Of a DNA stretch of 32,000 nucleotides, positions 1-32,000 are shown piece after piece. Positions within the stretch are counted from its first letter, which is position 1. Each line of letters starts with the position of its first letter. The translations under genes were made by a program, and so were the position numbers. This DNA comes from Synechococcus elongatus PCC 6301 (GTDB taxonomy: Bacteria; Cyanobacteriota; Cyanobacteriia; Synechococcales; Synechococcaceae): positions 960,001 through 992,000 of the forward strand of contig NC_006576.1 in assembly GCF_000010065.1 (NCBI RefSeq), read 5' to 3'. The notes below the pieces were generated by a model. The model did no database searches. It was given only the letters and a program-made list of their open reading frames with translations, and had not been told where the DNA came from.

Positions 1-1894
1 CATGCTCAGACAAGGTGGGATGCTCAGGAGCCCTAGCGCCTGGGACGGGGAGCCTGTTTGGGGCGATCGCCCAACCCTCGACAGCATAGAGGGCGACTTC
101 GCCATACCCCCGAATTGCAGAGCGCCCCAGCGATCGCGTTTGCAGGCGATCGCCGAGCACCTGCAGCAGGGCTTGACTGATCACAATCGGGGCTTGGAGT
201 TCCTTGGTCATACTTTCCAAGCGACTGGCCAAGTTGACCGTATCGCCCATCACTGTGAATTCCAGCCGCTGTGGCGAGCCAATGTTTCCTGCAAGGACCG
301 GCCCACAGTGCATGCCGATGCCGTTATCGAGGGTAGGTCGTCCTTCCGCTTGCCAGCGTTGGTTGAGCTCATGAAGTGCCTGGCGCATCGCCAAAGCAGC
401 GTCAATTGCAGCGGTAGCATCAGCCGCTTCGCCTTGCGAGAGCGGCGAGCCAAACACCGCCATAACGGCATCACCGATGAATTTATCGATCGTGCCGCCG
501 ACTTGGGTAATGGCGGCCACCATGGCGGTCAGATATTCGTTGAGTTGGTTGATCAGCGCTTCTTCATCGCCCAAGCTGGCACGATCGCGGGTCAAGGCAG
601 TAAAGCCGCGCAGATCACAGAACAGGACGGTGACAACTCTCCGCTGGCCTCGCAGCAACTGCTGAGCTTCGAGGGGGCTCTGGAGAATTTCTGCTACCAC
701 CGCTGGCGCAACATAGCGCTCAAAGGTTTGACGGAGGCGACGACGCTCGACCCCTTCTCGGAGATAGGCCGCCGCACCCGTGCTGACCCCAATCGTCAAA
801 CTCCCTACCAGCGGCAACAACAGGGGTAAGGCCCAACCCACCAGTAAGCTGACCCAAGCGACGCCTAGCCAGAGCAGAGCACCGCCGATCGACGGGGCAA
901 TCTGCCAGCGCAGCGATCGCCCTCGTTGGGACAACAGCACGATTGCAATCAGAAACAAACTAATTAGTAAGGCTCGGAGGGAAGCAGATTGGGGCCAGAA
1001 CCGCAGCCCGGAGCGATCGCGATCGTTAGCGAGGGCGGTGGCTAAAATTTCGACTCCGGCCTGAACACCCCAAGGGGTCGCATGCTGATCCTGCAAGGAG
1101 GCAGCAGTGGGGCCAATCAAAATGAGGCGATCGCGCACTCGGCCTTGAATCCGCTGCCACTCAGCATCATCCAAAACTTGCCAGGCTGAAATCTGCGGTA
1201 GGTGCCCGCGTGGGCCGTAGTAGCGCAGAGCACGGGCCGGCGATTGCTGCGTCTGTAAAGTCTCAGGCAAACTGGGCAAGAGCGGCAGCCCGAGAGGTTC
1301 AACGACCGTTTCGCGGTAGCGAGCAGGGTGATCGAGGATTTGGCCGTTATCCGCGGGTAGCGTATTGATGTAGCCGACTCGCAGATTGGGACCGAGGGTT
1401 TCAGTCAAGGAGCCTAGGCTCAATCCGCCCCCACTGCCATCCGGCTCGCGATACTCCGTCGCCAAGCTGATGCGATCGCCGTAGCGCTGTAGCCGCTGGG
1501 CCAGAGCCGCATCATCAGCAGGCCCAAAGGCGCTAGGCGTCACAAACAGGAGGTCGATCGCGATCGCCCGAGCACCGGCAGCAAACAGGCGATCGATGAT
1601 TTGGGCATAGATTGCTCGCGGCCACGGGAAGCCCTCTAAGTCTTGCGCCCAGGCCGGAGCACGGGGATCATCCCGAAAGAAGGCCGCTTGATCAAAGCTG
1701 GCATCGTCGATTTTGACGATCAGCAAATCATTGGGCGCTGGGCGTGTGCCCTGCAGCAGTAACAACTGCTGTTGCAACGCTCGGTCGGTCCGCTGCAACG
1801 TGCGGGGCATCCAAGCGGTCAAACCACCCAACAGCAGGCTGGCCGTGATCAATAAGCGCCAGCACCAACGATCGATCGGGTTGGACTGCATCAT
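1..1894 (-). CDS. CHASE2-domain sensor fused to a class III adenylate/guanylate cyclase. The 3' end runs off the window start, and the gene is not in the supplied ORF track because no stop codon lies in the window.
   Basis: My manual minus-strand translation from ATGATG (1894/1891) stays open to position 2. The N-terminus MMQSNPIDRWCWRLLITASLLLGG has one TM, followed by a CHASE2-like periplasmic region (LLIVKIDDASFD, AIDLLF). Three TM helices follow. The cyclase catalytic core shows VTVLFCDLRGFTALT, GGTIDKFIGDAVMAVFG, GIGMHCGPVLAGNIG and FTVMGDTVNLASRLES. The + strand ORF 2..829 is its antisense shadow. Confidence 0.9.
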   Translation of the reverse strand, partial: MMQSNPIDRWCWRLLITASLLLGGLTAWMPRTLQRTDRALQQQLLLLQGTRPAPNDLLIVKIDDASFDQAAFFRDDPRAPAWAQDLEGFPWPRAIYAQIIDRLFAAGARAIAIDLLFVTPSAFGPADDAALAQRLQRYGDRISLATEYREPDGSGGGLSLGSLTETLGPNLRVGYINTLPADNGQILDHPARYRETVVEPLGLPLLPSLPETLQTQQSPARALRYYGPRGHLPQISAWQVLDDAEWQRIQGRVRDRLILIGPTAASLQDQHATPWGVQAGVEILATALANDRDRSGLRFWPQSASLRALLISLFLIAIVLLSQRGRSLRWQIAPSIGGALLWLGVAWVSLLVGWALPLLLPLVGSLTIGVSTGAAAYLREGVERRRLRQTFERYVAPAVVAEILQSPLEAQQLLRGQRRVVTVLFCDLRGFTALTRDRASLGDEEALINQLNEYLTAMVAAITQVGGTIDKFIGDAVMAVFGSPLSQGEAADATAAIDAALAMRQALHELNQRWQAEGRPTLDNGIGMHCGPVLAGNIGSPQRLEFTVMGDTVNLASRLESMTKELQAPIVISQALLQVLGDRLQTRSLGRSAIRGYGEVALYAVEGWAIAPNRLPVPGARAPEHPTLSEH

Positions 1895-2013
1895 CCGTTC
1901 TCAGCGCGCGACTGCTCAGCCCAACAGGGCCACAAGCGTCAAGTCCAATGTCAGTGGCAGCGTAACACCTTCGCGCGATCGCCCTTCAAGCCCAATTGAA
2001 AAGAGGCCACAGC

Positions 2014-2937
2014 TTAGAAAAAGAACGGAAGGCGCGGAACTGAAGGGGTTGGGATGCCGGGAATACCAGGCAAACCCACGCCCGGAAAGAGAATTTGGTA
2101 CTGGTTCAGAATGCTGGACAAACCGGGTAGTGGCTCCTGGTAGCCACTGAAGAGTTGGCCTTGCAGCAAGCCCGCAAAATCGCCCGCTGTCAGCTGCAAA
2201 ATGGTCAGCAGAACCCCCTCTGGGCTGAGTTGCAGCTGCTGACCAGCCTGCAGAACGACCGTCTCGCCCTCACTTTCGGGGAAGGTCTCAATCGGATCGC
2301 CCGGCTCCGTCAGCGTGGGATCGGTAGACAGCGAGGAGGCACCTCCGTTGCTCGGCGGTGCCGGAATCTGTCCAGCAGGATTGTTGCCGCCAGGAACTTG
2401 AATGGTCGGATCGCCCGGCTCCTTCAAGTTGGGATTGGTGGTCAGGGTCGGGTCAGGATTGGTGTCCCCAGCACCGGGTTGGCCCTTAAAGGTGGTAACA
2501 GCGACCTGACCTTCGAGCACCGAGATATTGGTGGTTCCATCCTCAGCCACTTCGACGACGTAGTTTGTCCCCCGCACACTCAGCCGAGCCGATTTTGTGC
2601 AGCCATTTTGGGGGCCAGAAATCAGAATTTGCCCGCGACTGATCTGAAAGCAACGGGAACCAATTTTGATGACAGACTGTTGCCCCAGCCGCCCGATCGC
2701 CTGATCACTAAAGCGGAGTTGAGTGCGGGAAGCGCCGGTTCGAACGACCTGATCACGATTGGCACGACTGTTGATTGGGACTTGGCGATTGTTAATGAAG
2801 ACTTGGTTGCCGTCCAGAATTTCCACAATGGTGGCTTGATCGGCCGCGATCGCCGGGCTACCCACGAGCCCAGCACCACTGCCCAACAGTGCCAAGCCCA
2901 AGAGCCTACGAGTCCATGCGATCGCCATATTTGCCAC
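2014..2937 (-). CDS. Secreted FecR-domain protein with a Pro/Gly-rich C-terminal tail
   Basis: 307-aa ORF. Signal peptide: MANMAIAWTRRLLGLALLGSGAGLVGSPAIAA. FecR-like beta-rich core: ATIVEILDGNQVFINNRQV...TGASRTQLRFSDQAIGRLGQQSVIKIG...GTNYVVEV...ISVLEGQVAV. It lies 119 nt upstream of the CHASE2 cyclase on the same strand; FecR next to CHASE2 is a recurrent pairing in bacteria. Confidence 0.75.
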   Translation of the reverse strand: MANMAIAWTRRLLGLALLGSGAGLVGSPAIAADQATIVEILDGNQVFINNRQVPINSRANRDQVVRTGASRTQLRFSDQAIGRLGQQSVIKIGSRCFQISRGQILISGPQNGCTKSARLSVRGTNYVVEVAEDGTTNISVLEGQVAVTTFKGQPGAGDTNPDPTLTTNPNLKEPGDPTIQVPGGNNPAGQIPAPPSNGGASSLSTDPTLTEPGDPIETFPESEGETVVLQAGQQLQLSPEGVLLTILQLTAGDFAGLLQGQLFSGYQEPLPGLSSILNQYQILFPGVGLPGIPGIPTPSVPRLPFFF

Positions 2938-2996
2938 TCCGCTGCAGTCACCGTTGCCCCTATTACATCAGCTTTGTCAGCTTCTGACGCTAACCT

Positions 2997-4589
2997 TTAA
3001 CGTCCGGTAGGAATTGGCAAGTTAGGGGGCAACTCCCCACGGGCAGGCGCTGCTGGATCATCAGGCAAAATCAGCGGCGGGCGCGCTTGCTCCCAGGCCC
3101 GAATTTGCGCTTGGGCAGCGTTGTAGAGCGGTCGGCCCGGCGGAATCTGCTGAGCAATCCGAATGGCGCTGTCCCAATCTTGACTGGCGGCAAAGGCTTG
3201 GGCTTGGGTTAGTAGTTCGCGATCGCCCTGAGCATCGATCTGCAGTTGCCAGTTCTGAACTCTCACTTGAGCAGCAGTGTATAGGGCCCGTCCCGGAAAG
3301 ATGCGCTGAGCGGTGGCGATCGCCTCCAGCAGTTTTCCTTCCGCTGCTAAGCGATCGGCGGTTTGGAGTGTCGGCTGATCTTCGCTCTGCTCAATCCGTG
3401 CCTGCCAACTTTGCTGCAGGCGTTTGACCTGGGCCGAGCGGGGATTAGTCTCGGCAATCAGCCGAATGGAGCTTAGGGCTTGAAGCAGGTCCTCGATGCG
3501 TCCGCTGGCCGCTAATTGCTCTGCTTGGGCTAAGCGCCGGAGGTCCTCGATTTCCGATTGCCAGCGGCTGCTGTACTGCTGAATCACCGTTGCTAAGGGG
3601 CGATCGCGGGGATAGGTTGCTGCCACCGCCACAGCCTTGGCCAAGTCTGGCACTTCACCGCTCCAAGTTCGTACTTGCCACGTCTGCAATTGCTGGAGAT
3701 CCTGTGCGGTGGATTGGAGGGCAGGAACCGTTTGCAGGGTTGTAATCACCTGTTCCACCGCAGTCAACTGCCGCTGATCGAGGGCAGTTTTGGCCAAATC
3801 CACCAAGCGATCGCCGGTCCGCTTGAGGTTGGCATCCGCCACATCTCGCACCGGGCTGGTCGTTGGCACTGTCTGGAGCTGCCGCACCGCCGCCAATAGA
3901 CTGTCCAGATCGCCCTTCCTCAACTGCTGCGCCACAGTTGGGAAGGGACCTTTGGGCGATCGCACGGCAGCAATTCGCCGGTTGAGTGATTCATAGCGCT
4001 GACTGTTCCAGTAGCGACTTTCATTCGCCAACAGGCCTGAGGCCAGAGCTGCCGCCCGATCCCACTGCAGTTGCAAAAGCTCTGCTTCCGCTTCCGCGAC
4101 CAATTGCTCCGCCGCTGTCCAGAGTTGAGGCCACTGCTCCAGCCGCTCGGTCACGGCAGTTTGGGCACAATCGCGATCGCGGCACTTTACCGTCGGGATC
4201 TGCTTCAAGATGGCAACTGCAGCGGCAAGATCACCCTGATCGAGCTTGACTTTGGCGAGATCGATCGCCTGCCAGGTCCACTGCTCGATGTAACGCTGCG
4301 CCGTGTCGAAGAGTGGGTCGGATGCCGGAATGGTCTGGGCCAGAAACAACGCCTGCTGCAAACTGGCCAATTGCCCTTGTTGCGCCTGTTGCCCAGCGCA
4401 GTAGAGCCGCTCAGCCACGGGAGCCAGCCACCAAATCCAAAAGCGGCCACAGGGCTCGTTACGGGGCTGCACCAACAGCAGCGAAAGCGATCCTGCGGCC
4501 AGAGCCAGCAGCCCCAAACTCAACCGTCGGGACCAGACTCGCTCAGCCTGTTGCAAGGATTCGAGCGAGGCAGTCGGTTGACTCGACAT
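2997..4589 (-). CDS. Membrane-anchored protein of unknown function built from degenerate ~45-aa helical repeats
   Basis: The track ORF is 2997..4679. I prefer the internal ATG at 4589 (MSSQPTASLESLQQ...) because the longer form would overlap the tyrA 3' end by 62 nt. One TM: LSLGLLALAAGSLSLLLV. Repeats of the form G-[DK]-L-x2-A-[IV]-x3-Q-x-[IV]-P-x8-12-A-x6-W-x3-[IW], for example IFPGRALYTAAQVRVQNWQLQI and IPPGRPLYNAAQAQIRAWEQ. I recognise no family. Confidence 0.6.
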   Translation of the reverse strand: MSSQPTASLESLQQAERVWSRRLSLGLLALAAGSLSLLLVQPRNEPCGRFWIWWLAPVAERLYCAGQQAQQGQLASLQQALFLAQTIPASDPLFDTAQRYIEQWTWQAIDLAKVKLDQGDLAAAVAILKQIPTVKCRDRDCAQTAVTERLEQWPQLWTAAEQLVAEAEAELLQLQWDRAAALASGLLANESRYWNSQRYESLNRRIAAVRSPKGPFPTVAQQLRKGDLDSLLAAVRQLQTVPTTSPVRDVADANLKRTGDRLVDLAKTALDQRQLTAVEQVITTLQTVPALQSTAQDLQQLQTWQVRTWSGEVPDLAKAVAVAATYPRDRPLATVIQQYSSRWQSEIEDLRRLAQAEQLAASGRIEDLLQALSSIRLIAETNPRSAQVKRLQQSWQARIEQSEDQPTLQTADRLAAEGKLLEAIATAQRIFPGRALYTAAQVRVQNWQLQIDAQGDRELLTQAQAFAASQDWDSAIRIAQQIPPGRPLYNAAQAQIRAWEQARPPLILPDDPAAPARGELPPNLPIPTGR

Positions 4590-4617
4590 AACAGACTTCA
4601 ATTCAGCCTCAACCGGC

Positions 4618-5454
4618 CTAAAGATAGCGTGGCCGCATCTCCTGATTTTGCTGCAGGATTGCGGCGATCGCCGGTTCATCGGCGGCGGCGATCGCAGTCT
4701 TTAGGCGTTCCAGCTGGATCTGATAGCGATCGATCTGCTCGAGCAGTGCTGCTTGGTTATAGCGAGCCATCATTACCCCCAGCTCTGGATTGCCGCCACC
4801 CACCCGACTCGTATCGCAGAAGCCAGAGCTAGCGAGAGTGGCTGCCAAGGTTTGCACCGCCGGATCCGGTTCCTGCAGACAGGTCTGAATCAGGCTGGCG
4901 CTGATAAAGACCGGCAAATGGGAAATCGTGGCCACCGCGCGATCGTGGCTGGCGGGGTCGCAGTGCAGCACCACCGATCCCAGTTCCTGTGCCAACTGTG
5001 CAACCACCGCGATCGCCGCTGGATCCGTCTGGTCAGTGGGCGTCAGCACGTAGGGCCGATTCTGGAACAGGCCCCGCAGTGCGGCTTCAATCCCATTTTC
5101 AGCAGTGCCCGCCATCGGGTGCCCCCCCACAAAGCGCGGCCAGAGGGGGTCCAAGGCAGCCACGATCGGCTGTTTAACCGAGCCGACATCGGTGACGATC
5201 GCCTCCGGATGCCAGTAATCCCGCAATTCCCGCACGGTCGTTTCCAGCACCCCCAAGGGGGTCGCCAAGACGATCACTTCAGCCTCTGTCAGCACAGCTG
5301 GATTTGGACTGGCATGGTCGACAACGCCCCGCGCGATCGCCCGCTCACAGGTCGCAGGACGACGACTGTAGCCCAAGAGCCTGTGACCGCGATCGCGCCA
5401 ATCAAACCCCAGAGAGCCGCCAATCAGGCCCAGTCCAACAATGCCGATGCGCAT
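4618..5454 (-). CDS. tyrA: Arogenate/prephenate dehydrogenase
   Basis: The track ORF extends to 5634, but the Rossmann N-terminus MRIGIVGLGLIGGSLG begins at the ATG at 5454. Family motifs are visible: DVGSVK, FVGGHPMAG and HDRAVATISHLP. Confidence 0.88.
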   Translation of the reverse strand: MRIGIVGLGLIGGSLGFDWRDRGHRLLGYSRRPATCERAIARGVVDHASPNPAVLTEAEVIVLATPLGVLETTVRELRDYWHPEAIVTDVGSVKQPIVAALDPLWPRFVGGHPMAGTAENGIEAALRGLFQNRPYVLTPTDQTDPAAIAVVAQLAQELGSVVLHCDPASHDRAVATISHLPVFISASLIQTCLQEPDPAVQTLAATLASSGFCDTSRVGGGNPELGVMMARYNQAALLEQIDRYQIQLERLKTAIAAADEPAIAAILQQNQEMRPRYL

Positions 5455-5511
5455 AACATCTCTTGCCACTGTTGTTGATCCTACCGACCCCGAGGCCGCT
5501 AGGATGAGCCA

Positions 5512-7017
5512 ATGTTTGAGGTCGAAGTTCACCAATTGCTGCGCCGCTGGCTGCGAGAGCAAACTGCAGAAGATGCCTGGCCGCATCATCTCAGTGTGGC
5601 GCGGCTCGCAGCTCGTTCCTTGCGCCTCCAGCAACCAACGCTGCTACACCTCCCCGCCAGTGGTGGCGATCGCCTCTATCTATGCAGCGTGCTGCTCCCT
5701 CTGTTGCTCTGGCAAGGCCCAGTGGTGATTCTGGCAGCCCCACCCCTGCGCGATCGCCTGCTGCACCGCGAGATTCCTTTACTCCAAAGCCACTTCAACC
5801 TCGCCAAGTCGCTGCTGATTGCCGACCAGCTGCCGCGACCTGATTTCCAAGGCGTTTGGCTAACCGATCTAGACCGCTGGCGATCGCACCAAGCGGACTA
5901 TCCCCACTGGCCCCTAGCCGTGATGGCAGCAGATGACTTTGAAGCCCAATTGATCACTGCAGCGAGCGCTGTGATTACGCCCCAGGATTGGGAAGTGCTG
6001 CGCTGTTGCCAGCCTGCAGCCCAAGGGCAACTGCAAGACTGGCAAGCCCGACTGACTTTCCAACTCTTTCAGCGCCCGATCAATCCTACGGGAACCTATC
6101 GCCTTGAGGCCGCCGACCTAGAACCCCTGCAAATCTGGTTGCGATCGCAGCTTGATTTACCAGCGGCTTGGCAGACCTGGCTACAGGTTCCAGTCCCAGC
6201 TGTGGAGGTGGCCCAGCTCGATCGCGCAACTGGTCAGTTCCAGCTCTGGCGACAGCCCTTGGCGATTGCGGAACTCGCTGCTCCTCTCTGGCGCGATCGC
6301 CCTTTACTCTTGGCCGCTGAAGCCTGTGATGCAGCTGGCCAAGCCCCGGCCTGGATTCGCCGGCTTGGGCTTCCTGATCCTGTCAGCGCCCAGTTTGGTA
6401 GCGATCGTCATGCCCCAGGCCTCCGGCTATTTCTGCCGCGGCAAGCCGTTCTGCCCAACACCCCGCACTTTCAGCAAGCGCTTCTGCACGAATTGCGATT
6501 GCTGCTGCTTTGGCTAGGCAACCAGTCTGTGGTGCTGATTGTCGACGACCGCCCTCTACAGCAGCAGGTCGCCAGCGCTCTCGCAGCGGAATGGGGCAGC
6601 CGAGTTCAAGTAGGCGCCACTGCAAAGTTGGCAGACAACAGCATCCATCTCTGTAGCATGAGCACCTGGCTGGGGCTGCAAAGCCAACGTCCTACACCGA
6701 CGGCGATCGCGATCGCCTCACTGCCCTTTGCCAGTGCTGAACAGCCGCTGACGGCGGCGCGGATTGAATTTTACAAGCAGCAACGCTGGGACTGGTTTCG
6801 AGAGTTCCTGCTCCCCGATGCACTGATGCAACTACAACAGGCGATCGCTCCCCTGCGCAAAAACAGCGGCCTCTTGGCTATCTATGACGGTCGCCTCCAG
6901 CGCCGTAGCTACGGGCAAGCATTCCTTGAAGCGATCGCCCCCAGTGAACACTTGCGCCAGCTCAGCTTTGAGAATCAAGCCAACCCTTGGCTTGCCCCAG
7001 AAGACAGCAGCCTCTGA
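5512..7017 (+). CDS. DinG/Rad3-like helicase-related protein with degenerate ATPase motifs
   Basis: 501-aa ORF, divergent from tyrA across a 57-nt spacer. The C-terminal end (LLAIYDGRLQRRSYGQAFLEAIAP) resembles the DinG/XPD family helicase C-terminal domain. At the expected Walker A position it reads LHLPASGGDRLYL (no GKT/S). The likely DEAH-box position reads VMAADDFEAQL. The family call is from memory of the motifs, not a search. Confidence 0.55.
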   Translation: MFEVEVHQLLRRWLREQTAEDAWPHHLSVARLAARSLRLQQPTLLHLPASGGDRLYLCSVLLPLLLWQGPVVILAAPPLRDRLLHREIPLLQSHFNLAKSLLIADQLPRPDFQGVWLTDLDRWRSHQADYPHWPLAVMAADDFEAQLITAASAVITPQDWEVLRCCQPAAQGQLQDWQARLTFQLFQRPINPTGTYRLEAADLEPLQIWLRSQLDLPAAWQTWLQVPVPAVEVAQLDRATGQFQLWRQPLAIAELAAPLWRDRPLLLAAEACDAAGQAPAWIRRLGLPDPVSAQFGSDRHAPGLRLFLPRQAVLPNTPHFQQALLHELRLLLLWLGNQSVVLIVDDRPLQQQVASALAAEWGSRVQVGATAKLADNSIHLCSMSTWLGLQSQRPTPTAIAIASLPFASAEQPLTAARIEFYKQQRWDWFREFLLPDALMQLQQAIAPLRKNSGLLAIYDGRLQRRSYGQAFLEAIAPSEHLRQLSFENQANPWLAPEDSSL

Positions 7018-7100
7018 ACCAGGGCTGGCACCTGCGGTGAGGGGCTCGGCCGAGACATGAGATGATCTAGCCAAGGACGTTTTGCAGCCAGAGGATCCCC

Positions 7101-7313
7101 GTGGGAGAAGCTAAGCGCCGTCAAAGCAGCGATGCCAACGCGAAAGCGAATCAACCCCTGTTGCCTGGGCTGCCCATTACCAAACAACAGTCCGAGCAAT
7201 TTATCGCCATCACGACCAAGGGAGCCTGGATCGGCATTGGAGCACTAGTGCTGGTTTGGTTCACCGTCCGCCTGATTGGACCGACCCTAGGCTGGTGGGA
7301 ACTAGCAGACTAG
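7101..7313 (+). CDS. Small conserved-looking membrane protein (70 aa), possibly DUF2839-like
   Basis: GTG start preceded by GAGGA (7091-7095). N-terminus MGEAKRRQSS and one C-terminal TM (GAWIGIGALVLVWFTVRLIG). The DUF assignment is recollection only. Confidence 0.5.
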   Translation: MGEAKRRQSSDANAKANQPLLPGLPITKQQSEQFIAITTKGAWIGIGALVLVWFTVRLIGPTLGWWELAD

Positions 7314-7429
7314 ACCCCAACCTGCATCTTCCCCTGCGATCGCGGGAATACTGAGCCCATCGTTAACAGCCACCCGCACAGTTGACAGAAAAAGGGGATC
7401 ACGCTAAACCAAGTCAAAATCTAAGAGGT

Positions 7430-7458
7430 TAGCCAGCAATCTTAAGAAAGTGTAAAAT
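7430..7458 (+). promoter_or_regulatory. Candidate sigma70-type promoter for the 113-aa ORF
   Basis: TAGCCA (7430-7435), a 17-nt spacer, then TAAAAT (7453-7458). AGGAG follows at 7471-7475, 7 nt before the GTG at 7483. This sits in a locally AT-rich intergenic stretch. Confidence 0.35.
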
Positions 7459-7482
7459 TGTGACTAGCCCAGGAGAACGATC

Positions 7483-7824
7483 GTGTTCATACGGCTTGCA
7501 GAACAACACCGACAATTCGTTAAAGATCTCGTCATGAGCTTGCAAGCTCTGGCGACTGCTCTCGAGAACCAAGGCTATCTCGCCTCTTGCTACACCTGCG
7601 GTGGGCAAATGAATAGCGCTTCATTCATGGTGAGCTTGGGGAACGACCATCTGATTCGCTTTCTGGTGTCTGACTACGGCATCACTTGGACTGAGATGCG
7701 CGACGATCGCGAGCTGATGAAGCTAGAAGGCGCAGAAGCGATTAGCCAACTCCAAGAGCTGGCCAACCTGATCAAGCAGCAAATCACGCCACAAAACTGC
7801 CAACTCCGCACCCTCAAAGTTTAG
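7483..7824 (+). CDS. Hypothetical cytoplasmic protein (113 aa)
   Basis: ORF with a strong Shine-Dalgarno sequence and a GTG start, followed by an intrinsic terminator. I recognise no motif. No TM or signal peptide. Confidence 0.55.
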   Translation: MFIRLAEQHRQFVKDLVMSLQALATALENQGYLASCYTCGGQMNSASFMVSLGNDHLIRFLVSDYGITWTEMRDDRELMKLEGAEAISQLQELANLIKQQITPQNCQLRTLKV

Positions 7825-7883
7825 GACGTGATTTCCAGCGATCGATTCTCGCTCTTAGCCTACTTCTCCTCTCCTTAGCCTCT

Positions 7884-7910
7884 GGCGGCCCTTCTAGGCC
7901 GCCTTTTTTT
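7884..7910 (+). terminator. Rho-independent terminator
   Basis: GGCGGCC (7884-7890), loop CTTCTA, GGCCGCC (7897-7903), then a T7 run (7904-7910). Confidence 0.8.
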
Positions 7911-8150
7911 GGCCAATTGCGAGCAGCAAGATGGACGCGAGTACCGTATCGGCCGTGGGACAAATGCTCTTGCGATCGCTGCCGAACTGGCAGCGTCTAA
8001 CTGAGACTTTGCGACGAGAGGGCTGCGAGCTGGGACTATTCCACCGCAAGATTCCAGAAAACTAGAGCCGCTCAGTGACTTCTCCCAAACCCACCTGTCG
8101 GTAAGAGCACCCCAGCTGCTCGCAGGCGTTGTCATTCCCCCAGAGATACG

Positions 8151-8180
8151 AAAAAGCCCCTGCCGAGGCAAGGGCTTTTC
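8151..8180 (-). terminator. Rho-independent terminator of psbDC (also flanked by an A-run, so potentially bidirectional)
   Basis: The minus strand reads GAAAAGCCCTTGCC-TC-GGCAGGGGCTTTTT. This gives a 9-bp stem with one G-U pair, followed by T5. It lies about 30 nt past the psbC stop. Confidence 0.8.
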
Positions 8181-8211
8181 AGACTTTGAGGCTAATGTCC
8201 TGCAGTTGGAA

Positions 8212-9597
8212 TTAGTCGAGGTCTCTCATTGCGAGCACGGGTTCGGTCGCGCGATCGATACCTTTCTCAAAGCCTGCAGCAGCTGCACGAGCGCGGCCTG
8301 CATGCCAGAGGTGACCGACCAAGAAGAAGAAGGCCAAGACGAAGTGGCTGGTCGCCGACCAAGCACGGGGAGACACGAAGTTCACCGAGTTGATTTCCGT
8401 TGCCACACCACCCACAGAGTTCAGCGAACCCAGCGGTGCGTGGGTCATGTACTCAGCCGCACGACGGGCTTGCCAAGGCTGAATGTCATTGGTCAGCTTG
8501 TCGAGATCCAGACCATTCGGTCCACGCAGGGGCTCCAGCCAAGGGCCACGGAAGTCCCAGAAGCGCATGGTTTCGCCACCGAAGATGATCTCGCCGGTAG
8601 GAGAGCGCATCAGGTATTTACCCAGACCGGTCGGGCCTTGAGCTGAACCGATGTTGGCACCGAGGCGTTGGTCACGCACCAAGAAGGTGAAGGCTTGCGA
8701 TTGCGAAGCTTCAGCAGCGGTCGGGCCAAAGAACTCGGAAGGATAGACGGTGTTGTTGTACCAAACCATCGTCGAGGCAATGAAGCCCATCAACGACAGG
8801 GCACCCAAGCTGTAGGAGAGGTAAGCTTCGCCATTCCAGATGAAGGCGCGACGCACCCAGCCAAAAGGCTTGGTCAGGATGTGCCAGATACCACCCGAAA
8901 TGCAGATCAGACCAATCCAGATATGGCCGCCAATCACGTCTTCAAGGTTGTCGACGCTGACAATCCAGCCGTCGCCACCAAAGGGTGATTTCAGCAGGTA
9001 GCCGAAGATCACAGCCGGGTTGAGGGTTGGGTTGGAGATGATGCGGACATCGCCACCACCCGGCGCCCAGGTGTCATAGACACCGCCGAAGAACATGGCC
9101 TTAAAGACCAGCAAGAAGGCACCTAAGCCCAGCAGAATCAGGTGATAACCAATGATGTTGGTCATCTGATTCTTGTCTTTCCAGTCTTGGCTGAAGAAGG
9201 TGCTGTACTCTTCCAGCGACTCAGGGCCGCGCAGGGCGTGGTAGATCCCACCCAAACCCAGAACGGCGGAAGAAATGAGGTGCAGAACCCCAACCACAAA
9301 GTAGGGGAAGGTATCGACGACTTCGCCACCAGGGCCAACGCCCCAGCCGAGGGTCGCCAAGTGCGAGAGCAGGATGATGCCTTGCTCGTACATCGGTTTT
9401 TCGGGGACAAAGTGCGCGACTTCAAACAGCGTCATCGCACCAGCCCAGAAGACGATCAAGCCAGCATGAGCGACGTGAGCGCCCAGCAGCTTACCGGACA
9501 GGTTGATCAAACGGGCATTGCCGGACCACCAAGCGTAACCGGTGGAGTCAATATCCCGGCCGCCTGCGATCACGGAAGGACTAGAGAGCGTTACCAC
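8212..9597 (-). CDS. psbC: Photosystem II CP43 chlorophyll apoprotein
   Basis: Unmistakable CP43 sequence: [47 protein letters not shown]...AMRDLD. The start codon at 9597-9595 is GTG and lies inside the psbD 3' end. Confidence 0.98.
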
Positions 9598-10639
9598 GGG
9601 GCAGAACCTCTTCGGGGAAGACGAATTTTTCGTGCGGTTGGTCTTGCGGTGCCATCCAGGCCCGAATCCCTTCGTTCAACAAGATGTTCTTCGTGTAGAA
9701 CGTCTCAAATTCCGGATCCTCAGCGGCCCGCAGCTCCTGCGACACGAAGTCGTACGCCCGCAGGTTCAACGCCAAACCTACAATCCCGATCGAGCTCATC
9801 CACAAGCCCGTCACCGGCACGAACAGCATGAAAAAGTGCAGCCACCGCTTGTTCGAAAACGCAATCCCGAAAATCTGGCTCCAAAAACGGTTCGCCGTCA
9901 CCATCGAGTACGTCTCTTCGGCCTGCGTCGGCTCAAATGCCCGGAAGGTGTTCGATTGCTCTGAATCCTCGAACAGGGTGTTCTCCACCGTCGCACCGTG
10001 AATGGCGCACAGCAATGCCCCACCCAAAATCCCGGCCACGCCCATCATGTGGAATGGGTTCAAGGTCCAGTTGTGGAACCCTTGCAGGAACAACAAAAAC
10101 CGGAAAATCGCTGCCACGCCAAAGCTCGGAGCGAAGAACCAGCTCGATTGACCCAACGGGTACATCAAGAACACCGACACGAACACTGCGATCGGACCCG
10201 AAAAGGCGATCGCGTTGTACGGACGGACGCCCACCAACCGCGCAATCTCAAATTGACGCAGCATGAACCCAATCAGGCCGAAGGCGCCGTGCAGTGCTAC
10301 GAAGTTCCACAAGCCACCCAACTGGCACCAACGCACGAAGTTCCCTTGTGCCTCGGGGCCCCACAGCAGCATCAACGAATGCCCAAACGCATCCGCTGGG
10401 GTGCTCACTGCTACGGTCAAAAAGTTGCCGCCTTCTAAGTACGAAGACGCGATGCCGTGGGTGTACCACGACGTCACAAAGCTGGTCCCGGTCAACCACC
10501 CGCCCAGTGCTAAATACGCACAGGGAAACAGCAGCAACCCTGACCAACCCACAAATACAAATCGGTCGCGCTTCAGCCAGTCGTCGAGGACGTCAAACCA
10601 TCCCCGCTCCGCTGGCGCTCGCCCTACTGCAATCGTCAT
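9581..10639 (-). CDS. psbD: Photosystem II D2 protein (the psbC-linked copy, psbDI type)
   Basis: 352 aa. [51 protein letters not shown]...[12 protein letters not shown] is canonical D2. Confidence 0.98.
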
Positions 10640-10697
10640 TGGATCTAAAACCTCTTGCCGTACTGAAATCAGAACGTTTCAGCAAGTTGTCCACCCC

Positions 10698-10725
10698 ATG
10701 ATATCGGCTCCAAGGATTTTTACAA
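10698..10725 (-). promoter_or_regulatory. Candidate psbDC promoter
   Basis: On the minus strand: TTGTAA (10725-10720), a 16-nt spacer, then TATCAT (10703-10698), about 55-60 nt upstream of the psbD ATG. A small 6-bp hairpin (CTGAAA/TTTCAG, 10663-10682) lies in the predicted 5' UTR. Confidence 0.35.
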
Positions 10726-10861
10726 TCCGACACGAATTGCTCAGAGACCTTTGGGGGCAAGCCTTTGAGCAGATCTACTCATTGAAATCGCAGAAACTGC
10801 CCCTCTCAGGCCAGCACGACCTAAGATCGAGACCGGAACTCATACGCTGACGTCATCTCCT

Positions 10862-11428
10862 ATGCCGAGCCCCGTAGCGACCGTTGAGACGGATTCTTTA
10901 CAGCAGCCAATCTTGGGATCCCGCCGCCCCAGCAACTATTTTTGGGCGATCGCGGTTTCGGTCGGGGGGACCGGATTTCTGCTGGCGGGCCTGTCCAGCT
11001 ACCTGCAGGTCAATCTGTTGCCCTTTTCCGAGCCGACCCGACTGGCCTTTTTGCCCCAAGGACTGGTGATGGGCCTTTACGGGATCGCAGCCATCCTCTT
11101 GGCCAGCTACCTCTGGTTTGTGATCAGCCTCGATGTCGGCGGTGGCTATAACGCCTTCGATCGCAAAACTCAGAAAGCCACCATCTTTCGCTGGGGCTTC
11201 CCGGGCAAAAATCGTCGCGTTGAAATCACCTATCCCCTCAGCGATATCCAAGCGGTGCGCGTGGACATTAAAGAAGGCCTGAACCCCAAGCGGGCCCTCT
11301 ACCTCAAGGTCAAAGGTCGGGGTGACGTTCCCCTAACGCGAGTTGGGCAGCCGCTACCGCTAACGGAACTGGAATCGCAGGGCGCTGAGCTGGCTCGTTT
11401 TCTGGCCGTGCCTCTGGAGGGCCTCTAA
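10862..11428 (+). CDS. ycf4: Photosystem I assembly protein Ycf4
   Basis: 188 aa with two N-terminal TMs. Characteristic sequence: [27 protein letters not shown]...[19 protein letters not shown]...GGYNAFDRK...[12 protein letters not shown]. Confidence 0.93.
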
Positions 11429-11429
11429 G

Positions 11430-12161
11430 ATGCGATCGCTGATCCAAGTTGCCGCCCAAGGACTCCTGATCGGTCTGGTGGCCTGGGGCTTAGTTGCCTG
11501 CAGTGGCAGTACCACCTCCCTCTCTGCAGCCAATGCCAATCCTGAGGACGTGGGACGCCTATACCCCGACATCCCTCGTCTGGAGGGCAATGCCACCGTT
11601 GTGCTGACGGTCAATAATCAGCCGATCGAGATCGAAGTCCTTGGAAAAGATGCGCCGCTTACCGCTGGCAATTTTGTTGACCTCGTCTCTAAAGGAGTTT
11701 ACGACGGCACCAGCTTTCACCGCGTGGTGAAAGAACCGCAGCCCTTTGTGGTTCAAGGTGGCGATCCACAAAGCAAAGATCCCAAAGTGCCGGCCCAGCA
11801 ACTGGGCACTGGGTCCTACCAAGATCCCAATACGAAACAGCCACGCTACTTACCCTTAGAAATTACGCCTGAGGGCGCAAGCCAGCCGGTCTATAGCCGG
11901 ACGCTGGAACAAGCGAGCGTTAGCCGGCCACCAAAATTGCGGCATCAACGCGGTGCGGTCGCCATGGCCCGCGCATCCTTCCCTGATTCGGCATCTAGCC
12001 AGTTCTACATCGCACTGTCGGATTTGGGCTTTTTGGATGGAAACTATGCTGTCTTCGGCTATGTCCGCAGCGATATGACGGTCGTCGATCGCATCAAACA
12101 GGGCGATCGCATCCAATCAGCTAAGGTCACAGCAGGTCTGGACAACCTCAAACGCCCATGA
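11430..12161 (+). CDS. Cyclophilin-type peptidyl-prolyl cis-trans isomerase, probable lipoprotein
   Basis: Lipobox LVACSG after a signal peptide. Cyclophilin motifs: [59 protein letters not shown]. It starts 1 nt after the ycf4 stop. Confidence 0.9.
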
Positions 12162-13747
12162 GTGGGTCAGCCCTGCGTTCTGTCTTGAATCAGTTGCCGG
12201 CCAGAGTGGCACAAGGGCTGCACCAGAGTGATGCTTTCTGGCGATCGCTGCGTTGGGGGCAACTGCCGACACCGCAGTGGGTCAGCGAATCGGCTGATCC
12301 GCTCGGCTCCTGCGATCTGGATGTCCTCGTCGCGGGAGGTACCTTGGGGCTTTTGCCTGCACTGGGCCTGCAGCGTCAGGGGTGGCGTGTTGGCCTCTGG
12401 GAACGCGGCATGGTCCAGGGGCGTGATCAGGAATGGAATATTTCGCGGCATGAGCTGGCCGTTTTGGTTGAGCTGGAACTACTGACAGCGGAGGAGCTCG
12501 AAGCGGCGATCGCGACAGAATTTCCAGCAGCCCGCATCGCTTTTCCCGGTAGCGCCGAGTTGTGGGTCGAAGGCATCCTCAACATTGGTATTTCTCCACG
12601 ACGCCTGATTGCGACGCTGCTTCAGCATTTTCGTGAGCAAGGCGGGCAAGTCTTCGAACAGACCGCGATCGATCGCGTCAGTGTCCATCCCGATGGGGTT
12701 GTCATTGGGGCAGGGTCACAGCGTTGGTCGGGGCGGCTGCTCCTAGATGCCTTGGGGCACTTTTCACCGATCGCGCGTCAAGCTCGAGCGGGTGCAAAAC
12801 CCGATGCCATTTGCCTCGTTGTTGGTGGCTGTGCCCAGGGCTTCCCCGCCAGCGATCGCGGCGATTTGTTTGTTTCGCGATCGCCCATCCAACAACAGCG
12901 CCAGTCCTTTTGGGAAGCTTTTCCAGCAGCAGAGGGTCGCACCGCTTATCTCTTTACCTATATCGACGCCCAGCCAGCTCGTCCGAGTCTGCGATCGCTG
13001 CTAGAGGAGTATCTAGCGGCCTTGCCGGAGTACCAGGGCGTGGATTTGCAACAGTTGCAGTGGAAACGCCTGTTGTGGGGAATTCTCCCTAGCTATCGCC
13101 AAAGCCCTCTCCAAAGTCCTTGGAATCGGATTCTCGCGATCGGCGACAGCAGTAGCGCCCAGTCTCCCCTTAGTTTTGGCGGTTTTGGCGCATTGTTGCG
13201 GCATTTGGAGCGACTCTGCCGTGGCATCCACGAAGCACTGCTCGCTGATTGCCTGCAAGCTGCCGATCTAGCGCTGTTACAACCCCATCAGCCCAACTTG
13301 GCTGTGACCTGGCTGTTTCAGCAGAGTATGACGGTGCCCCTCGATCGCTCCTTGCCCCCAGAACGGATCAACGAGCTACTGGGGCGAATCTTCGCCGTGA
13401 TGGAGAGCTTGGGTCCCCAGACCCTCCGTCCTTTCCTGCAGGATGTGGTGCAGTTTCAGCCCTTGGCCAAAACCCTGTTGATGACGACGCTGCTTCATCC
13501 AGTCTTGGTGGCAAAACTGTTGCCGCAGCTGGGACTTCAACCCTTGCTGCAGTGGCTGCCGCAATTTTTGCAGCTTAGTCTCTATCGATCACTCGCGATC
13601 GCTGGCGAACCCACAGACTGGCTCAAAGTCTGCGATCGCGATCGCTTCCGCCAGCGCCGCCGCCAAGAGGCCTGGTTCTACGGATCGGGCTGCGACTATG
13701 CTGCCCCCCTCAAAAGCTCAGTGGATCGACATCGATCAATAAATTGA
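12158..13747 (+). CDS. FAD-dependent oxidoreductase, CruA/CruP-like lycopene-cyclase-family protein
   Basis: 529 aa. The ATG overlaps the cyclophilin TGA (ATGA). Dinucleotide-binding N-terminus [15 protein letters not shown] followed by [12 protein letters not shown], which I recall as typical of CruP-type proteins. The family call is from memory. Confidence 0.5.
13632..13645. repeat. Overlapping HIP1 doublet GCGATCGCGATCGC, one example of the highly iterated palindrome found throughout the window
   Basis: The same 14-mer also occurs at 6703-6716, 23616-23629, 26425-26438 and 27058-27071. Single GCGATCGC copies occur roughly every 200-300 bp (9 in the first 2 kb). Confidence 0.95.
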
Positions 13748-16130
13748 CGCCTTTGGGGCAGCAGACACGTAGATCTGTCAGTGGCAACCACTGCCAATCG
13801 GTCTCGGGGGGTGCTTTAAGTAACAGCTGCCAGCGATGACGCCGTGCGATTCGAGCAATATTGGCCGGCGCAGGCCCCAGAAGTTCAACCCCAGCGGGCA
13901 GAATCGGGTGTAATCGGTCCGCGATCGCCTCAGCTGCAGTCATCACTACTGCTTCTTCCAAGCCCCGACAGCTCAAGAGCAGCAGCCGCTGCGCCGGCGG
14001 ATAGCCATGGGCCTGCCGCTCCTGCAGCTCTTCACCCAGGAACTGGGCATAGTTGTGGTCCAGTAAATGTGTCAGCACAGGGTGATCGGGGCAGTAGGTT
14101 TGGACGATCACACGGCCGGGGCGATCGCCTCGACCGGCTCGACCCGCCACTTGGATTAGGGTCTGCAGCGATCGCTCACTAGCACGAAAGTCGGGCATGT
14201 GCAGCAACCCGTCCGCCGCCACCACACCAACGAGCGTCACCTCTGGCAGATCAATTCCCTTGGTCAGCATTTGAGTGCCCACCAATAAACTGGCGGGCTG
14301 CGATCGAAATTGATCGAGCACTTTTTGATGGCCTCCTTTTTGGCGTGTCGTATCACTGTCGTAGCGATAGACGGCGAGTTCGGGAAACAGCCGTTTGACT
14401 TCGGCTTCCACCCGCTGACTACCGCTACCGAAGTTTTTGAGATAGGGCGAATCACAGGCCGGACAACGTTGCGGCTGGGCTTGGGTGTAGTTGCAGTAGT
14501 GGCAGCGCAGCAGCGACTGATTGAGGACCTGATCGAGGTGGTAAGAGAGCGAGACATCGCAGTGAGGACAGCCGATCGGCGTGCCGCAGGCGCGACAGGA
14601 AACAAAGGTGCTGTGCCCCCGCCGATGGATAAAGAGGATGCCTTGCTCGCCCCGCGCTTGTAGGTCAACGAGGGCTTGCTGTAGTTTCGTGCTGAAGATT
14701 GAACGGTTACCGTTGGCTAGCTCTTGGCGCAGATCAACAATCTCAACTGGCGGTAGCGTTCGCGCCTCAACCCGATCGGGCAGCGCTAGGTAGCGAGTTT
14801 GAGCCTCAGCACCTTGCGTGGCCGCCCAAGTTTCCAGATCTGGGGTGGCAGACCCCAGCAGGAGCGGACAACCCTCCCATTGCGATCGCCAGTGGGCAAC
14901 CTGGCGTGCGTGGTAGCAGGGCGGAGTCTGCTCTTGTTTAAAGCTGCTGTCGTGCTCCTCATCCAAAATGATCAGGCCCAGATTGGGTAGGGGGGCAAAC
15001 ACCGCCGATCGCGTTCCGATCACCACCCGCGCACCACCCAACAACATCTGACGCCAAGCGTCGTAGCGTTCGCCATCCGAGAGGCCGCTGTGATAGAGGC
15101 AGAGGCGATCGCCGCCAAAGCGCTGCTGAAAACGCTCGGTCAGTTGCGGCGTCAGGCCAATTTCTGGGACCAGCACCAGCACCGATCGCTGCTGATCCAA
15201 GAGAGGCGCAATCGCCTGCAGATAGACCTCGGTTTTGCCGGAACCGGTAACGCCGTGGAGCAACAAAGTTTCACCAGCGCCAGCCTGCTGAATTTGAGCC
15301 AAGGCAGCGGCTTGAGCCGGTGTCAGCTGGCGAGGCTGATCCGCGCTCAAGTCGGTTGTTTGCAGCCCACTTCGCAGTCGTTCCTTAGGAGTGATCGCCA
15401 CACAACCCAAGACCGACAGGCGATCGAGTAAGCCTCGACTCGCGCCAGTTTGTTCTTGAAAGGATTGGAGCCAAACCTCACCCCCCAGTTGTTGAAGCTG
15501 TGCAAGGACCGCCGCCTGGCGATCGGTTAAGTGAGGCGATCGCGGCTGAACTAAGGTAATCGCGAGTTGCTGCTTCGCTTGAGTGCTCTTGCCGAGGCAG
15601 ATGTAGCTCTCGACACAGCCCGTTTGCAGGAGTTCGCGCAATCCTTGAGAAGCCTGAGGATGTTGCTGACAGAGATAGCGCCAGCTATAGCCCGTCTCAA
15701 GATTTTTCTGCAGTAGCGGCCACAGTCTCTGAGCGGCCCCCGATCGCAAGATTGGTTGGGTACCCGATCGAGCCCGAATTCGGCGTTGCGATCGCCGCAA
15801 CAGCCCCGGGGGTAGCGCAACCCGCAGCACTTGGGTCAGGGAGACCTGATAGTAGCTGGCGGTCTGTTCCAGCAGCGCCCAATAATGGGGCTGAAAAAAG
15901 CTCTGCGCTACGACCTCGTGGATTGGACGAATCCGCGTAGCGTCCAATTCGGCCGCCAACTCGCTGACTATCCGCACTACCAAGCCACCCACCAATCGAT
16001 CGCCAAAGGGCACCAAAACTACGTCACCCACTGCGATCGCAGGGCTAGCCTCGTAGGTATAGGGGGTTTCTAGCCCAGGGCAATCGACTAGAACCTCTGC
16101 CCAGGCTTGGGGTAATCCAGGATGCCTCAT
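13710..16130 (-). CDS. priA: Primosomal protein N' (replication restart helicase PriA)
   Basis: 806 aa. Walker A LLHGVTGSGKTEVY, DEEHD box, Cys-rich zinc region CRACGTPIGCPHCDVSLSYH...CHYCNY...CPAC, and a typical PriA N-terminus. Confidence 0.95.
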   Translation of the reverse strand: MRHPGLPQAWAEVLVDCPGLETPYTYEASPAIAVGDVVLVPFGDRLVGGLVVRIVSELAAELDATRIRPIHEVVAQSFFQPHYWALLEQTASYYQVSLTQVLRVALPPGLLRRSQRRIRARSGTQPILRSGAAQRLWPLLQKNLETGYSWRYLCQQHPQASQGLRELLQTGCVESYICLGKSTQAKQQLAITLVQPRSPHLTDRQAAVLAQLQQLGGEVWLQSFQEQTGASRGLLDRLSVLGCVAITPKERLRSGLQTTDLSADQPRQLTPAQAAALAQIQQAGAGETLLLHGVTGSGKTEVYLQAIAPLLDQQRSVLVLVPEIGLTPQLTERFQQRFGGDRLCLYHSGLSDGERYDAWRQMLLGGARVVIGTRSAVFAPLPNLGLIILDEEHDSSFKQEQTPPCYHARQVAHWRSQWEGCPLLLGSATPDLETWAATQGAEAQTRYLALPDRVEARTLPPVEIVDLRQELANGNRSIFSTKLQQALVDLQARGEQGILFIHRRGHSTFVSCRACGTPIGCPHCDVSLSYHLDQVLNQSLLRCHYCNYTQAQPQRCPACDSPYLKNFGSGSQRVEAEVKRLFPELAVYRYDSDTTRQKGGHQKVLDQFRSQPASLLVGTQMLTKGIDLPEVTLVGVVAADGLLHMPDFRASERSLQTLIQVAGRAGRGDRPGRVIVQTYCPDHPVLTHLLDHNYAQFLGEELQERQAHGYPPAQRLLLLSCRGLEEAVVMTAAEAIADRLHPILPAGVELLGPAPANIARIARRHRWQLLLKAPPETDWQWLPLTDLRVCCPKGVNLLIDVDPLSF

Positions 16131-16211
16131 GTCGTTAGCACACCCTCAATCCTGGCTGGACATGGCTAAGATCCGAAATCCAAGTAACCGTTGCTTTAGC
16201 GTTCCTGAATT

Positions 16212-16697
16212 ATGGTGTCCTCGCTCCAGATTCGTGCAGCCCAACCCGCAGACCTTCCCGAAATCCTGACCCTGATTCGAGAGTTGGCCAGCTTTGAGGA
16301 ACTGGAGCACCAAGTCGTCGAGGATCCAGACCTTCTCAACGAGCATTTGTTTGGGCCTCAACCCTACGCCTCTGTCCAGATTGCTGAGTGGGACGGCACA
16401 ATCGCGGGCTACGTTCTCTACTTCATGACCTACTCCAGCTTTCGCAAGCAACCCAGTCTTTATTTAGAAGATCTATTTGTGCGGCCTCGCTTTCGTCGCC
16501 AAGGCATCGCCACAGCACTGCTGCAACAGCTCGCTGCGATCGCTACTGAACGTCAGTGTGGCCGAGTTGAGTGGGCGGTGCTCGACTGGAATCAACGGGC
16601 GATCGACTTTTACGAAGGATTGGGTGCCAAGCTACTGCCCGACTGGCGAATCTGCCGTTTGGAAGGCGCTGCGATCGGCAATTTTGCTGGTCGATAG
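16212..16697 (+). CDS. GNAT-family N-acetyltransferase (diamine/SSAT-like)
   Basis: 161 aa. The acetyl-CoA binding segment is LEDLFVRPRFRRQGIATALL, and the C-terminal part reads AIDFYEGLGA. Confidence 0.85.
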   Translation: MVSSLQIRAAQPADLPEILTLIRELASFEELEHQVVEDPDLLNEHLFGPQPYASVQIAEWDGTIAGYVLYFMTYSSFRKQPSLYLEDLFVRPRFRRQGIATALLQQLAAIATERQCGRVEWAVLDWNQRAIDFYEGLGAKLLPDWRICRLEGAAIGNFAGR

Positions 16698-16827
16698 ACC
16701 AACTCAATAGCAAGCGTGCAATTTCAACAGGGCAAGCTACAATCGAAGGGTTTCGAGGCAAGACCGACAACTGGTCGTTGTTCGGTGATTGTCCGAGGGA
16801 TCTTTGACAACCCCCACTGTTCGATTT

Positions 16828-16867
16828 GCCTTTGGAGATTTGCTCTCTGCATCCAAAGGCTATTTTT
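16828..16867 (+). terminator. Terminator-like hairpin between the GNAT gene and rpoD1
   Basis: Perfect 9-bp inverted repeat GCCTTTGGA (16828-16836) / TCCAAAGGC (16852-16860) with a 15-nt loop, followed by TATTTTT. Confidence 0.55.
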
Positions 16868-16904
16868 GACGTGAGAAGGCAAAGAACCCCACTTTCTAGG
16901 CGCG

Positions 16905-18104
16905 ATGACGCAGCTGATTTCAATCGATAAGGAGCGAGAGGAAGCCGGCATGACTCAGGCCACCGAACTACTCGACCCCGCGCTCAAACCGGCGGAAACA
17001 AAGGCCAAACGGAGTAGTCGCAAAAAAGCGACAACTGCTGTTGTTGAGCCCGCAACCACGATCGCTCCGACTGCAGATGTCGACGCGATCGACGACGAGG
17101 ATTCGGTTGGTGAGGATGAAGATGCGGCGGCCAAAGCCAAAGCTAAAGTCCCCAAAACCTATACAGAAGACTCAATTCGGCTCTATCTCCAAGAGATTGG
17201 TCGAATTCGGTTGCTGCGGGCCGATGAAGAAATTGAGCTCGCCCGTCAAATCGCTGACTTGCTTGCTTTAGAACGCATTCGCGATGAGTTGCTCGAACAG
17301 CTCGATCGTTTGCCCAGCGACGCCGAGTGGGCCGCTGCTGTTGACTCGCCGCTGGATGAATTCCGCCGCCGCCTGTTCCGGGGTCGCCGCGCCAAGGACA
17401 AGATGGTGCAGTCGAACCTGCGGTTGGTGGTGTCGATCGCCAAGAAATACATGAACCGGGGTCTGTCCTTCCAAGACCTGATTCAGGAAGGTAGCTTGGG
17501 TCTGATTCGGGCTGCCGAAAAGTTTGACCACGAGAAGGGCTACAAGTTCTCGACCTACGCGACTTGGTGGATTCGCCAAGCCATCACCCGCGCGATCGCG
17601 GATCAAAGCCGCACGATCCGCCTGCCTGTTCACCTCTACGAAACCATTTCTCGCATTAAGAAAACCACCAAGCTGCTTTCTCAGGAAATGGGTCGTAAGC
17701 CCACCGAGGAGGAGATCGCCACTCGCATGGAGATGACGATCGAGAAGCTGCGGTTTATCGCTAAGTCAGCCCAGCTGCCAATTTCGCTGGAAACCCCAAT
17801 CGGTAAAGAAGAAGACTCGCGTCTGGGTGACTTCATCGAAGCTGATGGCGAAACCCCCGAAGATGAAGTCGCAAAAAACCTGCTGCGCGAAGACCTTGAA
17901 GGCGTCCTTAGCACTCTCAGCCCCCGCGAGCGCGATGTGCTGCGCCTGCGCTATGGCTTGGATGACGGCCGCATGAAAACGCTGGAAGAAATCGGCCAGT
18001 TGTTTAATGTCACCCGCGAACGCATCCGCCAGATCGAGGCGAAAGCACTGCGGAAACTGCGTCATCCCAACCGCAACAGCATCCTGAAAGAGTACATCCG
18101 CTAG
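16905..18104 (+). CDS. rpoD1: Principal (group 1) RNA polymerase sigma factor
   Basis: Regions 1.2-4.2 are all visible: [120 protein letters not shown]. An alternative start at ATG 16950 (MTQATELL) has a better Shine-Dalgarno sequence (GAGGAA) than 16905. Confidence 0.95.
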
Positions 18105-18135
18105 GATCTACGCTTCATTACCTCAGTGAATTAAC

Positions 18136-18169
18136 AAGCTGCTCGAGATAGTCTTGGGCAGCTTTTTTA
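18136..18169 (+). terminator. Rho-independent terminator of rpoD1
   Basis: AAGCTGC(TC) at 18136-18144 pairs with (GG)GCAGCTT at 18156-18164, and the sequence runs into T6. Confidence 0.7.
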
Positions 18170-18176
18170 TTAGCAT

Positions 18177-19028
18177 TCACATATAAAATGAAGAGTTTCC
18201 TGCCATCGCAGCTTTAATTGTTTCCTCAATTGCAGAAGGTTTCCAAACAATACCTAGTTGAGCTTTAAACGAATCGTCCCCAACTCGTCCAGAATAGATT
18301 CCCAAAAATTTTCTTCCCTCGCCTATCATTGCCTCATCCTGATTCGTAGCACCTTCGGGTAGCCAATAACCAACCTGTCGTGCGTAAACAGGTGCACCTG
18401 ACATTCCTTCACGCATTGCTGTATCAATAAATAGTTTTGGTAATCCGTCAATATCAAAATCTGGCTCTGAGGCAATACTTCCTCGCTTCCACACCGGAAA
18501 GTTAGCCCCTCCACTTAATCCTCTAGGAAAGCCTAAAACGAAAACATCTAGGCCCGGACAAAGTCTTATATTATCTAATTTAAAATTTGGATCATTAGCG
18601 TGTTTGATTTCAGATCCCTTAACTCCATTAATATTAATAGGAATGGCAACCAAATCTACCTGATACCTATATCTTGGATGTTCATACCAAACTGGCTGTT
18701 TGGGTGAATCTCCCTCATCTTCATATAGTGGAATGACATAGGTAGTCCACTCAATAAATTTGAGCCCAGAACTATCATGGGTGCTAGATGGAATCTTGAT
18801 AAATAGGTGATTTGGAAGAGCAGCCTGATTGGATTTACACTTTAAGGTACTTGGCTCTCTTCCTGTCACATTGTGCCAGTTTGTCACCAAATACGACTTG
18901 TCCTCATGCAAATAAAAGAAAGCAGTTCCACAGGCAATTTCTTCATTTTTAAAACACATAGATATTTGAATAGGAACATAGGATCTCGTGTCACGTAACT
19001 CCGAGACTCTTTGTCTAGGAAAATTCAT
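18177..19028 (-). CDS. Stand-alone cytoplasmic trypsin-fold (S1/Trypsin_2-like) serine protease
   Basis: 283 aa. Catalytic triad in canonical order and spacing: His52 in CGTAFFYL...YLVTNWHNV, Asp125 in QVDLVAIPI, Ser210 in REGMSGAPVY. No signal peptide and no TM. AAGGG lies 8 nt upstream of the ATG. Codon usage is AT-rich, unlike the neighbouring genes. Confidence 0.85.
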   Translation of the reverse strand: MNFPRQRVSELRDTRSYVPIQISMCFKNEEIACGTAFFYLHEDKSYLVTNWHNVTGREPSTLKCKSNQAALPNHLFIKIPSSTHDSSGLKFIEWTTYVIPLYEDEGDSPKQPVWYEHPRYRYQVDLVAIPININGVKGSEIKHANDPNFKLDNIRLCPGLDVFVLGFPRGLSGGANFPVWKRGSIASEPDFDIDGLPKLFIDTAMREGMSGAPVYARQVGYWLPEGATNQDEAMIGEGRKFLGIYSGRVGDDSFKAQLGIVWKPSAIEETIKAAMAGNSSFYM

Positions 19029-19132
19029 AAAAAACCCTTACTAAAAAAGCAATGTACTAGTCGATCTAACTGTGTCTCGTAACACACAGTCCTAGCCCTA
19101 TTGGGCGTCTCACTCCTACTTTTAAGTAAGAC

Positions 19133-19675
19133 TCAAGGTTGAACGCTGACGATCGCGCCTTCCTCTACTAATTCAAACAGAGCACGGATATCGCGATTTT
19201 TCATCCGCACGCAGCCATGGGAAACCGCTTGGCCAATCAGGGATTCAGCCGTCGTTCCATGGAAACCAATCGAGTTTTTGCCATCAGTCCAAAAGCCGAT
19301 CCAGCGATCGCCTAGAGGATTGTTGGGACCGGGAGGAACAAGACTGCCATTCCAAGGATGCTGCCAAGTCGGATTGACGATTTTGCTCATGACCCGAAAA
19401 GTACCACGGGGCGTTTCCCAACCCGGCTTACCGATGCCCACAGGGTAACTCGCGATCGCCAAGCGATCGCGATAGACCGTCACTCGGCGCTGCCGCAAAC
19501 TCAAAACTAACTTTGTGGTTGGGGCAGGTGCTGGAGGAGGCGCGATCGTTGCTTCTACTGGAATAGCTGGAACCGCCATTGTGGCTGGTGGGGGAATCGG
19601 AATTGCCGCAAGTGGGCTGGCGATCGCACAGCAGGCGACGAGCAAGCTGGAGTTCCAGAGAAGGCGCAACGCCAT
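19133..19675 (-). CDS. L,D-transpeptidase (YkuD/ErfK domain), secreted
   Basis: Motifs: YPVGIGKPGWETPRGTF, NPLGDRWIGF, IGFHGT and the active site SHGCVRM. The track ORF reaches 19759, but the ATG at 19675 gives a proper signal peptide (MALRLLWNSSLLVACCAIASPLAA). Confidence 0.85.
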   Translation of the reverse strand: MALRLLWNSSLLVACCAIASPLAAIPIPPPATMAVPAIPVEATIAPPPAPAPTTKLVLSLRQRRVTVYRDRLAIASYPVGIGKPGWETPRGTFRVMSKIVNPTWQHPWNGSLVPPGPNNPLGDRWIGFWTDGKNSIGFHGTTAESLIGQAVSHGCVRMKNRDIRALFELVEEGAIVSVQP

Positions 19676-19879
19676 AGCAGCAAGATTGAATTCGGAGGCT
19701 ATCTCCCCCACTGTACTCAGCAAATTCTGCCAGCGTCGAGTCCCGACAAGACTGCCCATTGTCTGAAAACAATAACTGCTTTACGGTTCAGCCCAGTGAA
19801 TGGTTATTCGGAGTTGAAGGCTCAGCGATCGCTCAGCGGGCTTGTACTATCTCAACCCACTTGACCTAACGGCAGCAGC

Positions 19880-20107
19880 TCACAACAAAATGACGATCGC
19901 AATCAGGATCAAAGCCAGCGCGCCCGAAAAGTAGAGCGCCTTCATAAACTGCCGCGAGACCAGGCCGATCAGCAGACTCAGGAGAATTCCCAGGAGAATC
20001 AAGCCGATGTAAATCGAAGTTTCTCCCCGCTGCGACACCAAAGGATTGCCCCCAGCCGCTTGGGCCAAGAGCAATCCCTCCGACAGCAAGCGTATTGATG
20101 CTGTCAT
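19880..20107 (-). CDS. Small two-TM membrane protein (75 aa), unknown function
   Basis: The ORF begins 6 nt after the hemL stop, on the same strand. It has two clear hydrophobic helices (IYIGLILLGILLSLLIGLV and ALYFSGALALILIAIVILL). Confidence 0.5.
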   Translation of the reverse strand: MTASIRLLSEGLLLAQAAGGNPLVSQRGETSIYIGLILLGILLSLLIGLVSRQFMKALYFSGALALILIAIVILL

Positions 20108-20113
20108 TGCGGC

Positions 20114-21415
20114 TTACAGCGCACTCATCACCGTACGAGCAGCTGCCAGCGTGGCATCAATGTCCTCTTCAGTGTGAGCCAACGAGGTAAAGCCCGCCTC
20201 AAACTGCGAGGGGGCAAGGTAGATGCCTTGCTCCAGCATGCCGCGATGGAAGCGACTGAACTTTTGCAAGTCCGACTTTTTGGCGTCTTCGTAGTTGTGC
20301 ACAGGGCCTTCCGTGAAGAAGAAGCCGAACATACCACTCACCTGACCACCGCAAGCCGCATGACCGGTTTCTTGGGCGATCGCCAACAAACCATCACTCA
20401 GGCGCTTGGTGATCTGGTCAAGATATTCGTAGGTGGCAGGCTGGCGCAGCAGCTCCAGGGTTTTAATCCCAGCCGTCATCGCCAAGGGGTTCCCCGACAG
20501 AGTACCCGCTTGGTACATCGGGCCAGCCGGCGCGACCAGCTGCATGATCTCGCGTTTACCGCCGTAGGCACCCACCGGTAGGCCGCCACCGATGATTTTG
20601 CCCAAGGTGGTCAGGTCAGGCGTAACGCCAAACTTTTCTTGCACGCCACCGTAAGCAATCCGGAAGCCAGTCATCACTTCATCAAAGACCAGCAGGGCAT
20701 CATGCTCCAGCGTGATTTCCCGCAATCCTTCCAAGAAGCCAGCATCTGGGACGATGAAGCCCGAGTTACCGACGATCGGCTCAAGAATGACCCCAGCAAT
20801 CTCACCGGGATTTTCCGCGAACAGTGCCTTGACTGCCTCGAGATCGTTGTAGGGCGCGGTCAGGGTATTGGCCGTGGTGCTCTTGGGTACGCCGGGCGAG
20901 TCTGGCAGGCCGAGGGTCGCCACCCCAGACCCCGCCTTGACCAAGAACATGTCAGCGTGGCCGTGGTAGCAGCCTTCGAACTTGATGATTTTGTCGCGGC
21001 CCGTATAAGCCCGCATCAAGCGCAGCACCGCCATACAGGCTTCGGTGCCGGAATTGACGAAGCGCACCATCTCGATGCTAGGCACTGCATCGATCACCAT
21101 TTCGGCGAGGACGTTTTCCAATGCACAGGGTGCCCCAAAGCTTGTGCCCTTTTCCATGGCAACTTTGAGGGCTTCGATGACTTCTGGATGCGCATGCCCG
21201 CAGATGGCGGGGCCCCAGGTGCCGACGTAGTCGATGTAGCGATTGCCGTCCACATCCCAGGCGTAGGCATCTTTCACGCGATCGAAGACGATGGGTTGAC
21301 CGCCAACGGATTTAAAAGCGCGCACCGGCGAACTGACGCCACCCGGCATCAGTTTTTGAGCCGCTGCAAAAATTTCGTCTGATTTGATGGTTTTAAAGGG
21401 AGAGGACGTGACCAA
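20114..21415 (-). CDS. hemL: Glutamate-1-semialdehyde 2,1-aminomutase
   Basis: Class III aminotransferase with [34 protein letters not shown]..., here read as (M)VTSSPFKT. The probable start is TTG at 21415-21413, preceded by GGAG 6 nt upstream. The track's 27-codon N-terminal extension ([10 protein letters not shown]...) looks non-native. Confidence 0.93.
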
Positions 21416-21532
21416 AGCAATCTCCTCGCAAACAAGCCGCGCGTCGCCAGCGAGCGATGCTGACAGCCTCCTCATTATCCTGCATTGGTTCAATCGCAGC
21501 TCAATCCGTTAGGGACTGTTGCAACACAACCG

Positions 21533-23797
21533 CTAGGAACTCGGGCGATCGCCCTCTGACAGGTTGGGTGGGCAGAGCCCCTGCAAGGTCGTCAACAGCA
21601 GCTGCGGATCTAGGGGCTTGGACAAAATTGCTGAGGCTTGGGCTGTGAGTAAGGGATCGACGGGTGGTTCTCCCAAGAACAAAACTAACGGGGGATGGGG
21701 ATCGGCTTGGTGTTCTCGGAGGTGCTGCAGCAGAAGTAAGCAGCTCTGATCGGGCGGTGGCCAAGCCATCAGAATCACAATGGGCTGCAGTAAATCGAGT
21801 TGATCAAGAGCTGTGCTGCCATCGACGAGCCAGATCACCTTAAAGCCCGCCGCCGTCAACATTTCACAGACGACCGTAGCTGCTTCATCCTCTTCTTCCA
21901 GTAAGAGAATGTGGCCAGCGGGCAAATTATCGATGGACGGTCTAGGCTCGACGGGTTCGATCAGCGTTTGTTCGGGGATCCAGACTGTAAAGGTACTACC
22001 CTGACCGACGGTTGATTCAATTTGAATGTGACCGCCATGTAGTTCAACCAGCTGCTTGGTTAGAGCCAGCCCTAGGCCCGTGCCACCGTACTGGCGGCGA
22101 ATGGAAGTATCGAGCTGTTGGAACTTTTGGAACAGCTGAGCTTGTTCACTTTCAGGAATTCCAATTCCCGTATCACTGACTTGAAAGATGGCGCGATCGC
22201 CTTCTCGCCAAACCCGCAGGAAAACAGTTCCTTGGGGTTCAGTAAATTTGACAGCGTTACTGAGAAGATTAATGAGAATTTGGCGCAATCGCTTTGGATC
22301 GGCTCGGAAGACGTCCACACGGTTGTTGAGCTGGAGATCCAGCATGAGCTGAATCTCGCCTAAACGGGCTTTTTCCTGCAGGGTATTGAGGGTTTGGGTT
22401 GCCAGTCTTGAAAGGGAGAATGGACGCACTTGTAAGGCTGCTTTACCTGCCTCAATTTGAGACAGATCAAGAATGTCATTGATCAGTTCCAGCAGGTGTT
22501 CACCGCTGTCATGAATCGCCTTTATATATTCCCTTTGCCGCTCGGTCAAAGGGCCAAAGGCCCAGCGCAGCAACGTACTTGACATCCCAATCACACAGGT
22601 CAGAGGCGTCCTGAGTTCATGACTCATGGTGGCCAAAAACTCACCCTTGGCCGCATTGGCCGCTTGGGCCAAGGCAAGAGCATCAATTAGCTCTTGGGTA
22701 CGTTCCAGCACGCGGTTTTCTAACGTCTGTGTCTGATCTTGGAGCTGACCGTAGAGCTGTGCTTGGTAAATGGCGATCGAGAGGTGTTCTGCTAGGTGCT
22801 GGAGAATATCACGCTCCCGAGGTTGCCACCGATGATCTTGCTGGCATTGATGGGCAACGAGTAAGCCCCAAATTCGCCCCTGCACTAGGATCGGAATTTT
22901 ACAAACCGATCGCACTTGAACACGTTCATAGAAGGAATACTGCTCCGGCAGTCTTTCCTTATAGAAGCCAACTGAATCAATGAGAAGCGTTTCCCCTTGC
23001 TGGAACCGTTGCCATTCCTCTGTCGTGATTAATAGCCCTGGTTGGACTAGAGGATCGATCACCGACAAAAGTGCTTCGTTGCGACGATCTTCGTAGGTAA
23101 TGTAGGACTGACTTGGAATATAAAGTGGCCAACGTTGATCGAGTCCAGCGTCAAGACATTGCGGCTTAAATTGATAGATAATCGCACGATCGGCATTAAG
23201 CAACTGACGAATTTCACGGATCGTAGTTGTCAGAATTTCTGAGAGATCTAAACTGAGACGAATTTGTGCAGAGACTTGACTGATCAGGCGATCTTGTTCT
23301 TCTTGCCAATGAAGAGCTTGTTCTAGCGGTTGACAGACGGAAACAGCAGGATATTGAGCTGCTAATGGTGCTCGATCAGCAGCGATCGCGGCAATCAAAA
23401 GATTACTGAATTGACTGATCAAGTCTGGGTTGAGACTGAGGTCGCCGAGTTGAGCCAAGGCAGGCTGGTATTCAACTGGTAAATTCGTCGCTTGGCAATA
23501 GCGCTGAATACTGTCAGCACCAAACTGCACACTGACATGGTGAGGTTCGCTTAAGGGGTGAGGCTGGCAATACTCTGCGGCAGTCCGCCCTAACAACAGC
23601 AGCTGAAACCCTGCTGCGATCGCGATCGCACAATCTCCCGTTTGGGTCCGCAGATGCGTATGCAGCGATCGACTATCCCAATAAAACGCTTGGGGCAGTG
23701 TTGCCACAAAATCTTGCAAAGCACTCTGTAACTGAGCAAAACCTTCAGGAGTCAGCCGCTGGCTGGCAAGGGAGCAATTTGAGGATGGTGCCAGCAT
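21533..23797 (-). CDS. cikA: Circadian input kinase CikA: GAF, histidine kinase and pseudo-receiver domains
   Basis: GAF region (LNADRAIIYQF...), H-box MSHELRTPLT, N/G boxes LLSNAVKFT, DTGIGI, GGTGLGL. The C-terminal receiver-like domain has Ala at the phospho-acceptor position (IVILMAWPP). The track start at 23803 is a TTG. The ATG at 23797 gives 754 aa, which matches my recollection of CikA's length. Confidence 0.85.
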   Translation of the reverse strand: MLAPSSNCSLASQRLTPEGFAQLQSALQDFVATLPQAFYWDSRSLHTHLRTQTGDCAIAIAAGFQLLLLGRTAAEYCQPHPLSEPHHVSVQFGADSIQRYCQATNLPVEYQPALAQLGDLSLNPDLISQFSNLLIAAIAADRAPLAAQYPAVSVCQPLEQALHWQEEQDRLISQVSAQIRLSLDLSEILTTTIREIRQLLNADRAIIYQFKPQCLDAGLDQRWPLYIPSQSYITYEDRRNEALLSVIDPLVQPGLLITTEEWQRFQQGETLLIDSVGFYKERLPEQYSFYERVQVRSVCKIPILVQGRIWGLLVAHQCQQDHRWQPRERDILQHLAEHLSIAIYQAQLYGQLQDQTQTLENRVLERTQELIDALALAQAANAAKGEFLATMSHELRTPLTCVIGMSSTLLRWAFGPLTERQREYIKAIHDSGEHLLELINDILDLSQIEAGKAALQVRPFSLSRLATQTLNTLQEKARLGEIQLMLDLQLNNRVDVFRADPKRLRQILINLLSNAVKFTEPQGTVFLRVWREGDRAIFQVSDTGIGIPESEQAQLFQKFQQLDTSIRRQYGGTGLGLALTKQLVELHGGHIQIESTVGQGSTFTVWIPEQTLIEPVEPRPSIDNLPAGHILLLEEEDEAATVVCEMLTAAGFKVIWLVDGSTALDQLDLLQPIVILMAWPPPDQSCLLLLQHLREHQADPHPPLVLFLGEPPVDPLLTAQASAILSKPLDPQLLLTTLQGLCPPNLSEGDRPSS

Positions 23798-23906
23798 AGG
23801 CAAAACCTGCGATTTAGCAGGCTTTTAGTCATTTAATTGCATTGTTACAGAGATTTTTCGACGGGTTAGAAAGTCCCCATAGGCTTTTAACATCTGGCGT
23901 ATTTCG

Positions 23907-24110
23907 TTACCTCAGCTCTGGGTGATAGCCCGCCGTCGCGATCGCCACCTGTATTGCTGCAGCTGAGCAGCTAGTGATCACCGTCACTTGCTTGGAGGCG
24001 GGGTCAGCTTGAACCTGAGCTTGCGGATCGGTGGCCTGAATCGCTGTTTCAATTGCTGCGGCGCAAGCACCACAGGCCATATCAGACACGTGCAGTTGAA
24101 TTGCAGGCAT
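23907..24110 (-). CDS. atx1: Heavy-metal-associated (HMA) domain protein, Atx1-like copper metallochaperone
   Basis: 67 aa with an MxCxxC metal site (DMACGACAAAIE) and a ferredoxin-like HMA layout ending in ATAGYHPE. Confidence 0.65.
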   Translation of the reverse strand: MPAIQLHVSDMACGACAAAIETAIQATDPQAQVQADPASKQVTVITSCSAAAIQVAIATAGYHPELR

Positions 24111-24201
24111 GGAGTTCGCTGAGCTAACGCCGTTTTGTTCAGTCTAGGCCAGCAGCTGTCCTCGTTAGACTGAAGGCGATCGCTTGGATAGTGGAAAAGA
24201 G

Positions 24202-24747
24202 ATGCCGGTCAGTCGTCGCCAATTACTCCTCAGCTCACTTTTGGCTTTGCCAGCCCTCGTTTTGGCTCCGCGATCGGCCCAAGCCTTAGGTGGCCCTCAG
24301 CCGCCCGTGGATGAGCCCGCCCCGGACTTTTCCTTGCCCACCGACGATGGCCGCGAGCGTCTATCCCTCGCTGACTTCCGGGGACAGTGGCTGGTGCTCT
24401 ACTTCTATCCCAAGGATGGAACCCCCGGCTGCACCCTCGAAGCCCAGCGTTTTCAACAGGATCTGGCTGCCTATGCTGAACGCAATGCCCAAATCGTCGG
24501 GGTCAGTGCCGATGATCTCAGTAGCCACAGTCGCTTCCGAGAAAACGAGGGACTGTCCTACCCCCTGTTGGCTGACGTCAAAGGCGAGGTCAGCAAACGC
24601 TATGGCTCTTGGCTAGCTCCTTTCAGCCTGCGCCACACCTACATCATCGATCCAGAAGGGGTGCTGCGCGCTAACTTCACCGCAGTGCGGCCGGTGATTC
24701 ATAGCAAAGAAGTGCTGGCCAAATTGGATGAGTTGCAAGCGGGGTAG
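24202..24747 (+). CDS. Peroxiredoxin Q / Bcp-type thiol peroxidase with a twin-arginine signal peptide
   Basis: [28 protein letters not shown] (Tat-like SRRQLL, AQA cleavage site). The peroxidatic site is [15 protein letters not shown]. The track start at 24184 is a TTG; I prefer the ATG at 24202. Confidence 0.85.
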
Positions 24748-24875
24748 GCCAATCGAGCGATCGCAGAAGAATAGGGTTTAGGCCTCGGGCTGCGATCGCT
24801 TCCCCCAGAAATTCTGGAGATCTACGCCTACTGGTTCAGAATCAAAAGCAGTGTGATTGCCCTGAGTATCGTGCT

Positions 24876-26783
24876 GTGATTCTGAATGCCCAGCTGCCCC
24901 AAGGCCCTCTGGCAGGGGCTTGGCAGCGCTACCGTGACACATTGCCGTTGATTAGTCCGCTGCGCAAGCGGCAGTTCGACATTCTGGTAGTGGGTACAGG
25001 TCTGGCCGGGGCTTCTGCCGCCGCAACCTTGGCGGAACAGGGCTATCGAGTCAAGGTTTTTACCTACCACGACAGCCCACGACGAGCCCATAGCGTGGCG
25101 GCTCAGGGCGGGATCAATGCCGCCAAAAACTACCAGAACGACGGGGACAGCGATTTTCGGTTGTTCGCCGACATGCTCAAAGGCGGAGACTTTCGATCGC
25201 GCGATGCCAATGTCTACCGCTTGGCAGAACTGAGCGGCGCCATCATTGATCAATGTGAGGCCCAAGGCGTCCCCTTTGCCCGCGAGTACGGCGGCACCTT
25301 AGCGAATCGCACCTTCGGCGGTGTTCTCGTCTCGCGGACTTTTTATGCACGGGGACAAACGGGTCAGCAGCTGCTCTACGGCGCTTACGGCGCTTTGATG
25401 CGTCAGGTGGCGACGGGGACGGTGGAATTACACACCCATGCCGATGTCCTTGACCTTGTAACCGTCGATGGCAATGCGCGGGGTCTGGTGATTCGCAATC
25501 TCCGCACAGGAGAACTGTCCATTGAAACTGGGGCAGCGGTCCTGCTCTGCACGGGTGGTTATAGCAACGTCTATTACCTCTCAACCAATGCGGTCAAGTC
25601 CAACGCTTCAGCGACTTGGCGGGCGCATAGACGGGGCGCATTTTTTGCCAACCCCTGCTTCACCCAAATTCACCCCACCTGCATTCCCAGTGGCGATGCC
25701 TATCAGTCAAAACTGACTCTGATGAGCGAGAGCCTACGCAATGATGGACGCGTTTGGGTTCCGGTACAAGCAGGCGATCGGCGATCGCCGGATCAAATCC
25801 CCGAGATCGATCGCGATTACTTTCTAGAAACCCGCTATCCTCGCTACGGCAACATGGTGCCGCGGGATATTGCCTCCCGTCAGGCAAAACGGATTTGCGA
25901 TCGCGGCTACGGCGTTGGTGGAACGGGTCGCGCCGTCTATCTGGATTTTGCAGAGGCGATCGCCCGCGATGGTCAGGCCGAAATTCAGCGCAAATACGGC
26001 AATCTCTTCGACATGTATGCCCGCATCAGTGGCGAGGATCCCTACGCCACGCCGATGCGCATTTACCCTGCACCCCACTACACCATGGGCGGACTGTGGG
26101 TGGATTACAACCTGATGAGCAACCTGCCGGGTCTATTCGTGCTGGGCGAGGCCAACTTCTCCGATCACGGGGCGAATCGGCTGGGTGCGAGTGCCTTGAT
26201 GCAGGGCCTCGCCGACGGTTATTTCATTGCGTCCGCCACCGTTACCGGCTGGCTTGCTGGTCAGTCCCAGACTGCCATAACACCCGATCATCCGGCCTGT
26301 CAGGAAGCCCTTGCTGAAGCTCAAGCCCGCATTGATCAATTGCTCGCGATTCAGGGCGATCGCAGTGTCGATAGTTTGCATCGTGAACTGGGCGAGATTT
26401 TGCTAGATGCTTGCGGCATCAGCCGCGATCGCGATCGCCTGCTCAAAGCGCGGCAACAGGTTCAACATCTACAGCAGACTTTTCGCGATCGGGTGCGAGT
26501 TCCGGGTTCAGCAGCCGGGTTGAATCCTGAGCTAGAGAAAGCGCTCCGGTTGGCTGACTTTTTAGAGCTGGGTGAACTGATGATTGTGGATGCTCTGCAC
26601 CGTGAAGAATCCTGCGGGGCCCACTTCCGCGAGGAACATCAAACTGAAGACGGTGAAGCCCTGCGACGAGACGATCAATTCAGCTATGTCGCAGCTTGGG
26701 AATACAGCAACACAGAACCACAACTGCATCGCGATCGTTTGGAGTTCAAGACGTTAGTTCCCAGCCAGCGAAACTATCAATAG
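24876..26783 (+). CDS. sdhA: Succinate dehydrogenase/fumarate reductase flavoprotein subunit
   Basis: 635 aa with a GTG start. FAD-binding [15 protein letters not shown], covalent-FAD His region [25 protein letters not shown]-like segment, and [10 protein letters not shown] near the C-terminus. No sdhB, sdhC or sdhD lies adjacent. Confidence 0.9.
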
Positions 26784-26880
26784 CGCCTCCATTTAAGCAA
26801 TAAGGGGCTTTAGTCCCCCGCCTAGATCGCTCTCCCACAAGAACAGCAACCGTTCGAGTCAAAACACCTCAAAATCTGGT

Positions 26881-28647
26881 TTAAGCGCAGAGTTCCTCCA
26901 ACTGTTGACGCTCCCAAAGGCTGCGATAGAGTCCTTCCGTCGCTAACAGTTCACGATGCGATCCGCTCTGAACTAAATGACCACGATCGAGCACCAAAAT
27001 GCGATCGGCCGTTGCGGCAGCAGCTAACTGGTGTGAGATGAAGATCACGGTTCTCTGGCGATCGCGATCGCCATTCAAAGCCTGCAGAATTTGCGTTGCT
27101 GTTTGGTTGTCGACACTCGCTAAAGCATCATCCAAGATCAGAACCGGCGCTTGCAGCAACAAGGCGCGGGCCAAGGCCGTGCGCTGACGTTGACCACCCG
27201 AAAGCGTAATCCCCCGCTCACCCACTAAGGTGTCGTAGCGACGCGGGAAATTGAGAATTTCGCGATCGATTTGTGCCTGTTGAGCGGCGGCAATAATCTC
27301 GGCTTCACTGACCTCAGGATTGCCGTAGCGAATGTTGTCGCGAATCGGCAAGCTGAAGAGAAAACTATCCTGCGGCACGTAGGCGATCGCGCGGCGCAGG
27401 CTATTCAGTGATAGCTGCGTAATGTCCAACCCATCTAAGAAAATGCTGTCAGTCGGAACATCCAGCAAACGGGGCAAAGCGTTGGCTAGCGTTGATTTAC
27501 CCGAACCAATCGGCCCAACAATCGCGATCGTTTCGCCAGGCTGAACCATGAAACTGATATTTGAGAGCGCGGGTTGAGGCTGGCCCGGATAGTGAATCGT
27601 GAGTCCATCCACTTTAATCGCACCAGTCAACTCAGAAGGCGGCACCACCAAGGCTTCAGGAACATCTTGGATCAGCGGTGGATGCTGGAGAATTTCTTCA
27701 ATGCGATCGACGCTGACTTCACCACGCTGAAAAGCGGTAATCGTAAAGCCGAGTAATGCCGTCGGGAAGACCAGTCGCTCGACGTAGAGAATCAAAGCAA
27801 TTAAGTCGCCCACCGTAATGCGATTGCCTTCGATCGCTTGTCCTCCCAGCCAGAGCAAAATCAACAGGCTAAAGCTAGCTAAACCTTCTAAGAGTGGAAA
27901 GAGAACGTTTCGAGTTTTTGTGAGCTTGAGGTTCGATTTCAGCAGCTTTTGATTCAGTCGACCAAAAGCTGCTCTTTCGTTCGATTCTTGCGCATAGATT
28001 TTGATCAGCGAAATGCCACTCATATCCTCTTGGATCAGCTGGCTAATCTCCGATAGCTCCTCCTGCACATCCTGCTGTTCTTGCCGCAGTCGCTGACTAA
28101 AGAGTTGAACCAGTAGCAACAGAATTGGATAGACTGCCAACGCTGCCAAACTGAGCAGGGGATCGATTGCCAGCATCAAGGGCAACGTCAGCACGTAGGC
28201 AAAGATTGTGTTGACCAGACTGAGAACCGCAAAACCGACCAAGCGGCGAATACTTTCCACATCACTGGTGGCGCGGTTGATCAAATCTCCCAGCGGCATA
28301 TTGGCGAAATAGGTGGGTTCGAGCCGCAGCAAATGTTCAAATAGACGCTGCTTGAGATCGAACTCCACCTTGCGGCCTACCCCAAAGAGCAAAACCCGCG
28401 AGGCCATGCGGATCACCCACATGACCGAGGCTAGCCCCAAAATCAGAGCGCTATAGCGAACGACGTCCCCAAAGCCCAGGCCGTCTTGGACGTCATCGAC
28501 GCAAGTTCGAATCAGCAGGGGCAGAACGACACCCACTCCATTGACCGCCAGCAGCGCCACAATGCCCAGAACGGCAGGCCGCCAATAGGGACGAATGTAT
28601 TGCCCCAGCATGGCGAGGCGTTGGCGCGAAGAAAACGAAACGGACAT
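26881..28647 (-). CDS. ABC exporter, fused permease plus ATP-binding protein (MsbA/MdlB-like)
   Basis: 588 aa with a six-TM N-terminal half. Walker A GPIGSGKST, signature LSGGQRQRTALARAL, Walker B VLILDDALASVD, H-loop ISHQL. Confidence 0.88.
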   Translation of the reverse strand: MSVSFSSRQRLAMLGQYIRPYWRPAVLGIVALLAVNGVGVVLPLLIRTCVDDVQDGLGFGDVVRYSALILGLASVMWVIRMASRVLLFGVGRKVEFDLKQRLFEHLLRLEPTYFANMPLGDLINRATSDVESIRRLVGFAVLSLVNTIFAYVLTLPLMLAIDPLLSLAALAVYPILLLLVQLFSQRLRQEQQDVQEELSEISQLIQEDMSGISLIKIYAQESNERAAFGRLNQKLLKSNLKLTKTRNVLFPLLEGLASFSLLILLWLGGQAIEGNRITVGDLIALILYVERLVFPTALLGFTITAFQRGEVSVDRIEEILQHPPLIQDVPEALVVPPSELTGAIKVDGLTIHYPGQPQPALSNISFMVQPGETIAIVGPIGSGKSTLANALPRLLDVPTDSIFLDGLDITQLSLNSLRRAIAYVPQDSFLFSLPIRDNIRYGNPEVSEAEIIAAAQQAQIDREILNFPRRYDTLVGERGITLSGGQRQRTALARALLLQAPVLILDDALASVDNQTATQILQALNGDRDRQRTVIFISHQLAAAATADRILVLDRGHLVQSGSHRELLATEGLYRSLWERQQLEELCA

Positions 28648-28782
28648 CCACAGCTCGATGACGGCAACCTGTTGATCCTAGCGATCGCCGGCGGGGATGC
28701 TTGGAAAATGTGCCCCAGCGAACTCGACAAGCCGGGGTGGATGGTTTCTTACTTGCGGCAATGAGCCAGTTCGATCGGTGAC

Positions 28783-28902
28783 TTAGCCGGATTTGCGATC
28801 GCTGCGCCAAATGCCGTAGCAAGCAATCAAAAACAGGATGAACAGAGGAGCGACCCCCAAGAGATCGCTCCAATTGCCATCCGTGGTGGCGAGAGGCAGC
28901 AC
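28783..28902 (-). CDS. Candidate 39-codon membrane sORF translationally abutting eno (below the ORF-track size cutoff)
   Basis: The GTG at 28902-28900 directly follows the eno TAG (28905-28903). I translated it base by base: (M)LPLATTDGNWSDLLGVAPLFILFLIACYGIWRSDRKSG, with stop TAA at 28785-28783. It has one TM helix followed by a basic tail. Confidence 0.3.
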   Translation of the reverse strand: MLPLATTDGNWSDLLGVAPLFILFLIACYGIWRSDRKSG

Positions 28903-30282
<1,380 letters not shown>

Positions 30283-30408
30283 CTAGGACATCGGTTAGGC
30301 CGTTACAAATCATACCGGCTCACCTTTCAGGCTTCTGCGTTGCAGCGATCGCGGCCCACTTCCTTCCACAATGGGAAGAACGCCAATCTCAGCCGGAGGC
30401 ACGACCTG

Positions 30409-30822
30409 ATGCGACTACTGCATACGATGCTGCGAGTCGGGGATCTGGAGCGATCGCTACAGTTTTACTGCGAGATCCTGGGCATGCAGTTGCTGCGGCG
30501 CAAGGACTACCCCGGTGGGGAATTTACGCTGGCCTTTGTGGGCTACGGCGAAGAAGCAGACCACACCGTCCTCGAGCTCACCTACAACTGGGGCAAAGAG
30601 CAATACGAGCTGGGCGATGCCTACGGTCACATTGCGATCGGCGTCGACGACATTTACGCCACCTGCGAAGCGATTCGCGCCAGAGGCGGCAAAATTAGCC
30701 GCGAGCCCGGCCCCATGAAACATGGCAGCACCGTGATTGCCTTTGTTGAAGATCCCGATGGCTACAAAGTCGAATTAATTCAAACCGGGACTTCTGGCGC
30801 CAGCGCCCAGCCCGCCGCCTAA
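30409..30822 (+). CDS. gloA: Lactoylglutathione lyase (glyoxalase I)
   Basis: [26 protein letters not shown]...[16 protein letters not shown]...GYKVELIQ. The ATG at 30409 is preceded by GGAGG (30395-30399). Confidence 0.9.
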
Positions 30823-30909
30823 GCTTTGAGTCGCGATCGCCAGCCTCAGCCCACCTGAGATAGTGGAACCGGAGCGATCGCTCGCCCACCCGTCAGTTTT
30901 AGAGTTTCC

Positions 30910-32000
30910 ATGCAGCCCACCGACCCCAATCGTTTTACAGACCAAGCCTGGGATGCGATCGTCGAATCGCAAACTGTGGCTCGCCAACTGCGGCAACAGC
31001 AGCTGGAAGTGGAGCACGTCCTCCTGGCCTTGCTCGATCAGGAGTCGGGGGTAGCTGCAGAAATTTTGGCGAAAGCAGGGGTGGCAGTTGCCAACCTGCG
31101 GCAACCCCTCGAAGACTTTGCACGACGGCAGCCTCGCAATGCCTCGGGTACGCAGCTCTACCTAGGACGCGGCCTCGATCGCCTGCTGGACTTAGCAGAA
31201 CGGGCGCGAGAACTCTGGCAAGACGAGTTCATCGGCGTTGAGCATTTGCTGATGGGCTTCGTGGAGGACGATCGCATCGGTCGTCGCTTGGCGCAGGGTC
31301 TCAAACTCGATGCCAAAACACTCGAGACAACGATTCAAGCGTTGCGATCGCCCGCTGCCGATGAGGCTGAAGCAGAAGAGAGCGAACCCAGCTATCCCTT
31401 CCTCAGCAAGTACGGTCGCGATCTGACAGCGCTGGCGGAACAGGAAAAACTCGATCCGGTGATTGGCCGTGATCTGGAAATTCGTCGCGTCATTCAAGTG
31501 CTATCGCGGCGCAGTAAGAACAATCCCGTCCTGATTGGTGAACCGGGTGTCGGCAAAACTGCGATCGCCGAAGGCTTGGCCCAGCGGATTGTTGCCGGTG
31601 AAGTACCGGATTCGCTCAAGCAACGGCGGCTGATCAGCCTCGATATGGGTTCCCTGATTGCTGGTGCCAAATATCGCGGTGAGTTCGAGGAGCGGCTGCG
31701 GGCAGTTCTGCACGAGGTCACCCACTCCGATGGCCAAATGGTGCTGTTCATCGACGAGCTACACACCGTCGTCGGAGCTGGGGCAGGTCAGCAAGGCAGC
31801 GCCATGGATGCGGGCAACCTGCTCAAGCCGATGCTGGCGCGGGGCGAATTGCGCTGCATTGGCGCGACAACGACCGATGAATATCGCCGCACGATCGAGA
31901 AGGATCCAGCCCTCGAACGACGCTTCCAACAGGTCTACGTCAGCCAGCCCAGCGTCGAAGACACGATCGCAATTCTGCGCGGCCTCAAGGAACGCTACGA
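30910..32000 (+). CDS. clpB: ClpB/Hsp104-family AAA+ disaggregase. The 3' end runs off the window, and the gene is absent from the ORF track because no stop lies in the window.
   Basis: Manual translation from ATG 30910: [27 protein letters not shown]...[47 protein letters not shown]...[14 protein letters not shown]...[16 protein letters not shown] did not determine which clpB paralogue this is. Confidence 0.93.

Follow-up and report, generated by a model that had tools for sequence, protein, structure and literature searches.

A horizontally acquired gene for a stand-alone trypsin-fold serine protease, a candidate defence module, between ldt and rpoD1 in Synechococcus elongatus

The ldt–rpoD1 locus and its insert

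The window, i.e., the whole 32-kb stretch of Synechococcus elongatus PCC 6301 DNA analysed here, harbors a short segment between two host genes that encodes a single protein. The following features define the locus:

16905..18104, plus strand: RpoD1, group-1 sigma factor, Synpcc7942_0649 (Pfam Sigma70 r1.2, r2, r3 and r4)
18136..18164, no strand assigned: native hairpin terminator (terminator scan: stem of 13 pairs with a T-run after it on the plus strand)
18168..19132, no strand assigned: foreign insert, 965 bp, about 40% GC (BLASTN against the sister genome L131; GC and CAI outliers)
18177..19028, minus strand: stand-alone trypsin-fold serine protease, ORF of 283 aa (Trypsin_2, triad, AlphaFold, Foldseek)
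18960..19028, minus strand: N-terminal 23 codons of the protease gene, absent from the 260-aa RefSeq model (start at Met24)
19029..19132, minus strand: structured spacer, 104 nt, from the ldt stop to the protease start, with three hairpins
19133..19759, minus strand: L,D-transpeptidase (YkuD), Synpcc7942_0647, ldt (Pfam YkuD 1.2e-26; operon table)

The ldt gene is located upstream of the protease gene in one operon (operon table), and rpoD1, the locus name of which is given in PMC2758279, is convergent with the protease gene at a stop-to-stop distance of 72 bp. The terminator at 18136–18164 is common to the convergent transcripts of rpoD1 and ldt/protease. Because the hairpin is conserved in the sister genomes (L131, L132, L139, L142 and L143), it is native and lies outside the insert. 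An earlier note on this DNA had described the protease gene as convergent with the sigma factor gene and sharing its terminator, and it is indeed this native rpoD1/ldt terminator that the gene uses.

The segment 18105–19132 has a GC content of 40.0%, slightly above the ~37% that had been estimated, and the rest of the window has 57.2%, in line with the earlier figure of about 57% for the flanks. The segment is the 1-kb GC minimum of the 32 kb (1-kb windows: mean 56.5%, SD 3.8%). The codon usage of the protease gene is equally atypical, with a GC3 of 0.297 vs 0.637±0.057 and a CAI of 0.544 vs 0.736±0.030 in the 21 other long ORFs of the window, i.e., a CAI about 6 SD below these. Windowed GC and codon adaptation, the two calculations that had been proposed as a check, thus both mark the gene as an outlier. 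The claim that the segment lacks HIP1 is also correct, with 83 copies in the window and none within 17593–19303, yet this absence is only weakly informative because a spacing of 386 bp per site gives a chance of roughly 7–8% of finding an empty 1 kb, and because a larger HIP1-free gap is found at 7972–10206 in DNA of normal GC content. Absence of HIP1 was therefore dropped as an independent sign of foreignness.

Homology with L131 (BLASTN) extends on the rpoD1 side past the terminator to 18167 and on the ldt side ends at the ldt stop codon, 19133. The borders of the insert are base-exact, lying at the ldt stop codon and at the native terminator that ldt shares with rpoD1, and the insert stands in place of about 50 bp that are present in sister genomes. 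The left border, earlier set at 18105, has been moved; the foreign part is 18168–19132. The island holds one gene, as had been noted, the only other ORF of at least 50 aa being a 62-aa ORF that is fully nested, in a different frame, within the protease gene. Among the classical criteria for genomic islands, atypical composition and absence from relatives (see below) were found, and integrase, transposase, tRNA target and direct repeats are absent: the insert encodes neither integrase nor transposase, with the protease as its sole ORF, and no direct repeats were found flanking it. Flanking repeats are limited to one inverted pair of 12 nt (11/12 complementary), which is probably due to chance. 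Within the window, defence genes, integrases and toxin-antitoxin pairs are all absent from the vicinity of the protease gene, consistent with the earlier description of a lone ORF with no adjacent inhibitor, partner or mobility gene.

Exact matching of the 260-aa and 283-aa proteins led to no contig, and relatives of S. elongatus were reached by a search with the neighbouring ldt protein, which allowed the comparison of the rpoD1–ldt region across S. elongatus that the earlier note had recommended. In three sister S. elongatus lineages ldt and rpoD1 are 114–296 bp apart and the protease gene is absent; the protease-free genomes are CP143871, IITB7 and those of two further lineages (Logan assemblies). 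In one sister lineage the same slot is filled by the remnant of a ParE-like toxin gene, and the site is therefore a cargo hotspot. The closest homologue of the protease, with 72% identity, is found in Leptolyngbya, and others occur in Proteobacteria, Bacteroidota, Verrucomicrobia, a Dehalococcoidia MAG and Firmicutes. The 965-bp segment was horizontally acquired by the PCC 7942/6301 lineage, as shown by its atypical GC, GC3 and CAI and by the absence of the gene from three sister lineages; the earlier view of an acquired island is thereby borne out. All available S. elongatus copies of the protease are identical, and selection since acquisition is therefore not measurable.

The protease and its transcription

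The protease (Synpcc7942_0648/ABB56680.1/Q31QI9; identical to the PCC 7942 protein) has a mass of 31.8 kDa. The 283-aa ORF and the intact catalytic triad reported earlier were confirmed in the sequence, with codons for His52 at 18873–18875 (TNWHN), Asp125 at 18654–18656 (VDLVAIP) and Ser210 at 18399–18401 (GMSGAP). In an alignment of 35 sequences these three residues are invariant together with 39 further columns, and the S. elongatus protease retains all 42 of these family-invariant residues. The protein also carries the HtrA-like motifs FPxWKRGSIASEPD and DTATREGMSG. The Pfam and Foldseek comparisons suggested in the earlier note both point to a trypsin-like protease. Pfam Trypsin_2 (PF13365) matches with E=4.3e-5 at 24.7 bits, below the gathering threshold of 27.6, and a precomputed PF13365 match is present in most homologues; there is no NCBIfam model for the protease. 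The AlphaFold model (pLDDT 90.2, pTM 0.89) is mostly β, and Foldseek relates it, with a probability of 1.0 and E about 1e-6, to DegS-ΔPDZ, DegQ, V8 protease, thrombin and FMDV 3C (query-normalised TM-scores about 0.45–0.5 and identity 12–16% for HtrA-type structures). A PDB sequence search with the family profile gave nothing useful (best E=0.56), and the protein is therefore placed by fold comparison only.

No transmembrane segment or signal peptide was found in the protein, in which Kyte-Doolittle means over 19 residues peak at 0.97 and the N-terminus is hydrophilic; the hydrophilic N-terminus and the lack of an export signal are the same across the family. Pfam identifies no PDZ domain, and the protease domain occupies all 283 aa. 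In all three respects (signal peptide, transmembrane segment, PDZ domain) the earlier reading stands. The protein, a predicted serine endopeptidase, is soluble and cytoplasmic, has a chymotrypsin/HtrA-like fold (PA clan, Trypsin_2) and retains the whole triad. Met1 is the likely start because the 23 codons omitted from the RefSeq model are conserved in homologues; in the alignment, conservation covers residues 8–23, with V18 nearly invariant. An AAGGG motif located 6 nt upstream of the Met1 ATG is a plausible ribosome-binding site, and cluster members come as either 260 aa or 283 aa. Assignment of Met1 corrects the RefSeq start codon.

The 104-nt spacer between ldt and the protease gene folds as RNA with an MFE of −35 kcal/mol (z = −3.7; 0 of 200 shuffles equally stable), and the hairpin at 19069–19090 described earlier is one of three. 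A sigma-70 consensus scan of the spacer identified no minus-strand promoter, and no 5′ region or promoter shared among homologues was found. RNA-seq data (PMC3219970) assign to the protease gene a depth of 6.70 reads/nt, where the threshold for “transcribed” is 2, after a drop from 17.05 in ldt, and place it as the final ORF of transcript 754, which covers 0643–0648. Transcription of the protease gene is weak and stems from read-through, the gene being the last in the host 0643–0648 operon. The RNA-seq check that had been proposed thus reveals a low-level transcript, and the term “unregulated-looking”, used earlier for the protease, was an overstatement.

A family associated with mobile elements and defence genes

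The family comprises about 1,345 50%-identity clusters at E≤1e-30. Among the best 150 of these 1,345 clusters, nearly all proteins are 255–320 aa long and align with the entire profile as a single block. A typical family protein has about 270 aa and is nearly always stand-alone. The description of such a protease as unusual was therefore too strong, as standing alone is normal among the thousands of family members. An all-against-all BLAST of the neighbours at 129 loci identified no conserved partner gene, and recurrent neighbours at these loci are confined to related prophage groups. In 73/77 loci the GC content of the family gene is below that of its flanks, with a median difference of −10 points.

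Family members are carried by 31 IMG/VR loci. In two prophage groups the gene is located between the Rz spanin/endolysin and HNH/small terminase genes on the opposite strand, and in another group it breaks into the tail operon. These positions are moron slots, often opposite to the late genes, and are typical of lysogen-expressed cargo. Many chromosomal copies are found far from any prophage. A search of full phage records gave Shigella phage SfII as the sole match, and there the homologue SfII_57 is decayed, i.e., truncated by IS911. The family gene is also found in 91 plasmid records, of which 63 are conjugative; the 69 Klebsiella plasmids probably go back to one event. In a Klebsiella IncF plasmid the gene adjoins a type II CBASS and a NACHT protein, and at separate loci other plasmid copies adjoin a 1,174-aa SIR2 protein, RelE/ParE, a type I restriction R subunit, a TIR protein with an integrase, or PIN with cyclases. 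Neighbours within ±2 genes include PARIS AriAB, AbiJ, PDC-M52, PDC-S32 and SoFic. Toxin-antitoxin genes (PIN, BrnA, DUF4258 and RelE/ParE) are frequent neighbours. As raw co-occurrence, association of the family with mobile elements and defence genes is shown. The PADLOC matches GajB and RTasHel among the neighbours were not counted as defence; they trace to a single UvrD-like helicase of one MAG.

A comparison with PADLOC, also proposed in the earlier note, gave the candidate PDC-S45 as the best match of the window protein (E=6.7e-19, 65.9 bits), in two stretches of which the best covers residues 155–246. PDC-S45 is a single-gene candidate nominated by “guilt by embedding” as one of the PDC systems, i.e., 145 phage-defence candidates (Payne et al., bioRxiv 10.1101/2024.01.29.577857); it is reported in prophages, and a true member scores E=4e-94 (PMC12429752). 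It is also the top PADLOC match for 10/10 homologues tested, and those that match in one long stretch are collinear with profile positions about 11–236 of 293. Both PDC-S45 and the window protein are single-gene modules of about 290 aa that encode a trypsin-like protease with no obligatory partner. Because scores of the window protein and its homologues span only 25–73 bits, the window protein belongs to a sister family of PDC-S45 rather than to its core. The strongest profile match is PHROG 7688 (E=7e-38, residues 20–248 vs positions 12–229 of 288), a phage protein family that carries no functional annotation; the window copy, for its part, is on the chromosome and not surrounded by a prophage. 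The profile match shows that close relatives of the window protease are carried by phages.

The next PADLOC matches are the retron type XI RT-protease and the Lamassu LmuA-protease (E about 1e-4 to 1e-6), both of which employ trypsin-like proteases as cytoplasmic defence effectors. The window protein matches only the protease part of the retron type XI profile (positions 344–477 of 510), and LmuA with E=0.04. In retron type XI the protease is joined to its sensor, a reverse transcriptase with an ncRNA, whereas the window protein has no RT domain; in Lamassu, LmuA is partnered by the SMC ATPase LmuB, whereas the window protease is flanked by rpoD1 and ldt. With HtrA/DegP/DegS/DegQ (MEROPS S1C; Trypsin_2) the protein shares the two-β-barrel fold, the His-Asp-Ser order, GxSGxP and “GSIAS”. 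Unlike HtrA/DegP, it lacks both a PDZ domain and a signal peptide, is not periplasmic, contains extra N-terminal and inter-motif insertions, and is element-borne rather than core. Abortive-infection proteases such as Lit of the E. coli element e14 are analogues of the proposed function; Lit, a prophage-borne single-gene protease, lies dormant up to the appearance of a phage product, whereupon it cleaves the essential factor EF-Tu. Lit is a zinc metalloprotease and its fold is therefore unrelated to that of the window protease, as is its catalytic mechanism, i.e., the likeness is purely one of function.

Possible roles of the protease

Because the family is carried by prophages, plasmids and defence islands, the protease is probably an anti-phage or conflict module. 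Our leading interpretation, which we hold with about even confidence, is a single-polypeptide module of the abortive-infection type that acts against phages or other mobile elements. Here, low expression together with narrow specificity or latency would keep the protease harmless in the healthy cell. In an infected cell it would encounter a substrate or activator made by the phage, and would then cleave a phage or host protein such that multiplication of the phage is blocked. A role in defence is putative, as are trigger and substrate. The ideas put forward in the earlier note, i.e., a defence or abortive-infection effector, a toxin-like protease or a phage or plasmid remnant, would each agree with the findings. 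No experimental study of the family, of Synpcc7942_0648 or of a trypsin-like single-gene defence was found in the literature.

The carriage of the family within prophages (in the tail operon and at the lysis-terminase junction) and on conjugative plasmids would also fit a protease that serves the carrier elements rather than host immunity, for instance by degrading a defence or repressor protein of the host, by processing a protein of the element itself or by keeping competitors out. Because no mobility or other element genes surround it in the window, the S. elongatus copy would then be orphaned, a stranded passenger retained by chance and expressed through read-through alone, in line with its low and passive expression. 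We consider this reading rather unlikely, as moron slots on the opposite strand are where lysogen cargo, rather than a structural or lytic function, is typically found, many chromosomal copies are distant from prophages, the S. elongatus ORF retains 42/42 invariant residues, and the neighbours on plasmids and in genomes are defence genes and not anti-defence leading-region genes. The frequent toxin-antitoxin neighbours (PIN, BrnA, DUF4258 and RelE/ParE), the ParE-like remnant in the same slot of a sister lineage and the 86-aa ORF with no family match that follows the protease gene in Leptolyngbya bring to mind the toxin-like half of an addiction or TA-type module, which would stabilise its DNA rather than sense phage. 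The antidote would be missing, unrecognisably small or present in cis, e.g., as an autoinhibitory tail. This assignment is improbable: there is no conserved small neighbour in the 129 loci, the window offers no space for one (72 bp from the protease stop to the rpoD1 stop, with no separate ORF of at least 50 aa), and the gene is stably retained and transcribed with no obvious antidote.

The nearest solved folds, those of the HtrA-family protease domains DegS and DegQ, and co-transcription with host genes could instead suggest a domesticated HtrA-like quality-control protease with a housekeeping or stress function, e.g., when the hemL–ldt operon is induced. Absence of the gene from three sister lineages within the species complex, the lack of a PDZ domain and an export signal, a strongly foreign codon usage and the patchy, element-borne distribution of the family make such a role still less probable. 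Least probable, in our view, is a functionless relic with an intact-looking ORF too young for decay. The identity of the S. elongatus copies, which leaves selection since acquisition beyond measurement, and the low expression would be compatible with a relic; a full-length ORF that keeps every family-invariant residue, a plausible ribosome-binding site and a conserved N-terminus argue against it, and a truly decayed homologue looks different, as illustrated by SfII_57 cut by IS911.

If the anti-phage interpretation is correct, the protease is among the simplest immune modules, a protease with no separate sensor, and the module spans >1,300 50%-identity clusters, several bacterial lineages, prophages and clinically relevant Klebsiella plasmids. 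More tentatively, and with some doubt, the family may represent a new, very widespread class of one-protein immune module in which a bare cytoplasmic trypsin-fold protease, lacking any fused sensor domain, is both sensor and effector, is directly activated by, or cleaves, a phage protein, and spreads as promoter-less cargo into the 3′ ends of operons or into moron slots. S. elongatus PCC 7942, a tractable model, would then hold a natural single-copy example.

How a trypsin fold encodes latency and phage recognition would become a question if the protease acts in defence. A constitutive protease with no visible inhibitor or sensor domain requires a latency mechanism, which speaks against a defence function. 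Few phages infect S. elongatus PCC 7942, and a selective benefit in this host is therefore conjectural. The PDC-S45 scores of only 25–73 bits and the lack of defence genes, integrases and toxin-antitoxin pairs near the window copy likewise count against a defence role.

Should the defence interpretation be wrong, the locus documents a minimal, single-gene transfer into the 3′ end of an operon beside an essential sigma factor gene. The S. elongatus copy constitutes a natural experiment, with a base-mapped insertion, isogenic-like sister lineages free of the protease, transcript data and an engineerable host.

The insert and its borders

The DNA is of the Synechococcus elongatus PCC 7942/6301 type, and the 283-aa product of the protease gene is identical to ABB56680.1 / Q31QI9_SYNE7, i.e., Synpcc7942_0648, which in CP000100 (641843-642694) has the same length and the same neighbors as the ORF in the window. 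The outer neighbors of ldt and rpoD1 are hemL, a GNAT acetyltransferase gene and priA. The locus comprises:

16905-18104, +, RpoD1, group-1 sigma factor (Pfam Sigma70 r1.2, r2, r3, r4)
18136-18164, terminator hairpin next to rpoD1
18168-19132, insert
18177-19028, -, protease gene
19029-19132, -, 104-nt spacer
19133-19759, -, L,D-transpeptidase gene, ldt (YkuD, 1e-26)

The segment 18105-19132, described in the earlier note as a foreign island, is the lowest-GC 1-kb window among the 32 kb; it is AT-rich as claimed, except that the GC content put at 37% is 40.0% when measured, compared with 57.2% in the rest of the window. An ORF check agrees that it holds a single gene, with no partner ORF, integrase or IS. 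This gene lies ~6 SD from the 21 other long ORFs of the window in both GC3 (0.297 vs 0.637±0.057) and window-referenced CAI (0.544 vs 0.736±0.030). The HIP1 octamer (83 sites per 32 kb) is indeed absent from the island, with none in 17593-19303, and an empty 1 kb is mildly unlikely at this density. The largest HIP1-free gap, 7972-10206 (2,234 bp), spans two ORFs (8212-9597 and 9581-10639) of normal GC, GC3 and CAI, so that HIP1 deserts alone are no marker of foreign DNA here; the absence is consistent with foreignness, not diagnostic of it.

Relatives were reached via the neighboring ldt, and the locus was recovered from four sister genomes, i.e., the complete genomes CP143871 and CP143859 (strain IITB7) and two more lineages from Logan assemblies, the rpoD1 genes of which are 89-92% nucleotide-identical to that of the window. 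All four share the order hemL, small ORF, ldt, then convergent rpoD1, GNAT and priA, and all four are devoid of the protease at this locus, the ldt-rpoD1 spacer being 113-114 bp in three and 296 bp in the fourth. This presence/absence comparison demonstrates the horizontal transfer that had been proposed. BLASTN homology from the rpoD1 side passes the terminator hairpin and ends at 18167, while that from the ldt side ends precisely at the ldt stop codon, 19133. These limits define an insert of 965 bp, 18168-19132, in place of ~50 bp. Thus, the right end of the island stands and the left end moves inward from 18105, and the hairpin at 18136-18164, called the terminator region of rpoD1 in the earlier note, is native, conserved in the sister genomes and outside the insert.

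The lineage nearest to the window (L139, S. elongatus-like, rpoD1 92%, Logan SRR18779422) carries at the same slot a different, unrelated insert of 232 bp (4538-4769, ~41% GC). In one of its frames (…RVSLDYRALGLLEDDHIYWFWIGTHAEYEELLKRL*) the C-terminal half of a ParE-like toxin domain is recognizable (E=4e-4), a match that falls under threshold because it is a fragment. The presence of two unlike inserts between the ldt stop and the shared terminator shows that accessory cargo lands repeatedly in this slot. The 965-bp insert comes without an integrase, IS element, tRNA or flanking direct repeats. S. elongatus is naturally competent, and a reasonable guess is that the segment entered by natural transformation together with illegitimate recombination.

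A 12-nt inverted repeat (GCTTTTTTATTA / TACTAAAAAAGC, 18161-18172 and 19039-19050, 11/12 complementary) encloses the protease ORF almost exactly and could be a remnant of the insertion; being AT-rich, and with 28 such pairs in 1.5 kb, it is probably a product of chance. The second-lowest GC3 in the window (0.50), together with a low CAI (0.677), is found in a GAF sensor histidine kinase gene (21533-23803, -; Synpcc7942_0644 by position), which is nevertheless kept in the sister genomes.

The protease and its family

The encoded protein is a single cytoplasmic trypsin-fold protease with an intact triad, as had been read from the sequence. Pfam returned Trypsin_2 alone, at 24.7 bits, slightly below the gathering score, and an NCBIfam search returned no model. 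An alignment of 35 homologs (45-72% identity) has 42 invariant columns, among them His52, Asp125 and Ser210 and the HtrA-like motifs FPxWKRGSIASEPD, DTATREGMSGxPV and YSGR. The AlphaFold model is confident (pLDDT 90.2, pTM 0.89) and is matched by Foldseek with probability 1.0 to trypsin-fold proteases including DegS-ΔPDZ, DegQ, V8, thrombin and FMDV 3C, at query-normalized TM-scores of about 0.45-0.5 and 12-16% identity; the protein is a divergent branch of the fold, without a solved close relative. A hydrophobic segment (maximum 19-residue hydropathy 0.97), a signal peptide and a PDZ domain are absent from it and throughout its family. The RefSeq models WP_234701800 and WP_242016353 begin at Met24 (260 aa). 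Because residues 1-23 (codons 18960-19028, -) are conserved across homologs, Met1, which is preceded at 6 nt by an AAGGG motif, is the likely start, so that the protein has 283 aa, the length given by the original GenBank entry; the RefSeq model is probably too short.

A word-indexed search found 1,042 relatives. When the profile was run exhaustively against 1.84 billion cluster representatives, the matching proteins numbered 5,814 at E≤1e-3, of which 2,814 reached E≤1e-10 and 1,345 reached E≤1e-30. Nearly all of the best 150 profile matches are 255-320 aa long and cover the whole profile in one stretch, the bare protease domain being the norm and no exception. The taxonomic distribution is patchy: Leptolyngbya (72%), other cyanobacteria, gamma-, alpha- and betaproteobacteria, Bacteroidota, Verrucomicrobia, a Dehalococcoidia MAG, Firmicutes and Streptomyces. 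The gene is lower in GC than its surroundings (median -10 points) in 73 of the 77 loci whose flanks total ≥3 kb, also inside prophages and plasmids. Low GC is a family-wide mark of mobile cargo, and suggests either that transfer has been recent and continual or that AT-rich coding sequence is selected for, e.g., through xenogeneic silencing.

Mobile elements, defense loci and function

The best phage-family match is PHROG 7688 (E=7e-38), a family of unknown function, and 31 IMG/VR loci carry a homolog. Two prophage groups have the gene on the opposite strand, with Rz spanin/endolysin on one side and HNH/small terminase genes on the other, which is the classical place for a moron. A third group has it in the tail operon, which it splits, flanked by K-like and I-like tail genes. 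The sole homolog in a phage record, SfII_57 of Shigella phage SfII (KC736978, 40333-41049; locus L016), has the lysis cassette on one side and the HNH/cos end on the other. Its N-terminal third, with the catalytic His, is missing and it adjoins IS911 ORFs A and B, which marks it as a copy truncated by IS911 in the moron slot that runs from lysis genes to cos. Among plasmids (PLSDB), 91 carry a homolog, 63 of them conjugative. The IncF conjugative plasmids that occur in 69 Klebsiella records (e.g., K. variicola p13450-2, locus L133, NZ_CP026016.1, 55.6-64.3 kb) have the homolog beside a type II CBASS operon, a NACHT-domain protein and an IS110 element, a compact plasmid defense island.

Neighbors of protease homologs on plasmids and in genomes
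Klebsiella IncF plasmids: type II CBASS operon (cGAS/DncV-like, ThiF/E1, JAB) and NACHT protein, 1-7 kb upstream
Peribacillus: 1,174-aa SIR2 protein
Acinetobacter: RelE/ParE pair
Photobacterium: type I restriction R subunit
Sphingomonas: TIR protein and integrase
Rhizobium: PIN protein and nucleotide cyclases
Cyanobacterial genomes: PIN, BrnA-like and DUF4258 toxin-antitoxin genes

Among 141 genes at ±2 from 36 non-redundant loci, the commonest Pfam families are phage integrase, HNH, terminases, tail proteins and JAB/NlpC, and PADLOC reports single instances of PARIS AriAB, AbiJ, PDC-M52, PDC-S32, PDC-S24, SoFic and Stk2. The association with defense neighbors is qualitative. The many GajB matches among the neighbors all represent one UvrD-like helicase and were discounted.

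The best PADLOC-DB match of the protease is the single-gene candidate PDC-S45 (E=6.7e-19, 65.9 bits), followed by the protease portions of retron type XI (5e-4) and Lamassu LmuA (0.04). The PDC systems are 145 candidates nominated for embedding in BREX, DISARM or type I R-M loci (Payne et al., bioRxiv 10.1101/2024.01.29.577857). PDC-S45 is also the best match for 10/10 diverse homologs, with alignments that are collinear over most of the profile wherever one long stretch is reported, and the architecture is the same. These scores (25-73 bits) compare with 4e-94 for the bona fide PDC-S45 of the literature, which makes the present family a sister of PDC-S45 rather than its core. The gene is annotated already and the category, stand-alone trypsin-like defense candidate, pre-exists in PADLOC; literature searches found no experimental work on the family or on Synpcc7942_0648.

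We favor, with moderate confidence, the reading that the protease is a single-polypeptide abortive-infection or anti-element module, and the functional suggestion of the earlier note agrees in direction with the evidence. The protease would be restrained by low read-through expression combined with narrow specificity or latency, and would act once a phage product appears. The main strength of the defense reading is the consistent genomic ecology of the family; its main weakness is that a bare 283-aa protease displays no visible latency or sensing element. The protease could instead serve a mobile element and be stranded in S. elongatus, which we consider rather unlikely. An all-against-all neighbor comparison of 129 loci yielded no conserved partner gene, and a toxin or addiction function, which would operate without an antidote, appears improbable; a domesticated housekeeping protease is slightly more doubtful still, and an inert relic is the least probable of these alternatives. 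The family is large and unexplored, and one member sits in a tractable model organism, for which lineages devoid of the insert offer a natural comparison.

Transcription and the ldt-protease spacer

The gene is transcribed: its RNA-seq depth averages 6.70 reads per nucleotide, where the cut-off is 2 (Vijayan et al. 2011, PMC3219970, Additional file 1, Table S5); the values for ldt, rpoD1, GNAT and priA are 17.05, 120.5, 1.76 and 2.57, respectively. Transcript 754 (Table S1; 5' end 636732, 3' end 642838) covers the six ORFs 0643-0648. Together, read depth and transcript extent indicate that the protease gene, placed last in a host operon, is weakly expressed by read-through. The 104-nt spacer (19029-19132, -) folds into three hairpins (MFE -35 kcal/mol, z=-3.7), much more stably than shuffled controls, and one of these is the 7-bp hairpin at 19069-19090 already recognized earlier. 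Over the spacer the depth falls from 17 to 6.7 reads, and the structure, which is not conserved in the upstream regions of homologs, may attenuate read-through transcription. The predicted 3' end of transcript 754 (CP000100 642838, ~18033 in the window) comes ~144 nt after the protease stop, so that the transcript passes the shared hairpin and is antisense to the final ~70 nt of rpoD1 (~18033-18104). In the window, GTTAATT follows the hairpin on the minus strand, compared with a T-run (TTTTAAAG) in the sister genomes, and termination on this strand may thus be poorer in the insertion lineage.
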